IMG/VR virus record: IMGVR_UViG_3300017917_003143
Location: 248,001-312,000 of that record
DNA length: 64,000 nucleotides
Strand: one strand, 5' to 3'
The notes under the pieces are model-generated. The model worked only from the letters and a program-made list of their open reading frames with translations. It ran no database searches and had not been told where the DNA came from. The position numbers were made by a program, and so were the translations under genes. The number at the start of each line of letters is the position of its first letter. Positions within the stretch are counted from its first letter, which is position 1. Shown here piece by piece: positions 1 through 64,000 of the stretch.

Positions 1-3000
1 AAATACATTGGTTGCTACCACAGTTCCTGTGCCATAGTCGTAACTACCGGGGTCTCCAGTGACATCGCCTTCATCAAATGGAGTGTCATCATAGGGTTCG
101 CCCACTATGGTACCAGTTTCAGTTGGCCCCACAAACACTTGGGTCAACAATCCTTGTTCTCTGGTGTCATTCCAAGTTGTAACAGCTATGGCTGCTCCAG
201 TGGCAGCACCAACTCGGAGTATTAGTTGATCTCCGTTGACGATATAATCAGCATCAGTAGAAAGAGCGATAACGATTTGTGCTCCGACTTCAGGAGGAGT
301 AAAGAACTCTACATATAGATCACTGCTACCGTCCCAGGTGCTGATGACATAGTCGACGTTTTGTACTGCTAATTCCTGATCGATATAAACTTTGACATCG
401 GTAGGAGAAACTAGTCCGCCTGAAACTTTTCCTCTGGTTGGGAGGTAGTATGGTCCCATGGTGCTACCGTCACCAAAATATTCCACACTTTCTGATGGGC
501 GCAATCTCTGCCCATCACGCTCTACTATGAGGTTGATTTCATTGGTGCCTTGGAGACTGTTGCTCAAAGTGTAAGTGGTTGTGCTGCCATCGTAGATAAA
601 GTATTGTGTTTGAGGGAAGCTCCAACTGCTTGGAGGCACAGTGGCACCTAATACAGTGATCACTACCCAGTCAGTGGCATCGTATGTGTCATCAAACGTG
701 ATCAGTGTTTCATACCCATTGACTGGAGCATAGGTATAATTGGTAATAATTTCACCGTTGACCAGGATCAATATTTCATCCAATACGCTTTCAGAATCTA
801 CTAGAGTGTAGAATATGAAATTGAAAGATGATCCGCTGTTGATAGTTTGATTGACACGATACACTTCGTTGTTGTATCGTACGTAGGTACCTCTGGAATA
901 CACAGTAAATGTTGACCAATTAACAGCAGTGATCACAGGAATAGTCAAGCTGTTGCCAACAAACTGTCCAGGATAGCTTTCTTTGTATAGCTGGCTGCCG
1001 CCGCCGATACCGTATACTTGTAAGTCAATCACGTCACCGTTGGCTGCGCCTGCGATCACTGTGACTGTGCGAGCGGCCCAGTCAACTGTGTATTCTTCTT
1101 CAGGTATCAATGAAACTCTGTTGGTAACGTTGATCACACGCACTGCCACAGCATGGCGCATGACGTTGGCAAAACTCACGGTATTGTCTACTGTGGTATA
1201 TTCAAGATTGATTGATTTAATGTTAAATCCGTGCCCATTGCCTTCCCAATCCGCGCCTGGACGGGTATAAACACGCAGATCTAATGTATCAAATGTAGAT
1301 CCAGGAATCAGTTCTTCTGGAGCATGACTCGAGAAGGTATCAATAAATGCGCCACCGTCGACGTTGATGTCTGTGGCACGTGTGCCCAAGTACGGATCCA
1401 AGAAACTGCTTTCATAGATCGCATCAAGGATAGCAGGATCATAGGTTGGGCGGCCTTCTGGTCCATAGCTAATGTTGTCGTACGGGTTGATGTCAAAATT
1501 ACCCACATCATAACCAGTGTTCTGGCTAAACAGCGGGCCTGCTACTTGTACGCCAGGATAGTCTATCCCCAACATCACTTGTTGTAGTTCTCGACCGGGC
1601 TCGTTAGGACTTGGGGTGTAAAGTCCTATCACTCGATCTGCGGCGTCAAGAGTGGCTTGATCCACTTCGGTGTACTGGGTAGGATCAAATATAGGACCGC
1701 TGTCCAGTTCAGCACTGTCATCCACTGCGTTGACACTGTAAACTTGATTTTGGAAACGAACCAACTGTCCTTCAAGATACTTGGTGTTGGGTTCCCAGTC
1801 AACGACTTGACTGTTATAATTGTAACGATCGTATTTGATCGTTGTCAGGAAGTTTCTTACTAACTCATTGCCCAGCACAGGTACAGCGCGAGCACCAAGG
1901 CCATTGCCGCCGCTGATAGTAACTGTTGGTGTTACAGTATACCCAGATCCTGTTTCAACAACGATAACTTCAACCAACTGTCCAGCTGTGTTGACTCTTG
2001 CCACAGCAAAAGCTGTTGATCCTGCATAGGCCAAGGTAGCAGTACCGTTGGTCTGGACTCCACTGGTAAATGTAGGAGGCTTGTCTCCTGTGGTTCCACC
2101 ATCCTGGATAGTATAGAGATTGCCAAGATAAAATACCTGTTGATCAGTGGCGTAGGCTGTGTTAGGTTGCCATTCATTACCAATGGTAACCACCGGAGGG
2201 ACAGTATAACCAGCACCGGGTTCTATGACATCAACACCTTGTAATACCAGGGTGTAGTTTTGATACCACTGGTTCCATGGTATTTCTTGCCAGATCGCCG
2301 CTGTTGATGGTTCACTGTTGCTGTACTTGGGCGGTTGTGTGTCATCAAGAGCAGGAGCCTCAAATCCTTGTATGCCGGAATCATAGTATGCTGGGCAATC
2401 AAAGTCGGTTACTGTACCTTCGTAGGTATCTAAACCATAGTATTTGAGATTGAACTCTTTGATCTTGACGTGATATGGCTTGACTTCTTTGATGTAGTCC
2501 AATACGAAATCTTGATTGTCCTGGCGGAAAATCTGATATGGTAACAACTCTCGGATTCTGTGATCAACATCGATCAATGAAGTCTTGAACAACCAATCAG
2601 GTGCATTGAATTCTGTCAGGATAAATTCAAACACCAACATCAATAGTTCATTACGGAAGATTTGTAATTCACCTGTCAGCAACTCTTCGTTGATGGCTTT
2701 TATTATCTGTCTTGTCTCAATGGCAGGATATTGATCAAAGTATTGGCTGTCAAAAGTTTCTACGTCAAACCCAAACTTTCCTGCGTTGTAATCCCAAACA
2801 GTATTGAGTATACGGATTGTGCCATCTTCAAGCACCACACGTATCCATTCTCCACCAAGATACTGATAAATTTCAAACTTACCAAAACTGTTGCGAGTGA
2901 CCTTGGCGCTGGCGCCCTCAGGCACTGTGAGTCTGGACAAATCGTTAAACGTGGCCACTTCTGCTACTGGTTTGATGCTGGCATTGTAACCGGGTTGTAT

Positions 3001-6000
3001 CCAATCAATGTATTCCCAATATTTCTTGGTATCGTAGTTTTGTACGCGACTTAGCAATAGATATTTAGAGATTCCGTCAATGGTAGGTGTCACTGTGTAG
3101 ATCGCCCATAAACCATTTTGTGTCTCATCAGACACTACCAAGTATTTGTATCCAAATGGTACTTCTCCAAGATCTTGGAATGTCAGCTCAGTGTATGTTG
3201 CCACCCTCTTGTTCCATTCGCCGGATGCTGATGTTGGCTCTGGCTCTTCGCTGTTGAGCAAATTGAATGGTCGGCTATCACTGATAGGAAACTGCGCTAG
3301 TATAGCGTTGGCACGCTCAAGATAGTTCTGTAGGGCCAAGAATCTGTCAGCAAAGAAACTCTGACGTGGACGGAATTGTACTCCGTATAGTTCTGCTGGA
3401 CTTAATTTTGGATCTGGAACTTTATTGCCTAAGGTATCTTCACCGCAGAATGAGTCCAGCATCTTGCGATACAGTCCTGCTCCAAGGAATCCTTCAGGAT
3501 TGCCAGCTGGAATAAGATCGTATTCAACGTGGACATTGTCATCGTTGGCTATCTTGTCAAATTCAACGTGCAGGATAGTGTCTTGTGCAGATATGAATTG
3601 ACGTGCATTGTACAAGGCCAGTGTGCCCGATGCCAGTGCGGCAATGTATGGAATACCTGAACTACGAGGATTCTCGATGTATTGTGCTACTGCTTCGGCG
3701 CTGAGTGTTTTCTTGGCGCGGGTAACGACTTCGCGAATGCCTTTGACCCAATAGAAATACCTTGTGGCAAATAAGCCATCATTGTTGAGCTTGCTGGCAA
3801 CAACATAACTGGTAGTGCTATAAACAGTTCCAGGGCCATCATACTGAGCTGGTGGAACATCACTTTCAATCCACTGATATACATCTACTGTGCTACCTGG
3901 GAACAATTGGCCCCAACGACGGCTTGCATACTCAATGCTACCTTGATGATAGTCTATGAATCTTACAGTAGATAGATCCCACCACATCTTGCCAAGATAT
4001 GTTTCGTTCCAAGTGTCTCCAAAATTGTTTACTTCACCAACGTTGTAGTTGGCTGGGTCTAATGCCCCAAGATAGTCAATGTTCTGGCGAGCTGATCCAA
4101 GGATCTTGCCTTGCAATGGATCAATGAAATCAAAATATTGTGTTACCTTTGATTCTAATTTGTCGTAAGAGAACACAGAGTTGATCAACTTGACATCTAC
4201 TATCGGTGTTTCTCTATAGATTGGGTTCCAAGCGGCCAGTCTATCTACGTTGTTTAACTGTGATATGCGACCATAGTCGCCAATGCTGTCACCAAGATCA
4301 TCCTGTGGAGATCCTACCAACAGTATACCGTTGAAATAGCTGACTGCTGTACCAAATTCATCCAAGGATTGCAGGGTTTCATCGTAGATCTGCTGACCAA
4401 ACACAAACTTGCTTGGATTTCTAATAGATCCGTTGGCCGATGACAACAAGTCATATGTGTACACCACGCCGCTTTCGCTCAATGGGTCAAAGAACTCTGT
4501 GGCTTTGCTGTCAAAATATGTGGCACCATTGTCGAATGTTGTTGGCTTGGCTGCTGTTCCTTGAGGAGAGCCCACTACCAGTGTGCGCGAATCATCGCTG
4601 ATGGCCACTGATTCTCCAAAGTGCGCATAAGCGATTTGATTTGGAGCTTCAACTGTTTGTGTGTAATGCATTGGCTCAAGGCCAAGATCTGAAAACGCAG
4701 TTCCAACACCTGGTGATACCAACAATTGGCTGAAAGGTATGGCAGCATTTGAATTAGCGATGCTGATGGTTAGATAACCGTTGCTCACTGATGCACTGAC
4801 ATTGGGTATCAAGACTAGACCTGCTGTAGGTCCTGATGGTACAGGAGTAGCGGCCACATTGATGTCATTGGCATAGAGTTCTACCCAACTTGACTGCTGC
4901 CAGTAGGTAGTGTTATCTATGCTGACTGAAACTGGAACGCTTCTGATAGAACGATAAATCGTGACTCCATCAATTACAAATGTGTTAGCACTCCATCCGA
5001 TAGAACTGTTCCATGGTGTAGGTGTTGACACTGAAATATCAACGTTGTTGATTCTCACTGTGTCGCCAGGTGTCAGTGTAGGATCCTGTTCAACACCGGT
5101 TATGATACCGTATAAACGATTTTGATTTACAAAACGTTCTACACTGCCAGCCTCTGGAAGAACTGCGGAATCGTTAGGTTGTCCAATGTACAGACTGCAA
5201 TTTGTAGGGCACTGATCAACTGCTTTACCAAAAGTTGCGCCGGCTTGTGGTGCATTGGAAGCCACAGCTTGCATCAATTGGAACTCATTGGTTTCAATCT
5301 CAATAGTATCGCCCACATTCAATGGATAGTCAATGGTCACTGTGTTTGCATTGTCCTCTACGAACTGTCCATTGTTGTTGAGCCCATCTGGAATCAAGAA
5401 TGTAGCATTGACTTTGACTGTAGCTGGACCGTTGAAATTTCTCAAGGTACTGTAAGTTGTGGTAGATGGATTGGTTACCGTGAATCTTTCTACACAACGA
5501 TCAAATACATAGACCTGGCCAGCTAATAATTTTCCACCCACAGTATCGTTGGGAGCACCAATCACTATCTGTCGGCCATCAGTGGTAGTAGTTATTGAAT
5601 GACCAAATCTTGCATTGGTTGGCAATCCTGGTACTGGCAAATAATCAACGTATTGCCAGTATGATATACTGGTCACAAGAATTGTTCCAAACACCCCTTG
5701 CAAGAAAGTTATATCCTGTGTCAATGGATTGAATGTATAATCCATGTTGGGACGTTGTAATATGTCATTGACATACACGCTGAAACTGTAGATGTCTGTT
5801 GCAGTATAGAGTTCTTCAATATTAAACACTGTGGTTGGCGTATTTGGGAAGAACGTTTTGCTCTGTAAACGTATGATACGTATTTCGTCGCCAGTGTTAG
5901 GCGGGGTATCAAATACGACGTTTTCACCATCATATGTCCAGTCCACGTTGGCGGTCTTTGGCAAGTCGTTGACTGTGACACCAATCTGCTGGCTACCAAT

Positions 6001-9000
6001 GCCGCCACCTGCTGAATCATTGTCTACAACAATAGTATCTGCGATGTAGAATGTTGTGGTAGAACCATCACCAACAAAGTTCTTGGCTTGTAACTGTACG
6101 TCAACTTTGTTGTAAGCATATACACGATTACCGGCAGGTGCACCAACATACATCCAACGTTCATCGGGGCTGATGGCCACGCTGTAACCATATTCATCAT
6201 ATAAGAATATGCTGATCAATGAACCATTGGGTGGTGCAGCCACTGGAGTAGAGTCAGTTGCGACCGATGTAAACACAATGTTAGGTGCTGAATATGTCCA
6301 GTTGACACCGTAGACTTGTACTACATCATCAATCACTACACCGACCTTGGCTGGATCAGTTATGGTGATCGAACCTGATGGGTCGTAACTTGTTGTAACA
6401 CCGTTGCCTGTGGTTTGATATAATCTATAAGGAACTTCTGTAAGTAGTTGGCTCTGGATAAAGTTGCCCGAATCAGAGTTACGATAGATAGCCACTGCAT
6501 AACCTTGATTGGCCCAGCTTCTTGGGGCGCCGGCGATACCCCAGCTGTTGTTACCACAGGCAACAGAATCACCGTAGCCAACAAAATTGTTGGCGCCCAT
6601 GGTCAATAATATACTTTCAACGTACGATGTAGTACCACCTTTGGTGTATCCGTAGACTGCGCCTGCTTCGCTGTTATAGCCCGGAGCACCAACAATGGCT
6701 GCCAGGCCGCCGAATCCTTGAGCGATAGAACTACCAAATCTTGAACCAACGATAGGTTCCAGCGGAACTAATTCAGTAGAGCTAGTGAAAGGATCGATTT
6801 TCTGGTAGACTACCCAATGTCCTGTGCCATCATCATCAACCCAGGCTTTGTTTCCGGGCAGTAAACTGTTGGCATAGACCAGATTTGAAACATCACTGGC
6901 CTGTGCCACACGCATGGTTTCAAGCACAAAGCAGATGCCAATGCCGTTTATTTGTGTCACTGCACCGCCTAGTGTGAGTTCCACTGTGACTGTCTTGAGA
7001 TTCGGCACGCTAAGGACTCGATAAGCGCCATCGATACCTTCTCCAAAGTATTTGATCACGATCTGTGAGTTAGGCGAAAGTCCGTGCTGTCCTGCAAATG
7101 TAAAGGTGCAAGTTCCGTTGAGATTGTCTCGCACCTGTGTCATGTTGTAAATGACTAAATTGTTACGATAGATATTCCAATCATATTCGTTGTCTTTGGC
7201 CACCCATACACTGGTACCCACTGTGATGTTTTCAATGTCGTTGATTATGTTATCAAGATCGGTAAAATTAAACAGTTTGATATCTGCATCGTTCCAGTTT
7301 ACATAACCTGCACTGGGTAGTTGGCTGTCGGTGGCACTGAGATCCGTGGTCGGTAAAATATTTGGAGAAGTGATTGGATAACTTTGTTTCCATATATTAG
7401 ATACCAAGATAGTTTGATCTGCTGTGCTAAACTGCTGTGGCTCAATAATCTCAACTGTGGAAGGATTGGCCAATAGCAGTGCTTCGTTCAAACGCAATTC
7501 AAAGTAACTGCGGTTGGCGTTGGCGCCGTAGACAGCTCGCTGGATAGCCCAGTTTTCAAATATTTCATATTCAGCTGTTTCTTTACCAAGGTTAGCTTTG
7601 GTAAAAATATCTGTAGCTTGGGTTGTACCTTTGGTTCCTAGGAATTGGCTGTAGATATTGACCTGACTGATATCGTCAAGATTCAAGTTCTGCATGTAAC
7701 GACGAGGACGGAAACCAATCAAGCCAAATGCAAACAAGTCTGCATCTCTTTCAAGGTTGGCGCTGTTGATATTATAGAAATTGCGAACTTCTGAGGAATT
7801 AGTGGCCGCATTAGGCAACAGACCTTTTTGTATGTCGTTGTAATCACTCTTGAGCCACACATTAAAGTCAAATTTATCAGTGGGCGGGATAATTTTTACC
7901 GCTGACCAGTAAGCGTCTTTGTACTTGACGATTTGTCCTTTAGAATAGCTACGGTTTGGAGACCATGCTTCAACGTTGTCTTGGTTGAGTATGAATCCTT
8001 GTGCATCTAAGCTACCATTCCAGTCGTAGGTAGTGTAACCAATAAACAGCAAACGACTCTGACGAGCACCTGTGGCTGGATTGTAAATCAAGTCATTGAA
8101 GATACTGACGTTATCAAACACTATCATGTGTTCATACGCTGTAAACTTTGCGTTGAGATAACTGAAAGTGTTGTTATTGACCGCACGTAGAGTAAGATCG
8201 TTTTCAAATCGCTCTACCACATAATCTTGACCTTGCAGGGCCTGTTTGTTCTGATTGAGTAATATATCCTCGGGTGCAGTGATGCTGAGAGGTTCGGCCA
8301 CAAGATTTGGCTTCATCGCATTGAGTGTGTTGGCCACTGGGTTGATGTTGATCAAGCTACCTGTTGCCCAACCTTGACGGCTCCAATAGATAAACTCTTG
8401 AGCCATTTGAGTCCAGTTCAAGATCCTACTGCCTTCTTTGTCCTCAAATGACATGCCTTGACGCTCTTGGAAAGCACCATAGCTCAACAAGAAATCAACC
8501 ACAGAGTTCACTGTGGTAAATTCGTATCCATAAGGAACTTGTACCACATTATTGCTGAAATCGTTGGGTGCTCTTACCACAGTGTCTGCTACTCTGATGG
8601 TGCGATAATTTCCGTTGGGCACACTGACCAATATTTCAAAATAAGGTCTGGTGGTTGAATATCCGTAGACTGCATAGCCAAGATCAGTTTTTTGTATGAT
8701 CACTGAGCTCCAAGTCAATGTGGCCACTGTGGGATTTTTGTACAGTAGGTATTGATAGCTCTCGTCTGGCAGTAACAAACTGGTATTCAAACTGTTAGGA
8801 CTTGATTTTTCTGTGTAAATCTTGGTATACTGCTTGTCTGAGAACGCGGCCAGACGATAGCATAGTCTTACATCAATGTTTTCCAGGACCACTTTGAGAT
8901 CAGCGGTGCTATCCAATCCAGTTTGTCGGTTGTAGTCAACGATCCAGTTGATGTAACTGTTTTTGATTGTTCCGTTGCCATAAATCTCAATGTTTTCTGG

Positions 9001-12000
9001 TTGTAAGCGGAAACGATTATTGTATAGATATTGTCCAAAGTCGTTGTTGTATCTGTAAAGATCTCGATCAGCAAACAGAGCAAAATATTCTGCAGGGCGT
9101 GTCAGTGCCAATAAACGCTGTACTGCAAATGGCCAAGCACTGGACTTGCGCCACGAAGCTTCAACAGGGCCGTCATCGCCCACAGTCCAGCTCTTGCGGA
9201 AACTGCCTTGGTCATATTCGCCTACCATAACTTCAAAAGGTGACAGCAATTGACCTTCGGATCCCGATGGTATCACTGATGTCAGTCCGGGTCGCTTGTA
9301 TTTGTTAATCACATAAGATCCTGCTGGATCCATTACACGACCGTCTTCAAGATCTTGCCATAATACCAAGTTTCCTGAAGTATACGGCGCCGGACCGTAC
9401 TCGTCTTCCCACCAAGTTGGCTTTTCGCTGAAGCCTAACATTTCCCATGGGCGAGTATTAGGAGCATCGGTATCATAGAAATAATTGTAAATGCCTCTCC
9501 AGGCACCCAACAATGTCTGATTGTTTAGTTTATTTTGGCTGGATGAATAATTCCATGTGAACTCATTGTCAGGAATATATTCTTGTTCTCTATAAGCCAG
9601 TTTGTTTGCACCGACCCAGGCCAGGAAACTGGTTCCTAAAATCTGTGTGATTTCGTTTTGTGTATAGTCTGTGGTGCGGAATTGTCCTGGAGCAACGTCC
9701 TCAAATACCAATGGTATAGGATTGCTTTCTACTTTGAGATTGTTGTAGATACGTTTTTCAAATTCCAGTAATACTTCATCTCTGATATCGTTGTAGGCCA
9801 CTGTGATTGAGCCGTCATGGCCACGTATCACAAATGTTGGTTGTACATAAGTATCATCGAGGAATTTTTGTGGCACATATGAAGGGTACAGACCTAACTT
9901 GGTTGGAGTCGATGGAACAAAGTTACCATAGGTAGTGGTGTATTCACGTATGGTCACCACATCGCCAATCTCTAATGGAACCAATATGGTCAATCGAGGG
10001 CCATCAGTTGCCACGGTGTATTCAATGCTATCTCCCAACAATATTTCATTGTTGAGATATACCAAGACAGCTCGATAATTGGCTTGATCAAAATCGTAGG
10101 TGTATAATGTATCAAATGTGTTGCTTGTGATTGGTGTTACAGTATAGACAGTTTCCTGGAAAGTTTCACCAGTTGGAATAGTGTCGGTCCAATAAAATGG
10201 AGTAACTTCAGTTTTGCCAAGATTTATCAAGCTGATGCATTCATCCAGTATTTCAGCCGAAGTCATGTTCTGGAAATTATTCTTGACTACTGTGTCCATC
10301 AACACATTCTTAAATTTTTCGTACTGGGCCGAAGAAAATTCAAGTGCCCGGAAGAAATCATATCCAGGATTGTTGATAAAGGTGCTGGCCATTGTCAGTG
10401 GCGCACTTTGTTGCATTATGATCTGGCCAAACGGAACTAAATCACCTAGGTCTCTTGAATTGTTTGGCCCATTGATGTCCCCTTGGAACTCTGGAAGATT
10501 TTGACAAATCGTTCCGTAGTGATTTCTTATGGTTCCCAGTGTGAGCTCAGGTACCACTGCATTCACAGCATTGTTTTCAAGATTCAGTGGTACAGAATAA
10601 AATCCAGTAGGACTTGCCACGTTGCTGACCACGCTGACTTCAACAGAAGATCCATCTGCTGGTTGATTGATGAAAGCGATAGTAGTTGAGTTATCTGGAT
10701 TTACAGTATAAGTGTATTCGTCGGGGGTGACAAATACAGCATTTACAAATACCTTGACTGGAATCGCTGATGATGTCACATCAACTGGAATGTCAATTAC
10801 AAGATTTTCGCCAGTGACATAATTGAAACTGAAACTTTGTCGAGACACTACCTCAGTTTCTGCTGTTTTCCATCCCAGCAGTTTGGTAAATTCTGTACGA
10901 TTTTGATACTGTCTTACTACTCCGTCGTTGATTGGAACTTCAATGCTGATCGTATCTTGGACATAGATAAATGTATCAATGTAAAGATTGTTGTCAAACA
11001 CAATGTCGCCCACGTTGTTGATCGTGAGATACTTCAGTGGTTGACCAATGATGCTGTCAGTGACTCCTTCGCCCGGTGCGTAGCTGAATAATTTAGTACC
11101 TACAAAAGATGTACCTGGATACACCAAGCGATCACTGTAGCTGACGCCATTTTCATCAAATACATCAAACAACGGTGGCTGGTTCACGCCAGTTTTTTGT
11201 TGTGCTGGTATCCATGTAGAACCGTCAAACCAATATGTGGTTCCTTGTTGTGTGATTCCGCTGGTGACCAACACTGACTGATCAAACAACTGGTCAGGTG
11301 TGTTGAGATCTGCTGGTTGTAGATCAATGATTGGTGTATCACCTGGTGAAGGTTGTATGAATGTAACTTCGTAGATTTTATTTCTTACTTCAGGATCAAT
11401 ATCCGCGGCAAAAATAACCCGGGTTCCATCCTGGAATGCATATCCATCAACGCTGTAACCAATACTACCATTGATGTTACTCATGGCATCAGTTTCACGG
11501 AAATCAATGATATTGATTGGTGGTAAACCTTCTGTACCAAAATCAAAAAGTTTCAAGCTGGGGACAAATTCAAGTATAGGACGTTTGGCTCGATAATTGT
11601 TGTCCAGGATTGGAACTGTTCCGTTGTATTCTGCTGTGGCATTGATGATATCAACGTGGAACCAACGGTTACTACGGCTCCAGGCGTTGAAATCGTGGCT
11701 GGCTCGATTGATCGTGATGTAATCCTGATCCAAGGGTGCATTCAACGTGTCATCATACGGAGTAGCATCATACGGAGTAGAATCGTAAGGAACTGTAGTT
11801 GATCTAGTATAAGTCTCTGGAGTAATAAACCTAGTCACTGGCAACAATGTGATAGATGATCCTACTCCTTCAACATAGTATTCTTTGCCCGAATATGATT
11901 CTGGTATGGTTGGTCCTTGGAACTGTACCTTGAGTCCGTTGGAAAATACTACTCCATTAGGGCTGGTATATTCTTTAGAGCCAATAATATTGACCAATCG

Positions 12001-13476
12001 AGCTGTAGTTGGTGTGCCGGTGGCTTGCTGATTCAGTGTCCATGTATTGCCGGTTCCGCTGACAAGATAAGTGCCTTCTGTGACTCCGCCTCCGCTGAGT
12101 AACATTCCAGGTAGTGGTGTGCCACCCAACGAACTTGTAAAGGTCAGAGTATTGCCTACTATGATCGGATCTATAAATGTTACAATAGGAGTCGTTACAT
12201 CGTCGACGATGATTGGAACTTCTTGTGCGCTGTCTACTAATCTTATTAGGCCGAACAGTTCAGGATTATCTGCATCTTGGTAGTAAAGATAATCAAGGTC
12301 AGCTGTGATCAGCGGAACTCTTTCAAAAGTTCCAGACGCATTTTTATAAAAATAGATGTTGGAATATTGGGTACCGTACTGTACCAACAATTTACTTAAA
12401 TTATTAACTGGTTGATCTACAGTGAGTTTGATGTAAGGATTCAACGTATCGTCATAAACCAGATTGATGCGCCAGATACTATACTTCTGGCTATCTAAAG
12501 TGATTTCTATTGTTTCATCAAACGGAGTATCGTCATATGGTTGTCCGGCACTGTCGAACAAGCCTGTGTAAAACCATCCTGCATCGCCAAGAAAAATTAT
12601 AGTGCGGCCACCAATGTCTGTGACTCCGTCAATACCACCATACTTTGCGATAAATTCATCAAGATAGATATTGTTGATTTCGTCAAAATCTATATTAGTT
12701 GCAAAGTCAACTGGGCCAGCATCAGCCAACTGATAATAGAAATTCTGTGCTGATTTTTCTGGAACATTAAAGGTTATCGTGCCGTTGTCATCGCCATTGT
12801 TGATTACACCTAGGACTTCTCGGCTGCTCTGATTTGGTGTTTGAGGCAGCACCCCTGATGTACCTGGCACAGACTGTATCCAGAAACGATGTCCGGTCTG
12901 TTGTACATTGAATTCATAAGAACCCTGGCGTACCAGTGTGATGGTAGGATTTGTGCCGGCCACTCCACTGAATGTGTAATTGTTGGTATTTCTTGTGACT
13001 GTGAAATCGTCTTCCAAAGGAATAGGATTAGCAAACACATCCACAGAGTCTGGGCCACCGGGCAACCAATAATACTGACTGAAGTTTACAAACTTATCAA
13101 AATCAACAAATGGGTCCCATGAATAGTACTGGCTGGTAAACAGTCGATCTGCTCGAGAAGTATTACCGCCCTTGACTCCAATAGAATCGACCAGTCCTGG
13201 ATAAGTCAGCGCATCCAATACTGTGTTGGTATTGGGTTTTAAAAATACTGTGCCAGGCTCTAACTGATAGTCGGTTCTTTGTCTAGTTGGTTCAAGAACA
13301 TAGTTGTCTTTGGGATTTACACCCGGGCCAACACGACGCCCAATAAAACCTTGCGTGGGCTTGAGCTTGGGATCTTGTACCAACTGATCCAGTGTCGCCG
13401 ACAAGAACTGGCGATTGGTAGGTGTGCGAAAGATTTCTGGTAGAAAATCTACTGTACGAATTCTTGTATTGGCCAT
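1..13476 (-). CDS. Giant virion structural protein, >=4492 aa, runs off the window edge; putative baseplate wedge/adhesin (positional analogue of T4 gp7) with seven FG-GAP-like repeats
   Basis: ATG at 13476-13474, 1 nt after the gp6 stop, reads MANTRIRTVDFLPEIFRTPTNRQFLSATLDQL. Spot translations are open and protein-like at about 8461 (SVVDFLLSYGAFQER) and at 1-60 (TGDPGSYDYGTGTVVATNVF). All minus-strand ORFs the track lists in this interval are in another frame, consistent with one uninterrupted ORF that has no stop inside the window. Confidence 0.88.
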   Translation of the reverse strand, partial: MANTRIRTVDFLPEIFRTPTNRQFLSATLDQLVQDPKLKPTQGFIGRRVGPGVNPKDNYVLEPTRQRTDYQLEPGTVFLKPNTNTVLDALTYPGLVDSIGVKGGNTSRADRLFTSQYYSWDPFVDFDKFVNFSQYYWLPGGPDSVDVFANPIPLEDDFTVTRNTNNYTFSGVAGTNPTITLVRQGSYEFNVQQTGHRFWIQSVPGTSGVLPQTPNQSSREVLGVINNGDDNGTITFNVPEKSAQNFYYQLADAGPVDFATNIDFDEINNIYLDEFIAKYGGIDGVTDIGGRTIIFLGDAGWFYTGLFDSAGQPYDDTPFDETIEITLDSQKYSIWRINLVYDDTLNPYIKLTVDQPVNNLSKLLVQYGTQYSNIYFYKNASGTFERVPLITADLDYLYYQDADNPELFGLIRLVDSAQEVPIIVDDVTTPIVTFIDPIIVGNTLTFTSSLGGTPLPGMLLSGGGVTEGTYLVSGTGNTWTLNQQATGTPTTARLVNIIGSKEYTSPNGVVFSNGLKVQFQGPTIPESYSGKEYYVEGVGSSITLLPVTRFITPETYTRSTTVPYDSTPYDATPYDDTLNAPLDQDYITINRASHDFNAWSRSNRWFHVDIINATAEYNGTVPILDNNYRAKRPILEFVPSLKLFDFGTEGLPPINIIDFRETDAMSNINGSIGYSVDGYAFQDGTRVIFAADIDPEVRNKIYEVTFIQPSPGDTPIIDLQPADLNTPDQLFDQSVLVTSGITQQGTTYWFDGSTWIPAQQKTGVNQPPLFDVFDENGVSYSDRLVYPGTSFVGTKLFSYAPGEGVTDSIIGQPLKYLTINNVGDIVFDNNLYIDTFIYVQDTISIEVPINDGVVRQYQNRTEFTKLLGWKTAETEVVSRQSFSFNYVTGENLVIDIPVDVTSSAIPVKVFVNAVFVTPDEYTYTVNPDNSTTIAFINQPADGSSVEVSVVSNVASPTGFYSVPLNLENNAVNAVVPELTLGTIRNHYGTICQNLPEFQGDINGPNNSRDLGDLVPFGQIIMQQSAPLTMASTFINNPGYDFFRALEFSSAQYEKFKNVLMDTVVKNNFQNMTSAEILDECISLINLGKTEVTPFYWTDTIPTGETFQETVYTVTPITSNTFDTLYTYDFDQANYRAVLVYLNNEILLGDSIEYTVATDGPRLTILVPLEIGDVVTIREYTTTYGNFVPSTPTKLGLYPSYVPQKFLDDTYVQPTFVIRGHDGSITVAYNDIRDEVLLEFEKRIYNNLKVESNPIPLVFEDVAPGQFRTTDYTQNEITQILGTSFLAWVGANKLAYREQEYIPDNEFTWNYSSSQNKLNNQTLLGAWRGIYNYFYDTDAPNTRPWEMLGFSEKPTWWEDEYGPAPYTSGNLVLWQDLEDGRVMDPAGSYVINKYKRPGLTSVIPSGSEGQLLSPFEVMVGEYDQGSFRKSWTVGDDGPVEASWRKSSAWPFAVQRLLALTRPAEYFALFADRDLYRYNNDFGQYLYNNRFRLQPENIEIYGNGTIKNSYINWIVDYNRQTGLDSTADLKVVLENIDVRLCYRLAAFSDKQYTKIYTEKSSPNSLNTSLLLPDESYQYLLYKNPTVATLTWSSVIIQKTDLGYAVYGYSTTRPYFEILVSVPNGNYRTIRVADTVVRAPNDFSNNVVQVPYGYEFTTVNSVVDFLLSYGAFQERQGMSFEDKEGSRILNWTQMAQEFIYWSRQGWATGSLININPVANTLNAMKPNLVAEPLSITAPEDILLNQNKQALQGQDYVVERFENDLTLRAVNNNTFSYLNAKFTAYEHMIVFDNVSIFNDLIYNPATGARQSRLLFIGYTTYDWNGSLDAQGFILNQDNVEAWSPNRSYSKGQIVKYKDAYWSAVKIIPPTDKFDFNVWLKSDYNDIQKGLLPNAATNSSEVRNFYNINSANLERDADLFAFGLIGFRPRRYMQNLNLDDISQVNIYSQFLGTKGTTQATDIFTKANLGKETAEYEIFENWAIQRAVYGANANRSYFELRLNEALLLANPSTVEIIEPQQFSTADQTILVSNIWKQSYPITSPNILPTTDLSATDSQLPSAGYVNWNDADIKLFNFTDLDNIINDIENITVGTSVWVAKDNEYDWNIYRNNLVIYNMTQVRDNLNGTCTFTFAGQHGLSPNSQIVIKYFGEGIDGAYRVLSVPNLKTVTVELTLGGAVTQINGIGICFVLETMRVAQASDVSNLVYANSLLPGNKAWVDDDGTGHWVVYQKIDPFTSSTELVPLEPIVGSRFGSSIAQGFGGLAAIVGAPGYNSEAGAVYGYTKGGTTSYVESILLTMGANNFVGYGDSVACGNNSWGIAGAPRSWANQGYAVAIYRNSDSGNFIQSQLLTEVPYRLYQTTGNGVTTSYDPSGSITITDPAKVGVVIDDVVQVYGVNWTYSAPNIVFTSVATDSTPVAAPPNGSLISIFLYDEYGYSVAISPDERWMYVGAPAGNRVYAYNKVDVQLQAKNFVGDGSTTTFYIADTIVVDNDSAGGGIGSQQIGVTVNDLPKTANVDWTYDGENVVFDTPPNTGDEIRIIRLQSKTFFPNTPTTVFNIEELYTATDIYSFSVYVNDILQRPNMDYTFNPLTQDITFLQGVFGTILVTSISYWQYVDYLPVPGLPTNARFGHSITTTTDGRQIVIGAPNDTVGGKLLAGQVYVFDRCVERFTVTNPSTTTYSTLRNFNGPATVKVNATFLIPDGLNNNGQFVEDNANTVTIDYPLNVGDTIEIETNEFQLMQAVASNAPQAGATFGKAVDQCPTNCSLYIGQPNDSAVLPEAGSVERFVNQNRLYGIITGVEQDPTLTPGDTVRINNVDISVSTPTPWNSSIGWSANTFVIDGVTIYRSIRSVPVSVSIDNTTYWQQSSWVELYANDINVAATPVPSGPTAGLVLIPNVSASVSNGYLTISIANSNAAIPFSQLLVSPGVGTAFSDLGLEPMHYTQTVEAPNQIAYAHFGESVAISDDSRTLVVGSPQGTAAKPTTFDNGATYFDSKATEFFDPLSESGVVYTYDLLSSANGSIRNPSKFVFGQQIYDETLQSLDEFGTAVSYFNGILLVGSPQDDLGDSIGDYGRISQLNNVDRLAAWNPIYRETPIVDVKLINSVFSYDKLESKVTQYFDFIDPLQGKILGSARQNIDYLGALDPANYNVGEVNNFGDTWNETYLGKMWWDLSTVRFIDYHQGSIEYASRRWGQLFPGSTVDVYQWIESDVPPAQYDGPGTVYSTTSYVVASKLNNDGLFATRYFYWVKGIREVVTRAKKTLSAEAVAQYIENPRSSGIPYIAALASGTLALYNARQFISAQDTILHVEFDKIANDDNVHVEYDLIPAGNPEGFLGAGLYRKMLDSFCGEDTLGNKVPDPKLSPAELYGVQFRPRQSFFADRFLALQNYLERANAILAQFPISDSRPFNLLNSEEPEPTSASGEWNKRVATYTELTFQDLGEVPFGYKYLVVSDETQNGLWAIYTVTPTIDGISKYLLLSRVQNYDTKKYWEYIDWIQPGYNASIKPVAEVATFNDLSRLTVPEGASAKVTRNSFGKFEIYQYLGGEWIRVVLEDGTIRILNTVWDYNAGKFGFDVETFDSQYFDQYPAIETRQIIKAINEELLTGELQIFRNELLMLVFEFILTEFNAPDWLFKTSLIDVDHRIRELLPYQIFRQDNQDFVLDYIKEVKPYHVKIKEFNLKYYGLDTYEGTVTDFDCPAYYDSGIQGFEAPALDDTQPPKYSNSEPSTAAIWQEIPWNQWYQNYTLVLQGVDVIEPGAGYTVPPVVTIGNEWQPNTAYATDQQVFYLGNLYTIQDGGTTGDKPPTFTSGVQTNGTATLAYAGSTAFAVARVNTAGQLVEVIVVETGSGYTVTPTVTISGGNGLGARAVPVLGNELVRNFLTTIKYDRYNYNSQVVDWEPNTKYLEGQLVRFQNQVYSVNAVDDSAELDSGPIFDPTQYTEVDQATLDAADRVIGLYTPSPNEPGRELQQVMLGIDYPGVQVAGPLFSQNTGYDVGNFDINPYDNISYGPEGRPTYDPAILDAIYESSFLDPYLGTRATDINVDGGAFIDTFSSHAPEELIPGSTFDTLDLRVYTRPGADWEGNGHGFNIKSINLEYTTVDNTVSFANVMRHAVAVRVINVTNRVSLIPEEEYTVDWAARTVTVIAGAANGDVIDLQVYGIGGGSQLYKESYPGQFVGNSLTIPVITAVNWSTFTVYSRGTYVRYNNEVYRVNQTINSGSSFNFIFYTLVDSESVLDEILILVNGEIITNYTYAPVNGYETLITFDDTYDATDWVVITVLGATVPPSSWSFPQTQYFIYDGSTTTYTLSNSLQGTNEINLIVERDGQRLRPSESVEYFGDGSTMGPYYLPTRGKVSGGLVSPTDVKVYIDQELAVQNVDYVISTWDGSSDLYVEFFTPPEVGAQIVIALSTDADYIVNGDQLILRVGAATGAAIAVTTWNDTREQGLLTQVFVGPTETGTIVGEPYDDTPFDEGDVTGDPGSYDYGTGTVVATNVF

Positions 13477-13477
13477 G

Positions 13478-16400
13478 TTATATTACTCCGCTGTTGGGTG
13501 CTGTGCGGAGTTCGCTTGCGGTAAGGGCGTCAATGACTTCAATGTCGTTGACTGTGGCTGCATTGACAAATATTTCATCGGCAGAACAACGTATTTCATA
13601 TAAGTCACCAAAACTCTTGAGCGGATCTTGTGGAACAAGCACTACAGTGGAAATAATATCTCCTAATTCTTTGTGCAGATAGGCAGCCAGTTCTGAAAAG
13701 TAGAATGTCAATCCAAAATCCCATTTGTCAATGGTAAAATATTCGTTGATGGCTGCTACCATACGGCTCTTGATTTCGCTGACACTGATCACCGAATTGG
13801 CACTGCGCACTACTTTCAAAGTGGCACGTAGCTCAGGAGCGGCTTTGACTCCAAACAATGGTTTGAATACCACTGAATTTAAAATAACGTTGTCGCTGAT
13901 CATTTTGTACTGTTGCAAACTATTGTAAGATGTAGTAAGTTCATCTATGGTAGGTGGCTCTGGTTCTGGCACAGTACCAGTAGAATCTTTAATGTAATTC
14001 TGATAAGAATTGTAATAAGCTGTTGTGACCAAATAGATATCAATGATGTTGCTCGATCCTGGATCAATCCTACGACTCAAAGGTGCATTGTGACGATACT
14101 GGAAATACAATCCTTGACGACCAGTCTTGGCTATCAGACCTGTGACTTGATTCAGAGTCCTCACGCCATTGAAAGCAATATTTAATTCATAGAAGACTAA
14201 CTCGTCAGTGGCATAAAAATATTGTCCGTCGCCGTACTCGGCCTTGATCAACTCTATCTGGTCTTTGGTAGCATACTGACTGATCACTGTTCCTTCAGCC
14301 AGAGGTAAGAATCTTTCAAGATTGTCAAAGTCTACTGTCTGTTGGAAGAACACATATTTGCTTGTTGGGTTGATCTCTGGTGCTACCAAGGTTTCAAAAT
14401 AATCTGGATCATCGGCCACACCGTCGTTGTCAAAGTCTTTGAAACTGATCTGCACTTGGAAATCATCTACGAAACCATCACTTTGGATAGGCTGGCCAAT
14501 GATGTCCATGATAATATCACTGTTTTGTGGCAACGAGGTATCTGGCAAATTATTTGTTTTTAAACAGTTGATAAAGTCATTGATCACTGTTCCGGTGCGT
14601 GGATCGTACACTTGCTGTGTGCCATCGTAGAAGAATCTTGTCTGTAGCAAACTGGCCCAGAATCTTTGCAGTGCTCGATAAGTCACTGTATATGTCACAC
14701 CATCGGTTTCAAATGCCACCAGCCAAGAATTATCTAATCCTTGTCCTGATTGATCTTGCTGATATGCCAAACTAAATGTAGTGGCTGGATCAAGGTTTTG
14801 TGCTGTAATCACATACCATTCGCCGGTGAGGTTGTTATATCCTAAGCCAAAGTTACGATACAGTTCAATCTGGTCAGTCATGGTCTGTTCAACTGATGTA
14901 GGTAGATCAGTTACAAAGGTTGGTATGACTTGAACTGGTATAGCATCTGTGGGTATAAAATTGTTCAGTGTAACTGGTCCGATACCGTTGGCAAAGTTTC
15001 CATTGCCAAAGTTTGTACCGTCAAGCACAAGATTACTGATGGTCGCCCACAATACCACCTTGTCATTGGGCAGTGTAGGCAACCCTAATTTCAATCTATT
15101 GTTCTGATCAAAGTAATATCCAGCGGGTGGCACAAACTTGATCAATGACCCTTCGGACATGTATTTTTTGTTGTCGCTGGTCTGCGGGCCAATAGGAGCA
15201 GGTGCCTGCGAAGCGATGAATTGGAAATATCCAGTGGTTTCGTTGGCCGCAGTAGTGCTCTGTATCCACTCTATTCCAATTGGAATCAAGTTGGGTCTTA
15301 GGAAATTCTGATAATAAAATTCCAACATGCCTCTGCTGGCTAGCACGGGTTCAACTTCGTTGGCGATAACATTGGCAATATCGTTCTTGTCAATGAACGT
15401 GAATGTAAAACTTGGGCTTGCAGTATTTTCATAGATCAAGCCGTCGCTGGCAAAAATATTAGTTGATGAATATTTGCCTGTGATATCTACCAAATCAAGA
15501 TAACGACTGGTTCCAATGGAACTGCGGTTCACGGCCTTGGATTTGATGATAGTTCCGAACAGTGTGTATGGGAAGTTGTTGTAGTCTTCGCCGTTGACCA
15601 TACGGTTCTGTGTGTAGTAACGAGCAGGAGCACGTTGCTTGATGTCAGCGATGTTTTCTCTGCTGGCTGCATTAGAAACAGGTTGGCTAAGGCCACAAGT
15701 AAATGTGATAGTTTCTAACTTACCTGTGCGGCTGATATATCCAATAGAAATCTGGATAGCCTGCATCTCTTCTGGATTGATGATATACTGTAATCCATTG
15801 GATGCACGTACATAGGTACGGAATGTGCCCACAGGAATCTCTGTAAACACGCCGTCACCAAAGTTAAGATTGATCTGGTCATTGGTACGACTGGTAACGC
15901 TGAAGAATTTTCTAGCATCAGGCGCCAACTGTTCCACAGCGGCTGAGTACAAGTTGGGAACTTTGTCCCATTCGTATTGTATGTTGCCTATGTCATCGAG
16001 CTGATATAACCATACATCGTCTTCGTTGATACCTTCGATGTTGACATTGACCACGCGGTTTGAAATACGCTCGCCAAGATTAAAGTCTTGATTCTGTAGT
16101 GTACCTTGTTTGAAATAAAAGAAGAACCCTGTGTTAGGGCTGGCAAATCCCAAACGATCATTGCGATACATCACATTGAATATACCCGATGGACGTGGTG
16201 ATGGCTCATATACAAAATCAGCGTCTTGTGTGGTAGAGCTCACTGCTTCAAATGTCATTGAGCTACCATCAACTGTGGCACTAAATGGAACCACTGGCAA
16301 ATATCCTGGTACCAAGTTAATGCTGTATTCTTGTGTTTCAATGCCAAGAATGTTTTTCGTAGATCCTGGTTTGCCAAAACGCTGGCTGTCTACCAAGGCA

Positions 16401-16885
16401 GAGTTAATGATGACTGTGAACTGTTCTTGCCAGTTTGGATTGGTAGTATCATTCCAGTTCACTGTGACACCACTAAGGTTTACTCCGTTGTAGTCGATCA
16501 CGTTTTCTGTGGTAGAAACGTTGAACACTTTGAGATAGCCTTGTGCTTCTTGATTTCGTTTGGGAGTATAGCTGACAAGGTTGGCCAGCTTGACCACTGA
16601 ATCGCGTCGTTCGGCTGTGTCTAAAAAGTTTTCGCGGATGTTTAAATCGTTGCGGAAGGCCAATGCTTGGCCCATGAACGCCATGACGTCGAGCAGAGCA
16701 ACAAACTCTGACGACTCAATGTAGTCATTGAAATTTTCTGGATAATAGATGCGAATGTAGTCAATGAAACTCTTGCGTAGGGTTTCAAAATCGTAACTTT
16801 GGAAATCCGCTTCACGATAAGTCGTGTAGATGCGTTTCCAATCCTCTACTCCAAATATCGCGGTCTGTCGTGTAGTTTTAGCCAT
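13478..16885 (-). CDS. gp6: Baseplate wedge subunit, gp6-like (1135 aa)
   Basis: N-terminal DFQSYDFETLRKSFIDYIR...SEFVALLDVMAFMGQALAFRNDLNIRENFLDTAERRDSVVKLANLVSYTPKR, plus RYYTQNRMVNGEDY; typical gp6/baseplate J; lies next to gp25. Confidence 0.9.
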   Translation of the reverse strand: MAKTTRQTAIFGVEDWKRIYTTYREADFQSYDFETLRKSFIDYIRIYYPENFNDYIESSEFVALLDVMAFMGQALAFRNDLNIRENFLDTAERRDSVVKLANLVSYTPKRNQEAQGYLKVFNVSTTENVIDYNGVNLSGVTVNWNDTTNPNWQEQFTVIINSALVDSQRFGKPGSTKNILGIETQEYSINLVPGYLPVVPFSATVDGSSMTFEAVSSTTQDADFVYEPSPRPSGIFNVMYRNDRLGFASPNTGFFFYFKQGTLQNQDFNLGERISNRVVNVNIEGINEDDVWLYQLDDIGNIQYEWDKVPNLYSAAVEQLAPDARKFFSVTSRTNDQINLNFGDGVFTEIPVGTFRTYVRASNGLQYIINPEEMQAIQISIGYISRTGKLETITFTCGLSQPVSNAASRENIADIKQRAPARYYTQNRMVNGEDYNNFPYTLFGTIIKSKAVNRSSIGTSRYLDLVDITGKYSSTNIFASDGLIYENTASPSFTFTFIDKNDIANVIANEVEPVLASRGMLEFYYQNFLRPNLIPIGIEWIQSTTAANETTGYFQFIASQAPAPIGPQTSDNKKYMSEGSLIKFVPPAGYYFDQNNRLKLGLPTLPNDKVVLWATISNLVLDGTNFGNGNFANGIGPVTLNNFIPTDAIPVQVIPTFVTDLPTSVEQTMTDQIELYRNFGLGYNNLTGEWYVITAQNLDPATTFSLAYQQDQSGQGLDNSWLVAFETDGVTYTVTYRALQRFWASLLQTRFFYDGTQQVYDPRTGTVINDFINCLKTNNLPDTSLPQNSDIIMDIIGQPIQSDGFVDDFQVQISFKDFDNDGVADDPDYFETLVAPEINPTSKYVFFQQTVDFDNLERFLPLAEGTVISQYATKDQIELIKAEYGDGQYFYATDELVFYELNIAFNGVRTLNQVTGLIAKTGRQGLYFQYRHNAPLSRRIDPGSSNIIDIYLVTTAYYNSYQNYIKDSTGTVPEPEPPTIDELTTSYNSLQQYKMISDNVILNSVVFKPLFGVKAAPELRATLKVVRSANSVISVSEIKSRMVAAINEYFTIDKWDFGLTFYFSELAAYLHKELGDIISTVVLVPQDPLKSFGDLYEIRCSADEIFVNAATVNDIEVIDALTASELRTAPNSGVI

Positions 16886-16929
16886 AATACCTTCCGTGAA
16901 GTATTTATGGTTTGAATAAACTGGTCAGT

Positions 16930-17304
16930 TTATACGTAGGAAGCAGTGCGTGTCTGCTGATCGAAAAACACACTCAATCGTTCGGCATTGGTGCCTTGTA
17001 CTGTTTGTATTTCCAGTTCAACCAAGATGCCGTTAATCTGTGGATATGCTGTGGCATCTGACAGATAGATCCTAGGGTCTTGCCCAACAATGCGTTGCAT
17101 TTCTTGTATGATGAGCTCTGCTGTTTGTTCTGTCTGTGGTTCAAAAATCAAGTTCCACATAGTGGTGCCCACATCTGGACGACCCACTTTTTCACCTTGA
17201 CGTATATTGAAGTAATTCAAAAGGTCACGCTTGATCAATGCAAAGTCTGTGAGCACAAACTTTTTATATTGGTTAATAGTATTGAATCCAATGAATGTAG
17301 GCAT
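16930..17304 (-). CDS. gp25: Baseplate wedge subunit, gp25-like
   Basis: LIKRDLLNYFNIRQGEKVGRPDVGTTMWNLIFEP...DPR matches the gp25/GPW pattern; 124 aa; between gp5 and gp6. Confidence 0.9.
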   Translation of the reverse strand: MPTFIGFNTINQYKKFVLTDFALIKRDLLNYFNIRQGEKVGRPDVGTTMWNLIFEPQTEQTAELIIQEMQRIVGQDPRIYLSDATAYPQINGILVELEIQTVQGTNAERLSVFFDQQTRTASYV

Positions 17305-17311
17305 AGTATAC

Positions 17312-17317
17312 TATTTA
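17312..17317 (-). promoter_or_regulatory. Late promoter TAAATA before gp25; representative of the minus-strand copies
   Basis: Minus-strand TAA(A/G)TA also at 16902-07 (gp6), 19665-70 (gp5), 24842-47, 31917-22 (gp26) and 61935-40 (gp14). Confidence 0.75.
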
Positions 17318-19657
17318 AGCCGTTTGTATCGGAGGTAATGGGGGTAATCCGCGGCGTCTGCGTTCAGCATTTACACGGGCCAGCACTATTTCGTCGTCGC
17401 CTGAATAAGTGAGTTGAGCATCCGTTGTTCCTGCATAAAGACTGGATTCGTTGGAAAATCCAGGAACTGGAATCTTAGCATTGCCAATTATAGAGCTCAC
17501 AGCACTGTCGATGCTACCACGATTGACAGTATTAGTCGAGCCTGGCGGCACTGTGCTGTATCCTTTGATAGCTTCGCTGATTTTTTGATTGGCCAGGCTC
17601 ACTGCAAATTGTCCGCCGCGGACCAGTTTGTTAATGCTGTCAACCAGTGTATTATTACCAATCGTTCCTTTGATCCATGAGTTTATTGTTTCTGGTCCAT
17701 ATTTTGACCCAGCTTGTACCAAACCTGCCAACTTGACTGGATCTTCTTGCCCTGTGACCACACCTGCTGATCTTAGATTCTGCAAAGATGCTTGGTACAG
17801 ATCTGATTGCACAGCATCCTGGAGATTGGGATCAGATAATAGTGCTGTGGCGCTGGTGACTCCTGCTTGTCCAGTCCAAACACTAGGACTCGAAAGTATA
17901 TCTGTGGTAGTTGCTGTACCATCAGTCAAGTAAAATTCCACAGTGCCTGGTTTGAGATATCCAGCATCCTCCAGCTGTTGGGGAGTCAACCCATATTTTC
18001 CCACACCGTATTCGTCGCTGATTTCAAAAAAGTCTTGCGGTACGTCTCGGCTGGCCTGGGCCAACATGCCAGTGACTTGATCTGGTTCAATACTACCAAC
18101 ACTGATCGTAGCCGGAGCTTGATTTTCGTAATCTTCTGCAGATATCGCATCAAACTCAGTGTCTTGTATCTTTTCTAATCTGTCTGTGATTTCTGCTGAT
18201 GTTGGTACTTCACCACCTGAGGCTTGCAATTCTGTTGTGGCTGTTACTCCGCGACCATGGAAAGGATAAGGTTCATGTGTGGGAGCCCGAGTCACGATAG
18301 TTTGTAGTGCGCCTGACTGCGACACCCATCCACGATTTGGTTCAAATTTAGTGTCGGGTAGATTTTGTTTGACTATCTCTGATGGCTTTGGAACATCGGG
18401 TGCATCGCCGCTGTTGAGAGCTATACAACCTGCTGATAATACCATATTGCTGCCACCATTCCATGTGCCGCTCTTTGTGGCTTTGAGGCTCAGTGAGCCA
18501 TCGCTTTTGACTCCCAAGAAAGAATCGCTGTACAACAGCATGGCTTTTTTGGCATTGGCCTGGATGAGGTTTCCTTCTAACGTCAATGCTTGTTCGCCTC
18601 TGATGTTGATTAACCCTTTGGCATTCATGTTGATACTACGATCAGCATGTAAATTTATGTCGCCTTGGCTCCGCAAGTTGATTGAGTTGGTAGCATAAAC
18701 ATCCACTGTTCCTTGGCTGCCAAATTCCAACCAAGTCTGTCCATTGGCATGTGTGATATAAAAGCAATCACCAGAGTCGCTCATAGTGATCTGATGACCT
18801 TTAGCTGTGCGGATACGCACCAACTGGTCTGATCCAACAAGATCACCGTCGTCCATGACAAAACTATGTCCACCACGACGTGCTATCACTGTGGCATCTT
18901 GAGGTTGTACCGCGCCTGCTTCAAGTCGCTGTTTGATATCTTGTTCGCTGAGTCCACCAAGGTAGATGGGACGTCCAGGTGTGCTGATACCGTAAACTGC
19001 ACTGGGGCTTTCTCGCTGTGCGTTTGATCCTATGGGTCCACGCACTGGATCATTGATCAATCCTTGCTGTAACAGTATGGCAGCCACGACGCTGTGTACC
19101 GGTTTAGTTTGATTGTAAAATTGAGGATTCTCATCCAGTGCTTTGTTGTTGATATTGAGCTCAACCACTGGCAACTGGGTGCTGTTCTGGAAATATTGGC
19201 TCTGGCTGTTGTTATCCAGTTTGAATTTCTTGCTGGCGCCAATGGCCGGAAGCATGTGATTGAGTGCTGGCTCAACTATGGCTCCTAGATAGTATCCATA
19301 GTTGGAGTCGCCAGACGCAAAGAAACAAATAAGATTGGTACCAATGTCCGGCGGTGTAAACCACATACCATAGCTTTGTCTGTTGTTTACATAACCACCT
19401 TCACCAGTTTGCTGATCCACTGGTGGATTGGTTGTTCCATAAAAGGGTGATACTGGTGTTACGGTGCGCCACAAGTCAGGATTGTCCTTGTCTGGACCAG
19501 CAAAATCTTCAATCCAAACTTTGACTCGACCACCGCGTATGTTGTCAACTACTTGTCGTACTTCGCCTACATACATGCCCACCTGGGTGGGAGCATTGCC
19601 TCGATCTAATTTATAGGCACCTGGTATGCCCGAAGTTCGTTGATTAAATTCTGCCAT
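17315..19657 (-). CDS. gp5: Baseplate central spike, gp5/VgrG-like, with a C-terminal lysozyme-like region
   Basis: OB-fold start GMYVGEVRQVVDNIRGGRVKVWI...YGMWFTPPDIG; RRGGHSFVMDDG...RIRTAKGHQITMSD beta-helix; later GVGKYGLTPQQLEDAGYLKPG. Confidence 0.85.
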   Translation of the reverse strand: MAEFNQRTSGIPGAYKLDRGNAPTQVGMYVGEVRQVVDNIRGGRVKVWIEDFAGPDKDNPDLWRTVTPVSPFYGTTNPPVDQQTGEGGYVNNRQSYGMWFTPPDIGTNLICFFASGDSNYGYYLGAIVEPALNHMLPAIGASKKFKLDNNSQSQYFQNSTQLPVVELNINNKALDENPQFYNQTKPVHSVVAAILLQQGLINDPVRGPIGSNAQRESPSAVYGISTPGRPIYLGGLSEQDIKQRLEAGAVQPQDATVIARRGGHSFVMDDGDLVGSDQLVRIRTAKGHQITMSDSGDCFYITHANGQTWLEFGSQGTVDVYATNSINLRSQGDINLHADRSINMNAKGLINIRGEQALTLEGNLIQANAKKAMLLYSDSFLGVKSDGSLSLKATKSGTWNGGSNMVLSAGCIALNSGDAPDVPKPSEIVKQNLPDTKFEPNRGWVSQSGALQTIVTRAPTHEPYPFHGRGVTATTELQASGGEVPTSAEITDRLEKIQDTEFDAISAEDYENQAPATISVGSIEPDQVTGMLAQASRDVPQDFFEISDEYGVGKYGLTPQQLEDAGYLKPGTVEFYLTDGTATTTDILSSPSVWTGQAGVTSATALLSDPNLQDAVQSDLYQASLQNLRSAGVVTGQEDPVKLAGLVQAGSKYGPETINSWIKGTIGNNTLVDSINKLVRGGQFAVSLANQKISEAIKGYSTVPPGSTNTVNRGSIDSAVSSIIGNAKIPVPGFSNESSLYAGTTDAQLTYSGDDEIVLARVNAERRRRGLPPLPPIQTA

Positions 19658-19679
19658 AGTCGTCTACTTATTTGCTGTG

Positions 19680-22600
19680 TTAGAACCCTGTACTATTACC
19701 TAAAATGTCAACTGCCGGTGCCGCATCATCGCTCACTACTCTGGCTCCTGCTTTTGGTCTCGGTTGGGCGGAGTTAGTTCCGGTTGCCGCATTTAAAATT
19801 GATTCAGGAATCGTTGTTCCATATGGATCGTTGTAGGGTGGGGCTGGCAGAGTGTCTGTAGCTTGAGGCGATCCAACTGTGTTTCCTGATCTATTAGCAG
19901 TTGGACCACTTGGAGTTTCTGTGCCAGAATTATTAGATTGCTGTACTTGTGCCACTGTAGATCCGGGCAATTTGCCCACAGTGGCTGCGGTGAGGTCGGC
20001 TGGTTCAATGAGAGGTCTTACTGTGCCCGAAATACGTTGAATAAATCTTCCGCCCTTGAAACTACTGACCACTGTTTGTGCGGCATACACGATGCTCTGT
20101 GATGCCAAATTGTTTTCGCCAGTGGCTTGACTGTAAGCTGTGTTGTTGGCATTGACTTCGGCTAGGCCAGTGGTTAGGTTATAATCAGCTACTGGATTAA
20201 ATCTAACTTCATAGAGAACTTCGCTGGCATCAGTGTTGACCGATCCATCAGGCATGAAAGGTTTTAAATCAATGTTTAAATTGTAAAAGGCCTCTGTTTG
20301 TTGTAGCCAATCAGGATCACCAATGATGGTCAGTGTAGATTTTTCAACATCGCTATCGGTGTACAAGCGTTCAGATAGTTGAGCTGCCGGTGAAGTGGTG
20401 TTGCCTGGGCCGCCAGTACCTTCTGCGTTGGGCTTGTTTTGGAAATAGAATCTCTCATACAGTCGACCGCTGGACAGCTGATTGATTGGCTCAATTTGAT
20501 TGCCTTGTCCGCTACCAAAAGTAGTCACGTACTGATAGTTGACATTGATGTCAAAATCCAAGACTTCAGAGTTTTGTCCTGTGAACCAATAGTTATAGAG
20601 CTTGTGTGTTCCGCGATACTTGGCATTAGGGAACGTGGGCACTAGAGGTGTATTGATCTGGTAACGGCTCACTGTGTAAGTGGTCTTGTAAGCTATGGCT
20701 CGACGTTTTCTATCATACCCTAAAGGTGACACCCTACTGCGTATCTTGAACCACTGCACTGTGCTCACAGGACTTTGAGATCTTGGTTTAAGAGTGGTTT
20801 CATCAAATACAACGTTTTGCTGGCTGGTGATATAACTGCTGTTTCGCATGACCAGATCAATCAACTGTACGATCTGAGTACCTCGAGTCACTGACCAATT
20901 CTTGCTTTCGTTGTCGTATCTTATTCTTCCGGGCAACAGAGTTTCGGCTGCTGTGGTAGCCACTGGCATGGTAGAACGACCTTTGTCTTGTTTGCCTGGG
21001 CGAGATATCTTGGCGTCTTTTAACCCAGGAACATTTTCCAATATGATTTCATATTGATCCGCTATCTCATATCCTTCTTTGTTCTTTAGGTCTAACTGCC
21101 ATTGATTCAATGCTTCACACAGACCCTGTGTGTAAGTTTTACGTATTGATAGATCCGATGCTTTGGCCGGAGCCTGGCTGGAACTTTCTAAATCTCTCAC
21201 AGCATCCTGGTCATTGCGAACCTGTTGTGTGTTAGTGTTGCCTAAAACTGCTTTGCCGTTGAGCAAGGTCTGCACATCTGGTGCATTGAGCTCAAAGTCA
21301 AAAGGTATGGTAGCCATTATTTGATTGTAAGCAATATTGGTATGGCTTACCGTGGCATCCACACGGTATTCTGTATTTCTTCCGGCAATCTTGTAAGTGA
21401 TATTGTTGATCTGGAACGGATACCATTTTTCAACTACGCTGTTGGTATCGCTACCTACTTCTTTGATACCCAGCTGACTGCCATTGACAAGATTACCAGT
21501 AGAATCATATCCATAAAAACGTATGACCATCAAGAAGTTGGCCACTGCTTCGCTCACAGTAGTCTGTCCAGTGCGGGCCAGGTGTTCTTTGACAGCATAC
21601 CGCAGGCGATTGATGAAAGTAATGCCGTTGGGTTCTAGCACTGTAAACTTCATGTTCAATCCATTGTGCGCTCGCATACCACCCTGTGTACCTACTGTGG
21701 CTTCTATGGTCAGGTCGTCTAGGAAGAAATCAACATCAAACCACTTGTTGCGCTGTCCTATACCAAACCCCAGGCCTTTGTCTATGCCACCACTCTGTAT
21801 GATCAACTGTTGTGTGGGCAATACTTTTTTCTGTGTAGCCAGCATGGTCTTGAATTCATTGTCATCCATGATATAGATGCTGACGGTGTAATTCATTGAC
21901 GCCAACTTAGACAGCGGGTTAGCCGTAGGAATTATCCTTGACAAGAATTCTGGAGCAATCGCTGGTCGTTGGCCATCGGCTATGCCGCCACCATTGGTGT
22001 CTGCTATTGATGTCTGCGTATTGTCGTCCGAAGGCGAAATAGTAGGACCTTGTGTCTGTGCCAAGCTCCTAGTTACTCTACCGCCGCCCACTGTAGACAC
22101 ACCATCAACTAGACCAATGTCTTCAACATTGAGTAATTGAGGTTCGACTGCATTGGTTTCTGATGACACTCTAGTGTCAACATCAATTAAATTACCGTCA
22201 TCATCAAATGTCTGCAAGGGGCCTGGAGGATTTTCAACCAACGCATCATCGGCCCTGGCCTGCTGTGCTTGTATGACTTCTTCACCCGACGACGATGCCG
22301 CAGGTCTTACGGTGTTGTATTCCTGATCGTAACGCACAGTATCTAATGTACGGATCAAGGTTGTTGATGTTTGCCTTGCCGAGTCAATACCTCTAGCGAT
22401 ATCCTGGGATCTGGCTGTTAAAGAACGTGTGGCTTCTATTTCTGGCGATATCACTGACTGTGCTGCCATGTCGTTGATTTCTGTTTGCGCATTTCCATTG
22501 CTGGTAGTGGCTAATCCCAAATAAGTGTTGACTTGACCGTACAGCGTTTCAGCTCGTTGCACTTGTTTTGTAGCCACGGCCGCGCCCATGGTGCCAATCA

Positions 22601-22685
22601 ATCTATTGGCAGTATCGAGTTGTTTTTCTGCTTGGTTGAGATAAGTCAGTGCTTGCGACTGGCTTTGTATAAATGTGGCTGCCAT
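19680..22685 (-). CDS. Putative baseplate hub protein (gp27/gpD-like), 1001 aa
   Basis: Lies between gp53 and gp5; motifs FTVLEPNGITF, LTIIGDPDWLQQ and VVSSFKGGRFIQ resemble hub proteins; low-complexity termini. Confidence 0.55.
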   Translation of the reverse strand: MAATFIQSQSQALTYLNQAEKQLDTANRLIGTMGAAVATKQVQRAETLYGQVNTYLGLATTSNGNAQTEINDMAAQSVISPEIEATRSLTARSQDIARGIDSARQTSTTLIRTLDTVRYDQEYNTVRPAASSSGEEVIQAQQARADDALVENPPGPLQTFDDDGNLIDVDTRVSSETNAVEPQLLNVEDIGLVDGVSTVGGGRVTRSLAQTQGPTISPSDDNTQTSIADTNGGGIADGQRPAIAPEFLSRIIPTANPLSKLASMNYTVSIYIMDDNEFKTMLATQKKVLPTQQLIIQSGGIDKGLGFGIGQRNKWFDVDFFLDDLTIEATVGTQGGMRAHNGLNMKFTVLEPNGITFINRLRYAVKEHLARTGQTTVSEAVANFLMVIRFYGYDSTGNLVNGSQLGIKEVGSDTNSVVEKWYPFQINNITYKIAGRNTEYRVDATVSHTNIAYNQIMATIPFDFELNAPDVQTLLNGKAVLGNTNTQQVRNDQDAVRDLESSSQAPAKASDLSIRKTYTQGLCEALNQWQLDLKNKEGYEIADQYEIILENVPGLKDAKISRPGKQDKGRSTMPVATTAAETLLPGRIRYDNESKNWSVTRGTQIVQLIDLVMRNSSYITSQQNVVFDETTLKPRSQSPVSTVQWFKIRSRVSPLGYDRKRRAIAYKTTYTVSRYQINTPLVPTFPNAKYRGTHKLYNYWFTGQNSEVLDFDINVNYQYVTTFGSGQGNQIEPINQLSSGRLYERFYFQNKPNAEGTGGPGNTTSPAAQLSERLYTDSDVEKSTLTIIGDPDWLQQTEAFYNLNIDLKPFMPDGSVNTDASEVLYEVRFNPVADYNLTTGLAEVNANNTAYSQATGENNLASQSIVYAAQTVVSSFKGGRFIQRISGTVRPLIEPADLTAATVGKLPGSTVAQVQQSNNSGTETPSGPTANRSGNTVGSPQATDTLPAPPYNDPYGTTIPESILNAATGTNSAQPRPKAGARVVSDDAAPAVDILGNSTGF

Positions 22686-22688
22686 GCG

Positions 22689-22991
22689 TTAGAATCCCAA
22701 GGCGGCTTTGAGTGTGTCAATTTTTGGAATGTAAATCTGGACACCTTCTCGGAAATCGCCCAGGGGATCAGTCAAAGTATTTGGATTGCGTTGGGCAAAC
22801 ACCCACCACAGTCCAGCATCGCCATACAAGTCATACGCCAGCAAATCTGGGCGCAAATTGTAGGTGGCATTGATTTTGAACAGTATGTCATCGACCTGGC
22901 GAGGTATAGGGCGATTGGTCATGAACCCAAGATAGATATTGTTTACCTTGGGTGTTGAAAAATATGGGCTCGTAGGAACATACACAGACAT
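22689..22991 (-). CDS. gp53: Baseplate wedge subunit, gp53-like (LysM-like)
   Basis: YNLRPDLLAYDLYGDAGLWWVFAQRN...IYIP is the gp53 signature. Confidence 0.85.
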   Translation of the reverse strand: MSVYVPTSPYFSTPKVNNIYLGFMTNRPIPRQVDDILFKINATYNLRPDLLAYDLYGDAGLWWVFAQRNPNTLTDPLGDFREGVQIYIPKIDTLKAALGF

Positions 22992-22992
22992 T

Positions 22993-24825
22993 TTACCAGA
23001 ATCCTCCTCTTAGCAAGTTACCATTGGCATACTTTTCAAGGCTGAATTGTTGGCTGACCTGTGATCGTGTTGGCATTGGCAACAATGTCAGAGATATACT
23101 CATCTTGGTAGGCACATAAGTTGGAGAGTTCAAACCAAGATTAGGTGGTGGTGGTGGTATATTAACGCCACCTTGTGGAAGATTAGCGCCACGCAGTCTG
23201 TCTATAATGTTAGTCAAACTATATGATGCTGTAGCTGATCCTGTGAGTGTGCGACGGAACATCAGCCCGTTGCCACCTTGTGTTACACCAGCCGAAGTTG
23301 ACTGACGCCCACGAGAGCGTATGTAATCTACATCGCTGGGCAAGTTGTAGTTAAACTGACTGATTACACAAGGATGTTCATTAAACTGAAATTCACCTAG
23401 TCCACTCAAAAATACCAACGGTGGCGGCGCACCTCGATCATCATCCTGCCCATAAAACATTTTAGTACATGATCTAAAAAAGTGTATCGTAGCCAAAAGA
23501 TAATCGGCTTCTTTGGTATCCTGTGCAGTGAAGTCTGCTGTCAGTACGATTTCTCCGACTTTACTGCCTTTGTAAAAATATCCTCTATAGTTTGAATGTA
23601 TAAGATCTGTTGGATTGTACTCTGCAGAGTAGACCATGTCTATGCGAGGAGTGTAAGGAAATATCACACCATCGGTTTCTTGCAAAGGTTGTAGTATGCC
23701 CGGAGTTTCATTTTTATAAAGATAGTAAGCATTAGGAGCCAGGCGCAATCTTACACGCCAGTCACCATCGCCTGTGGCCTTACCATTGGCCTTGCGTAGA
23801 GCAGAAACAGATGCTTGCTGTCTTGCACGATCTAATGCGGCCTGAGCCAAAGCCGCTTCTTCGATGTCTGCCTCGGTTGGTTCTCTTACAAGATCTGAGC
23901 CTTCGGTGTCTACTTCAGTATCAATGTCTTCGGCGGCCACACGCAGACCACCTGGTGTTATAACAAAGTCAGGATTTTCTGCGTCAACGATGCGTTGACC
24001 ACCTGCTGTGAATTCTACTATGCCGCCTTCGGGTATTTCTTCGGTATTGTCAATGGCCACATCTTCGGCCAGTCTACGGATTCCTGTCTCTGTTCCAACA
24101 AAACCTTGCTCGTCGACAAATTCACCGGCAGCAACTTCCAATACTCGTCCATCAGGAAAAAATACTGTCTGCGATGACACTGGCTCAGGCACTAAAGTTA
24201 AGTCTGAGTTAGATGGTACTGCCACTGTGTCTAACGTGGCCAACGGATCTCCAGTGTTGGTAGAAGCGGCATCATCATTGATCACAGAAGGTTGCACAGT
24301 TACCGCGCCATTTACTGCTGTTCCAGGTGGGCCCGACGGAACCTGAGGATTTGGAGGGTTGCCTGCGGCAGCTGGTGCTGTGACCAACTGAGGAGGTGGC
24401 GGATTCGTCCTGTTTCCGTAAAAATCTTTATACAGCGGATCCTTGCTATAATCGATTGTGGCAGCAGGACCTTGGGAATTTATTCTTCTTACTAATGCTT
24501 CTTGTTCTTCTGGAGTAAGGCTTCTGGTCCCAGTGTAAGTCACTCCAGAAGGACTCACTGGTTGTAATTCTGTTGGTTGTATGTTGGTTTGTGGGGTCAC
24601 TGGGCTGGTTGTCGCACCGGTCGACGGTGTTGTTTGTATACCGCCGCTTAGATTAAAATCTTCTGCGCGAGCACGTGCCAATGCCGCAGGCGAATCATTG
24701 CCGCTTTTAGCCACGCTGGCAGCCACAGATTCATTCTCAAAAAATCCAATGGTAACTTGCTTGTCAACATCAATGACGTTGAAGCCTTTTTCATATCTGT
24801 TGCGTGTGTAGGTTAAGTTGGCCAT
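22993..24825 (-). CDS. Putative baseplate tail-tube cap/initiator (gp48/gp54-like), 610 aa
   Basis: C-terminal VIFPYTP...YFYKGS...LTADFTAQ...PPPLVFLSGLG...PCVISQFNYNLPSDVDY...PTKMSISLTL is a tube-like fold pattern; long Pro/Thr/acidic N-terminus; upstream of gp53. Confidence 0.55.
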   Translation of the reverse strand: MANLTYTRNRYEKGFNVIDVDKQVTIGFFENESVAASVAKSGNDSPAALARARAEDFNLSGGIQTTPSTGATTSPVTPQTNIQPTELQPVSPSGVTYTGTRSLTPEEQEALVRRINSQGPAATIDYSKDPLYKDFYGNRTNPPPPQLVTAPAAAGNPPNPQVPSGPPGTAVNGAVTVQPSVINDDAASTNTGDPLATLDTVAVPSNSDLTLVPEPVSSQTVFFPDGRVLEVAAGEFVDEQGFVGTETGIRRLAEDVAIDNTEEIPEGGIVEFTAGGQRIVDAENPDFVITPGGLRVAAEDIDTEVDTEGSDLVREPTEADIEEAALAQAALDRARQQASVSALRKANGKATGDGDWRVRLRLAPNAYYLYKNETPGILQPLQETDGVIFPYTPRIDMVYSAEYNPTDLIHSNYRGYFYKGSKVGEIVLTADFTAQDTKEADYLLATIHFFRSCTKMFYGQDDDRGAPPPLVFLSGLGEFQFNEHPCVISQFNYNLPSDVDYIRSRGRQSTSAGVTQGGNGLMFRRTLTGSATASYSLTNIIDRLRGANLPQGGVNIPPPPPNLGLNSPTYVPTKMSISLTLLPMPTRSQVSQQFSLEKYANGNLLRGGFW

Positions 24826-24885
24826 GGTGAATTCCTTGTTGTATTTACCGATGGCAAAAACGGCTAAGTTAATCCTACAAAAGGT

Positions 24886-24913
24886 TTGACGATAGGGCAG
24901 AGTGTTGTATAAT
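24886..24913 (+). promoter_or_regulatory. Sigma70-type promoter for gp55
   Basis: TTGACG-16 nt-TATAAT. Confidence 0.7.
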
Positions 24914-24940
24914 AACTACACTATAGGAGAAGTTAAACTC

Positions 24941-25837
24941 ATGGCTACAACAGCTACGCCCACCCCAAAAAAGGTCAATTATCTCAACAACAGAGATATC
25001 CTCAAGGAAATACACCTAAGCAAAAACACATACTGTTCTTATCGTGATCCTGTGTTAGATCATCAATACGATATCATCCTGCCATCACTAGAAAAGATCA
25101 ACCAGCGCACTATCGCCGAAGCACGGCGCAATCGTGCAGATCGTATCAAACGCGAAACTGGCGAAGTAGTTAACGATAAAAAGATCCCACACACAGATTT
25201 GGTGTTCCGCATCACTACCTGGGAACACATACCTATGGCACCCAAGAAACAAACCAAAGCACAGCAGAAAAAAAGCAAGATGGAAGAGCTATTGGAGATT
25301 GATGACACAGCAGAATCTGATGGTTTAGAAGACCTAGTCGACGTACCTGTGTTAGACATGAATCATGTAAGATTAAACTTTCCACCCTTTTTCCACTATC
25401 GTTTAGACGAAAATAAAGAGCCGTTTTTGGTAGGAAAGTCGCATTGGAAGGGTACCTTAGATGGGGGCGAGTTCTGCAGAGATCACGGCAAAATGACCAA
25501 TAAATTGGCCACCATGTTTATCAAACTCTGCGAAAGATATGCCACACGGAGCAACTGGCGCGGATACACTTACAACGAAGAAATGCGTGGACAAGCCTTG
25601 CTACAGCTATCTCAAATAGGATTGCAGTTCGACGAATCCAAGTCGCAAAACCCGTTTGCTTACTATACAGCGGCCATTACAAACTCGTTTACTAGGGTGT
25701 TAAACATTGAGAAGAAAATGCAAAACATTCGTGACGACATACTCGAAATGAACGGACTCAACCCATCATGGACACGTCAATTTTCAGAAAGCCATAACAA
25801 GACTGCCGAAGCGGTTGCAAACAGCTCTGAAGAATAG
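24941..25837 (+). CDS. gp55: Late-transcription sigma factor, gp55-like
   Basis: VNYLNNRDILKEI and RYATRSNWRGYTYNEEMRGQALLQLSQIGLQFDESKSQNPFAYYTAAITNSFTRVLNIEKK. ATG at 24941 follows an AGGAGA Shine-Dalgarno and is preferred to the track start at 24902. Confidence 0.88.
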   Translation: MATTATPTPKKVNYLNNRDILKEIHLSKNTYCSYRDPVLDHQYDIILPSLEKINQRTIAEARRNRADRIKRETGEVVNDKKIPHTDLVFRITTWEHIPMAPKKQTKAQQKKSKMEELLEIDDTAESDGLEDLVDVPVLDMNHVRLNFPPFFHYRLDENKEPFLVGKSHWKGTLDGGEFCRDHGKMTNKLATMFIKLCERYATRSNWRGYTYNEEMRGQALLQLSQIGLQFDESKSQNPFAYYTAAITNSFTRVLNIEKKMQNIRDDILEMNGLNPSWTRQFSESHNKTAEAVANSSEE

Positions 25838-25843
25838 TATACT
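25815..25843 (+). promoter_or_regulatory. Sigma70-type promoter for gp47, near-leaderless
   Basis: TTGCAA-17 nt-TATACT, 8 nt before the ATG, no Shine-Dalgarno. Confidence 0.6.
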
Positions 25844-25851
25844 GCTATCAT

Positions 25852-26868
25852 ATGGCCAACTTATTCAAGAAGGCTATCGTTTTCACTGACATCCACTTTG
25901 GACTGAAATCGAATAGCCTATTACACAATCAGGATTGCGAGAAGTTTGTAGATTGGATCATTGCCACAGCCAAGGAGCAAGGTTGCGAAACCGGTATGTT
26001 CCTAGGCGATTGGCATCATCATCGTGCGGCAATCAATCTACAAACACTAAACTTTAGTTTGCAGGCTCTGGAAAAACTATCCCGAGCCTTTTCGCAGTTT
26101 TTCTTCATACCCGGAAATCACGATCTCTACTACAGAGACAAGCGTGACATCCACGGTGCAGCCTGGGCCAAGCACTTGCCCAACATCCACATCTGCAATG
26201 ACTGGTTTGAAGAAGGTGATGTCATCATCGCTCCTTGGTTAGTAGGCGATGATCACAAGCGTATCCAAAAAATGTCCAGCAAGTACATGTTTGGACACTT
26301 TGAACTGCCACACTTCAAGATGAATGCCATGGTAGAAATGCCAGACCACGGTGAGATACAGGCCGCACACTTTGGACACTATGACAAGGTGTTCTCTGGG
26401 CATTTCCACCTGCGGCAACACAAAAACAACATCAACTACATCGGCAATGCGTTTCCGCACAACTTTGCCGACGCAGGAGATGACAAGCGCGGCTGTATGA
26501 TTCTTGAGTGGGGAGCAGAGCCCGAGTATCATGCCTGGCCCGAACAACCTCTTTACAATGTTTTCGATCTTTCTACTTTGATCGATCATGGAGATCAGCT
26601 GTTGAAACCCAACATGCATGTGCGTGTACAGCTGGACATTGAGATATCATACGAAGAAGCCACATTCATCAAAGATACATTTATCGCCAAACACAGTCTC
26701 AGAGAAATGGCGCTGATTCCAAACAAGAGATCTGCCTTGGAAGAAGACATGGCGCCAGGCGAAATACGTTTTGAATCTGTAGATCAGATTGTTACTGATC
26801 AGATCACCAAGATTGAATCCGAGTTTTACGATCCCAAATTGTTGTTACAAATCTATCAGGCTCTATGA
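25852..26868 (+). CDS. gp47: Recombination endonuclease subunit (Mre11/SbcD-like)
   Basis: Metallophosphoesterase motifs FTDIHFG, LGDWHH, PGNHD, GHFE and SGHFH; adjacent to gp46. Confidence 0.93.
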   Translation: MANLFKKAIVFTDIHFGLKSNSLLHNQDCEKFVDWIIATAKEQGCETGMFLGDWHHHRAAINLQTLNFSLQALEKLSRAFSQFFFIPGNHDLYYRDKRDIHGAAWAKHLPNIHICNDWFEEGDVIIAPWLVGDDHKRIQKMSSKYMFGHFELPHFKMNAMVEMPDHGEIQAAHFGHYDKVFSGHFHLRQHKNNINYIGNAFPHNFADAGDDKRGCMILEWGAEPEYHAWPEQPLYNVFDLSTLIDHGDQLLKPNMHVRVQLDIEISYEEATFIKDTFIAKHSLREMALIPNKRSALEEDMAPGEIRFESVDQIVTDQITKIESEFYDPKLLLQIYQAL

Positions 26869-28628
26869 TACAAATAAAAGACTTGACCGTTAAAAACTTT
26901 ATGAGTGTGGGCAATGCCACACAAGCCATCAACTTTGATCGTAGAGACCTCACGCTGGTCCTGGGCGAAAACCTTGACCTGGGTGGTGACGGTAGTAGGA
27001 ATGGCACGGGTAAAACTACTATTATCAATGCCTTGAGCTATGCCCTGTATGGGCAGGCCCTGACCAACATCCGTCGAGACAATCTCATCAACAAGACCAA
27101 TGGCAAAGCTATGCTGGTTTCTTTGGATTTCAACATCAACGGCAAGGACTACAGGATCGAGCGAGGGCGTAAACCCAATGTGCTAAAGTTCTATGTCAAC
27201 AATGAAGAACAAGCCGCAGATGACAACAGCCAGGGCGACAGTCGTGAAACACAGGATGCCATCGAGTCTGCGCTGGGTATGAGTCACGACATGTTCAAAC
27301 ATGTGCTGGCCTTGAACACATACACAGAACCTTTCTTGAGTTTGAAAGCTAATGATCAACGAGCCATAATTGAACAGCTCTTAGGCATCACTTTGCTTTC
27401 AGAACGTGCTGAACGCATCAAGGAACTCAACAGAGAAACCAAAGATGCCATCACGCAAGAAGAGATGCGTATCCGAGCTGTACAAGAAGCCAACAAACGC
27501 ATAGAGGAGCAGATTGAAAATCTCAAGAGGCGCCAAACACTATGGATTTCCAAGCAAACGGAAGACGTTGAAAAACTTGAAAAAGCCATTGAAGATCTCA
27601 AGGCGATTGATATTGAAGCGGAAATACAGGCGCACCGCGATCATGCCACGTGGGACCAAAAAAGGAAAGACTTCAACGACTTACAGAGTGCGCTTTCCCG
27701 TGCTAAACTCGAGCGTGATCGCGAAGATAAAACCATTAAAAAGGTTGCATCAGAGATTACGTCACTTGAAAACCATACCTGCCATACGTGCGGTCAAGCG
27801 TTCCACGACCATAAGCACCAACAAGTGTTGGAAAAAAAGCAGAAGGAGTTGGCAGATGCTCGAGAGGCAAGCCAGCAACATAGCACCACAGTATCAGACT
27901 TGGAGACTGCCATCGCCTCCCTGGGCGAGATAGGTAAGCCGCCCAAAATGTTCTATGATCAAGAAAGCGATGCCATAGAACATCGTGCCAACTTGGCTGC
28001 TTTGGAAAAGCAGTTGGAAAGCAAAAAAATTGAAACCGATCCCTATGGTGAGCAGATCGAAGAAATGTCTGGACAAGCCTTGCAAACAGTGAGTTATGAC
28101 ACACTCAACGAACTCACACGTCTGCAAGAGCATCAGGACTTTTTGCTCAAGCTACTCACCAACAAAGATTCGTTTATTCGTAAGAAAATCATCGAACAGA
28201 ATCTTAGCTATCTGAACTCAAGACTCACACACTATCTTGACAGGATCGGATTGCCTCATCAGGTTATCTTCCAAAACGATCTTACTGTGGAGATCACTGA
28301 ACTGGGTCGAGATCTTGATTTTGATAATCTGAGCAGAGGTGAACGCAATCGTTTGATACTAAGTATGTCGTGGGCTTTTAGAGATGTCTGGGAGAGCCTA
28401 TATCATCCAATCAACGTGCTGTTCATTGACGAGCTTGTGGATTCTGGTATGGATACACAGGGCGTTGAAAACTCCTTGGCATTGCTTAAGAAAATGAGTC
28501 GTGAACGACACAAGAGCATTTGGCTGGTAAGTCATAGAGACGAGCTGGCTGGACGAGTAGAAAACATACTCAAAGTTGTGAAAGAAAACGGGTTTACCAG
28601 TTATAACACAGATGTAGAAATTTCATGA
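26865..28628 (+). CDS. gp46: Recombination ATPase subunit (Rad50/SbcC-like)
   Basis: Walker A GSRNGTGKTT, coiled coil with a CHTC zinc hook, signature LSRGE and Walker B LFIDE. Confidence 0.93.
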   Translation: MIQIKDLTVKNFMSVGNATQAINFDRRDLTLVLGENLDLGGDGSRNGTGKTTIINALSYALYGQALTNIRRDNLINKTNGKAMLVSLDFNINGKDYRIERGRKPNVLKFYVNNEEQAADDNSQGDSRETQDAIESALGMSHDMFKHVLALNTYTEPFLSLKANDQRAIIEQLLGITLLSERAERIKELNRETKDAITQEEMRIRAVQEANKRIEEQIENLKRRQTLWISKQTEDVEKLEKAIEDLKAIDIEAEIQAHRDHATWDQKRKDFNDLQSALSRAKLERDREDKTIKKVASEITSLENHTCHTCGQAFHDHKHQQVLEKKQKELADAREASQQHSTTVSDLETAIASLGEIGKPPKMFYDQESDAIEHRANLAALEKQLESKKIETDPYGEQIEEMSGQALQTVSYDTLNELTRLQEHQDFLLKLLTNKDSFIRKKIIEQNLSYLNSRLTHYLDRIGLPHQVIFQNDLTVEITELGRDLDFDNLSRGERNRLILSMSWAFRDVWESLYHPINVLFIDELVDSGMDTQGVENSLALLKKMSRERHKSIWLVSHRDELAGRVENILKVVKENGFTSYNTDVEIS

Positions 28629-28658
28629 TCACGAGCAGAATATGATAAACAATAGCTC

Positions 28659-29093
28659 ATGTCATGGCTTTTCGAATCTCAAGAAATTACGGAACTACCC
28701 GAAGATTGCGTTGGTTTTGTTTATTTGATCACTAATAAACTGACCGGCAGGAAATATATTGGCAAAAAACTTGCAAAATTTAAGCGAACAACATACAAAG
28801 TAGTCAAACTCAAAAACGGCAACAAGAAACGCAAAAAAATTCGTGGCAAAATAGATTCAGATTGGCAAACATATTATGGCAGTTCTCCGGAGTTATCTCG
28901 AGATGTTGAACTGTTAGGCTCACAAAACTTCTCACGCGAAATCTTATACTACTGTAGGTCCAAGGCTGAATGTAGCTATATCGAAGCTCGCGAACAATTT
29001 TCCCGACGTGTATTAGAATCAGATGATTACTACAACGGGCACATACAAGTGCGTGTACATGGTAGTCATATCAAAGGCAAGATCGCTCAGTAA
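28659..29093 (+). CDS. Stand-alone GIY-YIG nuclease-domain protein (Seg-like family) with a basic insertion
   Basis: GFVYLITNKLTGRKYIG motif, a later Glu (YIEARE) and Asn (YYNG); 144 aa with no separate C-terminal DNA-binding domain. Confidence 0.8.
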   Translation: MSWLFESQEITELPEDCVGFVYLITNKLTGRKYIGKKLAKFKRTTYKVVKLKNGNKKRKKIRGKIDSDWQTYYGSSPELSRDVELLGSQNFSREILYYCRSKAECSYIEAREQFSRRVLESDDYYNGHIQVRVHGSHIKGKIAQ

Positions 29094-29460
29094 AGACTCG
29101 CACAGGTCAATATCGTGTGCCGAACAGTAGAAACCTGGACCCAAGGTCGCAGGGATCCGAAGCCTCGTCGCTGAAACGAGCACTCAATCAGTATCCTTGA
29201 CAGGACCACGATCGCAAATGCCTGCGGTTTGATTGTTTGAATAGAATATAAAGGGAAAAAGACGTAGCAGTGATGCTACACGTCAACATAATATGTTAGC
29301 GTATGTTATGTTGGCCGCCGTTGTGATAAAGACACAGCTCGAGGTACCGGACAACCGCCTCTGTAATGCTGTAACGCTAAGTGACTGTTCGTACTCGGAT
29401 GATGACACCTCTTTGCCCTGTGCGGGCAAAGTGTGACCATAGTATCTGGATGATAACTGT
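29094..29460 (+). ncRNA. Candidate large structured non-coding RNA (strand inferred, family unknown)
   Basis: Part of a 447-nt gap between convergent genes. About ten hairpins visible by eye, including a three-way junction and a GNRA-capped stem; no U-tracts; no credible ORF. Confidence 0.55.
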
Positions 29461-29531
29461 TTCGCTTCGCTCATCTCTTAATAATACATTCATGAGCGAC
29501 AGCGAAATGAATAGAACTTCGTAGAAGTTCT
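29461..29531. other. Cluster of inverted repeats with GNA/GNNA DNA mini-hairpin motifs; possible origin or ssDNA signal
   Basis: TTCGCTTCGCTCAT (29461-74) pairs with ATGAGCGACAGCGAA (29492-506). GCGAAGC on the minus strand (29464-70), GCGACAGC on the plus strand (29496-503), AGAACTTC-GTA-GAAGTTCT (29513-31). Confidence 0.4.
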
Positions 29532-29540
29532 CAAAGTGTG

Positions 29541-29876
29541 TTATAGATTAGTATCTGGCCAATCACGGAACAGTGCGTGTTGTATATCGCCAGCAACGAA
29601 CTGATTGAATGACTTGTGTTTCTGTTCGAGTTCTCCTTCGAGTGGAGCAACACGACGGAATGCCTGATCCATTTGGCCCATGTTCCGGAACTCCATGAGT
29701 ATCATCCATTCTGGCATGTCAGCTATACTACGGAAGCCCATCTTGCAACGAGTAATCCTGTAGCTTTCCATCTTGCCCTCAGAAACTAAGTGATCAAAGA
29801 AGCTTTTCATGCCCGTGACCCAGTCTATGTCGCTGATGTCACCTTCTTTGTTGGCCCATATAGTGTAAATGTCCAT
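29541..29876 (-). CDS. Small alpha/beta-barrel-like protein, DUF6614-like
   Basis: 111 aa; the pattern FFDHLVSEGKMESYRITRCKMGF...ILMEFRNMGQMDQAF resembles DUF6614 (from recall); TAATG overlap with the upstream gene. Confidence 0.5.
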   Translation of the reverse strand: MDIYTIWANKEGDISDIDWVTGMKSFFDHLVSEGKMESYRITRCKMGFRSIADMPEWMILMEFRNMGQMDQAFRRVAPLEGELEQKHKSFNQFVAGDIQHALFRDWPDTNL

Positions 29877-30316
29877 TATGTCATCGGTCCTAAAATTTCA
29901 AATCCATCTATCTCTTTCTTGTAGAGATGTGCTTGCTCGAGATAGAGATAGTCAAACCCCCGGGCTTTGTAGATAGCACACTCTGTTTTCATTGTTTCAA
30001 TGCCCAGTCTTGCTCGAGGATCGTGATAGGTCCAAGCAAATTGGGCACATTCGGCATTGCGATCATCATAGCGTTTGATCAAGCTGAATGCTACCATGCG
30101 TCCTTGGTCAAAATATCCAATCACATCAGTCATTGGATCAGTGTAGCGACTACGGAACATAGGCATCACACTTGCAAAGTGTTTGTAGATGCAATAAGTC
30201 CTGTAGATCTCGTCCAGCTCGACCATCTGCTCTTCAGTGGGTATGAGGTATCCCCATTCCACTGTTGGCTCGTAATTGGTTTTTGCCAAGTTAATCCTTG
30301 CAAATTGATAGCTCAC
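29876..30316 (-). CDS. ATE_C/Bpt-like aminoacyl-tRNA-protein transferase domain protein (GNAT/FemABX fold)
   Basis: IYRTYCIYKH, GRMVAFS, RLG, GFDYLYL and YK..E.L align by eye to the bacterial Bpt C-domain consensus LYxxYxxxRH...GKLVAV...SLG...GLPYLYLG...YK. Confidence 0.6.
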   Translation of the reverse strand: MSYQFARINLAKTNYEPTVEWGYLIPTEEQMVELDEIYRTYCIYKHFASVMPMFRSRYTDPMTDVIGYFDQGRMVAFSLIKRYDDRNAECAQFAWTYHDPRARLGIETMKTECAIYKARGFDYLYLEQAHLYKKEIDGFEILGPMT

Positions 30317-30819
30317 TGGCGCGGATCCTTTCTGTGATTAAACAACACCTTTAGATAGTTTTCGGGCCAGGAGTCATAGAATCCTTGGCGTGCCATGAGC
30401 CGGGCTTTTTGATCCAAGTCACTGACACTTTGTACCAATGCTATAGCGTATGTTCCTTGATTCATAGGAACACCGTTGACTATTTCAGGATCTTGCGGGT
30501 GGTCTTCAAGCACTATGAGATCTTTGGCTAGCAAAAATTCTGTGTTGGCATACTCTAATGCTTGATGGAAATCTTCATAATTCCAGTGATCGGCATCGTA
30601 CACCAGCATCACCACTTTTTTGTCACCCAGGCCACTCAGCGCCAGTTGCATAAGATCCAGTATTGGATTGATGCCTATCTGTATCCTGTACTCGTTGTTG
30701 ATCCTGGCTTGCCGTGCATATGGGCAAGGTGGCCAGCCGCCCAGAGCAGGGTGTGGAACTTCAACAAAGCCCACGATCCATGATTCTATATCTTGGCGGA
30801 CACGATCAATATCTAACAT
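30313..30819 (-). CDS. DUF1415-like protein
   Basis: IESWIVGFVE...PCPYARQA and LEDHP resemble the DUF1415 W...CPFA and FHP motifs; TAATG-coupled to the gp51-like gene. Confidence 0.55.
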   Translation of the reverse strand: MLDIDRVRQDIESWIVGFVEVPHPALGGWPPCPYARQARINNEYRIQIGINPILDLMQLALSGLGDKKVVMLVYDADHWNYEDFHQALEYANTEFLLAKDLIVLEDHPQDPEIVNGVPMNQGTYAIALVQSVSDLDQKARLMARQGFYDSWPENYLKVLFNHRKDPRQ

Positions 30820-31031
30820 TAGTAAAAAGGTAATCCAGATTTTTTGGTTGTTTCAAGATTGTCCTTGATGATAGCACCCACGATGTTGCGTTCTGCAACG
30901 CTGAGATTCATGCCTTCTTCGTATGTTACGCCTCCTCGCATGTACCAACACATTTTAAGAACATCTTCTCTGATACTGGCTACTTCTTTGTCTTGCTGTT
31001 CAATGAGTTTGGCAATGCCTTCAGGACTCAT
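30819..31031 (-). CDS. Small baseplate hub assembly protein (gp51-like), 70 aa
   Basis: MSPEGIAK...LKMCWYMRGGVTYEEGMNLSVAERNIV; ATG 2 nt after the gp26-like stop, so the start is moved from the track's 31115. Confidence 0.55.
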   Translation of the reverse strand: MSPEGIAKLIEQQDKEVASIREDVLKMCWYMRGGVTYEEGMNLSVAERNIVGAIIKDNLETTKKSGLPFY

Positions 31032-31033
31032 GG

Positions 31034-31882
31034 TCAGGAGGCGGATGCGAAAAAATTTGAAACGTCCAATGTAAACGGAGTTTCGTACTGCTGTTGGCAT
31101 TCGTGATTTTGGCAAACGATCTTGATGGGCTTGAGTTCACTTTGATCTTTAAGACTCACGATATGATCGCGGATTTTCTGGAAAACTTCACGTGAGCAAT
31201 TTTTAACAAATTCTTGTATGTACTCAGGCTCTATGACCATTTCTTGGCCCACACGGATCATGGAGATACTTTGCGCTATCGCGCTCATGGTCATTTCGCT
31301 GAGCTTGATAAATGCCGCATTGATGCGTTTGATTTTTTCAGTTTCATTGAGAGTCGATTCGGGCAACATTTCCAATAACTTCTGATCTTCAAACTGCATG
31401 ACAGAATTCTGTGTTGACTCTTCATAACTGAGCGGACGGAAAAATACTTCAAGATCACTAGTGCTAACAGATTCGCTGTAGTCTGGCATTTTGAGGCCCT
31501 CTAACACAGTGCGCAAATCAAGACCAAATGTGTTTTCGTTTTGGCAATGTGGACAAGTGCTGTCAAACTGTAATTCATGACCAGCACTGGCAATACGGAT
31601 AGCCACTAACAACGTGTCCATGTCAATGGCTGGTATTTTCCAAGGATCTCGTATGGCAGGAATACAACTCTTGATGACATTGACCACAGCTGAACCATTG
31701 AACAATGCATCTGCTGTTCGGTATGTGATTTCATCCATGGCAGTCATTGGGTAGACTGGTAATTCTCTGTTGGGCGGCATGTCCAACACTCCGTCGGGAT
31801 AGAAATTGCCATCACTGGGCAATTTGATGTAAATGGCCGGTTGACGGAAGAATCGGCGTAGTGGGTTGGCATTATCTGGCAT
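31034..31882 (-). CDS. gp26: Baseplate hub subunit, gp26-like
   Basis: NPLRRFFRQPAIYIKLPS...PMTAMDE...IPAIDMDTLLVAIRIAS...CPHC and a C-terminal CQNHEC; ATG 31882 follows an AAGGA Shine-Dalgarno. Confidence 0.75.
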   Translation of the reverse strand: MPDNANPLRRFFRQPAIYIKLPSDGNFYPDGVLDMPPNRELPVYPMTAMDEITYRTADALFNGSAVVNVIKSCIPAIRDPWKIPAIDMDTLLVAIRIASAGHELQFDSTCPHCQNENTFGLDLRTVLEGLKMPDYSESVSTSDLEVFFRPLSYEESTQNSVMQFEDQKLLEMLPESTLNETEKIKRINAAFIKLSEMTMSAIAQSISMIRVGQEMVIEPEYIQEFVKNCSREVFQKIRDHIVSLKDQSELKPIKIVCQNHECQQQYETPFTLDVSNFFASAS

Positions 31883-31934
31883 GTTTTTCCTTACCATAAA
31901 TATTTGGATACAACCTTACTTATCGGCGTAGATT

Positions 31935-34331
31935 ATGGCAGATTTAGAAAATTCCAGCGAACTGTTGCGACAATCCTTAGATGAATTGCGCAAAACCGGC
32001 ATGCTCACTGCCAGCACGTTGGACAAGCTAAATGCAGCCGCTAAAAAAAGCACCAAAGATGTCAAGGATCTTGGAGAAACTACCAAAGAAACTGCCGGTG
32101 ACGTTGACGACTTTGGAAAGACACTGACCAAAGTCACTCGTGCGCTGATTGATTCTACAGGTGCTATAAGAGAAAACAGAGAAGATTTCCGCAGTCTCAA
32201 CCCGGCTATCAGAGCATCAGGTATAGCAGTAGGTGCGGCTGGTCGCAAGTTTGGAGATGCGATCAGTGGTGTTGGTGATGCCATCTCTGGCCTTAGTTTA
32301 TTTTTGGGCCCCAAAGGCAAACTGATTGGTATCCTGGGCGGTGGCTTATTGTCCGGCCTAGGCAAAGCAGTAGGAGCCAGTTCGGATGCGGCCGCACAAT
32401 TGGCCGTGCAGTTTGGAGAATTTGCCACAGGTGAATTACAAAATGTAGTCAATGCATATCGTCAAGTGGGAGCAGTGGGCGCGATATCTGCCGGTGGAAT
32501 GACACAGCTCTATGATCAAGCCATTGCTGCCGGACTGAGCATTGGACAGTTCAGCAAAATCATAGCTGAAAACAGCGAGACACTGGCCAAAGCAACTGGT
32601 AGCACTGCCGAAGGTGCCAAGGTGTTGGCACAAATCGCCAATGTCGGTGACGCCACACAAAAACAATTTTTAGCTCTAGGCATATCAGTTGAACAGACTA
32701 GAGAGTTCCAAGCCAAATTCCTAGAACAAAATCGAGTCACTGGTCGTATCGCCATCGGCGATACCAAAGCACTGACAGAAGCCAGCAAAGCATACATTTT
32801 CCAACTGGATGAGTTGGCCCGAATCACAGGATTGAGTAGAGAACAAGCTCAAAAATTATACGACGAACAAAATAGAAACATAAGATTCCGTGCCAGTGTG
32901 CGCATGGCCGAACGAGAATTTGGACCAGCCGCGGCACAAGCCATGAGAGATTCTGTGGCTGTGATCAGTACTGTGAACAAGCAGTTTGGTCAAGGTTTCG
33001 CTGACCTTATGGGTCCTGGTGGCGCCTCAACAGAAGCCGCTAAGAACCTGCAGATAGCTACAGGTAATGCTGCCAAAGGCATCGCTGACATGGTGCGCAC
33101 CGGACAGATCACTGCGGATCAAGGTGCGGCTATGATCCGTCAAGCCATTAGAAACAAGATGGAAGGCCTGGGCGGAGACACATATTTGGGTCTGGTAGGC
33201 GGTGTTGAAGGGCCAATGAAGGATCTGCTGTTGGGCATGGATGACATAGCCATAGCCAACAATCTCAACGTTGAAGAGATGAAAAAGGCTCGTCAAGGTA
33301 GCATAGATGCCAGAAAAGCTGAAGATAAAAATACTCAACAGGTCATTGATGCACAGTTAGCACTGCAAAAAATGGCAGTGGAACTTGACAAGATAGTCAG
33401 AGATAAAATATTACCTCATGCAGCCACGGCTGTTAAAACATTCACAGAAACATTGTTGTCGTCGGTCGACTACATCAATGAAAAATTAGGTATTAAACCT
33501 GCTGGAGGTGGTGGTGCAGGCGGAGGTGGTGGAGGTGGCGGCCCAGCAGGTCGCGGAACCGGAACAACACAAGCACCTGCCACAGGTATAGGCGGTGCTG
33601 GTGCACCAACACCTGAAGCCGCCGGAACGTTGGGCGCAATTAGAACACTGATTGGAAAAGCAGAAAGCGGAGGCAACTATAACATATTGGTTGGCGGTAA
33701 AAAGGCCGATTTAACAAATATGACGTTGGCAGAAGTTTACGACTTGCAGAAAAAAATGATGCAACGTGGCAGTGGATTTGAAAGCACTGCGGTGGGCAAG
33801 TATCAAATGCTGTATGGCACACTAAGGAGTACAGCAAACAAACTTGGACTCGATCCAGCCACTACCAAGTTTGACCAAGCTACCCAAGATAGATTAGCAG
33901 ACGAACTGATCGTCAGCAATGCCGGTTATAACAAATATTCATCAGGTGCTATCAGCAAAGAACGATTCCTTTACAATCTTTCTGCTATCTGGGCAGGCTT
34001 ACCAAAAGATGCCAGCGGTGTCAGCTATCACAAAGGAGTGGGTTCTAACAAAGCCACTGTGGGCTGGGAAGAAGCCATGGGCAGTTTTGCCTATGGTGGC
34101 ATCAGCTCAGGACCAAAGTCGGGTTACATGAGCATGTTGCACGGCACCGAAGCAGTGATTCCACTGCCAGGCGGTCGCAGTATTCCTGTGGAAATGAACG
34201 GGGTTACAGACAAGATTGGCGAACAAGTCACTATGATGAGTGCCCAGTTAGATCGATTAGATGAAATGGTTAGTTTGATGAAAACCAACAACGACGTCAA
34301 CACAAAGATACTTCGCGCCCAGCAAAGTTAG
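31935..34331 (+). CDS. Tape-measure-like protein with a C-terminal lysozyme (lambda-lysozyme/GH104-like) domain
   Basis: Ala/Gly-rich helical N-terminal about 520 aa, a poly-Gly linker, then KAESGGNYN...STAVGKYQMLYGTL...FDQATQDRLA. Confidence 0.7.
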   Translation: MADLENSSELLRQSLDELRKTGMLTASTLDKLNAAAKKSTKDVKDLGETTKETAGDVDDFGKTLTKVTRALIDSTGAIRENREDFRSLNPAIRASGIAVGAAGRKFGDAISGVGDAISGLSLFLGPKGKLIGILGGGLLSGLGKAVGASSDAAAQLAVQFGEFATGELQNVVNAYRQVGAVGAISAGGMTQLYDQAIAAGLSIGQFSKIIAENSETLAKATGSTAEGAKVLAQIANVGDATQKQFLALGISVEQTREFQAKFLEQNRVTGRIAIGDTKALTEASKAYIFQLDELARITGLSREQAQKLYDEQNRNIRFRASVRMAEREFGPAAAQAMRDSVAVISTVNKQFGQGFADLMGPGGASTEAAKNLQIATGNAAKGIADMVRTGQITADQGAAMIRQAIRNKMEGLGGDTYLGLVGGVEGPMKDLLLGMDDIAIANNLNVEEMKKARQGSIDARKAEDKNTQQVIDAQLALQKMAVELDKIVRDKILPHAATAVKTFTETLLSSVDYINEKLGIKPAGGGGAGGGGGGGGPAGRGTGTTQAPATGIGGAGAPTPEAAGTLGAIRTLIGKAESGGNYNILVGGKKADLTNMTLAEVYDLQKKMMQRGSGFESTAVGKYQMLYGTLRSTANKLGLDPATTKFDQATQDRLADELIVSNAGYNKYSSGAISKERFLYNLSAIWAGLPKDASGVSYHKGVGSNKATVGWEEAMGSFAYGGISSGPKSGYMSMLHGTEAVIPLPGGRSIPVEMNGVTDKIGEQVTMMSAQLDRLDEMVSLMKTNNDVNTKILRAQQS

Positions 34332-34334
34332 CGG

Positions 34335-34340
34335 TAAATA
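34335..34340 (+). promoter_or_regulatory. Late promoter TAAATA before the portal gene; representative of the plus-strand copies
   Basis: The same motif or TAAGTA occurs at 31897, 36130, 36437, 40338, 40845, 41911, 43461, 44862, 49524, 53173, 56881 and 63439; resembles the T4 gp55 promoter TATAAATA. Confidence 0.8.
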
Positions 34341-34347
34341 ATACACT

Positions 34348-36129
34348 ATGTCATGGAAAAAATATTTCAAAGTGGCCAACGTTTCGGGCCAGATGAGCCC
34401 TATTTCGGGCAACATACCCCGAGGGCCAAACTACGGCACAGGATACGGAACAGACGGTCAAGCACAGACTGAATTCTCCTTCCGCAACTACGCCAGCCGA
34501 CTGCCTGAAGTATATACAGGGCATCCCAATCGTTTGGAACGCTACAACCAATACGAAAACATGGACGGCGATTCAGAAATCAATGCCTGCCTTGACATTT
34601 TGGCCGAATTCAGCACACAGACCTGTGAATCAAACGGTACACCATTTGAGATAGATTTCAAAGAAAAACCCACAGATCACGAAGTAGACATCATCAAAAA
34701 ACAGCTACAGCAGTGGGTCAAACTAAACAAATTAGATCAACGTGTGTTTAAAATTTTCCGCAACACCATCAAGTATGGTGATCAGGTATTTGTGCGTGAT
34801 CCAGAGACATTTGAGATGTACTGGGTGGACATGACCAAAGTGGCCCGAGTGATCGTCAATGAGTCTGAAGGCAAACGTCCTGAGCAGTATGTTATCCGTG
34901 ACATCAATCCCAATTTCCAGAGTCTGAGCATCGCTGCCAAGACTACAAATGATTACAACACACAACCACCATCGGGCGGTTATTCAGCACCCTACAATTA
35001 CACAGCACCCAACGCACCTAACTCGTCGGGGCAGAGCCGTTTCCAGAAGTCTGTGAACGAAACCTGTATCGATGCCAAGCACGTGGTGCATCTCAGTCTG
35101 AGTGAAGGTCTTGATTACTACTGGCCATTTGGACAATCTATCCTGGAGATGATTTTCAAAGTTTTCAAACAGAAAGAACTGCTTGAAGATGCTATCCTGA
35201 TCTATCGTGTGCAACGTGCTCCAGAGCGCAGAGTATTCAAGATTGACGTGGGCAACATGCCTAGCCACTTGGCTATGCAGTTTGTTGAGCGTGTAAAAAA
35301 CGAAATACATCAACGCCGTATTCCTAACCAAACAGGTGGTAGCGCCAATATCATGGATGCTACATATAACCCACTGTCGATCAACGAAGACTACTTCTTT
35401 CCACAGACAGCTGACGGACGTGGATCATCAGTTGAAACCCTGCCCGGTGGTGAAAACTTAGGTCAGATTGATGACTTGAAATATTTCAACAACAAGATGT
35501 GCCGTGGTCTGCGTGTGCCCAGCAGTTACTTGCCCACAGGGCCAGATGATTCAGATCGTCCTATGAATGACGGTCGTGTTGGCACAGCACTCATACAAGA
35601 ATACCGCTTTAATCAGTACTGTGAGCGTTTACAGCGCCAGATTTGCCAGAAACTGGATGATGAATTCAAGATGTTCCTGCGCTGGAGAGGCTTTAACATT
35701 GACGCTGGTTTGTTTAATATTGAGTTTGCACCGCCACAAAATTTTGCCAGTTATCGTCAAGCAGAACTGGATACCACACGTATGACAGCGTTCCAGGGCT
35801 TGGAACAGTTGCCGTATATGAGCAAGCGTTTCTTGATGAAACGTTATCTTGGACTCAGCGAAGAAGAGATCAACGACAACGAACAGCTTTGGAAAGAAGA
35901 ACGCGATCAACCCGACTTACAAACACAAAGCGGCCAGGATTTGCGTTCAGTTGGTATTAGCCCTGCAGACATTGAAGCAGATATTGGCGCTGGCGAAGAA
36001 ATTGCTGCCGCTGGTGGGTCACCCGAAGGTGGTATCATGCCACCAGGTGGTGCCGCTCCTGTAGAGCCTGGCAGTGCCGCAGCCGGTGCTGGTCCTGCAG
36101 GTGGTGCCGCTCCTGTTCCAACAATCTAA
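34348..36129 (+). CDS. gp20: Portal protein
   Basis: LLEDAILIYRVQRAPERRVFKIDVGNMP...EDYFFPQTADGRGSSVETLPGGENLGQIDDLKYF is the gp20 signature. Confidence 0.96.
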   Translation: MSWKKYFKVANVSGQMSPISGNIPRGPNYGTGYGTDGQAQTEFSFRNYASRLPEVYTGHPNRLERYNQYENMDGDSEINACLDILAEFSTQTCESNGTPFEIDFKEKPTDHEVDIIKKQLQQWVKLNKLDQRVFKIFRNTIKYGDQVFVRDPETFEMYWVDMTKVARVIVNESEGKRPEQYVIRDINPNFQSLSIAAKTTNDYNTQPPSGGYSAPYNYTAPNAPNSSGQSRFQKSVNETCIDAKHVVHLSLSEGLDYYWPFGQSILEMIFKVFKQKELLEDAILIYRVQRAPERRVFKIDVGNMPSHLAMQFVERVKNEIHQRRIPNQTGGSANIMDATYNPLSINEDYFFPQTADGRGSSVETLPGGENLGQIDDLKYFNNKMCRGLRVPSSYLPTGPDDSDRPMNDGRVGTALIQEYRFNQYCERLQRQICQKLDDEFKMFLRWRGFNIDAGLFNIEFAPPQNFASYRQAELDTTRMTAFQGLEQLPYMSKRFLMKRYLGLSEEEINDNEQLWKEERDQPDLQTQSGQDLRSVGISPADIEADIGAGEEIAAAGGSPEGGIMPPGGAAPVEPGSAAAGAGPAGGAAPVPTI

Positions 36130-36140
36130 TAAATAATATT

Positions 36141-36359
36141 ATGTTGCTACTTGAGTTTTTCCATAAAGATCCTGCAGGTTATCAAGACGTTGAAGATGAT
36201 AACTCACAGCCTCAGCTTGGCCAACTGCGCAAGACAAAACTCACACTACGCCAGATCAACAAACTGCGTAGAATGAATGATGTGCGTACCTTTGAGTACA
36301 AAGAAAAACTCAAAGATGTGCGCAAGCAATATCAACCACCTGCCGCACCAGCACTGTAA
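36141..36359 (+). CDS. Small head-module protein, function unknown
   Basis: 72 aa between portal and core genes; has its own TAAATA motif 5 nt upstream. Confidence 0.65.
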   Translation: MLLLEFFHKDPAGYQDVEDDNSQPQLGQLRKTKLTLRQINKLRRMNDVRTFEYKEKLKDVRKQYQPPAAPAL

Positions 36360-36472
36360 AGCAGGTCTTATCTCGGTAGAATGTTCATTTTCTACCACTT
36401 TTACCCCATAAACCGCATAGATTTTGACGTGTGTCGTAAATATCACACAGAGCCATAACTTGGAGGAACCTC

Positions 36473-37312
36473 ATGAACAAATTTGAACAGCTCATTGAAT
36501 ACGTTATCAACGACGAAGAGCAAAAAGCTCGCGATCTTTTCCACGAGATCGTAGTTGAAAAAAGCCGCGGCATCTATGAAGAATTGATGGCCGAGGAAGA
36601 AATTGAAGAAGCCAAAGACGAAGAAGAACTCGACGAAGCCAAAGACGAAGAATCTGATGAAGAAGAACTCGATGAAGCCAAGGACGAGGAAGAACTCGAC
36701 GAAAGCATGATGGGTGAGATGGGCGGCGATCAAGCCGACGATCTTATTGACGACATTGAAACCGAAGAACAAGGTCTTTCAATGGAAGGCGAAGACGAAA
36801 TGGCCGACGAAGAAGGCGGCGAAGATCTTGAAGATCGCGTAGTTGATCTTGAAGACAAACTTGACGAACTCATGGCAGAATTTGAAGCTCTTATGGGCGA
36901 CGAAGGCCAAGAGGGCGAAGACGAAATGGACATTGAAGTTGGTAGCGACGACGTCGAAACCGACGGCATGGGCGCTGGTGAAGAAGAAGAAATGGATTCT
37001 GAATTTGAAACCATGGAAGGTACTGAACTTGAAGAAGCTATCAATTTGAAAGCCGCTCCTGCTCCAGTTAAGTCTGAAGAAGGTAATATCAACAAGAAAT
37101 CTACTGTTGCAGCCAACAGTGGTGCAAAGGGCATGGATGGTAAGCCTGTAATGAGCGCAGACACACCTGAAAAAGGTCGTCCTGCTCCTACAGCCAAAGA
37201 CTTGATTAGCGATGTGCAAAATGCTCCAGCAAAGAGCACAGTTAAACAAGGTCCTGCTACCAAGCCACATTTAGCACAGGCTACTGGTGTAAACACCAAG
37301 AGCCCTTACTAA
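36473..37312 (+). CDS. Highly acidic prohead core/internal protein (gp67/gp68 positional analogue)
   Basis: Very E/D-rich with LDEAKDEEE repeats; GGAGG Shine-Dalgarno; immediately upstream of gp21. Confidence 0.65.
   Translation: MNKFEQLIEYVINDEEQKARDLFHEIVVEKSRGIYEELMAEEEIEEAKDEEELDEAKDEESDEEELDEAKDEEELDESMMGEMGGDQADDLIDDIETEEQGLSMEGEDEMADEEGGEDLEDRVVDLEDKLDELMAEFEALMGDEGQEGEDEMDIEVGSDDVETDGMGAGEEEEMDSEFETMEGTELEEAINLKAAPAPVKSEEGNINKKSTVAANSGAKGMDGKPVMSADTPEKGRPAPTAKDLISDVQNAPAKSTVKQGPATKPHLAQATGVNTKSPY
36608..36703 (+). repeat. About 3 imperfect copies of a 27-bp unit encoding EAKDEEELD
   Basis: gaagccaaagacgaagaagaactcgac and variants, read directly from the sequence. Confidence 0.8.
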
Positions 37313-37329
37313 TAGGTTAGTTCAAGGTT

Positions 37330-37953
37330 ATGGCTCGTTACCTAAGAGAACACCTTACTTTTGACGCCGCTCGTATTGTACTCGAGGGCGCCGAAGGTAA
37401 GGACCTTTATATGAAAGGTATTTGTATCCAGGGTGGAGTCAAAAACGCCAACGAGCGTGTGTATCCGGTGAGTGAAATTGAAAAAGCTGTTCGTCAAATC
37501 AACGAACAGATCCAAGGTGGATACAGTGTTCTCGGTGAAGTTGATCACCCAGATGACCTTAAGATTAACTTAGATCGTTGCAGTCATATCATGACAGAAA
37601 TGTGGATGGATGGCCCCAACGGATTTGGTAAGCTCAAGATTCTCCCAACACCAATGGGTAATTTGGTACGCACCATGCTTGAAAGTGGTGTGAAATTAGG
37701 AGTTTCAAGCCGCGGTAGCGGAAACGTTAACGAGGCCAATGGACATGTCAGTGATTTTGAAATTGTCACTGTCGATGTTGTTGCCCAACCCAGTGCGCCC
37801 AACGCATATCCAACAGCCGTATATGAAGGCTTGATGAACATGAAATATGGTCATCGAGTGTTAGAAATGGCCAAAGATGCTGGAGAGGACAGCAAGGTAC
37901 AGAGATATTTGAGAGACGAGGTAACTCGCTTGATCAAAGATCTCAAGATTTAG
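37330..37953 (+). CDS. gp21: Prohead core protease
   Basis: KNANERVYP, LGEVDHP, GVSSRGSG and DVVAQPSAPNAY motifs. Confidence 0.95.
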   Translation: MARYLREHLTFDAARIVLEGAEGKDLYMKGICIQGGVKNANERVYPVSEIEKAVRQINEQIQGGYSVLGEVDHPDDLKINLDRCSHIMTEMWMDGPNGFGKLKILPTPMGNLVRTMLESGVKLGVSSRGSGNVNEANGHVSDFEIVTVDVVAQPSAPNAYPTAVYEGLMNMKYGHRVLEMAKDAGEDSKVQRYLRDEVTRLIKDLKI

Positions 37954-37962
37954 GAGAAACGC

Positions 37963-39051
37963 ATGCTAGATGCCATCAAACCGTTACTAGATAGCGACCT
38001 AATCAACGAGGAAACTCGTACAGCGATCTCAGAACAATGGGAACAAAAGCTGAACGAAGCTCGTGAGGTGGTACGTGCAGAACTCAGAGAAGAGTTTGCA
38101 CAACGCTATGAGCATGACAAACAAGTGATGGTGGAAGCCCTAGATCGCATGGTAACAGAAGGTCTCGCCGCAGAGATCCAAGCTGTGCAAGCTGAAAAGC
38201 AAGCATTGGCCGAAGATCGCGTCAAGTTCAATGTCAAGATGAAGGAATCAGCTACAAAGTTTAACGACTTTATGGTTTCTAAACTTGCAGAAGAAATTGG
38301 TGAACTGCGTAAAGATCGCAAAATTCACACAGAATCAATCCAGAAATTGGAAAGTTTTGTCGTGAAAGCTCTTGCTCAAGAAATCCGTGAATTCGCACAA
38401 GACAAGAAGGATGCGGTGGAAACCAAAGTCCGTTTAGTCCGTGAAGCTCGCAAACAGCTTGAGACATTGAAAGCACGTTTCGTAAAAGAAAGTGCTGACA
38501 AGATGAGCAAATCTGTAGCCAAGCATCTCAAGGCTGAACTTAGTCAACTCCACGAAGACATCAAAGTTGCTCGCGAGAACAATTTTGGTCGTCGTATCTT
38601 TGAAGCATACGCCGCTGAATTCGGTGCTACTCACCTCAGTGAGAACGCAGAAATCCGTAAGCTCAACAGCGTTATTGCTGCCAAAGATCAGAAGTTGGCT
38701 GAAGCCATCAAGATCACCGAGAAGGCTAAAACCCTCGTTGAATCAAAAGAACGCGAGATTCGCATAATCCGTGAATCCAATGAGCGAGCAAAGCTCATGG
38801 ACGAACTGCTTGGACCTCTTAACGAGGAAAAGGCCGGTGTTATGAAGAATCTGCTAGAAAACGTTCAAACATCCCGTTTAAAGAACGCTTTCGAAAAATA
38901 TTTGCCAGCTGTGCTCGCAGATAACAAACCAGCAAAAGCTAAGTCAGTGATTGCTGAGAGTGTTACTGAAGTCACTGGTGATAAATCTGCAAAGGTTGTA
39001 GCGGAAGATCGCAGTAATGTGATCGACCTTAAACGCCTGGCAGGGCTTTAA
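37963..39051 (+). CDS. gp22: Prohead scaffolding protein
   Basis: Long E/K/A-rich coiled coil between gp21 and gp23. Confidence 0.85.
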   Translation: MLDAIKPLLDSDLINEETRTAISEQWEQKLNEAREVVRAELREEFAQRYEHDKQVMVEALDRMVTEGLAAEIQAVQAEKQALAEDRVKFNVKMKESATKFNDFMVSKLAEEIGELRKDRKIHTESIQKLESFVVKALAQEIREFAQDKKDAVETKVRLVREARKQLETLKARFVKESADKMSKSVAKHLKAELSQLHEDIKVARENNFGRRIFEAYAAEFGATHLSENAEIRKLNSVIAAKDQKLAEAIKITEKAKTLVESKEREIRIIRESNERAKLMDELLGPLNEEKAGVMKNLLENVQTSRLKNAFEKYLPAVLADNKPAKAKSVIAESVTEVTGDKSAKVVAEDRSNVIDLKRLAGL

Positions 39052-39076
39052 TCTTAGGAAGGAAGAAGGAGACATT

Positions 39077-40279
39077 ATGTCACAAGAACTACTAGAAAGC
39101 CGTTGGGATGAGACCAAAGAAGCCCTACTCGAAGGCCTACAAGGTGCTCGTCGCTCAACCATGGGTGTTGTTTTAGAAAACACTCGCAAATACTTGAAAG
39201 AGAATGCTTCTGCAGGCTCAACAGTTTCAGGTAATATTGCAACATTAAACCGTGTGATCCTACCAGTGATTCGACGTGTTATGCCAACCGTTATCGCTAA
39301 CGAGTTGGTTGGCGTTCAGCCAATGACAGGTCCAGTTGGACAGATCCACACATTACGTGTTCGTTATGCTCAGAGCTTGACAGACAACTCAGCCGCACAA
39401 ACATCAGTTACAGCTGGTGAAGAAGCGTTGAGCCCATTCAAGATCGCTCAGGCATATTCGCGTCAAGTATCCGGTGTTGCTGGTGATACAGCTACCGAGT
39501 ACACAGGTGCTAACACAGCAACTCTTGAAGGCAATGGTGGTCGTCAGATCTCTGTTCAAATCTTGAAGCAAGCTGTTGAAGCTAAGACACGTAAGCTACA
39601 AGCTCGTTGGACATTCGAAGCCGCGCAAGATGCACAAGCTATGCACGGTATCGATATCGAAGCTGAAATCATGGCAGCTCTTGCACAAGAAATTACTGCT
39701 GAAATTGACCAGGAGATTCTCCTGTCACTCCGCACTCTTGCAAGCACAGAGTTTACATACAACCAAGCTACCGTTTCAGGTACAGCTACATTCGTTGGTG
39801 ACGAACACGCCGCATTGGCAGTTTTGATCAACCGTGTTGCTAACTTGATCGCTCAGCGCACACGTCGTGGCGCTGGTAACTGGGCTGTTGTATCCCCAGC
39901 TTCATTGACTGTTCTACAGTCTGCAACAACTTCTGCTTTTGCACGTACAACAGAAGGCACATTCGAAGCACCTACAAACACCAAGTTTGTTGGTACATTG
40001 AACGGTGCTATGCGTGTGTTCTGCGACTCTTATGCCGCAGACTCAACACCAGTTCTCGTTGGTTACAAAGGCGCAAGCGAAACTGATGCAGCCGCATTCT
40101 ACTGCCCATACATCCCATTGATGTCAAGCGGTGTTGTGCTGGATCCAAGCACATTCGAGCCAGTCGTATCGTTCATGACACGTTACGGCTACATCGAACT
40201 CACAAACACAGCATCTTCATTCGGTAACGCCGGTGACTATGTTGGTGAGATTGCTGTTTCTAACTTGTCATTCTCTTAA
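39077..40279 (+). CDS. gp23: Major capsid protein
   Basis: IRRVMPTVIANELVGVQPMTGPVGQIHTLR, EAKTRKLQARWTFE and FYCPYIPL...FMTRYG. Confidence 0.97.
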   Translation: MSQELLESRWDETKEALLEGLQGARRSTMGVVLENTRKYLKENASAGSTVSGNIATLNRVILPVIRRVMPTVIANELVGVQPMTGPVGQIHTLRVRYAQSLTDNSAAQTSVTAGEEALSPFKIAQAYSRQVSGVAGDTATEYTGANTATLEGNGGRQISVQILKQAVEAKTRKLQARWTFEAAQDAQAMHGIDIEAEIMAALAQEITAEIDQEILLSLRTLASTEFTYNQATVSGTATFVGDEHAALAVLINRVANLIAQRTRRGAGNWAVVSPASLTVLQSATTSAFARTTEGTFEAPTNTKFVGTLNGAMRVFCDSYAADSTPVLVGYKGASETDAAAFYCPYIPLMSSGVVLDPSTFEPVVSFMTRYGYIELTNTASSFGNAGDYVGEIAVSNLSFS

Positions 40280-40303
40280 TCCGACACTGGATCAAGAAAA
40301 CTC

Positions 40304-40330
40304 AAAAACCCGCTTCGGCGGGTTTTTGTT
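40304..40330 (+). terminator. Rho-independent terminator after the major capsid gene
   Basis: AAAAACCCGC-TTCG-GCGGGTTTTTGTT. Confidence 0.9.
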
Positions 40331-40348
40331 TGGCCGCTAAATATTATC

Positions 40349-40489
40349 ATGATTGCACGTATTAACTTTGGATTAGGAATGCCGGCGGCTCGTCCACAAG
40401 CACCCATAGGCAATCCTATCGGGCATACAGTTCCACAAACACTGCCTCGCCCAGCAGTACATAACTTGATAGTAAAAACAAATGGCTAA
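40349..40489 (+). CDS. Small Pro-rich ORF (46 aa), not in the track
   Basis: MIARINFGLGMPAARPQAPIGNPIGHTVPQTLPRPAVHNLIVKTNG; TAAATA at 40338-43 sits 5 nt before the ATG, as for other genes; overlaps the next ATG by 8 nt. Confidence 0.4.
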   Translation: MIARINFGLGMPAARPQAPIGNPIGHTVPQTLPRPAVHNLIVKTNG

Positions 40490-40847
40490 TCCACCTCCAC
40501 CATATGCAGACATCACTGGCATCAGCCGTACAGTGATGAAAGACAACGCACAAGAATCATTGGCCAACTACGATGGCAATGCCAGACCCGCAGAGTTCAC
40601 AGTTGATCAAACCACAAGTAATGTTTACATTGGTAATGCCACAGGTAATTTGACACAAGTTTGGTCACCCACCGTGGCGATATTTCCTGTGTACACAACT
40701 TCTGCGGCTGCTAATCTTGTAGGATCTATAGGACAAGCGATCTGTATCAGCGACAGTGCCCAAGGCAGTGACCCCGACGGAATGCTGGCATTTTGGGACA
40801 CAACACACAATCGCTGGAGTTACGTACACAACAATCAAGCAGTATAA
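40482..40847 (+). CDS. Hypothetical protein, probably virion-associated
   Basis: 121-aa ORF in the late cluster with N/T/G-rich composition like the fibre proteins. Confidence 0.65.
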   Translation: MANPPPPYADITGISRTVMKDNAQESLANYDGNARPAEFTVDQTTSNVYIGNATGNLTQVWSPTVAIFPVYTTSAAANLVGSIGQAICISDSAQGSDPDGMLAFWDTTHNRWSYVHNNQAV

Positions 40848-40855
40848 GTATTGCC

Positions 40856-41920
40856 ATGCAAGACTTGCATTGGCGATATAATTTCAATACAACAAAATTT
40901 GACTTTATTGAAAACAATCCACACCAGCATTATGAACCACTGCTGAAGCACGTCTACGTGCCCACCTTGGTCATTGATATCAATTTGGTATCTGCCCAGT
41001 CATTGGACAAGTACATCAAAAAAGTTTTAGATCTTGCTATAGAGCATCGTATTTCTTACCAGCAGATAATATTTGATGGCACACAAGATCCGGTCAATGA
41101 TTACGCTACCAAAGTCAAAGTTCTTGATCTGTTTGCCCAGACAGCAGGAATAAAATGCTATTTCGCATTGAGCCAGTTTGATCTACAGACACACCCTTGT
41201 CTGGTAGAAATAAACTATCCAAGCTGGTTGTTTGTGTTCAAAAAACAATCACTGCCTGATTGGAACACAGCCCAGCGCACACACAAATTCAGCTGTCTCA
41301 ATCGCAATCCTACATTCCATAGATTGATTTTTTACACCATGATCAAGCAACAAGGTCTGCTGGATGATTTTGTGTATAGTTTCTACAATCGCTGTCCCTA
41401 TCAAGGACACTTGATAAATCCTATGAAGTATCGTGGGATTGAAAATTTGGTTGACAGCGACCTTGCACGACAATGCATAGAAAGTTTACAAGACTTTCCG
41501 ATCAGCTGGGACAACGAAGTGTTAGGTGTCAACGATCATTCCATCATGCACCCAGCCTACTCAGATACCTGGTGTAACATAGTGACCGAGACTTCGGCAA
41601 TCACCAGCTTTACCAGCGAAAAAATTTGGAAACCCATGGCCGCTGGACAACTGTTTTTTGTAGTAGGCGCACCCGGAACCTGTGCCTGGTTGAAAAAATT
41701 AGGATTCCATACCTTTGATGATGACTACGATTTCAAAATCAATCTCTCCAGCAGATTAAACATGGTAGTAGAGCGCATCAAAGAACACAGAGATGATGTT
41801 CCTGGATGGTGGAATCAGAACAAGTTCCATATTGAACACAATTTCCATTGGTTGCGCAGTGGTAATGTAGAGAAAACCCTGCTTGACCCCATAGTAAATC
41901 AACTTAACCATAAATACTAG
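40856..41920 (+). CDS. Putative glycosyltransferase (GT10/GT-B-like C-terminal motif)
   Basis: KFSCLNRNP..HR and NIVTETS...FTSEKIWKP...FFVVG...LKKLGFHTF resemble the GT10 ENS...TEK motif. Start moved to ATG 40856, 5 nt after TAAGTA. Confidence 0.5.
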   Translation: MQDLHWRYNFNTTKFDFIENNPHQHYEPLLKHVYVPTLVIDINLVSAQSLDKYIKKVLDLAIEHRISYQQIIFDGTQDPVNDYATKVKVLDLFAQTAGIKCYFALSQFDLQTHPCLVEINYPSWLFVFKKQSLPDWNTAQRTHKFSCLNRNPTFHRLIFYTMIKQQGLLDDFVYSFYNRCPYQGHLINPMKYRGIENLVDSDLARQCIESLQDFPISWDNEVLGVNDHSIMHPAYSDTWCNIVTETSAITSFTSEKIWKPMAAGQLFFVVGAPGTCAWLKKLGFHTFDDDYDFKINLSSRLNMVVERIKEHRDDVPGWWNQNKFHIEHNFHWLRSGNVEKTLLDPIVNQLNHKY

Positions 41921-42000
41921 TCAACGTAATAATGCGTTTTATGCGGATACCACCGCGTAGTGGCTAGAACCCACATCGGACTTCTATAAGGAGAAAACAA

Positions 42001-42849
42001 ATGGGACGTTCTCTCAAAATCCAAAAATACGGTGCCGCTCAAGGTATCACATATCCAAACAACACTTCTGCTAACACACCAGCAGCCGCTGTGCCAGTTG
42101 ATCAAGGTTATCCTCAGTTCAGTCAGTTGACTGATCCTGTGTATTATTCTTCGCTGACAGCATCTAACTTCTATGGTGTCGTTGGTGGTAATAGAACAAC
42201 TGCAACAACTACAACATTCCCTGTTGTTAAATGCGCGGTCAACATTGCTCTTCCAGATGGTTCAGGCCAAGGGGTTGAAGACGGCGTTATTTTACGCCAA
42301 AAAGGTGCTCACAAATATCTTGTCATGAGCAGTGGTCAAGACGTACAAGACGAAGACATGGTTGTTGGAGCTTCTTACTACATCAAAACTTTGGATACAA
42401 CTAACTGGCAACAAATGGGTGCTCCAGTGGGCGCACAAGTTGGCACAATCTTTACCTGCACAGCACTGTGCGCCAATCCACAAAACGGTGTTGGTTATTT
42501 GGTAGGCCAATGTGTTCTAACCAGTGACTTGACTCCAGGACCTGGCTTGATGGCTATCAGCTATGCAGTTGGTGGTGACTCAACCGAAGTCGCTGTTTCC
42601 AAGTTGACCAACAAGTTCTTACAAAACTGGGATAACTTCCAGAATGCTGCCGGTACTTCATTAGACAGCTATGCTGGCACAGGTAACAACGTAGGTGAAG
42701 TCAATTACTCAGGTGAGACCACTTATCTGGCCAACTTCTTCACTGACGATGCAGGCGCACAAGCAACCAAGTCTGGTGCTGATGCCGCAACATTCAGCAA
42801 CGGTACAGGCGATATTGAATTGGCACAAGTCGAGAAGTTTACTTCTTAA
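42001..42849 (+). CDS. Structural protein, function unknown (282 aa)
   Basis: Strong AAGGAG Shine-Dalgarno, own late promoter and terminator-like hairpin; T/G/A/N-rich. Confidence 0.7.
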   Translation: MGRSLKIQKYGAAQGITYPNNTSANTPAAAVPVDQGYPQFSQLTDPVYYSSLTASNFYGVVGGNRTTATTTTFPVVKCAVNIALPDGSGQGVEDGVILRQKGAHKYLVMSSGQDVQDEDMVVGASYYIKTLDTTNWQQMGAPVGAQVGTIFTCTALCANPQNGVGYLVGQCVLTSDLTPGPGLMAISYAVGGDSTEVAVSKLTNKFLQNWDNFQNAAGTSLDSYAGTGNNVGEVNYSGETTYLANFFTDDAGAQATKSGADAATFSNGTGDIELAQVEKFTS

Positions 42850-42863
42850 TTTGAGTTAGTTCC

Positions 42864-42898
42864 AAAATCCTCACAGCTATATACTGTGAGGATTTTTT
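42864..42898 (+). terminator. 13-bp hairpin: terminator for the upstream gene and/or Shine-Dalgarno-sequestering hairpin for the next gene
   Basis: AAAATCCTCACAG-CTATATA-CTGTGAGGATTTT-TT, then ATG at 42899. Confidence 0.7.
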
Positions 42899-43486
42899 AT
42901 GACTACAGCATTTGTATTAGGCAACGGCCGCAGCCGACAAACAGTTGATCTTGAACAGCTCAAACAGCGTGGGCCAGTCTATGCTTGCAACGCTATCTAC
43001 AGAGAGTTCACGCCCACTGTGCTTGTGGCCACCGATCGGCCCATAGCAGAAGCCATACAAAATTCAGGCTACAGTTTGCAAAACAGATTCCACACACGTC
43101 AGCCACTGCCCAATCTAGGTGCCCTGCCGTTGGATTCAAGATATCGAGGATTTAGTTCTGGGCCCAATGCTGTGGCCCTGGCCTGCAAAGATGGATTCCA
43201 GCGTATTTTTATGTTGGGATTTGATCTTGGAACTACAAACGGACAGTTCAACAATCTTTACGCTGACACAGAATTTTACAAAAAAAGTTCAGCGCCGCCT
43301 ACATTCAGCGGAAACTGGGTGAAACAGATAGTGCAACTGGCCAACGAGTACTCGACCAGAGAATTTATACGGGTAATGGGCCCTGAATCAGCCATGATAC
43401 CCAGTTTTAACAACATTAAAAATCTACGTGAGATGGCAATTCTGGAATTCAAAGACCTGCTAAATACATCAAAAGGCTTGCTATGA
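42899..43486 (+). CDS. Maf/DUF115-GT42(CstII)-like Rossmann protein, putative glycosyltransferase
   Basis: AFVLGNGRSR, YACN, VATD and SSGPNAVALACKDGFQRIFMLGFD are motifs shared by the Maf/DUF115/sialyltransferase-like fold. Confidence 0.6.
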   Translation: MTTAFVLGNGRSRQTVDLEQLKQRGPVYACNAIYREFTPTVLVATDRPIAEAIQNSGYSLQNRFHTRQPLPNLGALPLDSRYRGFSSGPNAVALACKDGFQRIFMLGFDLGTTNGQFNNLYADTEFYKKSSAPPTFSGNWVKQIVQLANEYSTREFIRVMGPESAMIPSFNNIKNLREMAILEFKDLLNTSKGLL

Positions 43487-44109
43487 CCACTTACAAACGC
43501 ATCGACGGTGATTTTTACATCCAAACTGTCTACCCTCCTGAGCAGAAGGTTTATATCGACACGGACACGACTGTGTCTGGTAACTTGGTCGTCCAGGGTA
43601 ATTTGACCTACATCAATGTTTCTGAGCTCAACGTTACAGATCCGTTTATTTTGGTCAACGCTTCCAATACAGGAACATATCAATCAAACTCCGGTCTGCT
43701 CACACACAAAACCAGTTCTGACTATGCTGGTATCAGATACAACGACAATTCAGGCGCTTGGGAAATCAGCACCAGCACTGGATCTAGCGGAACAACAGGT
43801 ATATGGCAGCCTTTGATTGCAGGTGGTATCACAGCCGCAGGCGCCAACACAGAAATACAGTACAATGATGGTGGCATTCTTGGTGCCAATGCCGCATTTA
43901 CTTTTGATTATGCAAACGGCCAGATGTCGTTAGACGGTACCCTGGCCTTGGTATACAACGGTGCGACTCCATCGGCTATTGCTAACACAGCCACAGTGAC
44001 ATCAGATGTTCCAGGCAGTGGCGGGACAGGCATATATTTCAACAACAACAGCAATCAAGATGAGTTGATCAGCAAGTCAAAAGCCATCGTGTTTAGCATA
44101 ATATTCTAA
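43483..44109 (+). CDS. Short fibre-related structural protein
   Basis: GNLVVQGNLTYINVSELNVTDP is paralogous to a module in the long fibre proteins; GANTEIQYNDGG motif. Confidence 0.7.
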   Translation: MTTYKRIDGDFYIQTVYPPEQKVYIDTDTTVSGNLVVQGNLTYINVSELNVTDPFILVNASNTGTYQSNSGLLTHKTSSDYAGIRYNDNSGAWEISTSTGSSGTTGIWQPLIAGGITAAGANTEIQYNDGGILGANAAFTFDYANGQMSLDGTLALVYNGATPSAIANTATVTSDVPGSGGTGIYFNNNSNQDELISKSKAIVFSIIF

Positions 44110-44119
44110 GGAAAATAAA

Positions 44120-44434
44120 ATGACGATTCAAGTAGGAAACGTAACCACATCAGCCGCATCAGTCTACACCAGCGTTGGTAACACAGCTATCACTTTTTTG
44201 AGTTTGTGTAACTATACTGCAGGCAACGTGGCAGCCAATGTTTATGTAGTGCCCAATGGTGATACTGCAGGCAATGACAATGTGATCATCAACAATATTA
44301 CCATAACTGTAGGCGATACATATCAGCTCTATGCTGGTGCAGAAAAACTTTTGTTGGAAAACGGTGACTCAGTTCAAGTTGACGCCAATGCTAACAATGC
44401 AATCACTACAGTCACAAGTTACACTTCAATCTAA
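44120..44434 (+). CDS. Small structural protein in the fibre cluster
   Basis: 104 aa, beta-rich; AAGGA Shine-Dalgarno; TAATG-coupled to the next gene. Confidence 0.7.
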   Translation: MTIQVGNVTTSAASVYTSVGNTAITFLSLCNYTAGNVAANVYVVPNGDTAGNDNVIINNITITVGDTYQLYAGAEKLLLENGDSVQVDANANNAITTVTSYTSI

Positions 44435-44856
44435 TGGGATACTTTGTCAAAAATCGCAGGCTACAGAGTGGCAGCTCAAGCATCGTAGTTCCGTCAGGTG
44501 ATTCTGCTGATCGACCCGAAGCTCCGGTTTTTGGCAGTTTTCGTTACAACACAGACATAGGTACTTTGGAATTTTTCAACGGAACTGTGTTCAAGCAAGT
44601 TGGCCTGGGTGGCGAGCTCAATGTTGATGTTTATTCAGCCACTGGCGACGGTTCCACTGTTACTTTTACTATTGGCAATACCACAGCGATCAGTGCAGAT
44701 GATCAAGTCATCGTGTTTGTAGGTTCTATCTATCAAGCACCTACTGCCAATTACACCATCACAGGTGCTGGGTACGATATCACATTTGGGTCTGCTCCTC
44801 CTGACGGTGAACCCATCAATATCATACGAAATCTGGTAGCTCCCTCCACGCCCTAA
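44434..44856 (+). CDS. Small fibre-related protein
   Basis: PSGDSADRP...FRYNTDIGTLEFFNG and GDGSTVTFT...ITFGSAP modules are also found in the long fibres. Confidence 0.7.
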   Translation: MGYFVKNRRLQSGSSSIVVPSGDSADRPEAPVFGSFRYNTDIGTLEFFNGTVFKQVGLGGELNVDVYSATGDGSTVTFTIGNTTAISADDQVIVFVGSIYQAPTANYTITGAGYDITFGSAPPDGEPINIIRNLVAPSTP

Positions 44857-44883
44857 ACCCATAAATACTAAAAAGGGTGATCA

Positions 44884-47800
44884 ATGGCGATTCAACGAGT
44901 TTCCGGCAACATTCTGCAGGACAACCTGCAACGTGGTGCCAATCTAAGTATCCAGGGTAATTTAGCCTATTTTGACGTGGTTGATAACCGTGTGGGTATC
45001 AACACGAGCACACCCCTGCAAGATCTTTCGATTGCTGGCAATCTTGGTGTTGGCAACTACATTGTTGTTGACGCTGAAGTTATTTCCAGTGCTGGCAATA
45101 TTGTGTTGTTGCCCACAGGCAACGTCAGCGTATCTAATGTTTACATACAAGATGTACTGGATCCTATCCAAGCACAAGATGCCGCTACAAAAAATTATGT
45201 TGACACATCATTAAGTTCATTCCTGACCTTTGAAGATGATGGTGCCAACACTACATCTATATCAGCTGGTGACACAGTATTCTTCAATGGCACAGCCAAC
45301 GAAGTTTCAGTAGTGGTCAGCAGTCTGGCAGTGACTTTTGGTCTGCCTGATGATGTGATCGTTGGAAACTCATTGTCTGTCACTGGAAACTTTGATGCGG
45401 CCAATATCTACACCGGTGGTAACATTATCGCCATAGGTAATATTGAAGGTGGTAATATTATTTCTGAAGGCGCCGTGATTGGCAACATACAGATCACAGG
45501 CAACATCACCGTCAACAATATTACCGTTTTAGGCAATACCACATCAAACAACGCCAGCATTGGAAACATACTCACAGTTGGTGGCAACATCACAGGTGGT
45601 AACTTGATATCCAACGCAGGTATCTATGGCACCACAGCCAATGTCACAGGCAACGTATCAGTTGGTAACTTAACTATAACCAGCACCGCTGCCAACCGAG
45701 TGCTGTACACTGATGCTAATAAAAATATTACAACCACTGCCAACTTCACCTTTGATGGTTCTCAGTTGGTACTCACAGGTACAGCCAATGTCAGTTCCAA
45801 TGTGTTTGTTGGCAATCTCTATAGTGCGGCCTTGATCAATGCTGTAGGCAACATCACTGGATCCAATGTTATAGCCAACGGCAATGTCAATGGAAATTAT
45901 GTCAACGTTACTAAGGATATCTATGCAGGCGGTAACGCTATCATTGATGGCAACTTGACAATCAATGGCGATCTGATTTATGAAAACGTCACTACACTAG
46001 CAGTTGAAGATCCAATCATCTCTTTGGGTCGTGGTGCTAACAACACTCCGTTGGTCAGCAATGATGGCAAGGACCGTGGTGAACAACTTTGGTATTATTC
46101 TGGCGCAGAAAAATCTGCGTTCATAGGGTATGACAACTCGGCTGGCAACCTCATAGCCGCGGTAGATGTAACCATCGCCAACGAGATCGTTACAGTCAAT
46201 CAGTATGGAACTTGGCAAGTTGGTAATATCTATGCCCAAACTGCACTGATCACAGGCAATGTAAGTTTTGGAAATATTTCAACTCCAGGCCAGATATCAG
46301 CCACGGGCAACATCACCGGCGGTAATTTGATATCCAACGCCATGGTATCAGCCGCTACCACAGTCAACGCCACGGGCAACGTCACGGGTGGTAACCTTGT
46401 TTCAAATGCGGCTATTTCTGCCGCGACTACTATTTCTGCCACTGGTAATATCACTGGTGGCAACTTAATAAGCAACGCTAATATATCAGCATCGTCTGCT
46501 ATCTTTGCCACAGGTAACATCACAGGTGGTAATCTTGTAAGCAACGCTAATATTTCTGCCGCCAATGCTGTATTTGCTACAGGTAACATCACTGGTGGCA
46601 ATTTGATATCCAACGCAGGTATCTTTGGAACCACTGCTACCATAACTGGTAACATCATAGCTGGCAATGTTTCTACTCTGGGAGTAATCAACGTCACCGG
46701 CAATATCACCGGCGGTAACCTGATATCCAATGCCAACATATCGGCAACCAATGCTGTATTTGCTACCGGTAACGTCACTGCTGGTAATCTTGTAAGTAAT
46801 GCTTCCATCTCGGCTGCTACAACAATCACAGCCGTGGGTAATATCACCGGCGGTAATCTTGTAAGCAACGCCAATATATCAGCCACTACCGCTGTATTTG
46901 CCACAGGTAACATCACTGGTGGTAATCTTGTTTCAAATGCCAATATATCAGCGGCATCGTTTATCTTTGCTACCGCTAATATAGTTGGTGGCAACCTAAT
47001 ATCCAATGCAAGAATAGTCGGAAATACTCTTGACATTTATGGTGATGCACTGGTAGCTGGTAACTTGACTGTACAAGGAAACTTGACATACATCAACATT
47101 GATGATTTGAGAGTTGAGGATCCAATCATCCAGTTGGGTGGTGGTGCCAATGGTAATGCTTTGGTCACCAACGATGGTAAAGATCGTGGTACCCTACTGA
47201 CCTATTACACCACAGGTCCTGGTAATGCGTTTGTTGGATGGGACAACAGTTCTGGTAACATGATTATTGCCAGCAACGTGAGCATAGCCAATGAAATTGT
47301 CACAGTCAATGCATATGGAACTTTCCAAGCTGGTAACATTTATGCTGAGAGTGCTGTCATAACAGGTAACACCAGCTTTGGTAATATTTCAACTCCAGGC
47401 CAGATATCAGCCACTGGTAACATCACTGGTGGTAACTTAATATCTAATGCCAACATATCAGCGGCATCTTTTGTATTTGCTACGGCCAACATTGTTGGTG
47501 GAAATCTCGTTTCCAATGCTAATATTTCTGCTACCAATGCTGTGTTTGCCACAGGTAACATCACTGGTGGCAATTTGGTTTCAAATGCTTCCATTAGTGC
47601 GGCCACAACTATATCAGCCACAGGTAACATCACTGGTGGTAATCTTGTATCCAATGCCGCAATATCTGCGGCCACTACAATCAATGCTACAGGTAACATC
47701 ACAGGTGGTAATCTTGTAAGCAATGCCTCAATCAGTGCGGCTACAACTATATCAGCTACTGGTAACATCACCGGTGGCAACATTGTGTCCAATGCTTTGG

Positions 47801-49488
47801 TAAGTGGAGCCAATGTACAGATTTCTACTCTGACTCCTAATCGAGTGGTGTATGTTGGCACCGATGACTACTTGGTTGACTCAGCTAACTTTACCTTTAA
47901 CGGTTCTAACGCCAACTTGCAAGGACAGTTGATCGTTGATAACTTTACCATAGATGGTACAGCAATAACATCCAATGCTAACATATCAATAGCATCCAGT
48001 GTCAACGGCAACATAGCAATCACACCTAACGGTAGTGGCAATGTTGTGATAGACAACATTTCTATCTCTGACAACACTATCTATTCTACTGCTGGTAATA
48101 TTGTTCTTGATCCTACTGCTAACATTGTGTTGCCAGATGAGTTGGCTAACTCTGTGCTGTATCTAACAGCTGGCAAAGAAATACAAACTGCCGCCAACTT
48201 TACATTTGATGGTGCTAATCTTGTGTTGTTGGGCCGGGCCAACATTGATAATGTCACTATAGATGGTACGACCATCAGTAGCAATGCCAATCTATCAATC
48301 ACAGCCAGCTCGGGCAATTTGTTATTGACTCCTGGCACCACGGGTGTCACACAGATAAGCTCTACCACAGCACTCACAGTTCCTGTGGGTAACACAGCGC
48401 AGAGACCTGCGACACCCGATCAAGGTGCTGTACGTTTCAACAGTTCCACTTTGGTATTAGAAGTTTGGGATGGTACGCAGTGGGATGTAGTTGGACAAGA
48501 TCTGGCCATCATCACCAGCCAAACAATCAACGGCGACGGAACCACTGTAGCATTTACACTCAACGAAGATACTACATCGGGAGGTATCTTGGTCAGCATC
48601 AACGGTGTGAGCCAGATTCCAGATGTTTCGTACGGAGTAGTTGGAAACATCATTACCTTCACAGAAGCACCGCAAGTTTCAGACGCTGTTGAAGTACGAT
48701 TCCTGACACAGATACAAACAGTGACAGAAATTACCAACACCGTAGGTAACTCTATCGTTGCTGTGGCAGCCAATGTTTCTCAAGTCAACATCACTGGAAA
48801 CTTGTTGCCCACGGCCAACGTGATCTATAGTTTAGGCAACACTAGTTTAAGATGGAAAGATTTATATCTTGCAGGTAATTCTATCTATCTTGGTAATGTC
48901 ATAATAACTAATGCCACAGGAAATACCGTAAGTTTCTTTGCGGCAGATGGAGTGACTCCAGCAACTATTTCCAGTGGCGGCGGGTTGAATATCGGCACAG
49001 GAAATCTCAGTGTTGGCAATATCTTCAACAACAACGCCAACGGTGTAGGTAACATTGGTAGCTCAACTACCTATTTCAATACAGTATTTGCCAAAGCAAC
49101 GTCAGCGCAATACGCTGACTTGGCCGAATACTTTGAGTCAGATCAAGAGTATGACACAGGAACAGTGATGATATTTGGCGGGTCTAAAGAAGTGACTAGA
49201 TCTGTAGAGTACGCTGATCAGCGACTGGCTGGAATAGTGTCAACAGATCCTGCGTTTGTAATGAATGCAACACAGCCCAATTCTCTACCCATTGCTATGG
49301 CAGGACGTGTACCTTGCTGGGTCATTGGTCCTGTGAGCAAAGGTGACGTTCTGACTACTAGCGGCGTGCCAGGGCATGCTGTCAAGCTGTTCAATGATCA
49401 CTGGAAACCCGGCGTTATTGTAGGTAAATCGCTGGAATCATGTCCTGAAGGCCACCATAAAATCATGGTTGTAGTAGGGGCCTGGTAA
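44884..49488 (+). CDS. Long tail-fibre-like protein (1534 aa) with 19-aa repeats and a C-terminal autocleaving chaperone-like (Peptidase_G2-like) domain
   Basis: ATGNITGGNL(I/V)SNA repeats; two VEDPII...NDGKDRG modules; YADLAEYFE...GRVP...KGD C-terminus. Confidence 0.8.
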   Translation: MAIQRVSGNILQDNLQRGANLSIQGNLAYFDVVDNRVGINTSTPLQDLSIAGNLGVGNYIVVDAEVISSAGNIVLLPTGNVSVSNVYIQDVLDPIQAQDAATKNYVDTSLSSFLTFEDDGANTTSISAGDTVFFNGTANEVSVVVSSLAVTFGLPDDVIVGNSLSVTGNFDAANIYTGGNIIAIGNIEGGNIISEGAVIGNIQITGNITVNNITVLGNTTSNNASIGNILTVGGNITGGNLISNAGIYGTTANVTGNVSVGNLTITSTAANRVLYTDANKNITTTANFTFDGSQLVLTGTANVSSNVFVGNLYSAALINAVGNITGSNVIANGNVNGNYVNVTKDIYAGGNAIIDGNLTINGDLIYENVTTLAVEDPIISLGRGANNTPLVSNDGKDRGEQLWYYSGAEKSAFIGYDNSAGNLIAAVDVTIANEIVTVNQYGTWQVGNIYAQTALITGNVSFGNISTPGQISATGNITGGNLISNAMVSAATTVNATGNVTGGNLVSNAAISAATTISATGNITGGNLISNANISASSAIFATGNITGGNLVSNANISAANAVFATGNITGGNLISNAGIFGTTATITGNIIAGNVSTLGVINVTGNITGGNLISNANISATNAVFATGNVTAGNLVSNASISAATTITAVGNITGGNLVSNANISATTAVFATGNITGGNLVSNANISAASFIFATANIVGGNLISNARIVGNTLDIYGDALVAGNLTVQGNLTYINIDDLRVEDPIIQLGGGANGNALVTNDGKDRGTLLTYYTTGPGNAFVGWDNSSGNMIIASNVSIANEIVTVNAYGTFQAGNIYAESAVITGNTSFGNISTPGQISATGNITGGNLISNANISAASFVFATANIVGGNLVSNANISATNAVFATGNITGGNLVSNASISAATTISATGNITGGNLVSNAAISAATTINATGNITGGNLVSNASISAATTISATGNITGGNIVSNALVSGANVQISTLTPNRVVYVGTDDYLVDSANFTFNGSNANLQGQLIVDNFTIDGTAITSNANISIASSVNGNIAITPNGSGNVVIDNISISDNTIYSTAGNIVLDPTANIVLPDELANSVLYLTAGKEIQTAANFTFDGANLVLLGRANIDNVTIDGTTISSNANLSITASSGNLLLTPGTTGVTQISSTTALTVPVGNTAQRPATPDQGAVRFNSSTLVLEVWDGTQWDVVGQDLAIITSQTINGDGTTVAFTLNEDTTSGGILVSINGVSQIPDVSYGVVGNIITFTEAPQVSDAVEVRFLTQIQTVTEITNTVGNSIVAVAANVSQVNITGNLLPTANVIYSLGNTSLRWKDLYLAGNSIYLGNVIITNATGNTVSFFAADGVTPATISSGGGLNIGTGNLSVGNIFNNNANGVGNIGSSTTYFNTVFAKATSAQYADLAEYFESDQEYDTGTVMIFGGSKEVTRSVEYADQRLAGIVSTDPAFVMNATQPNSLPIAMAGRVPCWVIGPVSKGDVLTTSGVPGHAVKLFNDHWKPGVIVGKSLESCPEGHHKIMVVVGAW
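46290..47800 (+). repeat. Two arrays of imperfect 57-bp (19-aa) tandem repeats
   Basis: Unit approximately gccacaggtaacatcactggtggtaatcttgtaagcaatgcc..., repeated more than 15 times around an intervening domain; boundaries approximate. Confidence 0.85.
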
Positions 49489-49556
49489 AAAACTGCACAC
49501 GAAACCATTTTTTAAACTGCCGCTAAATATAATCATAGAGCGGAGCGACATGATTT

Positions 49557-52500
49557 ATGCCAATTACACGGATTAAAAATAACCAAGTTACTGATGCGTC
49601 AGCCGGTAACATTTACCTGGGTATCAATGCCGCAGTTAAACTGCAGGACTACTCAATCACAGCTGGTAAGATTGCCAACAGCTTGGTCTACGGATCAGAC
49701 CTTACAGTTACAGGTAACTTAACAGTCAATGGTCAAACAACTACTATCGATACGGTCAGTGTTGTCATTGAAGATCCTATACTGTATTTGGCCGCAAATC
49801 AAACAGGCTCTCCAAGTTTAGACATTGGTTACATTGGTGAGCGTGGTACCAGCCAAAATATTGCTTTTGTTTGGGACGAATCCGCAGGTGAGTTTGTCAC
49901 AGTTTATACCAACGACACCACGACCAACAGCACTGTAACCATTGCCAGCTACGCCAACTTCCATACCAACGATGCCAACATTGGTGGTAACATCGTAATC
50001 AACGGCACATCGAGTTTTGTTGGAAACATAACAGGCAACTTGGCAGTAACAGGTAACTTCCGTGCTGGTAATATCGCTACCGCAGGACAAATTTCTGCCA
50101 CTGGTAATATTTCTGGTGGTAATTTAATTTCCAACGCCGCTATATCTGCGGCAACAACTTTAAGTGTAACTGGCAACGCCAACGTTGGCAATCTTGGCAC
50201 AAACATCATTATAGCTACAGGTAATATCACCAGCTCTGCAAATGTACAAGCTGGTAACTTGATCGCCAATGGTGCTGTGATTGGCAACGTAACAGTCACA
50301 GGCAACTTGAGTCTGGGTAATCTCAGCGTTACTGGAGTAATCAATACCACAGGCAACATCACTGGTGGAAACTTGGTTTCCAATGCCATGGTATCAGCCG
50401 CTACCACAGTCAATGCTACTGGTAATATCACTGGTGGTAACTTAGTATCTAATGCTTCTATCTCAGCTGCCACTACAGTCAACGCCACTGGCAACATCAC
50501 TGGCGGTAATTTAATATCCAATGCCGCTGTTGTGGCTTCAGGATTGATTTCGTCGGGTACAACTATCAGTGCTACTGGTAACATTACCGGCGGTAATATT
50601 ATTTCTAACTCTTTGATACAAGGTGGAAATCTAAGTATCACAGGAGAGGCGCTGATTGCTGGAAACTTGACAGTCCAAGGCAACTTGACATACATCAACA
50701 TTGATGATTTGCGTGTTGAAGATCCAATCATCCAGTTGGGCGGCGGTGCCAACGGTAATGCTCTAACAACCAACGACGGTAAAGACCGCGGTGTGTTGAT
50801 GACCTACTACACATCGGCGCAAGGCAATGCGTTCATGGGTTGGGATAACTCAACTGGTAACATGATCATTGCTCCAAACGTATCGTTGTCTGGTGAAATA
50901 GTCACGGTCAACGGTTGGGGTAACTTCCAATCAGGTAACGTTTTTGCCACAGGCAATATCACTGCCACAGGCAACATAGCTGGTAACTTTGTAGCACCTG
51001 GATCTAACACCCAGGTCATGTACAACAATAACGGTCTCATTGCTGGTGATTCGGGCATGACCTATAACGCAACCACAGATGCACTTACTGTGGTTGGAAA
51101 CATCACTGGTGGTAACTTAGGTACCGCAGGTCAAGTCACTGCCACAGGTAATATCACTGGCGGTAATATTATCACAGCTGGTAACGTCAACGGTAACGGT
51201 GCTTACTTCACCGGTAACATTACCACACTGGGTAACATCAATGCCACAGCCAACGTTATAGCTACAAACTCTGGTGTGTTTTACGGTAACTCAGTCACAG
51301 GTAATGCCGCACTGTTTGCAGGTGTACCTGGATTTACCACCTTGGGTTCAAACGTTGTTGTACAGTTTGCTGGTAACGTCAACAACTACAGCCAGATCAA
51401 CTTTGAGAATACTAACTCAGGCAACCGTGCATCTACAGATTACATCCTAACCAATGATCAAGGTACAGACAGCACATACTTTGCTGACTGGGGTATTGCA
51501 TCAAGCAATCATGACGATCCTACTTTCTTTGGTGATTCAGGAACTAAAAACGATGCTTACTTGTATGTAGTTGGTAACTCATCCACTGGTTCAGGCAGCC
51601 AAAACGTTGGTAACTTGATCTTAGGTTCAACCAATGGCAACGTTAAGACTTTCGTAGGCAACACAGCACAAGCCAATGTAATAACTACAGCGGCCACAAC
51701 TGGTTTCTACATTGAAAAAGGCAACTTATACACTGCTAATATCACTACCACAGGTAGCCGCATCACAGTCAACAACGGTACAGCTGATATTGACTTTGCT
51801 GTCAATGGTACATCAGCTAATATATTCTACATTGATGCAGGCACTGGCACAGCCAGCTTTGGTACTTCAACACAGACTACCAATGCTATAGTAGCATTTA
51901 ACGCTACAAACTCTATCCTGGCTCCTGTTGGTAATACAGCACAGCGTCCTGGTACAGGTGTTGCTGGTATGGTACGTTTTAACACCACAACATCTAGCTT
52001 GGAGTTCTATGATGGCACACAGTGGGTATCCACAGGTACTATCTTTACAGTGGTCCAAAGCCAAACATTCAATGGCGATGGTACAACTGTAAACTTTACA
52101 ATCAACTCTGGCTACACCACAGTCAGCTGTTTGGTTTCTATCAACGGTATTTTGCAAGTTCCAGTGACAGCCTATGCTGTGTCGGGTACAACACTGACAT
52201 TTACAGAAGCTCCTGCTGTGGGCGACTTGATCGAAGTGCGTGAGATTGTTACAACTGTTGCAGTTAAAGGTATCACCAACGCCAACGGTAGTGCTGTAGT
52301 TGAAGTATCTGATACTACCAACTATATCCAAACCACTGGTAACATCATACCTTCAGGCAACGTATTGTACAACCTAGGATCTGCTACAAACAGATTCAAA
52401 GACATATACCTAGCTGGTAACTCTATCACACTCGGTAACATTGTTCTCAAGAATACATCAGGCAATACTCTGTCATTCTTTGGGCCAGACGGTACCACTC

Positions 52501-53120
52501 CTGGTACACTGAGTTCTAACAACGTTGACACCACAAGTATTGCTAACGGAACATCAAACGTACAAACATTGACATCGGGTGCTGTTACAATCAGTGCAGG
52601 TGGTAATGCTAACGTAGTTGTAGTGGCCAATGGTTCAGCCACACTCAAAGGCGACCTACTCAATGGTCAAGCCAACGGTGTGGGCAACATTGGTAACTCA
52701 ACAACATACTTTAATACAGCGTTTATCAAAGCAACATCTGCACAATACGCTGACTTGGCAGAAAACTATGAGGCAGATGCCACATATGAGCCAGGCACTG
52801 TACTTTGCTTTGGTGGAGACAAGGAAGTTATGATCTGTAATCAAGCAGATTGTACCAGTGTAGCAGGTGTAGTATCTACTAATCCTAGTTATCTAATGAA
52901 CTCAGGACAAACTGGCGCACATGTGGCCGCTGTAGCATTGCAAGGTCGTGTACCAACCAAAGTCACAGGACGCATACGCAAAGGTGATTTGATGGTCAGT
53001 GCAGGCGATGGCCGCGCACGAGCCAACAACGAAGCCCGTGCAGGTACTATCATTGGTAAAGCCCTGGCAGACTTCGATGGTCAAGACGGAGTGATTGAGG
53101 TCGTTGTAGGACGAGTTTAA
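49557..53120 (+). CDS. Long tail-fibre-like protein (1187 aa), paralogue of 44884-49488
   Basis: Same GNITGGN repeats and VEDPII module; shares the C-terminal about 330 aa ending KATSAQYADLAE...GRVP. Confidence 0.8.
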   Translation: MPITRIKNNQVTDASAGNIYLGINAAVKLQDYSITAGKIANSLVYGSDLTVTGNLTVNGQTTTIDTVSVVIEDPILYLAANQTGSPSLDIGYIGERGTSQNIAFVWDESAGEFVTVYTNDTTTNSTVTIASYANFHTNDANIGGNIVINGTSSFVGNITGNLAVTGNFRAGNIATAGQISATGNISGGNLISNAAISAATTLSVTGNANVGNLGTNIIIATGNITSSANVQAGNLIANGAVIGNVTVTGNLSLGNLSVTGVINTTGNITGGNLVSNAMVSAATTVNATGNITGGNLVSNASISAATTVNATGNITGGNLISNAAVVASGLISSGTTISATGNITGGNIISNSLIQGGNLSITGEALIAGNLTVQGNLTYINIDDLRVEDPIIQLGGGANGNALTTNDGKDRGVLMTYYTSAQGNAFMGWDNSTGNMIIAPNVSLSGEIVTVNGWGNFQSGNVFATGNITATGNIAGNFVAPGSNTQVMYNNNGLIAGDSGMTYNATTDALTVVGNITGGNLGTAGQVTATGNITGGNIITAGNVNGNGAYFTGNITTLGNINATANVIATNSGVFYGNSVTGNAALFAGVPGFTTLGSNVVVQFAGNVNNYSQINFENTNSGNRASTDYILTNDQGTDSTYFADWGIASSNHDDPTFFGDSGTKNDAYLYVVGNSSTGSGSQNVGNLILGSTNGNVKTFVGNTAQANVITTAATTGFYIEKGNLYTANITTTGSRITVNNGTADIDFAVNGTSANIFYIDAGTGTASFGTSTQTTNAIVAFNATNSILAPVGNTAQRPGTGVAGMVRFNTTTSSLEFYDGTQWVSTGTIFTVVQSQTFNGDGTTVNFTINSGYTTVSCLVSINGILQVPVTAYAVSGTTLTFTEAPAVGDLIEVREIVTTVAVKGITNANGSAVVEVSDTTNYIQTTGNIIPSGNVLYNLGSATNRFKDIYLAGNSITLGNIVLKNTSGNTLSFFGPDGTTPGTLSSNNVDTTSIANGTSNVQTLTSGAVTISAGGNANVVVVANGSATLKGDLLNGQANGVGNIGNSTTYFNTAFIKATSAQYADLAENYEADATYEPGTVLCFGGDKEVMICNQADCTSVAGVVSTNPSYLMNSGQTGAHVAAVALQGRVPTKVTGRIRKGDLMVSAGDGRARANNEARAGTIIGKALADFDGQDGVIEVVVGRV

Positions 53121-53138
53121 TCGGTGCTTCTGTACCAC

Positions 53139-53169
53139 AAAATAGGGCTACTCGTGGCCCTATTTTTTT
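53139..53169 (+). terminator. Rho-independent terminator
   Basis: AAAATAGGGCTA-CTCG-TGGCCCTATTTT-TTT. Confidence 0.85.
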
Positions 53170-53199
53170 CCATAAATATTGGGTAGACTAAGGTAAAAA

Positions 53200-56100
53200 A
53201 TGGGATTAACTAGACCTCGTGCCGCGCAGATATATGACATCGACTATAAACAGGCGGTGCGTGTCATAACCACTACTAATATCACGCTGTCGGGTGGTGC
53301 GCCTACAGTGGTCGATGGTGTGACATTAAGTTTAAACGATCGTATTCTTGTCACAGGACAATCAACAGCTAGTCAAAACGGTATCTATCGCGTTAGCGTG
53401 GTTGGCACTGGTGCCAATGGTACTTGGGTAAGAACCACTGATACCAACGAAACTGGAGAGCTGTTGTCGGGTACCATTGTCATGGTCACCGAAGGTTCTA
53501 CCTATGCTGACACATCTTGGAAACTTACAACCAATGATCCAATAACTATTGGAACCACAGCACTGACATTTGAGATTAACACTGGCAACGCATTTGGTGT
53601 TATCTCTGCCAATGGAACATCTGTTGTAGCAAACTCTGCCACAGGTACAGTTACCTTTAGCACAGCCAATAACTTAATCATAACAGGTAATGCTACTTCA
53701 GACACAGTGACCTTTGAAGTCAGCCAAAGTCCTAACTTTACTGGTACAGTAAACATCAGCGGTGTTGTGGGTAGTAACCTTATACCCAGCGCCAACATCA
53801 CATACAATCTTGGTAACACAACCAACCGTTGGAAAGACATTTGGCTATCTAACAGCACTATCTATCTTGGTAACGCCCAGATATCTGCCAACGCTACATC
53901 ACTGATATTGACCAATCCACAAGGTGCGCAAACGGTGCTGTCTGGAACCACTCCGGATATATCAGCATCAACTGTTACAGCCACAGGTAATATCACAGGT
54001 GGTAATCTTACAACCTCAGGAAGACTATCAGTTACAGGCAATGCCAATGTAGGTAACTTAGGCACCACCAATGCTGTATTGGCAGGTACGTTGACTGGAG
54101 TTACAACTATTTCTGCTTCGGGCAATGCCAATGTAGGAAACATAGGTGCTACCAATGCTGTATTGGCAGGAACATTAACAGGTGTTACAACCATATCAGC
54201 ATCAGGCAATGCCAACGTGGGTAACTTAGGTGCTACCAATGCTAACCTAAGCGCAATCACTGTGTCGGGCAATGCCAATGTGGGTAACATTGGTGCAACC
54301 AATGCCAACGTCACTGCTATCACAGCTACTGGCAATGCCAACGTGGGTAACTTGGGCTTTGGTACAGGACAGATCACAGGTACTGGTAACATCACTGGCG
54401 GTAACTTAAACATTACTGGTAACATAGTTGATACCGGTGCATTATTTTTAATCACTGGATCCAGCGGCAATGTTACTTTAGCCCCTAATGGATCTAATGT
54501 AGTTGTAGCAACAACTACTGGTGCCAACATCACAGGCACACTCAATGCCACTGGCAATGCCAACGTTGGTAATCTTGGTGCTACCAATGCGGTACTAGCT
54601 GGATCGCTGACAGGCGTAACAACAATATCTGCTTCAGGCAATGCCAACGTAGGTAACTTAGGTGCTACCAACGCTAACTTAACAGCTATCACAGCCACTG
54701 GCAACGCCAACGTGGGCAATCTTGGCACAGCTGGATTGATCGTTGCCACAGGTAACGTCACAGGTGGCAATCTTGTAACAGCAGGTCAAGTAACAGCGTC
54801 TGGTAATATCACAGGCAACTACTTGTTGGCCAATATTACCTTTGCCAGCGGCTACAATACTACCAAATTATTCAACGGAACCTCAGAAGCCAACATTGGT
54901 ACATCGGGCGGCAATGCCAACATTACCATTGGCGGAGTTTCCAATGTCGCTGTGTTTAGTACAGCAGGTGCCAATATCACAGGCACATTGGGTGTCACGG
55001 GCAATATCACAGGCGGCAACCTATCAGGTACATTGGTCACTGGTACATTAACCACAGCCGCTCAACCCAACATTACATCTGTTGGTACACTGACTAGTGT
55101 GTCGGTAACAGGCAACGTGTCAGGTGGCAATCTGGTCACAACAGGTACAGTGTCAACAGGTACACTGACTACAACAGGAAACGCCACTGTCGCTGGCAAC
55201 CTTACGGTCAGCGGTAATGTTATATCGGTCAACGTCACAAATTTAAACGTAGTCGACCCAATCATTGGAGTTGGCCGAGGAGCCAATGACTCACCACTCA
55301 CTACCAATGATGGTAAAGATCGAGGTGAACAACTTTGGTATTATACCACTTCTGAACAGTCGGCATTTATTGGTTATAAAAACTCTACTGGCAAACTCAT
55401 AGCCGCAACCAATGTTTCTATTTCCAACGAAGTAGTCACTGTAAACAGCTATGGTAACCTGGTTGTTGGTGGACTTGAATCCACAACTATATCTTCAAGT
55501 GGTAATGCCAACGTCGGTAACTTAGGCACAGCAGGACAAATTACTGCCACTGGCAATATCACTGGCGGTAACTTAACAACAGCTGGCAACATCACAGGCA
55601 ACTACTTGTTGGCCAATATTACTTTTGCCAGTGGATACAATACAACTAGACTATTTAATGGTACGTCAGAAGCCAACATTGGTACATCAGGTGGTAACTT
55701 ATCTGTAACTATTGGCGGAACAAGCAACGTCATGGTTGTTTCTTCGTCTGGTGCCGCTATCACAGGAACGCTAACATCAAGCGGTAACGCCAACGTTGGT
55801 AACTTAGGTACTGTAGGGTTGATTGTTGCCACAGGTAATGTTACAGGCGGTAATATTGTAACAACAGGTTTGGTCAGCACTGCTACATTGTCTGCCACTG
55901 GTAATGCTAATGTAGGCAACTTGGGTGCCACCAATGCCAACTTAACAGCTATTACTGCCACTGGTAATGCCAATGTGGGCAACTTGGGTACCGCTGGACA
56001 AGTCACTGCTACAGGCAATGTCACAGGTGGTAACTTGATTACCACAGGCTTGGTATCTATTGGAACTACCCTAAGTGTCACAGGCAATGCCAACGTTGGT

Positions 56101-56880
56101 AACCTAGGATTTGGCACAGGTCAAATCACAGGTACTGGTAACATCACTGGTGGTAACTTAAATCTTACAGGTGGTATATTTGACAGCACTGGTGCGCTGA
56201 ACTTAACAACCACTACAGCTTCTAATATTGCTCTAGCAGTGAACAGTAGTAATATCATTGTTGCCACTGCCACTGGTGCCAACGTTACAGGTACACTCAA
56301 TGCCACAGGTAATGCCAATGTGGGTAACTTAGGCACATCAGGATTGATTGTTGCTACAGGAAACATTACATCATCTGGCAATGTATCTGGCGGAAACATT
56401 TTAGGCAATGGTTATAACCTGACAGGAATCAATACGTTTAGTACCATCGCGGTCACAGGTGCTAATACGATCACTGCTGATTCTATTGCGGACACATTGA
56501 CTTTGGTAGCTGGTGCAGGTATTACCATTGTAACCAACGATAGCACAGATACCATCACTATTGCCGCATCTACTTCGGGCAGTGAAATCTTTGTCGATGG
56601 TGCCGATTTTGGCACAGTGACAGAAGCAGTGACGCTGAGTCAAGACTTAGGATTGATAACCCAGGCTGTTGATGCACAGAGCGACCTTGGCGAGATTGTT
56701 ACATCGGGTGTTTTCTACCCAACTCAGTTGGTGCTACCAAGCTACACAGTCGCAACACTGCCCAGTGCTACGATTCCAGCACAGTTTATCTACGTTAGCA
56801 ACGCTACAGGCGGTGCTATCACAGCTTTTAGTGACGGAACTAACTGGCGCCGCACCAGCGATAGAAGCATCATTAACTAA
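53200..56880 (+). CDS. Long tail-fibre-like protein (1226 aa) with GNANVGNLG repeats
   Basis: N-terminal VRVITTTNITLSGG...DGVTL...RILVTGQ...QNGIY fibre module; many (T/S)GNANVGNLG repeats; no YADLAE domain. Confidence 0.8.
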   Translation: MGLTRPRAAQIYDIDYKQAVRVITTTNITLSGGAPTVVDGVTLSLNDRILVTGQSTASQNGIYRVSVVGTGANGTWVRTTDTNETGELLSGTIVMVTEGSTYADTSWKLTTNDPITIGTTALTFEINTGNAFGVISANGTSVVANSATGTVTFSTANNLIITGNATSDTVTFEVSQSPNFTGTVNISGVVGSNLIPSANITYNLGNTTNRWKDIWLSNSTIYLGNAQISANATSLILTNPQGAQTVLSGTTPDISASTVTATGNITGGNLTTSGRLSVTGNANVGNLGTTNAVLAGTLTGVTTISASGNANVGNIGATNAVLAGTLTGVTTISASGNANVGNLGATNANLSAITVSGNANVGNIGATNANVTAITATGNANVGNLGFGTGQITGTGNITGGNLNITGNIVDTGALFLITGSSGNVTLAPNGSNVVVATTTGANITGTLNATGNANVGNLGATNAVLAGSLTGVTTISASGNANVGNLGATNANLTAITATGNANVGNLGTAGLIVATGNVTGGNLVTAGQVTASGNITGNYLLANITFASGYNTTKLFNGTSEANIGTSGGNANITIGGVSNVAVFSTAGANITGTLGVTGNITGGNLSGTLVTGTLTTAAQPNITSVGTLTSVSVTGNVSGGNLVTTGTVSTGTLTTTGNATVAGNLTVSGNVISVNVTNLNVVDPIIGVGRGANDSPLTTNDGKDRGEQLWYYTTSEQSAFIGYKNSTGKLIAATNVSISNEVVTVNSYGNLVVGGLESTTISSSGNANVGNLGTAGQITATGNITGGNLTTAGNITGNYLLANITFASGYNTTRLFNGTSEANIGTSGGNLSVTIGGTSNVMVVSSSGAAITGTLTSSGNANVGNLGTVGLIVATGNVTGGNIVTTGLVSTATLSATGNANVGNLGATNANLTAITATGNANVGNLGTAGQVTATGNVTGGNLITTGLVSIGTTLSVTGNANVGNLGFGTGQITGTGNITGGNLNLTGGIFDSTGALNLTTTTASNIALAVNSSNIIVATATGANVTGTLNATGNANVGNLGTSGLIVATGNITSSGNVSGGNILGNGYNLTGINTFSTIAVTGANTITADSIADTLTLVAGAGITIVTNDSTDTITIAASTSGSEIFVDGADFGTVTEAVTLSQDLGLITQAVDAQSDLGEIVTSGVFYPTQLVLPSYTVATLPSATIPAQFIYVSNATGGAITAFSDGTNWRRTSDRSIIN

Positions 56881-56903
56881 TAAATATGATACAGGAATAA
56901 CAC

Positions 56904-58121
56904 ATGTCAACCCAGATACAATACCGCAGAGGATCCAGCTCACAAACAGCCAGCTTTACAGGTGCGTTGGGCGAAATTACCGTTGATACCACTAATAAAG
57001 TAGTGGTAGTTCATGACGGAGCCACACTGGGTGGATTTAGCGGAGTTGGTACTACTGCTACTCAAACGCTGACAAACAAAACACTACAAAGTGCTGTTTT
57101 AACAGGCACACTCACAGCCAACGGTGGTACAGGATCTAGTGGACAATTTTTATCTAGTACAGGCACAGGCGTAGCCTGGGCTACAGTTGACGCTACCAGC
57201 ATAGCCAACGGTACTTCTGCAATAACTGTCATTGCGTCAGGCGGTAATATTCGTGCTAACGTAGGCGGCGCAACCAATACTACATTTACTGCTACTGAAG
57301 CCAACGTCAGTGCCAACCTTACTTGTACCGCCCAGACTGGTCTTGGAACAGCACCTACCACAGCCGCTGTGACCATTGGTGGTAATGAAACAGCTACCAG
57401 TTGGACTACCAATGGTATTGGTTTAAGAATCAATGCGGCAACTTACACGGATTCAGGCACACCGGCTGCCGGCACAGCCGCATCAAATCATATACATGCT
57501 ATTGCTCAAGGTACTTTGGCTGCTACCAACGGCACTGTTACTACTACCAACGCCGCAACATTATACATCGCTGGTGCACCAGTAGCCGGTAGTAATATGA
57601 CTATTACTAATCCGTATGCCATGCAGATTGCCGCAGGTAACTTTATAACAGCTGGTAACATTTTAGCGGCATCTAACAATACCAGCAACATCGGTACATC
57701 ATCTACCAAGTTTGGTAACATTTTTGGTGTCACAGTCAATGCCACTTACGCTGACTTGGCCGAACATTACACCACTGATGCTGAATATGAACCAGGTACT
57801 GTATTGATATTTGGTGGAGACAAAGAAGTTACACAAAGCACAACGAGCCACGATCCAGCAGTGGCAGGAGTAGTTTCAACCAATCCAGCTTATGTCATGA
57901 ACATTGATCTGCAAGGTGGTGTAGCAGTAGCATTGACCGGACGAGTTCCATGCCGTGTGGTAGGAAAGATAAAGAAAGGTGATTTGTTGGTTACCAGCGC
58001 CATTCCTGGTACTGCAACCAAGATGGATACCTTTGTTCCAGGTAGTGTCATTGGCAAAGCATTGGAAAACTATGACAGTGAAACGCCAGGTAAAATTGAA
58101 GTGGTGGTGGGAAGATTATGA
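56904..58121 (+). CDS. Fibre tip / receptor-binding-like protein with an Mtd-N-like start and a YADLAE C-terminal domain
   Basis: MSTQIQYRRG...GALGEITVDTTNKVVVVHDG; C-terminal YADLAEHY...GRVP...KGD. Confidence 0.75.
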   Translation: MSTQIQYRRGSSSQTASFTGALGEITVDTTNKVVVVHDGATLGGFSGVGTTATQTLTNKTLQSAVLTGTLTANGGTGSSGQFLSSTGTGVAWATVDATSIANGTSAITVIASGGNIRANVGGATNTTFTATEANVSANLTCTAQTGLGTAPTTAAVTIGGNETATSWTTNGIGLRINAATYTDSGTPAAGTAASNHIHAIAQGTLAATNGTVTTTNAATLYIAGAPVAGSNMTITNPYAMQIAAGNFITAGNILAASNNTSNIGTSSTKFGNIFGVTVNATYADLAEHYTTDAEYEPGTVLIFGGDKEVTQSTTSHDPAVAGVVSTNPAYVMNIDLQGGVAVALTGRVPCRVVGKIKKGDLLVTSAIPGTATKMDTFVPGSVIGKALENYDSETPGKIEVVVGRL

Positions 58122-58792
58122 TCAATAAAGAACGTTACAGAGCAGACTACAGCGGTGAATTTGTGATTACAAAGATCATCTATAGAGATGGACAAAAAAT
58201 CACAGAAAAAGAATACATTGAAAATCCCATCATCAACCAACATATTTCGGGCAGAGCTGTTGTGATTGGAAACGGGCATAGTCTACGCAATGATGTAGTG
58301 ACTGCCATAGCCAATCACGGTGGCGGATTGTTAGGACAGAAAAAACTACAAACCTATGGATGCGAAGGTCTTTGGAAGAAGATGCATTTGGATTTCTGTG
58401 TTGAATACGACATTCCAACTCTCAATGAAATAGTGAGTTCAGGATATGCAGAACGCTCAGTAGTCTATACGCTTACCACAAACTGTTTAAAAATGCCTGG
58501 AGAGTTCTATCTTATTCCTTACTGTGTTAGATTGGCGCCACCAGCGGCAGCCGCGTATCTTGCCGCATTTGACGGACACCAAGAAATTTTCTTGTTAGGC
58601 GTAGATGGAACTACGACCGAACACCACATCGATCACAAGCATATAATTGACATCAAACAAGTGCTTGCGGCCTATCCAAACACCAAGTTTTATTTTGTTA
58701 CAGATGGTGCTGATCCACACAACGAGTGGAGAGCATTTAGAAATGCAGAAGTTATGGACTATAGACAGTTTATACTTCACTGTGATGTCTGA
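58118..58792 (+). CDS. Second Maf/DUF115-like Rossmann protein, putative glycosyltransferase
   Basis: RAVVIGNGHS, YGCE and AAYLAAFDGHQEIFLLGVDG; ATGA overlap with the fibre-tip gene. Confidence 0.5.
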   Translation: MINKERYRADYSGEFVITKIIYRDGQKITEKEYIENPIINQHISGRAVVIGNGHSLRNDVVTAIANHGGGLLGQKKLQTYGCEGLWKKMHLDFCVEYDIPTLNEIVSSGYAERSVVYTLTTNCLKMPGEFYLIPYCVRLAPPAAAAYLAAFDGHQEIFLLGVDGTTTEHHIDHKHIIDIKQVLAAYPNTKFYFVTDGADPHNEWRAFRNAEVMDYRQFILHCDV

Positions 58793-59217
58793 TACTGTTG
58801 TTGAACAGTCGACATCTTTTGTTTGACTTCTTCAAAGTTTACAGTAGACCATAAGCCAGGATGCAGTGGTCTTGGCCATGTGTTGGAATCAATCCATGCC
58901 CAGCCTTGATGTTCATCATTGAGTGTAGGAGTAAACTCTCCAGCTACACTACAAAAGAACGTATGATAAGAAAAATTTCCGTCAGGGCTGGTAAATTTTT
59001 CAATTGGTACCAACTTGATTTCGTTGGGCCAAAATCCTAATTCTTCAACACACTCTCTTTTGATCGTTTCTAACAATGTTTCATTGGATCTAGCCTTGCC
59101 GCCAGGAAGGCCCCAGGTACCGGGATTTCTGTCGTCATTGCGTAGTAGATAGAGATATCTATCAGTGGATATGCTATAAAACCAAACTCCGACTGCGTTC
59201 AAAGGACCAAACTCCAT
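58777..59217 (-). CDS. Nudix hydrolase
   Basis: Nudix box GGKARSNETLLETIKRECVEELG; NDEH...W. Confidence 0.9.
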   Translation of the reverse strand: MEFGPLNAVGVWFYSISTDRYLYLLRNDDRNPGTWGLPGGKARSNETLLETIKRECVEELGFWPNEIKLVPIEKFTSPDGNFSYHTFFCSVAGEFTPTLNDEHQGWAWIDSNTWPRPLHPGLWSTVNFEEVKQKMSTVQQQYQTSQ

Positions 59218-60587
59218 TCACCTTCGGGATAAAGACCTTCGTAACTCTTGAGCCACATGTTATCGGCCCAACGATACTGTATTTCGGTGGTCATGTTTGT
59301 GACATATTGTACAGCACTAAGGTTTGTGGCCAAGAACGATATGTTCCATTTCTCTCCATCGTATTCGATGATGTCATTGGTATTAGCGTGTAATATCTCT
59401 CCATTGACTCCAGTCCATGCCGCCGCACCACTGTTGTAATCTGGTGCTCCTGTGTCTCCTACGAGTAGATATCTTTGACCAGCAACTGCTGCCGGCAATC
59501 CTGCACCCGGTCCGTTGCGCTGAGGGTCTACTATGGCATTCACTGGCTTTAGTGTGTCTTGTGGTAAGGTATCTTCGTCTACAGTGAACAATAAAAATCT
59601 ATCATCTGTGGGATGATAGGCCACTGTACCTACTATTATAGTATCATCAAAGGGATTGTCAAGTCTGACCTGACTGATACCGGGCTGTAAATCGCCAAAC
59701 AGATTGACCACCGAGTGCCACATTAGATTGCTAGGAGGACTGGTATCGGGATTGATCGTACCTTCTCCAGGTACCACCGCAGATGGTTCAAGCACTTGCA
59801 ATTGATTTCCAATCAGCAAGACCTGATAGTTGTATGGTGTAAATTTTTGCCTTGTGCCCAATAACAAATTGTTATCAATAATGGCCTCACGAAAATCTCC
59901 TTTGGCATCGTACATAGAAGCGATAATTTTTTGTACCACGCCCAGCTTTTTGACTTTGGCTGGAGGAGAAATCCAGATGGGCAATGTAAATCGTAGGCTG
60001 GAAATATCAATGGGATCTTCTGTGCCTACAGGAATAGTACGCTCAGTCCAAGTGGTAGATTCTAATTCACACACTGAAAGACTAGTCCAGTCGAGGAAGT
60101 TATCTGTTGACTGTATTTCTAATGCAGGATTGAACAGCGTTAAGATCTGTTCCAGTATCTGGAATTTTTGATTGGTGTTTGATGTCCATATATCTAGTTT
60201 GATCTTGAGATTGAACGGTACGGGCATCAATCGTTCTATCGTGAAAGCATTGCCTTGTGTGGTTTCGTAGCTTTGTGTGTCGGTATCCCAATAACGCTGA
60301 CGCACATTGGTTTTTTCAACAAAGTAAGGTTCTTGCACACGATCTCGAGCATACTCAAGGTCAGTGATATAAAAAGTCATCAGCGGTGTCGACGGTAAAG
60401 TGCTGGCAGAGTTGTTCTGTAGCACTGTCTGTGCTTGTCGGCTGGCATCACCATAACGGATAGGAACTCTTATAAGTCCCTTGACGCCTTCGTCATTGCG
60501 ACCGTATTCACATTGGAAGTTAGAAAATATCCTGGTAAACTGTAACAGAAAACGTCGTATCTGCTCGTCGTAAAAAAATTGTTGCAT
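59199..60587 (-). CDS. gp15: Tail terminator / sheath stabiliser, gp15-like
   Basis: FFYDEQIRRFLLQFTRIFS...VPIRYG...PVPFNL...QILEQILTLFNP. Confidence 0.85.
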   Translation of the reverse strand: MQQFFYDEQIRRFLLQFTRIFSNFQCEYGRNDEGVKGLIRVPIRYGDASRQAQTVLQNNSASTLPSTPLMTFYITDLEYARDRVQEPYFVEKTNVRQRYWDTDTQSYETTQGNAFTIERLMPVPFNLKIKLDIWTSNTNQKFQILEQILTLFNPALEIQSTDNFLDWTSLSVCELESTTWTERTIPVGTEDPIDISSLRFTLPIWISPPAKVKKLGVVQKIIASMYDAKGDFREAIIDNNLLLGTRQKFTPYNYQVLLIGNQLQVLEPSAVVPGEGTINPDTSPPSNLMWHSVVNLFGDLQPGISQVRLDNPFDDTIIVGTVAYHPTDDRFLLFTVDEDTLPQDTLKPVNAIVDPQRNGPGAGLPAAVAGQRYLLVGDTGAPDYNSGAAAWTGVNGEILHANTNDIIEYDGEKWNISFLATNLSAVQYVTNMTTEIQYRWADNMWLKSYEGLYPEGEWSLVL

Positions 60588-61915
60588 TAGTTATCTGCCT
60601 GAGGTTTAAGGATGTTACTGAGACCTTGACGCTGTGGAATAGGTCCTCGATCTGCTGTCTGTGTAGTAGCTGTGTTGTTGACGAAACTGCTACGCAAGGT
60701 CTTGTTGTCTGGTCCAGGTGTGAGATTGGTCCGTACAGCATCTTCAATCTTGAGCCAGGCCTTGCCATTGAACCGGAATAGACGGTTTGGAAAATAGTCT
60801 AATCGCAAAGCATAATCTCCATCGCGTGGATTTGGCGGAAACGATATACCAGGTGTCACTGGTAATCCGTTAGGTGCTATACCATCGCCTGTAAGATATC
60901 CAGAAGTATATCCATCTCCTCTAGGCGACACATTGGCTTGATCTACATCAATGTTGGTATTGTCCACTGTGACCAAAGTATAGTCTGCAGTTGGTATAGA
61001 ATTAGGATCTGCTGGTGTACCGTCGATATTGGTAGGTACGATGTAAAATTTAACAGTATCGTAACCACTTAGTGGCACCTCAAACTCAGCCTGCGCCAAT
61101 ATAGCATCGTTGAGTTCATAATCTTTCTTGCGTGTACCAATGGATTCCTGTATGGTTTCTGGGGTGTAAACTTCCCATTTGGTAGTATCTGTGATTGGCG
61201 TATCAACAGGAACATTTTCTTTGGCTTTGTAATAAGTGTTACCATCCAGCACGATACTTCCACGTGGATAGTAATTACCTGGATCCCAGATGTTGTCCTG
61301 TGCAAATGGTTTGTTGAGTATGTCATTGTACTCTTGCGCACCAACCAAAGGTGTGGCCTTGACTCGCCACAAGTGTGGTAGCCAAGTTTGACTGAAACCT
61401 TCGCTGGCAAAAGCCGCGTCTTGGATCACATAGTATCTTGGGAGGGCTTTAGGCAACGCAGAGTTCAGTGGATTGTAATCTCGCAAGTTTGGAAATTCCA
61501 GCACATCACCGGCCATGAGCTTGCGACCCAAGGTATCAATCATGTCGTTGTAGTGGAACGTGATAAACAAGGTGTCGTTGTTTAGGAATAAACCAAACTG
61601 TGTAAGGTCAAAATCAATGTCTTGCTGATTGTACACACCGCGCATGACATAGACGTTGGGACTGTAAGCACGATCTCTGTTTTCTATCAACAGCAGATCT
61701 TCAACAAACAGTGGATTTTCATAACTATACGCTGGCTGGGTGGCATCTTGTGTTCCGCCAGTCTGTGAGCTTGAGTCGTCACCGTGAGGCTTTGGACCCA
61801 GATATTTGTGGACATAGATGTCCAGCCCGCCTACTGTGTACATTTCGGCTATGGTACGATCTAAAAACTTATAGTCGTTTTGGCGATTGGGGCGGTATAG
61901 TGATAATCTTGGCAT
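60587..61915 (-). CDS. gp14: Neck / head-completion protein, gp14-like
   Basis: EDLLLIENRDR...DLTQFGLFLNNDTLFITFH...LMAGDVLEFP; TAATG-coupled to gp15. Confidence 0.75.
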   Translation of the reverse strand: MPRLSLYRPNRQNDYKFLDRTIAEMYTVGGLDIYVHKYLGPKPHGDDSSSQTGGTQDATQPAYSYENPLFVEDLLLIENRDRAYSPNVYVMRGVYNQQDIDFDLTQFGLFLNNDTLFITFHYNDMIDTLGRKLMAGDVLEFPNLRDYNPLNSALPKALPRYYVIQDAAFASEGFSQTWLPHLWRVKATPLVGAQEYNDILNKPFAQDNIWDPGNYYPRGSIVLDGNTYYKAKENVPVDTPITDTTKWEVYTPETIQESIGTRKKDYELNDAILAQAEFEVPLSGYDTVKFYIVPTNIDGTPADPNSIPTADYTLVTVDNTNIDVDQANVSPRGDGYTSGYLTGDGIAPNGLPVTPGISFPPNPRDGDYALRLDYFPNRLFRFNGKAWLKIEDAVRTNLTPGPDNKTLRSSFVNNTATTQTADRGPIPQRQGLSNILKPQADN

Positions 61916-61949
61916 AATTTTTGAGCTCTAAAACTATTTATTGCTAATC

Positions 61950-61978
61950 TTGACAACAAACTTGTAAGCAACTATAAT
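61950..61978 (+). promoter_or_regulatory. Consensus sigma70-type promoter
   Basis: TTGACA-17 nt-TATAAT, 6 nt before ATG 61985. Confidence 0.85.
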
Positions 61979-61984
61979 AAAATC

Positions 61985-62245
61985 ATGAACATGGATCAGA
62001 GCTTGGCTCACAGCATTGATGAACTAAGAAAACAGATAAGCCAAATCAATGCCAAACAGCGGGCAGATCTGCAGAAAATGTTAAACCACTGTCAACATCT
62101 TTGGGCAGAAATGAGCAAAGAGCATGTGCGTTGTCGCAGGGTTTGGCGTCTGACTCCAAAGTATTTGGATTTGGAACAAGAGCTAAAAGACACCCTTAAC
62201 ACAGCGCAACAGCACGTGATTTTGGCTACACTCATGGGTGGTTGA
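61985..62245 (+). CDS. Hypothetical early protein (86 aa, coiled-coil-like)
   Basis: Clean ORF 6 nt after a perfect sigma70-type -10 element. Confidence 0.6.
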   Translation: MNMDQSLAHSIDELRKQISQINAKQRADLQKMLNHCQHLWAEMSKEHVRCRRVWRLTPKYLDLEQELKDTLNTAQQHVILATLMGG

Positions 62246-62270
62246 CCAGAAATCCAAAAAGTAATATAAT
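62242..62270 (+). promoter_or_regulatory. Sigma70-type promoter
   Basis: TTGACC-17 nt-TATAAT upstream of the 381-aa gene. Confidence 0.8.
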
Positions 62271-62295
62271 TACACATTAGATCATAGGAGCCTGT

Positions 62296-63441
62296 ATGAA
62301 AACTGCTACCAAATTTGTCGCTGTCAAACCACTGAACCCTCGCAGTCCAGACACCAAATACACTGGACTTGAACCACAGTGGAAAACCCAACCCACTGAA
62401 AATCGTGTCAGTGCGCTGAGCGGTGCTTTTTCTTGGTACAATTATCACTATGGCAAAAAAGAAGCCAAGGACATGATCGTCCAGTGGCTCGAACATCATG
62501 GTCGCAGTAAAGATGCCAAAAAGTTCCGAGGCGTGCCGGACAGCCAAGTCCGGCTGACTCCTGCTTGGTTAGCTCGCATGAGCTTGGTAGGGCTGGATCT
62601 GTCAGAACACGAAATGATCCATCTCGACGACCAGATCAACAAGATGCTGGCTGTCAAACAAGAAGCCAAAGTTGAAAAAACCACAGAAGAAGTCGCTGTG
62701 GCAAAAGTCACCATCCAGGACCGACTGCGTGAGAAAGTCCAGGAATGCGCCGGAGAGCTCGAAGGCTTGTTTGATGATTTTGTCGCCGATGGCGCTAAGA
62801 TGTCGGCGAGCTGGAAACCCATCGCTACTATCCGTGGCATGAACGTTGCTCCGCAAATGGTTGGCAGTATCGCTGAAGTATGGCGTGCCAAGCTGGCTGA
62901 GTTTGAAGAAGTGCTGGAAGGAAAAGATGCACAGTTGGTCGAAGGCTATTCAAACTTCAGTAAAATCCAGATTAAAAACTTGGTAAAATTTGCTGAACAA
63001 GTGATCAACGATTGCGGTGCTTATGTCCAGATCAAGAAAGTGGAACGCAAGCCACGTGCCAAGAAGGCTGTGAGCCCAGAAAAACAATCAAGCAAATTCA
63101 AGTTCCTCAAGGAATTTCCTGAGCTTAAACTGGTCAGCGAAACACCGGCAAAACTCGTGGGTGCCAGCGAAGCATGGTTGTATGATACCAAGAAACGCAA
63201 GCTGATCCACGTCGTGGCAGATCAACACTTGGGTACATTCAGCGTCAAAGGCTCGAGCATCGTGGGCTTTGACACAGGCGGTAGCAATCAAAAAACCCTG
63301 CGCAAGCCCGCAGAACAGCTCAAAGGCTTGCTGTCCGGTGGAAAACCGGCGGCCCGCAAGTATTTCAAGGATATCAAATCCACAGAAGTCAAGTTCAATG
63401 GGCGTGGCAATGAGAACTTGATCATCCTCAAAGCCTACTAA
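62296..63441 (+). CDS. Hypothetical early protein (381 aa)
   Basis: GGAG Shine-Dalgarno, own sigma70-type promoter, K-rich C-terminus; function not recognised. Confidence 0.8.
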   Translation: MKTATKFVAVKPLNPRSPDTKYTGLEPQWKTQPTENRVSALSGAFSWYNYHYGKKEAKDMIVQWLEHHGRSKDAKKFRGVPDSQVRLTPAWLARMSLVGLDLSEHEMIHLDDQINKMLAVKQEAKVEKTTEEVAVAKVTIQDRLREKVQECAGELEGLFDDFVADGAKMSASWKPIATIRGMNVAPQMVGSIAEVWRAKLAEFEEVLEGKDAQLVEGYSNFSKIQIKNLVKFAEQVINDCGAYVQIKKVERKPRAKKAVSPEKQSSKFKFLKEFPELKLVSETPAKLVGASEAWLYDTKKRKLIHVVADQHLGTFSVKGSSIVGFDTGGSNQKTLRKPAEQLKGLLSGGKPAARKYFKDIKSTEVKFNGRGNENLIILKAY

Positions 63442-63464
63442 ATACTGGGGCATAGGAGTGCCCC

Positions 63465-64000
63465 ATGGCTGAAGCTAACGCATCAACATTAGAAATTTTA
63501 AAACAAAACCTCATCGAGTATGTTCGCTTGACCTTGGGCGATCAGATCGTTGATCTCGAGCTGGACCCAGCACATTACGAAGCCGCATATCAGCGCACCA
63601 TTGGCGTGTATCGCCAACGTGCCGAAAATGCCTATGAGGAAAGTTATATTTTCTTAGAAATGGTGCAAGACGTCAACGTTTATACTCTACCTCAAGAAGT
63701 ACAGAGTGTGCGTCAACTGTTCCGTAGAACCATTGGCAACATGCAAGGACCTTACTCTACCAGTTTTGATCCTTTCTCTAGTGCCACGCTAAACACTTAT
63801 CTGTTAAACTACAGCAGTGCTGGTGGTCTGGCAACATATGATTTTTATACCCAGTATGTTGAACTTGCGGCTCGCATGTTTGGTGGATTCGTTAACTACA
63901 CTTGGAATCCTGTGACCAAGCAACTACAGATAATGCGCGATCCCAAAGGTTCAGGCGAAACTATCCTGGTTTGGTGCTACAACTTGAAACCAGAAATTAC
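63465..64000 (+). CDS. gp13: Neck protein, gp13-like (3'-truncated by the window, not in the track)
   Basis: MAEANASTLEILKQNLIEYVRLTLGDQIVDLELDPAHYEAA...FDPF...GGLATYDFYTQYVELAARMFG; AGGAG Shine-Dalgarno and TAAATA upstream. Confidence 0.85.
   Translation, partial: MAEANASTLEILKQNLIEYVRLTLGDQIVDLELDPAHYEAAYQRTIGVYRQRAENAYEESYIFLEMVQDVNVYTLPQEVQSVRQLFRRTIGNMQGPYSTSFDPFSSATLNTYLLNYSSAGGLATYDFYTQYVELAARMFGGFVNYTWNPVTKQLQIMRDPKGSGETILVWCYNLKPEI

What the first reader, a model, noticed from the sequence alone, without database searches (positions are those of the whole stretch)
28659..29531. Catalytic-domain-only GIY-YIG protein next to the structured RNA: candidate RNA-partnered nuclease or origin-activating module
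Seen: the 144-aa protein has the GFVY...YIG motif and later Glu/Asn residues but ends right after the nuclease fold. It carries a very basic insertion (KFKRTTYKVVKLKNGNKKRKKIRGK), and the structured element starts immediately after its TAA. Established: homing GIY-YIG enzymes such as I-TevI and the Seg family get specificity from extra C-terminal DNA-binding domains, which are absent here. Inference: the basic hairpin could bind the adjacent RNA, which would supply specificity (a ribonucleoprotein analogous in logic to OMEGA/HEARO but with GIY-YIG). Alternatively the protein nicks or processes an R-loop at an origin, next to the gp46/47 recombination nuclease. I recall this protein family being common in T4-like phages, so the gene linkage is what needs testing.
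Basis: inference. Interest (0 to 1): 0.75.

Follow-up and report, generated by a model that had tools for sequence, protein, structure and literature searches.

The report
Small nuclease gene with large RNA
An uncultured freshwater T4-like giant phage carries a one-domain GIY-YIG nuclease gene followed at once by a roughly 440-base intricately folded RNA. The pairing is real and conserved and was partly noted in 2010, but what the RNA does, and whether it binds the nuclease, is still unknown.

Summary
ORF 28659-29093 is a catalytic-domain-only GIY-YIG protein (Pfam PF19835, intact active site, confident model closest to I-TevI). A conserved structured RNA starts 1 nt after its stop codon (29095).

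The first 144 nt are Rfam RF01718 (Polynucleobacter-1, 92 bits). The conserved RNA runs to about 29533 (about 440 nt). A hand-built structure of 101 pairs, three of its helices pseudoknot or long-range pairings, has 90% of cells paired against 35-42% in slid controls.

The linkage is strong both ways. 74 of 76 assessable close homologues carry the RNA downstream, and 88 of 94 RNAs have the GIY-YIG gene upstream. Weinberg et al. (2010) had already noted the same gene family next to this motif.

The gene is not a roaming homing endonuclease: it is single-copy and sits downstream of gp47/gp46.

New here:
- Two RNA classes share one 3' domain.
- A PD-(D/E)XK nuclease gene sits next to the RNA instead of the GIY-YIG gene in some phages (10 of 12 of its relatives).
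- Two direct-repeat words have the same 7-nt core in 69 of 69 RNAs.

No guide-like match, antisense target or DNA site was found. The basic hairpin does not track the RNA. RNA-protein binding remains an inference.

The parts
25852..26868 (+). gp47 (SbcD/Mre11-like nuclease subunit), first gene of the co-directional block
   Evidence: phrog_100, E 1.3e-60
26865..28628 (+). gp46 (SbcC/Rad50-like subunit). It is the conserved upstream neighbour of the module in nearly all related loci.
   Evidence: phrog_77, E 9e-102. gp46 lies immediately upstream in 41 loci and further upstream in 29 more of the 80 related loci; 10 show none within the flank held.
28659..29093 (+). Catalytic-domain-only GIY-YIG nuclease, 144 aa, single copy in the 343.6-kb genome
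   Evidence: PF19835, E 1.2e-33. phrog_447, whose label 'NAD synthetase' looks like a misannotation. AF2 pLDDT 96.6. I-TevI catalytic domain Z 8.9. One PF19835 match in the genome.
28776..28856 (+). Coding region of the basic beta-hairpin insertion (residues about 40-66)
   Evidence: Strands E40-50 and E56-66 in the model. The hairpin is 6-11 residues longer than in Melnitz, phiN3, ACP17 and S-SSM7. Short-hairpin proteins also occur with the RNA.
29095..29238 (+). 5' domain of the RNA, equal to the Rfam Polynucleobacter-1 motif (RF01718). It holds PK1, P1, P2, P3 and the P4-P6 three-way part.
   Evidence: cmscan 92.2 bits, E 7.5e-20, model positions 1-141 of 141. Covariation.
29239..29533 (+). 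3' continuation of the same conserved RNA, not covered by the Rfam model. It holds hairpins P7 and P8, the long-range pairing 29296-29301 with 29375-29380, the pseudoknot 29320-29324 with 29351-29355, and helices P9 to P13.
   Evidence: Conservation profile, mutual-information pairs, pair counts.
29311..29533 (+). 3' domain shared by all RNA classes: class A, class B, and the RNAs next to PD-(D/E)XK genes
   Evidence: nhmmer profile hit 29311-29533, E 3e-55. The same profile finds 74 of 80 protein-first loci and 9 of 12 PD-(D/E)XK loci.
29345..29359 (+). Near-invariant hairpin loop TACCGGACAACCGCC. Its ACAAC pairs with GTTGT at 29320-29324.
   Evidence: Columns are 92-94% identical. The pseudoknot covaries: UA/CG, GC/AU and UA/GC/AU.
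29392..29404 (+). Twin word, copy 1 (tACTCGGATGATG), preceded by GTGAC
   Evidence: Identity covariation with copy 2.
29443..29455 (+). Twin word, copy 2 (tATCTGGATGATA), preceded by GTGAC
   Evidence: The 7-nt variable core is identical to copy 1 in 69 of 69 non-identical RNAs, with 10 distinct cores. Permutation gives a mean of 11.6 and a maximum of 21.
29488..29531 (+). 3' terminal elements: the P12 stem with a GAGC-GNNA-GCGAA hairpin, and the terminal hairpin P13 with loop GUA (consensus CGUAG, counting the closing C-G)
   Evidence: P13 is 98.4% paired, with 7 of 8 pairs carrying compensatory changes. P12 pairs come from the mutual-information list.
29541..29876 (-). Convergent DUF6614 gene. 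It marks the end of the module and is not part of it.
   Evidence: PF20319, E 4.9e-22.

Best explanation
This is a vertically inherited two-part module of uncultured freshwater T4-like phages. The window comes from a 343.6-kb virus record.

SHOWN:
- The protein part is a single-copy, catalytic-domain-only GIY-YIG nuclease with an intact active site.
- It lies downstream of the Mre11/Rad50-like genes gp47 and gp46.
- On the same strand, starting at or within a few bases of its stop codon, follows a roughly 440-nt pseudoknotted RNA.
- The first third of that RNA is the Rfam Polynucleobacter-1 motif.
- The last half is a domain shared with a second RNA class.

INFERRED:
- The RNA is made as the tail of the nuclease transcript. 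There is no promoter-like site between ORF and RNA, and the two abut.
- The RNA works together with the small nuclease encoded next to it, as a ribonucleoprotein.
- Its two identical, co-varying words would be twin docking sites for two copies of one partner, most simply a nuclease dimer.
- The RNA would give a nuclease that lacks its own DNA-binding domain a scaffold, a control or a substrate choice, within the gp46/47 DNA-end-processing or DNA-breakdown pathway.

It is not a homing endonuclease cassette, and on present evidence it is not a programmable guide-RNA system.
For: Identity of the parts.

RNA extent and structure: (90% of cells paired against 35-42%; 76 of 101 pairs compensatory).

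Linkage:
- Protein-first, 74 of 80 close homologues carry the RNA downstream on the same strand. Four of the six without it are cut by a contig end.
- RNA-first, of 94 assessable RNAs, 88 have the GIY-YIG gene within 3 kb upstream on the same strand, 4 have a PD-(D/E)XK gene within 3 kb, and 2 have neither.
- The RNA starts -6 to +48 nt from the stop codon in 53 of 56 class-A loci.
- There is no sigma-70-like promoter between ORF and RNA.

Not a mobile homing gene:
- One copy in the genome.
- gp46 is found upstream in 70 of the 80 loci.
- Protein identity of 70-95% is no lower than that of gp46 in the same loci, 54-96%.

A second, unrelated small nuclease at the same place: PF24608 PDDEXK_15 (E 1e-26) is followed by the RNA in 10 of 12 of its own relatives.

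A twin partner is suggested by the identical variable cores in 69 of 69 RNAs across 10 different words. The same holds in class B, in the PD-(D/E)XK-linked RNAs and in the Polynucleobacter chromosomal copy.

The gene-RNA association was reported independently by Weinberg et al. 2010 (PMC2864571).
Against: - No binding evidence of any kind exists. Complex prediction did not fold the job.
- Protein-RNA mutual information gave no outstanding pair; the maximum corrected value was 0.31.
- The twin words do not sort by nuclease family. L336 and L337 are PD-(D/E)XK-linked yet use the GIY-type word ACTCAGATGAAG.
- In about a tenth of loci one or two unrelated ORFs, one of them methyltransferase-like, lie between the nuclease gene and the RNA.
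- L330-L333 carry both nucleases in one block, with the RNA last. Linkage could therefore reflect position at the end of an operon rather than partnership.
- The protein family works without this RNA in hundreds of cultured phages.
- Expression evidence is weak. It consists of metatranscriptome contigs from relatives at word depth 2-5, which cannot be told from DNA carry-over.
Confidence: 0.4

Rival explanations
1. The RNA is an independent noncoding RNA gene with its own function, unrelated to the nuclease. It would merely keep an ancestral position at the 3' end of the gp47-gp46-nuclease gene block. The twin words would then bind some other phage or host factor.
For: - Unrelated ORFs are inserted between the nuclease gene and the RNA in about 10% of loci.
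- The RNA stays last when both nucleases are present, as in L330-L333.
- Two RNAs have no nuclease within reach: L096 and L182.
- The twin words do not track the nuclease family.
- No protein-RNA covariation was detected.
- Weinberg's alignment includes a copy from the Polynucleobacter chromosome (NC_009379) among the RF01718 examples, and his text says 'most', not all, lie downstream of the gene family.
Against: - The adjacency is very tight, with the RNA starting at or overlapping the stop codon in most loci.
- The linkage holds at 94-97% both ways, over lineages whose gp46 has diverged to 54% identity.
- Where the GIY-YIG gene is missing, the neighbour is another small nuclease rather than a random gene.
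Confidence: 0.3
2. The RNA is a cis-acting 3' untranslated element of the nuclease mRNA. It could protect the transcript from 3' exonucleases, insulate convergent transcription units, or couple translation termination to folding so as to limit production of a dangerous nuclease.
For: - It lies on the same strand, abuts or overlaps the stop codon, and has no promoter-like site in between.
- In the window it sits between convergent genes.
- The terminal hairpin P13 reads as terminator-like on the minus strand.
Against: - About 440 nt with three pseudoknot or long-range helices, a near-invariant 15-nt loop and twin co-varying words is far more than known 3' stabilisers need.
- The RNA remains when other ORFs separate it from the nuclease gene.
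- Downstream genes are not always convergent. In L088 a same-strand ATG follows the RNA.
- The twin words are not complementary to the nuclease translation start: -3.71 against -3.75 kcal/mol for permuted partners.
Confidence: 0.15
3. It is a programmable RNA-guided DNA nuclease, as the first reader proposed (OMEGA/HEARO logic with a GIY-YIG cutter). A variable RNA segment would pair with target DNA.
For: - The nuclease lacks a targeting domain.
- There is a large adjacent RNA with a variable, AU-rich, largely unpaired stretch at 29456-29490.
- The twin identical words could address the two strands of a symmetric site. This is inference only.
Against: - No RNA word of 13 nt or more recurs in the 343.6-kb genome above chance: 2 seen against 4.4 expected at k=13, and 0 against 1.1 at k=14.
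- The twin words are short and come in few types, 10 in 69 RNAs. This is not hypervariable as guides are.
- The locus sits in fixed synteny, so nothing suggests a transposon.
- The protein family acts without this RNA in cultured phages.
- A 144-aa GIY-YIG domain has no known RNA-DNA duplex recognition. This last point rests on general knowledge.
Confidence: 0.07
4. It is a free-standing homing endonuclease gene that has settled beside a conserved RNA gene, which it targets in phages lacking the endonuclease. T4 segB among tRNA genes would be the model.
For: - The catalytic domain is closest to I-TevI (Z 8.9), and the Pfam family is named after SegE.
- Two unrelated nuclease families occur next to the same RNA, as expected if different homing genes invade one conserved site.
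Against: - There is no DNA-binding domain.
- The gene is single copy.
- It is present in 94-97% of loci, so nuclease-free RNA alleles are almost absent.
- It sits in fixed synteny and is at least as well conserved as gp46.
- It is a one-place-per-record gene in 550 cultured phages.
Confidence: 0.05
5. It is an origin-activating element. The RNA would form or mark an R-loop, which the nuclease nicks next to the recombination nuclease gp46/47.
For: Only the position next to gp46/47 and the lack of another assigned function.
Against: - Selection acts on RNA secondary and tertiary pairing. The compensatory changes keep the fold, not the sequence. That is not what a DNA-RNA hybrid primer needs.
- No repeats, iterons or word enrichment occur in the flanking DNA.
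Confidence: 0.03

Closest known systems
Polynucleobacter-1 RNA motif (Rfam RF01718; Weinberg et al. 2010, Genome Biol 11:R31)
   Same: Window 29095-29238 is a full-length member at 92 bits. As described in that paper's supplement, it lies downstream of the gene family GOS11034/PSSM2_218. That family is shown here to be this GIY-YIG family: 42% identity and PF19835 E 5.6e-54. It comes from fresh water, as the original examples did.
   Different: - The Rfam model covers only 141 positions, while the conserved RNA is about 440 nt. Weinberg's raw alignment already carries a partial 'tail' with a pseudoknot.
- The original paper found no example in purified phages. Here all the examples I fetched are in IMG/VR phage contigs, including records of about 345 kb.
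- The function is still unknown.
I-TevI and Seg-type GIY-YIG homing endonucleases
   Same: The catalytic fold and motif residues are shared. I-TevI catalytic domain: Z 8.9, rmsd 2.6 over 84 residues. Pfam SegE_GIY-YIG.
   Different: This protein has no linker and no DNA-binding domain. It is single copy, sits in fixed synteny and is conserved like a core gene. It also carries a 25-residue basic beta-hairpin inserted in the fold.
T4 endonuclease II (DenA)
   Same: From general knowledge, not tested here: DenA is a domain-only GIY-YIG enzyme of about 136 aa in a T4-type phage. It acts upstream of the gp46/47 exonuclease in host DNA breakdown, and its gene sits next to nrdB. In Melnitz the homologue lies shortly downstream of a ribonucleotide-reductase gene, and in L055 the upstream ORF looked NrdB-like to me by eye, without a family search.
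   Different: No sequence match to any PDB chain at E up to 10. EndoII was not among the structural matches returned. No RNA partner is known for DenA.
OMEGA systems (IscB/TnpB with omega-RNA; HEARO RNA)
   Same: A compact nuclease gene is adjacent to a large structured RNA on the same strand.
   Different: The nuclease fold differs: GIY-YIG or PD-(D/E)XK rather than RuvC/HNH. The locus sits in fixed synteny rather than a mobile-element context. No hypervariable guide and no target match were found. RNA dependence is unproven.
Type III toxin-antitoxin systems (ToxIN-like)
   Same: A nuclease and a structured RNA are encoded together. RNA repeats binding several protein copies is a possible logic for keeping a nuclease in check.
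   Different: In ToxIN-like systems the antitoxin is a tandem array of short repeats upstream of an endoribonuclease gene. Here a single 440-nt RNA lies downstream of a DNA-nuclease-type gene. The two words sit inside one fold.
cow-rumen-2 RNA motif (Rfam RF02947)
   Same: There is a weak match to 29282-29383: a hairpin with a UUAGC loop, then GCCGCC, then a nested hairpin.
   Different: The score is 21.9 bits against a gathering score of 66, E 0.51. It is a lead only, and no relationship is shown.

Membership tests
Rfam RF01718 Polynucleobacter-1 RNA | Covariance-model score at or above the curated gathering score, over the full model | tested here: met
   92.2 bits against 37, model positions 1-141 of 141, E 7.5e-20. 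The search of the whole genome gave one hit, at the same place.
Rfam RF01718 Polynucleobacter-1 RNA | Helices supported by compensatory changes in relatives | tested here: met
   14 of 33 pairs are compensatory in 14 sequences. Helices 1-8 of the full structure are 81-100% paired.
Rfam RF01718 Polynucleobacter-1 RNA | Located downstream of the GOS11034/PSSM2_218 gene family (Weinberg 2010 supplement) | tested here: met
   PSSM2_218 is 42% identical to the window protein and matches PF19835 at E 5.6e-54. 88 of 94 RNAs have this gene upstream.
GIY-YIG nuclease superfamily (PF19835 SegE_GIY-YIG) | Profile match over the curated cut-off | tested here: met
   116.4 bits against 25, E 1.2e-33.
GIY-YIG nuclease superfamily (PF19835 SegE_GIY-YIG) | Motif and catalytic residues kept: the Tyr of GIY, the Tyr of YIG, a basic residue, Glu and Asn | tested here: met
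   Y22, Y33, G35, K37, E109 and N126 are invariant and R93 is at least 90% conserved in 94 sequences.
GIY-YIG nuclease superfamily (PF19835 SegE_GIY-YIG) | GIY-YIG fold | tested here: met
   AF2 pLDDT 96.6. I-TevI catalytic domain Z 8.9 and 8.5, GIY-YIG restriction enzyme PD-T4-3 Z 7.4, with the next unrelated row at Z 4.2.
Free-standing homing endonuclease (Seg/Mob type) | C-terminal DNA-binding domain joined to the catalytic domain | tested here: not met
   The protein has 144 aa, and the model fold takes up the whole chain.
Free-standing homing endonuclease (Seg/Mob type) | Sporadic presence and variable location among close relatives | tested here: not met
   The gene is single copy. gp46 is found upstream in 70 of the 80 loci. 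The gene is present beside 94% of RNAs.
OMEGA-type RNA-guided nuclease | A hypervariable guide segment next to a conserved scaffold, matching target DNA | tested here: inconclusive
   A variable stretch exists at 29456-29490. No match above chance was found in the phage's own genome. Host DNA is unknown and could not be searched.
OMEGA-type RNA-guided nuclease | RuvC and/or HNH nuclease (IscB/TnpB lineage) within a transposon | tested here: not met
   The protein is GIY-YIG. The locus is syntenic, not mobile.
Group I intron with an internal GIY-YIG ORF | Group I core recognisable, and a host gene interrupted | tested here: not met
   No Intron_gpI match at E up to 1 in 28000-30500. gp46 is complete at 587 aa and the next gene is convergent.
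Ribonucleoprotein of the nuclease with this RNA | Direct, specific binding | not testable with these tools
   Complex prediction returned NOT FOLDED for protein plus RNA. The covariation test was without signal.

The most novel reading that the evidence does not exclude
The roughly 440-nt RNA is the obligatory partner of small, domain-only DNA nucleases. The partner is GIY-YIG in most phages and PD-(D/E)XK in others. The RNA's two identical words would each dock one nuclease subunit. The RNA would then decide where or when the pair cuts, feeding the Mre11/Rad50-like gp46/47 machine. That would be a new kind of RNA-dependent DNA nuclease, unrelated to CRISPR or OMEGA, in which one RNA scaffold serves two unrelated catalytic folds.
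Probability: 0.22. Interest if true: 0.9.

Novelty: new member of a known kind. Interest (0 to 1): 0.6.

Why it matters
Polynucleobacter-1 has been an orphan RNA motif since 2010. This work adds the following:
- It names the neighbouring gene as a nuclease.
- It shows that the conserved RNA is about three times the length of the Rfam model and folds with pseudoknots, as large functional RNAs do.
- It places the RNA in abundant uncultured freshwater T4-like phages, next to the recombination nuclease gp46/47.
- It gives two concrete handles for experiments: the twin words that always change together, and the alternative PD-(D/E)XK neighbour.

If the RNA does control or aim a domain-only nuclease, that would be a new RNA-protein nuclease principle. 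If it does not, it is still a large structured phage RNA of unknown function that is worth solving.

Tried and rejected
- Complex prediction (two protein copies plus RNA 29311-29533) was counted but not folded. It gives no evidence either way.
- The pattern scan of genome contigs with GTACCGGNCAACCGCC returned chance hits in GC-rich genomes only. One weak exception was L237.
The Polynucleobacter chromosomal context could therefore not be fetched.
- A PDB sequence-profile search found nothing at E up to 10. Foldseek E-values were all above 0.04, and only the VIA re-alignment singled out I-TevI.
- Protein-RNA mutual information over 66 pairs gave no outstanding pair.
- The twin word as a DNA site is rejected. 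The locus's own word occurs 10 times in 470 kb of flanks, against 7.4 for other loci's words. There is no pattern in the genome, and the spacing varies from 47 to 60 nt.
- The twin word as antisense to the nuclease translation start is rejected.
- A self-targeting guide is rejected.
- Flank pairing around the twin words gives a modest hairpin for copy 1 (-2.69 against -2.02 kcal/mol) and none for copy 2.
- Metatranscriptome contigs touch the ORF end and the RNA 5' part in two river or freshwater RNA libraries, at word depth 2-5. This is too thin to show transcription or transcript ends.
It was rerun without them.
- The RNAalifold consensus on 40 sequences missed the pseudoknots and mispaired 63-65 with 421-423 (alignment columns). 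I replaced it with a hand-built structure checked by pair counts.
Full report
**The observation.** The window is bases 248001-312000 of a 343,632-bp IMG/VR virus record estimated 99% complete. It matches Pfam PF19835 (SegE_GIY-YIG) at E 1.2e-33 over residues 3-129. It also matches phrog_447, whose label 'NAD synthetase' looks like a propagated misannotation.

In 94 diverse relatives Y22, Y33, G35, K37, Y72, S75, E109 and N126 never change, and R93 almost never does. An AlphaFold2 model built on that alignment has mean pLDDT 96.6. The basic stretch forms a long beta-hairpin, residues 40-66. Structural comparison singles out the I-TevI catalytic domain (Z 8.9 and 8.5). The GIY-YIG restriction enzyme PD-T4-3 comes next (Z 7.4), well above unrelated rows at Z 4.2 or less.

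**The RNA.** One base after the TAA, positions 29095-29238 match Rfam RF01718 (Polynucleobacter-1) full length at 92.2 bits, against a gathering score of 37. Conservation among 48 non-identical relatives does not stop there but continues to about 29533. I aligned 40 full-length relatives. Guided by RNAalifold and a mutual-information scan of 70 sequences, I wrote a structure of 101 pairs.

That structure has 13 hairpins and nested helices (P1-P13), plus three pseudoknot or long-range pairings:
- a 5' pseudoknot, 29095-97 with 29106-08;
- a long-range pairing of the P8 loop, 29296-29301 with 29375-29380;
- a pseudoknot of GTTGT (29320-24) with ACAAC (29351-55), the latter inside a near-invariant loop.

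On the alignment 90.0% of cells are paired, against 35-42% when partners are slid by 1-3 columns. 76 pairs show compensatory changes against 29-42 in the slid controls, and none of 500 shuffles reaches the observed values. Only its first third is the Rfam motif. Weinberg's raw 2010 alignment already carries a partial 'tail' with a pseudoknot, so the extension is only partly new.

**Linkage, starting from the protein.** The 80 closest IMG/VR loci are 70-95% identical in protein.
- 56 have the Polynucleobacter-1 domain on the same strand, downstream of the gene.
- 13 of the rest carry a different conserved 5' domain of roughly 190-250 nt with no Rfam match. It is joined to the same 3' domain.
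- A profile of that 3' domain finds 74 of the 80 loci. Four of the six misses are cut by a contig end. Only L055 and L057 truly lack the RNA within 2-3 kb.

More distant homologues behave differently. The family is present, one place per record, in 550 GenBank phage records, mostly T4-like cyanophages. Melnitz, phiN3, ACP17 and S-SSM7 have no such RNA. blastn with either RNA class finds nothing credible in 50,697 phage records.

**Linkage, starting from the RNA.** A 16-nt pattern from the invariant loop pulled 120 viral loci, of which 106 hold the real 3' domain. Of the 94 non-identical ones with enough upstream sequence, 88 have the GIY-YIG gene within 3 kb upstream on the same strand. Four have a PD-(D/E)XK gene within 3 kb instead, and two have neither. 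In 53 of 56 class-A loci the RNA begins between -6 and +48 nt from the stop codon. No promoter-like site lies between ORF and RNA in the window.

**Not a roaming homing gene.** gp47 (SbcD-like) and gp46 (SbcC-like) precede the gene in the window. gp46 lies immediately upstream in 41 of the 80 related loci. It lies further upstream, with accessory ORFs between, in 29 more. The GIY-YIG protein (70-95% identity) is at least as conserved as gp46 in the same loci (54-96%). The genome holds a single PF19835 copy.

**A second nuclease.** In L105 and L152 a 170-aa PD-(D/E)XK protein lies between gp46 and the RNA. It matches PF24608 PDDEXK_15 at E 1e-26 and phrog_244, 'Holliday junction resolvase'. In L091 it lies just after the RNA. 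Starting from that protein, 10 of 12 relatives (49-99% identity) are followed at once by the RNA: nine by the profile and L334 by eye. gp46 is upstream in 10. L330-L333 carry gp46, a distant GIY-YIG, an ORF, the PD-(D/E)XK gene and then the RNA. The window's genome has no PDDEXK_15. The four records whose RNA has no GIY-YIG gene upstream (L105, L152, L091, L096) show no PF19835 match, but they are only 3-26% complete.

**Twin words.** The mutual-information scan gave an unexpected result. Positions 29392, 29397, 29401 and 29403 co-vary with 29443, 29448, 29452 and 29454. The co-variation is by identity, not by complementarity: GG|AA, GG|AA and TT|AA|GG. These positions lie in two direct repeats, tACTCGGATGATG and tATCTGGATGATA, each preceded by GTGAC.

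In all 69 non-identical class-A RNAs the 7-nt variable core is the same in both copies, although 10 different cores occur. Permuting partners gives a mean of 11.6 matches and at most 21. The same holds with other words in three further settings:
- class B RNAs;
- PD-(D/E)XK-linked RNAs, for example CTCATGAAGAG and TCTATGAAGAG;
- the Polynucleobacter chromosomal copy in Weinberg's alignment, ACUCAGCGAAAG and AUCUAGCGAAAG.

Two segments that must stay identical are most simply read as two sites for one partner present twice.

**Tests of what that partner might be.** All came out negative or silent:
- The word is not enriched in flanking DNA or in the genome, and its spacing varies from 47 to 60 nt. 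A DNA site is therefore unlikely.
- It is not complementary to the nuclease translation start.
- No other part of the RNA co-varies with it in a Watson-Crick way.
- No residue of the GIY-YIG protein stands out in covariation with it.
- The word type does not sort by nuclease family, since L336 and L337 use a GIY-type word.
- The complex predictor did not fold a protein-RNA job.

The basic hairpin is family-wide. It has a long and a short form. The short form occurs both with the RNA and without it, so it is not a marker of RNA binding. No RNA segment of 13 nt or more recurs in the phage genome above chance, which gives no sign of an OMEGA-like guide. Host DNA could not be searched. Nothing beyond the position next to gp46/47 supports an origin role. 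Selection clearly acts on the RNA fold.

**Expression.** Contigs from two river or freshwater RNA libraries, belonging to relatives, cover the end of the ORF and the 5' part of the RNA at word depth 2-5. One of them bridges the stop codon. This is compatible with co-transcription, but it cannot be told from DNA carry-over.

**Literature.** The only primary paper in the library naming the motif is Weinberg et al. 2010. Its supplement says most examples lie downstream of family GOS11034, 'with possible homology to PSSM2_218', and that none was found in purified phages. PSSM2_218 is 42% identical to the window protein and is a PF19835 member at E 5.6e-54. The gene-RNA association is therefore published, without the nuclease identity. 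Searches for GIY-YIG together with structured or guide RNAs found nothing relevant.

**Reading.** What is shown is a conserved, vertically inherited pair: a small nuclease gene and a large, elaborately folded RNA, placed downstream of the Mre11/Rad50-like genes of uncultured freshwater T4-like phages. What is inferred is that the two act together. The case for partnership rests on four points:
- the tightness and two-way strength of the linkage;
- the fact that the alternative neighbour is again a small nuclease;
- the twin words that call for a doubled partner;
- the nuclease's lack of any targeting domain.

The case against rests on five points:
- the intervening ORFs in a tenth of loci;
- the loci with both nucleases;
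- the words not tracking the nuclease family;
- the family's RNA-free life in cultured phages;
- the absence of any binding evidence.

I put the partnership at about 0.4. An independent RNA kept by synteny gets 0.3, a cis-acting 3' element 0.15, and the guide, homing and origin ideas well below that.

**Novelty.** This instance is a new member of a described kind (RF01718 with its associated gene). The additions are the nuclease identity, the full extent and fold of the RNA, the two RNA classes, the PD-(D/E)XK alternative, the synteny with gp46/47 and the twin-word rule. Together they make an old orphan motif experimentally approachable.

Noticed in passing
L017, L019, L020, L026-L028, L040, L042, L047, L065, L073, L077, L079 (for example L027:3433-3850): A second RNA class. 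It has a 5' domain of roughly 190-250 nt beginning TTTGGTCGAGG, with no Rfam match. It is fused to the same 3' domain and lies downstream of the same GIY-YIG subfamily.
   Followed up: partly
L120, L124, L127, L140, L154 (around the GTACCGGGCAACCGCC match); also L125 and L150: Other viral contigs carry unrelated-looking hairpins that display the same loop, GTACCGGNCAACCGCC. One group has GTTGT just downstream. This may be a reusable tertiary module. There was no Rfam match.
   Followed up: partly
L237 (Cyclobacteriaceae MAG CP058703.1), 277-3601: There are four copies of the 16-nt loop pattern; the first three are spaced exactly 551 nt apart. Each gives only a weak hit to the 3'-domain profile (E about 5e-4). 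It is a tandem repeat of unknown nature.
   Followed up: no
window 29282-29383: Weak resemblance to the Rfam cow-rumen-2 motif (21.9 bits, E 0.51). Both have a hairpin with a UUAGC loop, then GCCGCC, then a nested hairpin. They may be distant relatives.
   Followed up: no
L330-L333, positions about 1940-2330 and 3001-3420: These loci carry both a distant GIY-YIG (42% identical to the S-SSM7 protein) and the PD-(D/E)XK nuclease in one block after gp46, with the RNA last.
   Followed up: partly
window 28659-29093 and GenBank records: This GIY-YIG family is labelled 'NAD synthetase' in many GenBank and RefSeq phage records and in PHROGs (phrog_447). The label has no support from Pfam or from the fold.
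   Followed up: yes
L007, L012, L015, L038, L066, L070, L050, L036 (alignment A4, columns about 313-361): An optional extra AU-rich hairpin of 30-45 nt is inserted between helices P10 and P9 in some RNAs. The window lacks it.
   Followed up: no
window 31935-34331: A 798-aa protein next to the baseplate-hub gene carries a run of glycines (GGGGAGGGGGGGGPAG). Its C-terminal part has only weak PHROG matches of unknown function.
   Followed up: no
window 29541-30819 (minus strand): Three convergent small genes follow the RNA: DUF6614, an ORF with a faint ATE_C-like hit, and a phrog_28122 protein. The DUF6614-like sequence recurs downstream of the RNA in many related loci, though not all.
   Followed up: no

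Follow-up and report, generated by a model that had tools for sequence, protein, structure and literature searches.

What fills the one long gap in an otherwise gene-packed stretch of phage DNA, and is it a genetic unit of its own or an appendage of the gene in front of it? In the window (the whole stretch of DNA that was analysed, 64 kb in length), the region 29094-29540 is the longest gap without an open reading frame of at least 70 amino acids on a crude ORF map, with 447 nt against 202 nt for the second longest. The description of this region as the only long intergenic stretch, given in an earlier note made from the letters alone, therefore holds. As that note had also said, the element begins directly after the stop codon of a GIY-YIG gene; on its other side lies a gene that runs towards it:

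28659..29093, plus strand: SegE-type GIY-YIG domain-only protein of 144 aa (Pfam PF19835, E 1e-33, whole profile; PHROG 447)
29541..29876, minus strand: DUF6614 gene, the convergent downstream neighbour (Pfam PF20319, E 5e-22)

Genes resembling gp47 and gp46/Rad50 are found further upstream and a T4 baseplate gene further downstream, which identifies the window as part of a T4-like phage. The gene 3' of the element varies among relatives, and many related loci have a baseplate gene at this place instead of DUF6614.

In IMG/VR the GIY-YIG protein has over 600 relatives, and an 18-nt core of the element is matched exactly more than 120 times. By using BLASTN, 29094-29540 was matched in 174 of 199 fetched viral loci, at 65-94% identity and usually over the whole query, and the conservation profile shows no fall until about 29535, with peaks at 29344-29363, 29424-29433 and 29444-29453. 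The same program found no match for 28600-29900 in 50,697 cultured phage records. From the viral loci an alignment of 89 IMG/VR sequences, mutually less than 90% identical, was built (A1). Across 97 hand-defined pairs in A1, 91% of the cells are canonical, a share that falls to 36-42% once the 3' partner is shifted by one; 68 of these pairs have double (compensatory) changes. RNAalifold on the same alignment gave 64 pairs, 45 of them with compensatory changes; mutual information recovered the RNAalifold pairs, three pseudoknots that lie beyond nested folds and a lone long-range pair, 29122:29158. G-U cells number 511 against 183 A-C cells, which marks the plus strand as the RNA strand, and folding against shuffles gave z values of -3.8 on the plus and -2.8 on the minus strand. 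The element is a strand-specific, pseudoknotted non-coding RNA of about 440 nt, at about 29094-29531 on the plus strand. The earlier proposal of a large structured non-coding RNA on this strand is confirmed by the covariation and the G-U excess. The end proposed for it, placed at 29460 for a length of about 370 nt, has to be moved, since conservation and covariation reach to about 29531.

To which family does this RNA belong? A cmscan search with gathering thresholds placed the Rfam family RF01718, Polynucleobacter-1, at 29095-29238 (plus strand) with 92.2 bits against a gathering score of 37 (E 1.9e-18), the match covering model positions 1-141 of 141 and thus the 5' 144 nt of the element. 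Helices P1-P6 of the model are 85-100% canonical in the 89 sequences, with one to five double-change pairs per helix, and seven divergent phage and bacterial loci score 69-110 bits. The element is almost certainly a structured RNA of the Polynucleobacter-1 family. Some 300 nt (29239-29531) lie outside the Rfam model and form an extension, the full RNA being about three times longer than the model. The earlier note had been unable to assign the RNA to a known class, which is overturned for the first third by this full-length match. It had asked for an Rfam scan and had written that a strong hit to a described family would remove the novelty; the novelty is thereby lost for the 5' third and kept for the 3' part of about 300 nt, which is unmodelled. 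It was correct that the RNA is neither a tRNA, a tmRNA nor a recognisable group I/II intron: ARAGORN found no tRNA or tmRNA in the whole 64-kb window, and the covariance models of introns (group I/II) and of ribozymes gave no match at E <= 10 in 28900-29700. A permissive Rfam scan of that region added only cow-rumen-2 (RF02947) at 29282-29383 (21.9 bits, E 0.16), with which the element shares a UUAGC-loop hairpin, GCCGCC and a hairpin with an ...ACC... loop; the score is however far under the gathering score of 66, the match is absent from seven other members at E <= 5, and the kinship is weak, serving as a lead only. Elsewhere in the window, 41922-42003 (plus strand) is a full-length match to the Rfam family RF02980, freshwater-2 RNA (75.6 bits, gathering score 49.9), which ends in AAGGAGAAAACAAATG and hence looks like a 5' leader with Shine-Dalgarno sequence and start codon.

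The Polynucleobacter-1 motif was described by Weinberg and others, whose supplement reports it from environmental samples and Polynucleobacter, with a 3' half that is sometimes undetected, with most examples downstream of the gene family GOS11034 (possible homologue in cyanophage P-SSM2, locus 218) and with no copy in any purified phage (Weinberg et al., 2010; PMC2864571). In the raw alignment of that study, GOS scaffolds carry unmodelled 3' flanks that match 29239-29360 of the window (PMC2864571). The phage RNAs of the window type have upstream a SegE-like gene with about 400 cyanophage homologues, whose equivalence to GOS11034 is putative. No literature on the Polynucleobacter-1 RNA after the 2010 description was found. 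The present element shares with RF01718 its helices, its range (freshwater and Burkholderiales) and its place downstream of a conserved phage-like gene. It differs in that the Rfam model ends at 141 nt, whereas here about 300 nt follow, with three further pseudoknotted or long-range pairings and a duplicated module, and in lying inside T4-like phage genomes, whereas the 2010 paper had none in purified phage. Among other RNAs of this kind, GOLLD and ROOL are large, ornate, pseudoknotted non-coding RNAs of phages and prophages, found on mobile elements; the element here is likewise large, pseudoknotted and borne by mobile elements, but it has no sequence or model match to either.

The RNA consists of two halves, namely the 5' domain that Rfam models and a 3' half in which a pseudoknotted core (P8-P10, PK2 and PK3) is followed by an internally duplicated module. 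Its parts are:

29094..29238, plus strand: 5' domain, the RF01718 motif, with P1 and PK1, P2, P3 and the three-way junction P4/P5/P6 (cmscan)
29095-97:29106-08, plus strand: pseudoknot PK1 (mutual information)
29239..29262, plus strand: conserved A-rich single-stranded linker GAAnAGAAT...AAAGGnAAAAAGA (column conservation 0.68-0.88, no predicted pairs)
29263..29280, plus strand: P7 hairpin, with variable stem and GNRA or A-rich loop (3.7 pair types per pair; double changes in 4 of 6)
29282..29315, plus strand: P8 hairpin of 13 bp (all 13 pairs with double changes)
29295-29301 with 29375-29381, plus strand: PK2, the P8 loop TTAGCGT with ACGCTAA (double changes in 6 of 7 pairs)
29316..29372, plus strand: core, the most conserved part, with GCCGCC, PK3, P9 (ACAGC/GCTGT) and the P10 hairpin GAGG-TACCGGACAACCG-CCTC; conservation is 0.93-0.95 at 29344-29363
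29320-24 with 29351-55, plus strand: PK3, GTTGT with ACAAC of the P10 loop (99% canonical; variants GTCAT/ATGAC and GTCGT/ACGAC)
29377..29408, plus strand: module A, which ends in box A, ACTC followed by X (29397-29403, GGATGAT)
29411..29431, plus strand: P11 hairpin CTTTGCCC/GGGCAAAG, between the boxes (93% canonical)
29427..29459, plus strand: module B, a diverged duplicate of module A, which ends in box B, ATCT followed by X (29448-29454, GGATGAT)
29461..29512, plus strand: P12/P12b hairpins, TTTCGCTTCGCTC...GAGCGACAGCGAAA and ATTCA/TGAAT (conserved and covarying; the alignment is gappy here)
29513..29531, plus strand: P13 hairpin, probably the 3' end of the RNA (double changes in 6 of 7 pairs; terminator-like on the minus strand, for the convergent genes)

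Most of the stems that had been read from the single sequence are supported by covariation in the 89 relatives, namely GCACA/TGTGC (P1), CCTGGACC/GGTC-G-CAGG (P2), CTCGT/ACGAG (P3), the three-way junction closed by CAATCA/TGATTG with its two inner hairpins (P4-P6), GTAGCA/TGCTAC (P7), the long stem 29282-29315 (P8), GAGG/CCTC (P10) and the P11 stem between the boxes. One has to be replaced: for GTTGTG/CACAGC, covariation pairs GTTGT with ACAAC of the P10 loop (PK3) and ACAGC with GCTGT (P9). The inner CGG/CCG pairing of P10 is invariant across relatives. The view that none of the stems is a terminator is probably right, with one reservation: terminator scoring picks out on the plus strand only P6 (29210-29229), P13 being picked on the minus strand only. 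P6 followed by TTTGATTGTTTG (29210-29240, plus strand) scores as terminator-like right where the Rfam model ends and overlaps the 3' strand of P4, so that the two could be alternative structures; the U-tract after P6 is absent from bacterial copies of the RNA.

Variation in length was also seen at two places. At the equivalent of about 29367, between the P10 hairpin and the 3' strand of P9, several relatives (L189, L199, L147, L148, L126, L141, L161, L085 and others) have an insertion of 20-60 nt made of TATAG/TTATAG repeat units and capable of forming hairpins, and other relatives have short GNRA-capped hairpins there, which gives the appearance of a variable expansion site. L184 alone has a 37-nt insertion with hairpin potential in the otherwise conserved A-rich linker (equivalent of about 29250).

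The most peculiar property of the 3' half resides in its two boxes. Module A (...AAGUGAC-N6-A-CUC-X) and module B (...AAAGUGUGAC-N6-A-UCU-X), with P11 between them, form an old internal duplication. The 7-mer X has 10 haplotypes in A1, and the X of box A equals that of box B in all 89 sequences. On a tree built without the module columns, X changed its haplotype at least 33 times, every change being mirrored in both boxes, with 17, 3, 0, 0, 6, 0 and 11 changes at the successive positions. The three bases immediately 5' of X never vary within a box and are not the same in the two (CUC in A, UCU in B); at the base 3' of X, box A mostly has G and box B mostly A. Mirrored change of X between flanks that are fixed and different argues against gene conversion and for selection on identity, and the two boxes are thus constrained to remain identical. 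Parallel change is also seen in a few other columns of the two modules, and both boxes are unpaired in the RNAalifold consensus of A1.

The same arrangement is found in the relatives outside A1. The spacing of the boxes is 51 nt in the A1 phage clade and 58-78 nt in bacterial RNAs, which read GAACUC-X and GAAUCU-X with X being AGCGAAA, AUCGAAA, AGAGAAA, GGAGAAA, ACCAAAA or AUCAAAA (a few copies match at 6 of 7 positions only). In a third, phage-borne type X is GUGUCAAGU, and in L244 one X base is lost in both boxes. A hairpin homologous to P11 is present in the bacterial and third-type RNAs, and the bacterial copies have 3' hairpins homologous to the P12-P13 region of the phages, including a GAGCGAnnAGCGAAA element homologous to P12. 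In bacterial RNAs with X = AGCGAAA (for example L213 and L227), this heptamer is found four times per RNA, also in the P10 loop and the 3' strand of P12, and P12 of the phages keeps AGCGAAA too; the recurrence is independent of the X haplotype and is probably a coincidence.

What the boxes could be was approached through several known systems, each of which was set aside. In the A1 clade X, taken in the GIY-YIG reading frame, is NNA + URA, a sense codon followed by UGA or UAA, and two identical short sequences about 50 nt apart around a stable hairpin resemble the take-off and landing sites of T4 gene 60. A bypass of this type is, however, contradicted by in-frame stops upstream, with no open reading frame entering box A, by bacterial and third-type X sequences without a stop codon and by a spacing that varies (58-78 nt elsewhere). 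GGA sites of the CsrA type fail, as 36 of the 89 phage sequences have AGA and GGA is absent from bacterial X. Pairing of the anticodon-loop or T-box kind would be in inconsistent registers among the three RNA types, and an ordinary antiparallel duplex of box A with box B would have mismatches in A-variants. In the third RNA type, X of L246 can be paired perfectly with the 3' strand of P4, and in L244 this pairing shows no covariation.

A partner for X was sought in cis by several routes, all of which were negative. Neither exact reverse-complement searches nor searches tolerant of G-U found a complement of X in the RNA or within 4 kb on either side. In permutation tests, no 30-nt window of the RNA complemented its own X better than it did other haplotypes, and no 60-nt window of the upstream gene, on either strand, favoured its own X; in a scan of the whole 64-kb window X was not enriched and had no partner. 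The only recurring complementary site, a U-rich stretch at 29232-38, never varies and hence cannot explain the identity of the boxes.

Does the RNA belong to the gene beside it? A pattern scan of one genome per GTDB species gave 40 bacterial loci, in Polynucleobacter, Limnohabitans, other freshwater Burkholderiales and a few MAGs labelled otherwise, with two copies in some genomes. At none of these 40 loci was a relative of any window protein found, the GIY-YIG protein included. In 35 of the 40, a DUF6641 gene stands divergent to the bacterial RNA; full-length tyrosine integrases are found nearby in 12, and in 17 the RNA is followed, about 290 nt further downstream and on the same strand, by a catalytic-domain-only tyrosine recombinase of 188 aa. 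Two bacterial loci are interrupted by IS elements. Such surroundings (DUF6641, integrases, recombinase, IS) indicate that the bacterial copies reside in integrative or otherwise mobile DNA; tRNA genes had no consistent presence near them. A weak sigma-70-like site precedes the RNA in L241, between the RNA and the divergent DUF6641 gene. Moreover, on the 75-kb contig L246 an RNA with the bacterial type of 5' domain stands in the T4-like order gp46 - GIY-YIG - RNA - baseplate; a bacterial sequence type inside a T4-like phage shows exchange between phages and host elements. The RNA is therefore its own genetic unit, independent of the GIY-YIG gene and present both in phages and in bacterial mobile elements.

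Further details of the bacterial loci were noted. Past the 188-aa recombinase lies a three-gene block (two genes without a Pfam match and an AAA ATPase) at +1.4 to +4 kb from the RNA, whose orientation in L206, L207, L229 and L241 is opposite to that in L212 and L214, which suggests an invertible or rearranged segment; inverted repeats around it, considered as sites of the small recombinase, were in no case consistent across loci. L209, L210 and L238 keep the 5' domain and lack the conserved 3' core, L210 adjoining an IS (rve) insertion, and this fits the remark of 2010 on a 3' half that is sometimes undetected. The DUF6641 protein (PHROG 31551; L236:337-780 and 34 other loci) gave a confident predicted model (pLDDT 84), in which a long helix is combined with a sheet of five strands and, at the C-terminus, a helical hairpin. 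No PDB structure matched this model at E <= 0.001, and no named relative was found in the Atlas; DUF6641 and DUF6614 are not similar to each other.

In phages the GIY-YIG gene is nonetheless the conserved neighbour of the RNA. In every phage locus with enough upstream sequence, the RNA comes after the gene on the same strand, normally 5-45 nt past the stop codon. The gene is present in every related locus, while the genes between gp46 and the GIY-YIG gene vary, likewise those past the RNA, and its protein keeps an identity of 70-95% even where that of gp46 and gp47 drops to 55-59%. This presence and conservation make it a core gene of the clade and not a sporadic homing endonuclease. When compared with homing endonucleases of the Seg type, the 144-aa protein was found to have the catalytic domain (PF19835) and to lack both the sporadic spread and the C-terminal DNA-binding domain, being a GIY-YIG catalytic domain only. 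The link is not obligatory, and a functional partnership of gene and RNA is only a candidate. In six loci about 800-1050 nt separate the two, the interval containing a 341-aa ORF without a Pfam match in L001 and a methyltransferase-like ORF in L010. About 550 cultured phages, for the most part T4-like cyanophages, have a homologue of the protein; in three of them, Melnitz, ACP17 and S-SSM7, RF01718 was absent near the homologue by Rfam, the next gene following at once. GIY-YIG proteins that are 92% identical go with different X, which is indecisive in both directions as to whether the protein determines X. As a separate observation, this family (PHROG 447, 'T4-LIKE GC 213') is widely labelled 'NAD synthetase' in cyanophages, which appears to be a propagated misnomer.

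The reading preferred here, for which the odds are about even, is that of an autonomous non-coding RNA of mobile elements, belonging to the Polynucleobacter-1 family, which would work in trans, as a scaffold on which a single kind of partner finds two identical sites. In phages it would be transcribed by read-through from the upstream gene, and in bacteria its own promoter is probable. Once made, it would act as a folded scaffold displaying the unpaired boxes (A)CUC-X and (A)UCU-X with a hairpin between them, in which X, of 7-8 nt, would be free to differ among lineages and held identical in both boxes. The boxes may bind two copies of one partner or a single partner with two-fold symmetry, either a nucleic acid seed present twice or a protein, and the outcome would be a bivalent decoy, sponge or adaptor RNA of mobile elements. 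This mechanism of bivalent binding through the two boxes is a tentative proposal with the odds against it. A protein partner would need many changes of specificity, and a nucleic-acid partner should be findable and was not found in the window and the few kb searched per locus, both of which count against it. That nearly all phage loci have the RNA within 5-45 nt of the GIY-YIG stop would fit a role in cis equally well.

Such a role, as a 3' UTR element of the GIY-YIG mRNA that would stabilise, process or regulate it and have no function of its own, is unlikely as a whole. In its favour are the close position of the RNA behind the gene on the same strand, the fact that a sigma-70-like promoter was not found before the RNA on the plus strand of the window locus, and the same association with a gene in the 2010 study (PMC2864571). 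These points are outweighed by the bacterial copies, which lack the gene and stand divergent from DUF6641 with a promoter-like site between, by the six loci in which other ORFs separate gene and RNA, and by the wide occurrence of the protein in cultured phages, with three examined cases lacking the RNA. A fold of 440 nt with three pseudoknots also far exceeds the needs of a stabiliser.

Two other uses of the boxes, taken together, are improbable: they might be recognition segments of the adjoining enzymes that consist of a catalytic domain only, or they might join in a parallel helix of box A with box B made of like pairs (G-G, A-A, U-U). The latter would explain both the identity kept in register and the mirrored indel.

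As a full explanation, the idea that the RNA is the targeting subunit of the adjoining enzyme (the GIY-YIG protein in phages, the 188-aa recombinase or DUF6641 in bacteria), with the boxes as guides or core-matching segments, is very doubtful. The bridge RNA of IS110 and the omega RNA of IscB/TnpB (HEARO) are structured RNAs that adjoin a mobile-element enzyme and carry short, variable segments for recognition. The RNA here resembles them in adjoining a mobile-element enzyme and in its short variable segments, and differs from them in that there is no homology, no DEDD, RuvC or TnpB protein and no target found, and in that the neighbouring genes vary. It speaks for guiding that both neighbouring enzymes lack a recognisable DNA-binding domain, that the element resides in mobile DNA and that X has the length of a seed or recombination overlap (7-8 nt), varies with the lineage and is matched within the RNA. 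Against this, the GIY-YIG family occurs widely where the RNA is absent, only 17 of 40 bacterial loci have the small recombinase, at a distance of about 290 nt, and no match of X or its complement that could be a target was found in the regions searched; furthermore, no GIY-YIG enzyme or tyrosine recombinase is known to be RNA-guided.

It is highly improbable that the function lies at the level of DNA, with the boxes serving an origin, a packaging site or an attachment site as its iterons or recombination cores. Concerted direct repeats are typical of iterons and of the overlap regions of tyrosine recombinases, integrase genes lie near the bacterial copies, and the spacing in phages is 51 bp. 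Such a site is hard to reconcile with RNA-type, strand-specific covariation across the whole element (the G-U and A-C counts given above), with a spacing of 58 to 78 bp in bacteria, with fixed, box-specific bases 5' of X, which argue against gene conversion or simple repeats, and with lytic T4-like phages that have no integrase near the element.

That the RNA is a remnant or cargo of a homing-endonuclease cassette, either a degenerate group I intron or the conserved target of the endonuclease, can be dismissed as scarcely credible: although the family of the neighbouring protein is annotated as homing endonucleases and the Seg enzymes of T4 adjoin conserved RNA genes, the gene is found in every related locus and is conserved above gp46/gp47, unlike a sporadic homing endonuclease, no intron family matched at E 10, and in bacteria the RNA occurs without the gene.

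The present analysis adds to a catalogued family a phage context, a threefold longer architecture and a pair of boxes that change in concert. Polynucleobacter-1 has been an orphan motif since 2010, and the present data make its function testable: the motif is now firmly placed in T4-like freshwater phages and in integrative elements of their likely hosts, and 89 phage and 33 bacterial sequences with strong covariation suffice for an improved model. The identity of two boxes kept through 33 changes without a complementary partner is an unusual constraint. If the boxes were guides, the RNA would belong to a new class of RNA-guided mobile-element enzyme, and if they formed a parallel-stranded helix of like with like, this would be unprecedented in natural RNA. 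In either of these cases the significance would reach well past this group of phages.

Follow-up and report, generated by a model that had tools for sequence, protein, structure and literature searches.

What is a small relative of the enzymes that move amino acids from tRNA onto other molecules doing in the baseplate-hub operon of a giant freshwater phage? To address this question, we analysed a 64,000-nt stretch (hereafter the window; positions 248,001 to 312,000 of IMG/VR record IMGVR_UViG_3300017917_003143) of a 343.6 kb jumbo myovirus from a pond metagenome. A first-pass annotation made from the sequence alone had described three late-expressed genes chained to gp26-like and gp51-like baseplate genes, with a minimal ATE/Bpt-like aminoacyl-tRNA-protein transferase in the middle and DUF1415-like and DUF6614-like genes on either side, and had proposed that the phage may tag host or virion proteins for degradation or modification late in infection. 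The three open reading frames, here called p168, p146 and p111, were confirmed to be present as described, with several corrections to their surroundings, whereas the interpretation placed on them was only partly supported.

Features of the cassette and its surroundings (the three-gene cassette spans 29541-30819; positions are those of the window)
Feature	Position	Strand	Length	Remark
gp26-like baseplate hub gene	31034..31897	-	287 aa	First gene of the co-directional run
70-aa ORF, named gp51-like in the first-pass annotation	30819..31031	-	70 aa	Starts 2 nt after the gp26-like stop
p168	30313..30819	-	168 aa	DUF6875/DUF1415-superfamily protein; cytochrome-P422-like putative thiolate-heme monooxygenase
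p146	29876..30316	-	146 aa	Minimal GNAT core of the ATE/Bpt aminoacyl-tRNA transferase family; GTG start
p111	29541..29876	-	111 aa	DUF6614 protein; last gene of the run
Terminator-like hairpin	29513..29531	-		Just after the p111 stop codon
GATAAGTA	31917..31924	-		One mismatch from ATAAATA; 19-26 nt upstream of the gp26-like start
Exact ATAAATA	31896, 36129, 41910, 44861, 53172, 56880	+		None upstream of this operon; the 31896 site faces the opposite gene

We first examined the gene junctions and the neighbouring genes. The results showed that the junctions are TAATG between the 70-aa ORF and p168, GTGA rather than the annotated ATGA between p168 and p146, and TAATG between p146 and p111, while the gp26-like gene and the 70-aa ORF are separated (TGAccATG) and do not overlap. 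The gp26-like gene matched Pfam PF12322 T4_baseplate (E 7.8e-14) and phrog_150 baseplate hub (E 4.2e-16), and its homologues are annotated as baseplate hub in jumbo phages Atu_ph07, A4 and Paride. The 70-aa ORF had no Pfam or PHROG hit, so its identity with T4 gp51 is not shown, although its homologues lie directly after the baseplate-hub gene in phages Atu_ph07 and Phosso. The late promoter that had been placed at 31917-22 is only GATAAGTA, a near-match, and the T4 late promoter TATAAATA is absent from the whole window. A consensus scan found a terminator-like hairpin after p111, but its T-run is weak and the number of such sites in the region is not above the shuffled expectation, so that this is only suggestive. 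This DNA was found only in pond and freshwater DNA sequencing runs and in no RNA run.

To determine the family of p146, we performed profile and structure searches. The window protein alone scored E 0.053 against Pfam ATE_C (14.6 bits against a cut-off of 25), and a Pfam ATE_C search of the phage's own genome found nothing because the protein is too divergent. However, 19 of 27 short family members hit ATE_C (best E 7.3e-8), relatives of 183-268 aa passed the cut-off, and the family profile hit ATE1 structures at E 2.1e-7, the only significant solved relative, with the next PDB hit, RimI, at E 1.3. The short forms alone gave E 0.012, with the top five hits all ATE1. No ATE_N was found in p146 or in any long relative, and p146 begins where the N-terminal extension of about 50-110 residues of the long forms ends. 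These results indicate that the resemblance to ATE_C is real and that the middle gene is a minimal, ATE_N-less member of the ATE/Bpt GNAT family.

We then asked which functional residues of ATE1 are retained. On the HMM alignment, klAte1 W260, S273, E277 and Y303-K304, whose roles were tested by mutagenesis (PMC9351520), map to W95, T108, E112 and Y132-K133 of p146. These positions are conserved across 45 family members, with W95 in 43 sequences, the pocket Glu E112 in 41, and both Tyr and Lys of the catalytic pair in 40. Single long-form sequences searched against PDB gave no usable ATE1 alignment, and the mapping of the ATE1 Y173/H178 region therefore stays uncertain. [quoted passage not shown] As p146 is in addition acidic (pI 5.4), tRNA binding by p146 alone is doubtful. 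CoA-using GNATs carry a Q/R-x-x-G-x-G/A pyrophosphate-binding motif between beta4 and alpha3; in p146 this loop reads P-R-A-R-L-G-I-E-T, in which only one Gly (G105) is invariant, and the motif is lacking. Structurally, the whole 146 aa superposed only on the second lobe of tandem GNATs, including the aminoacyl-tRNA users L-PGS, FemX, MprF, Sbb17 and ATE1, and the fold groups with aminoacyl-tRNA-dependent GNATs as much as with acetyl-CoA GNATs.

To test whether p168 could replace the missing N-domain, as had been suggested for a flanking gene, we examined its family and predicted fold. The DUF1415 label held only at superfamily level: no PF07209 hit was obtained at E up to 10 in any of 23 members, and the only link is ESM Atlas clusters named DUF1415/DUF6875 (score 0.93-0.95, TM 0.82), in which 17-18% of members carry PF07209. 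For DUF6875, now called cytochrome P422 (thiolate-heme monooxygenases), p168 scored below the PF21780 gathering score (13.3 bits against 24.5), and 22 of 23 family members hit weakly (best E 3.4e-4). C32-P33 are invariant within G-W-P-P-C-P-x-A-R, but the published P422 heme motif RxGxVCP is matched only at this Cys-Pro, with a nearby Gly. Of the Trp-binding motifs SBR1-3, SBR1 and SBR2 were not found, and there is only a loose M-N-Q-G-x-Y/W resemblance to MxGxF. The AF2 model has four strands and six helices, in agreement with the four-stranded sheet sandwiched by helices of the P422 fold. The only clear PDB fold match was AglA, a heme arginine N-hydroxylase of the YqcI/YcgG group, with a modest Z (7.3-7.9) and no sequence similarity; a Foldseek search of p168 against PDB gave nothing at E 0.001 or better, and the p168 profile against PDB sequences gave nothing meaningful. 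Profile comparison of p168 with the upstream neighbours at two loci of distant relatives (L092 and L093) showed no relation. A search of the phage genome for a Fer2 (2Fe-2S) ferredoxin gene found none, and complex prediction of p146 with p168 gave no answer (score 0.00), which is no evidence either way. Replacement of the N-domain by p168, a relative of thiolate-heme monooxygenases with heme binding inferred from homology alone, was therefore not supported.

The third protein, p111, was confirmed as DUF6614 (PF20319, E 4.9e-22, 78.6 bits against a cut-off of 25, residues 1-109), and all 12 aligned relatives are DUF6614. This 12-sequence alignment has 33 invariant columns, among them R40, R43, K45, R49, H87, H100 and the C-terminal RD-x-PD. 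No significant solved relative was found; a weak similarity to coproheme decarboxylase/chlorite dismutase (E 0.07) fell to 0.77 with a profile. A 44-aa anti-Druantia protein is called DUF6614 (bioRxiv 10.1101/2024.04.14.589459), but it is too short to equate with p111. NCBIfam and PHROGs gave nothing for p146 or p111, and megablast of the region and tblastn of p146, p111 and a long-form relative against deposited phage genomes gave no match.

To investigate whether the three genes co-occur elsewhere, a point on which the first-pass annotation had staked its proposal, we compared related loci. Of 183 loci with an ATE_C-like ORF, which are not phylogenetically independent, 174 also carry the P422-like gene, 152 carry DUF6614 and 41 carry an embedded amidinotransferase-like gene, in at least five gene orders. 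A second phage lineage has the order nrdB-p168-p146-p111-amidinotransferase-like, with homologues at only 24-30%, 35-49% and 37-48% identity to the p168, p146 and p111 of the window, and with MazG and glutaredoxin nearby in one member. Long-form relatives sit convergent with a p168 homologue. Among relatives, p146 (71-92% identity) and p111 (79-96%) are better conserved than the neighbouring baseplate proteins (38-91%). The amidinotransferase-like proteins hit HsvA, AGAT, SxtG and StrB1 at E 1e-8 to 5e-9, including the C-terminal His-Cys motif. No such gene lies in the window's own cassette, but the phage has four such paralogues elsewhere in its genome, together with four tRNA-Arg genes. These results confirm that the trio is a conserved cassette, also in a different genomic context. 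Late expression as a property of the cassette was not supported, because the same trio sits beside nrdB in the second lineage and because the slot after the baseplate-hub pair holds other small genes in phage Atu_ph07.

Taken together, our preferred reading, to which we give a probability of about 0.45, is that the three genes form a self-contained accessory enzyme module, inserted in this phage lineage at the end of the baseplate-hub operon, for arginine/guanidino-centred modification or biosynthesis. In this view, p146 most likely takes an amino acid from a charged tRNA and joins it to an amine acceptor; the amino acid is probably arginine or another basic residue, because the Glu that binds the Arg side chain in ATE1 is conserved, and the acceptor is not the N-terminal Asp/Glu of N-degron substrates, because the acceptor domain is missing. 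The P422-type homologue p168 would hydroxylate or oxidise the substrate or the product, and p111 would be an obligate-looking third component of unknown role. The amidinotransferase-like enzyme embedded in many relatives belongs to a family that uses L-arginine as amidino donor, so that the common theme would be arginine/guanidino chemistry on a small molecule or on a specific macromolecular amine. The family relationships, the conserved catalytic residues, the conservation of the gene cluster and the shuffling of its gene order are demonstrated by our analysis, whereas aminoacyl transfer and its tRNA dependence, the amino acid used, heme binding, the order of reactions, the acceptor, co-transcription and timing are inferred, in the absence of biochemical data for any member.

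Other explanations were considered, and each appears unlikely. Bpt and ATE1 add Leu or Arg to N-terminal Asp/Glu, and an enzyme of this kind feeding ClpS-ClpAP, with a flanking protein in place of the N-domain, would fit the ATE_C homology, the conserved Tyr-Lys and pocket Glu, and the translational coupling to baseplate-hub genes in this lineage. However, the pocket for the acidic N-terminus lies in ATE_N (R80, Y25 and Y87 of klAte1; PMC9351520), which is absent, neither p168 nor p111 resembles ATE_N, and an N-degron function explains neither the position beside nrdB in another lineage nor the recurrent amidinotransferase-like enzyme. Alternatively, p146 may be an acyl-CoA-dependent GNAT that acylates the N-hydroxylated product of p168 without tRNA, a hydroxamate-type logic like that of the N-hydroxylase and N-acyltransferase pairs of siderophore biosynthesis. 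Against this, sequence similarity is specific to ATE_C, as only 2 of the 27 short members hit Acetyltransf_6 and 1 hit Acetyltransf_1, the CoA pyrophosphate-binding motif is lacking and ATE1-specific functional residues are conserved.

It is also possible, though doubtful, that the module acts on nucleic acid or nucleotides, for example in amino-acid or guanidino hypermodification of phage DNA bases as protection against host restriction. Phages append amino-acid-derived groups to bases, the pair lies among nucleotide-metabolism genes (nrdB, MazG, glutaredoxin, ThyX) in other lineages, and one relative has a convergent radical-SAM neighbour; but no DNA-binding, glycosylase or kinase partner is conserved with the cassette, none of the families involved has a known nucleic-acid substrate, and neighbourhood in hyperplastic phage regions is weak evidence. 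Similarly, a post-translational modification of a baseplate or tail protein, such as arginylation, amidination or hydroxylation, needed for assembly or host recognition, would agree with the position at the end of the baseplate-hub operon here and in about 170 related loci. In cyanophage S-SCSM2R, p168 homologues lie next to baseplate wedge genes, and an amidinotransferase and a prolyl hydroxylase were detected in the virion proteome (PMC12801897). Yet the trio lies far from structural genes in the nrdB lineage, Atu_ph07 has the hub pair without the cassette, and no modified virion protein is known. A more far-reaching possibility, which we regard as unlikely, is that a widespread group of freshwater jumbo phages encodes its own tRNA-dependent, non-ribosomal pathway, combining an amidinotransferase, a minimal ATE-type transferase working as a single GNAT lobe, a P422-type heme oxygenase and DUF6614. 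Its product would be an N-oxygenated arginine/guanidino conjugate made during infection, which could be a phage-made antimetabolite or signal, or a new covalent mark on virion protein or DNA.

ATE/Bpt-type enzymes are known from eukaryotes and bacteria as N-degron writers; our literature search found no paper describing a phage member, and every database member seen is called hypothetical or uncharacterised. The families are nevertheless abundant, with 2,723 clusters at 90% identity for p146, 2,033 for p168 and 917 for p111. A single-lobe ATE core lacking the acceptor domain would test how little of the enzyme is needed for aminoacyl transfer. The partnership with a P422-like heme protein, and frequently with an amidinotransferase-like enzyme, points to virus-encoded arginine/guanidine chemistry, which would be a new kind of auxiliary pathway. 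It also gives testable functional contexts for three poorly characterised families, namely DUF6614, the viral DUF6875/DUF1415 branch and phrog_25854.

Compared with ATE1 and Bpt, p146 shares a homologous GNAT catalytic core and the equivalents of the Arg-moiety pocket and Tyr-Lys residues, but it is viral, has only 146 aa, and lacks ATE_N with its acceptor pocket and Zn/Fe-S cysteines. FemX, L-PGS/MprF and Sba18/Sbb17 have two GNAT lobes in one chain, whereas p146 is a single lobe without sequence-level similarity to them. The cytochrome P422 proteins, such as Mc170 and ThnD, share with p168 a small alpha/beta sandwich and a Cys-Pro near the N-terminus, the region covered by the sub-threshold Pfam hits, but they are longer (180-300 aa), and the absence of their Trp-binding motifs suggests that p168 probably has a different substrate. 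The amidinotransferase-like proteins keep the catalytic His and C-terminal Cys motifs of AGAT, HsvA, SxtG and StrB1, although only the C-terminal part aligns well and no Pfam model hits. By this reading the module is analogous to argolaphos biosynthesis in Streptomyces monomycini, although the host here is a phage, not an actinomycete gene cluster, and there are no phosphonate genes. In that pathway, an Arg-tRNA-dependent transferase, AglC, together with ArgRS and tRNA, makes AMPn-Arg, and the small thiolate-heme enzyme AglA then N-hydroxylates the guanidine of this Arg conjugate (PMC12866846).

We first examined the organization of the locus in the 343,632-bp IMG/VR virus record, of which the window is bases 248001-312000 and for which a pond-metagenome run that may be its source sample contained 98% of the sampled words. 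The results showed a co-directional run of five genes on the minus strand, beginning with a gp26-like baseplate hub gene (Pfam T4_baseplate, E 7.8e-14; phrog_150), followed by a 70-aa ORF, p168, p146 and p111. The four successive junctions read TGAccATG, TAATG, GTGA and TAATG, with p146 starting at GTG, and a terminator-like hairpin follows p111. These results indicated that the three ORFs and their tight chaining, as described in the first-pass annotation, are real, although the overlap given there as ATGA is in fact GTGA. The gp51-like label that the annotation gave to a neighboring gene, the 70-aa ORF, could not be verified, although this ORF does follow the hub gene in the distantly related jumbo phages Atu_ph07 and Phosso. 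The proposed late promoter was only GATAAGTA, and TATAAATA is absent from the window. The exact motif ATAAATA occurs six times on the plus strand, in the half of the window that starts with a long plus-strand gene, and only twice on the minus strand, but not upstream of this operon; it may be the late-promoter core of this phage. The positions of these and other features are listed in the table.

Positions of the cassette genes, neighboring features and side features in the window, in the phage genome (G000, contig C1) and in related loci (L numbers)
Feature	Position	Strand	Remark
gp26-like baseplate hub gene	window 31034-31897	-	
70-aa ORF	window 30819-31031	-	
p168	window 30313-30819	-	
p146	window 29876-30316	-	
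p111	window 29541-29876	-	
segE-like GIY-YIG gene	window 28659-29093	+	between the gp46-like gene and the cassette
gp46-like gene	window 26865-28628		
Long plus-strand gene	window 31935-34331	+	
ATAAATA motif	window 31896, 36129, 41910, 44861, 53172, 56880	+	copy at 31896 faces the opposite gene
tRNA island	G000:C1:188959-208566		outside the window
Amidinotransferase-like paralogue	G000:C1:55798-56751		outside the window
Amidinotransferase-like paralogue	G000:C1:62003-63004		outside the window
Amidinotransferase-like paralogue	G000:C1:134810-135871	-	outside the window
Amidinotransferase-like paralogue	G000:C1:228909-229949		outside the window
Cassette with two amidinotransferase-like ORFs	L129:3456-6177		
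Surroundings of a distant long-form ATE_C relative	L097:1-6974		
Chromosomal p168 homologue (Bdellovibrionia MAG)	L104:3917-4543		on a 710-kb contig
p168 homologue of Synechococcus phage S-SCSM2R	L090 57104-57571		

To place the phage among known viruses, we compared its hub protein with those of cultured phages. By this protein, its nearest cultured relatives are the jumbo myoviruses Atu_ph07, Phosso, Escherichia phage A4 and Pseudomonas phage Paride, at 30-35% identity. In Atu_ph07, the hub gene and the small ORF are followed by three unrelated small genes and then by a convergent gp46-type exonuclease. The window has the same frame, with the cassette plus a segE-like GIY-YIG homing endonuclease gene (Pfam SegE_GIY-YIG, E 1.2e-33) in that slot, and this endonuclease gene is present in 58 of 80 related loci at variable distance. 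The cassette is therefore an accessory insertion at the end of a structural operon and not a baseplate component by ancestry.

To identify the family of p146, we combined Pfam, sequence and profile searches. The window protein alone matched ATE_C only at E 0.053, below the Pfam threshold. A word search found 2,723 clusters, all of about 146 aa and all unnamed, and an exhaustive search of 1.84 billion representatives found 108 relatives, including forms of 183-268 aa, several of which pass the ATE_C cut-off while none has ATE_N. A profile of 45 sequences hit only ATE1 structures, at E 2.1e-7, with the next hit at E 1.3, and a profile of short forms alone still ranked ATE1 first, at E 0.012. Individually, 19 of 27 short members hit ATE_C, with a best E of 7.3e-8. 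On the HMM alignment, klAte1 W260, S273, E277 and Y303-K304 correspond to W95, T108, E112 and Y132-K133, all of which are conserved family-wide. In klAte1, E277 is required for activity and is proposed to bind the Arg moiety, K304 is the catalytic residue resembling FemX Lys305, and W260 affects Km (PMC9351520). In contrast, p146 lacks ATE_N with its acceptor pocket, the basic helix that enters the acceptor-stem groove (PMC10115844) and the C-terminal segment that long forms keep, and it is acidic (pI 5.4). These results indicate that the description of p146 in the first-pass annotation as a minimal ATE_C protein without ATE_N is correct. The missing parts are, however, exactly those that define N-degron substrate recognition, and the interpretation offered there is only partly supported.

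We then examined p168. Pfam gave only a weak, sub-threshold DUF6875 hit for the window protein, at residues 10-47, and 22 of 23 family members gave such weak hits. The ESM Atlas placed p168 next to clusters named DUF1415/DUF6875 (scores 0.93-0.95, TM 0.82). The AF2 model (pLDDT 94.9) has a four-stranded sheet between helices, and the invariant residues include C32-P33 in PCPxAR, D106-H107-P108, E112, N120, G122, Q130, R36, R39 and R163. AglA, the prototype YqcI/YcgG enzyme and the nearest solved fold to p168, although at a modest Z, is a thiolate-ligated heme protein with a four-stranded sandwich fold that N-hydroxylates the guanidine of AMPn-Arg (PMC12866846). DUF6875 has been characterized as cytochrome P422, whose members are Cys-ligated b-heme monooxygenases with the same type of sandwich and the heme motif RxGxVCP, and which need ferredoxin and ferredoxin reductase (bioRxiv 10.64898/2025.12.11.692455). 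Thus, p168 is best read as a divergent viral member of this group of small thiolate-heme oxygenases, with its own heme binding inferred. It lacks the P422 Trp-binding motifs, so its substrate is probably different. The third protein, p111, is a clear DUF6614 member with 33 invariant columns among 12 aligned relatives, including two His and five Arg/Lys, and no significant solved relative was found for it.

To determine whether the three genes form a unit, we compared related loci. Among 80 IMG/VR loci with p146 at 71-92% identity, almost all keep the gp26-like gene, the 70-aa ORF, p168, p146 and p111, and p146 and p111 are more conserved than the structural neighbors. The same block, together with segE and the gp46-like gene, was present in a 148-kb contig filed under a Haliscomenobacter MAG (L099), and a 1.7-kb contig of an uncultured proteobacterium MAG (L100) carries the gp26-like gene, the 70-aa ORF and the start of p168; both are probably phage contigs binned into MAGs. 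As the 80 loci are close relatives, more distant ones were sampled. These included a long-form ATE_C gene convergent with a p168 homologue (L082-85 and L096), a p168-p146 homologue pair after ThyX (L094/95), such a pair in L102, and a whole second lineage with nrdB followed by p168, p146 and p111 homologues, at 24-30%, 35-49% and 37-48% identity to the window proteins, respectively. The trio thus persists in the same order in an unrelated neighborhood. In a further relative at 42% identity (contigs carrying the protein P0252), the ATE_C-like gene is preceded by an overlapping 165-aa gene, probably p168-like, and followed by a convergent radical-SAM gene.

Homologues of p168 also occur without p146 in cyanophages, HMO-2011, roseophages and a Bdellovibrionia chromosome. 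The chromosomal homologue (L104; 30% identity, weak DUF6875) lies convergent with an Mrp/NUBPL-type Fe-S transfer ATPase and near a class II aminoacyl-tRNA synthetase, with no ATE_C-like gene within 4 kb. The closest p168 homologue in a cultured phage, Synechococcus phage S-SCSM2R, lies between a 2OG-Fe(II) oxygenase gene and baseplate wedge genes. Conversely, some distant long forms lack p168 nearby (L086-88 and L097/98). The most distant of these (268 aa, 28% identity; L097 and L098) lie among SET-domain, epimerase and glycosyltransferase genes with no P422-like neighbor, and this gene content looks like that of a giant virus or another large virus.

To identify further members of the cassette, we examined extra co-directional ORFs found inside it in some relatives, namely a 408-aa ORF between p168 and p146 in L023 and a 346-aa ORF between p146 and p111 in L015. 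These are homologous to the 328-aa gene after the trio in the nrdB lineage, the 375-aa gene after the pair in L102 and the 366-aa gene beside the long form in L082. When the 366-aa (L082) and 328-aa (L091) members were searched against PDB, they matched L-arginine:glycine amidinotransferase, HsvA, SxtG and StrB1 at E 1e-8 to 5e-9, including the C-terminal Cys-containing motif, and the others share that motif and are homologous to them. Over 183 loci with an ATE_C-like ORF, 174 have the P422-like gene, 152 have DUF6614 and 41 have the amidinotransferase-like gene. With A1 for the ATE_C-like, A2 for the P422-like, A4 for the DUF6614 and AT for the amidinotransferase-like gene, the orders seen were A2-AT-A1-A4, A2-A1-AT-A4, A2-A1-A4-AT, A2-AT-A1-AT-A4 (as in L129, where two amidinotransferase-like ORFs flank the ATE_C-like gene), A4-AT-A2 with A1 convergent, and AT/A1/A2. 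Shuffled order with retained proximity is the classic signature of a functional module, but the loci are not independent and the counts are descriptive. The cassette in the window has no such gene, whereas the phage genome has four paralogues elsewhere, homologous to the genes embedded in the cassette of relatives. The genome also carries an island of 32 tRNA genes, including four tRNA-Arg (ACG, UCU twice, UCG) and one tRNA with a CUA anticodon, which aragorn labels Pyl and which looks like an amber suppressor; no alternative genetic code was assumed.

Three of the four families point to arginine or guanidine chemistry. Amidinotransferases use L-Arg as donor, the ATE core keeps the Glu that in ATE1 is proposed to bind the Arg side chain, and the nearest solved fold to p168 hydroxylates an Arg guanidine. 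We therefore favor a small pathway in which p146 would aminoacylate an amine acceptor from charged tRNA and p168 would oxygenate substrate or product, with DUF6614 as a helper of unknown role and an amidinotransferase supplied in cis or in trans. While the ORFs, their chaining and the recurrence of the cassette are shown by the sequences, every step of this chemistry is inferred, with no complex support, and the link between p168 and AglA rests on a modest Z. The readings considered as rivals are an N-degron writer, for which p146 lacks the parts that define substrate recognition, a CoA-dependent GNAT with hydroxamate logic, the modification of nucleic acid, and the modification of virion proteins.

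No paper on phage ATE/Bpt homologues was found, the one BFVD relative of p146 is annotated as uncharacterised, and the family is absent from PHROGs v4. Amidinotransferase genes are annotated in the one T4-like cyanophage paper examined, and an amidinotransferase and a prolyl hydroxylase were found in the virion proteome of S-SCSM2R (PMC12801897), but the amidinotransferase genes have not been linked to the partners described here. We read the finding as a variant form of known families, in a new combination. Argolaphos biosynthesis offers a precedent, in which AglC, with ArgRS and tRNA, makes AMPn-Arg, which AglA then N-hydroxylates (PMC12866846).
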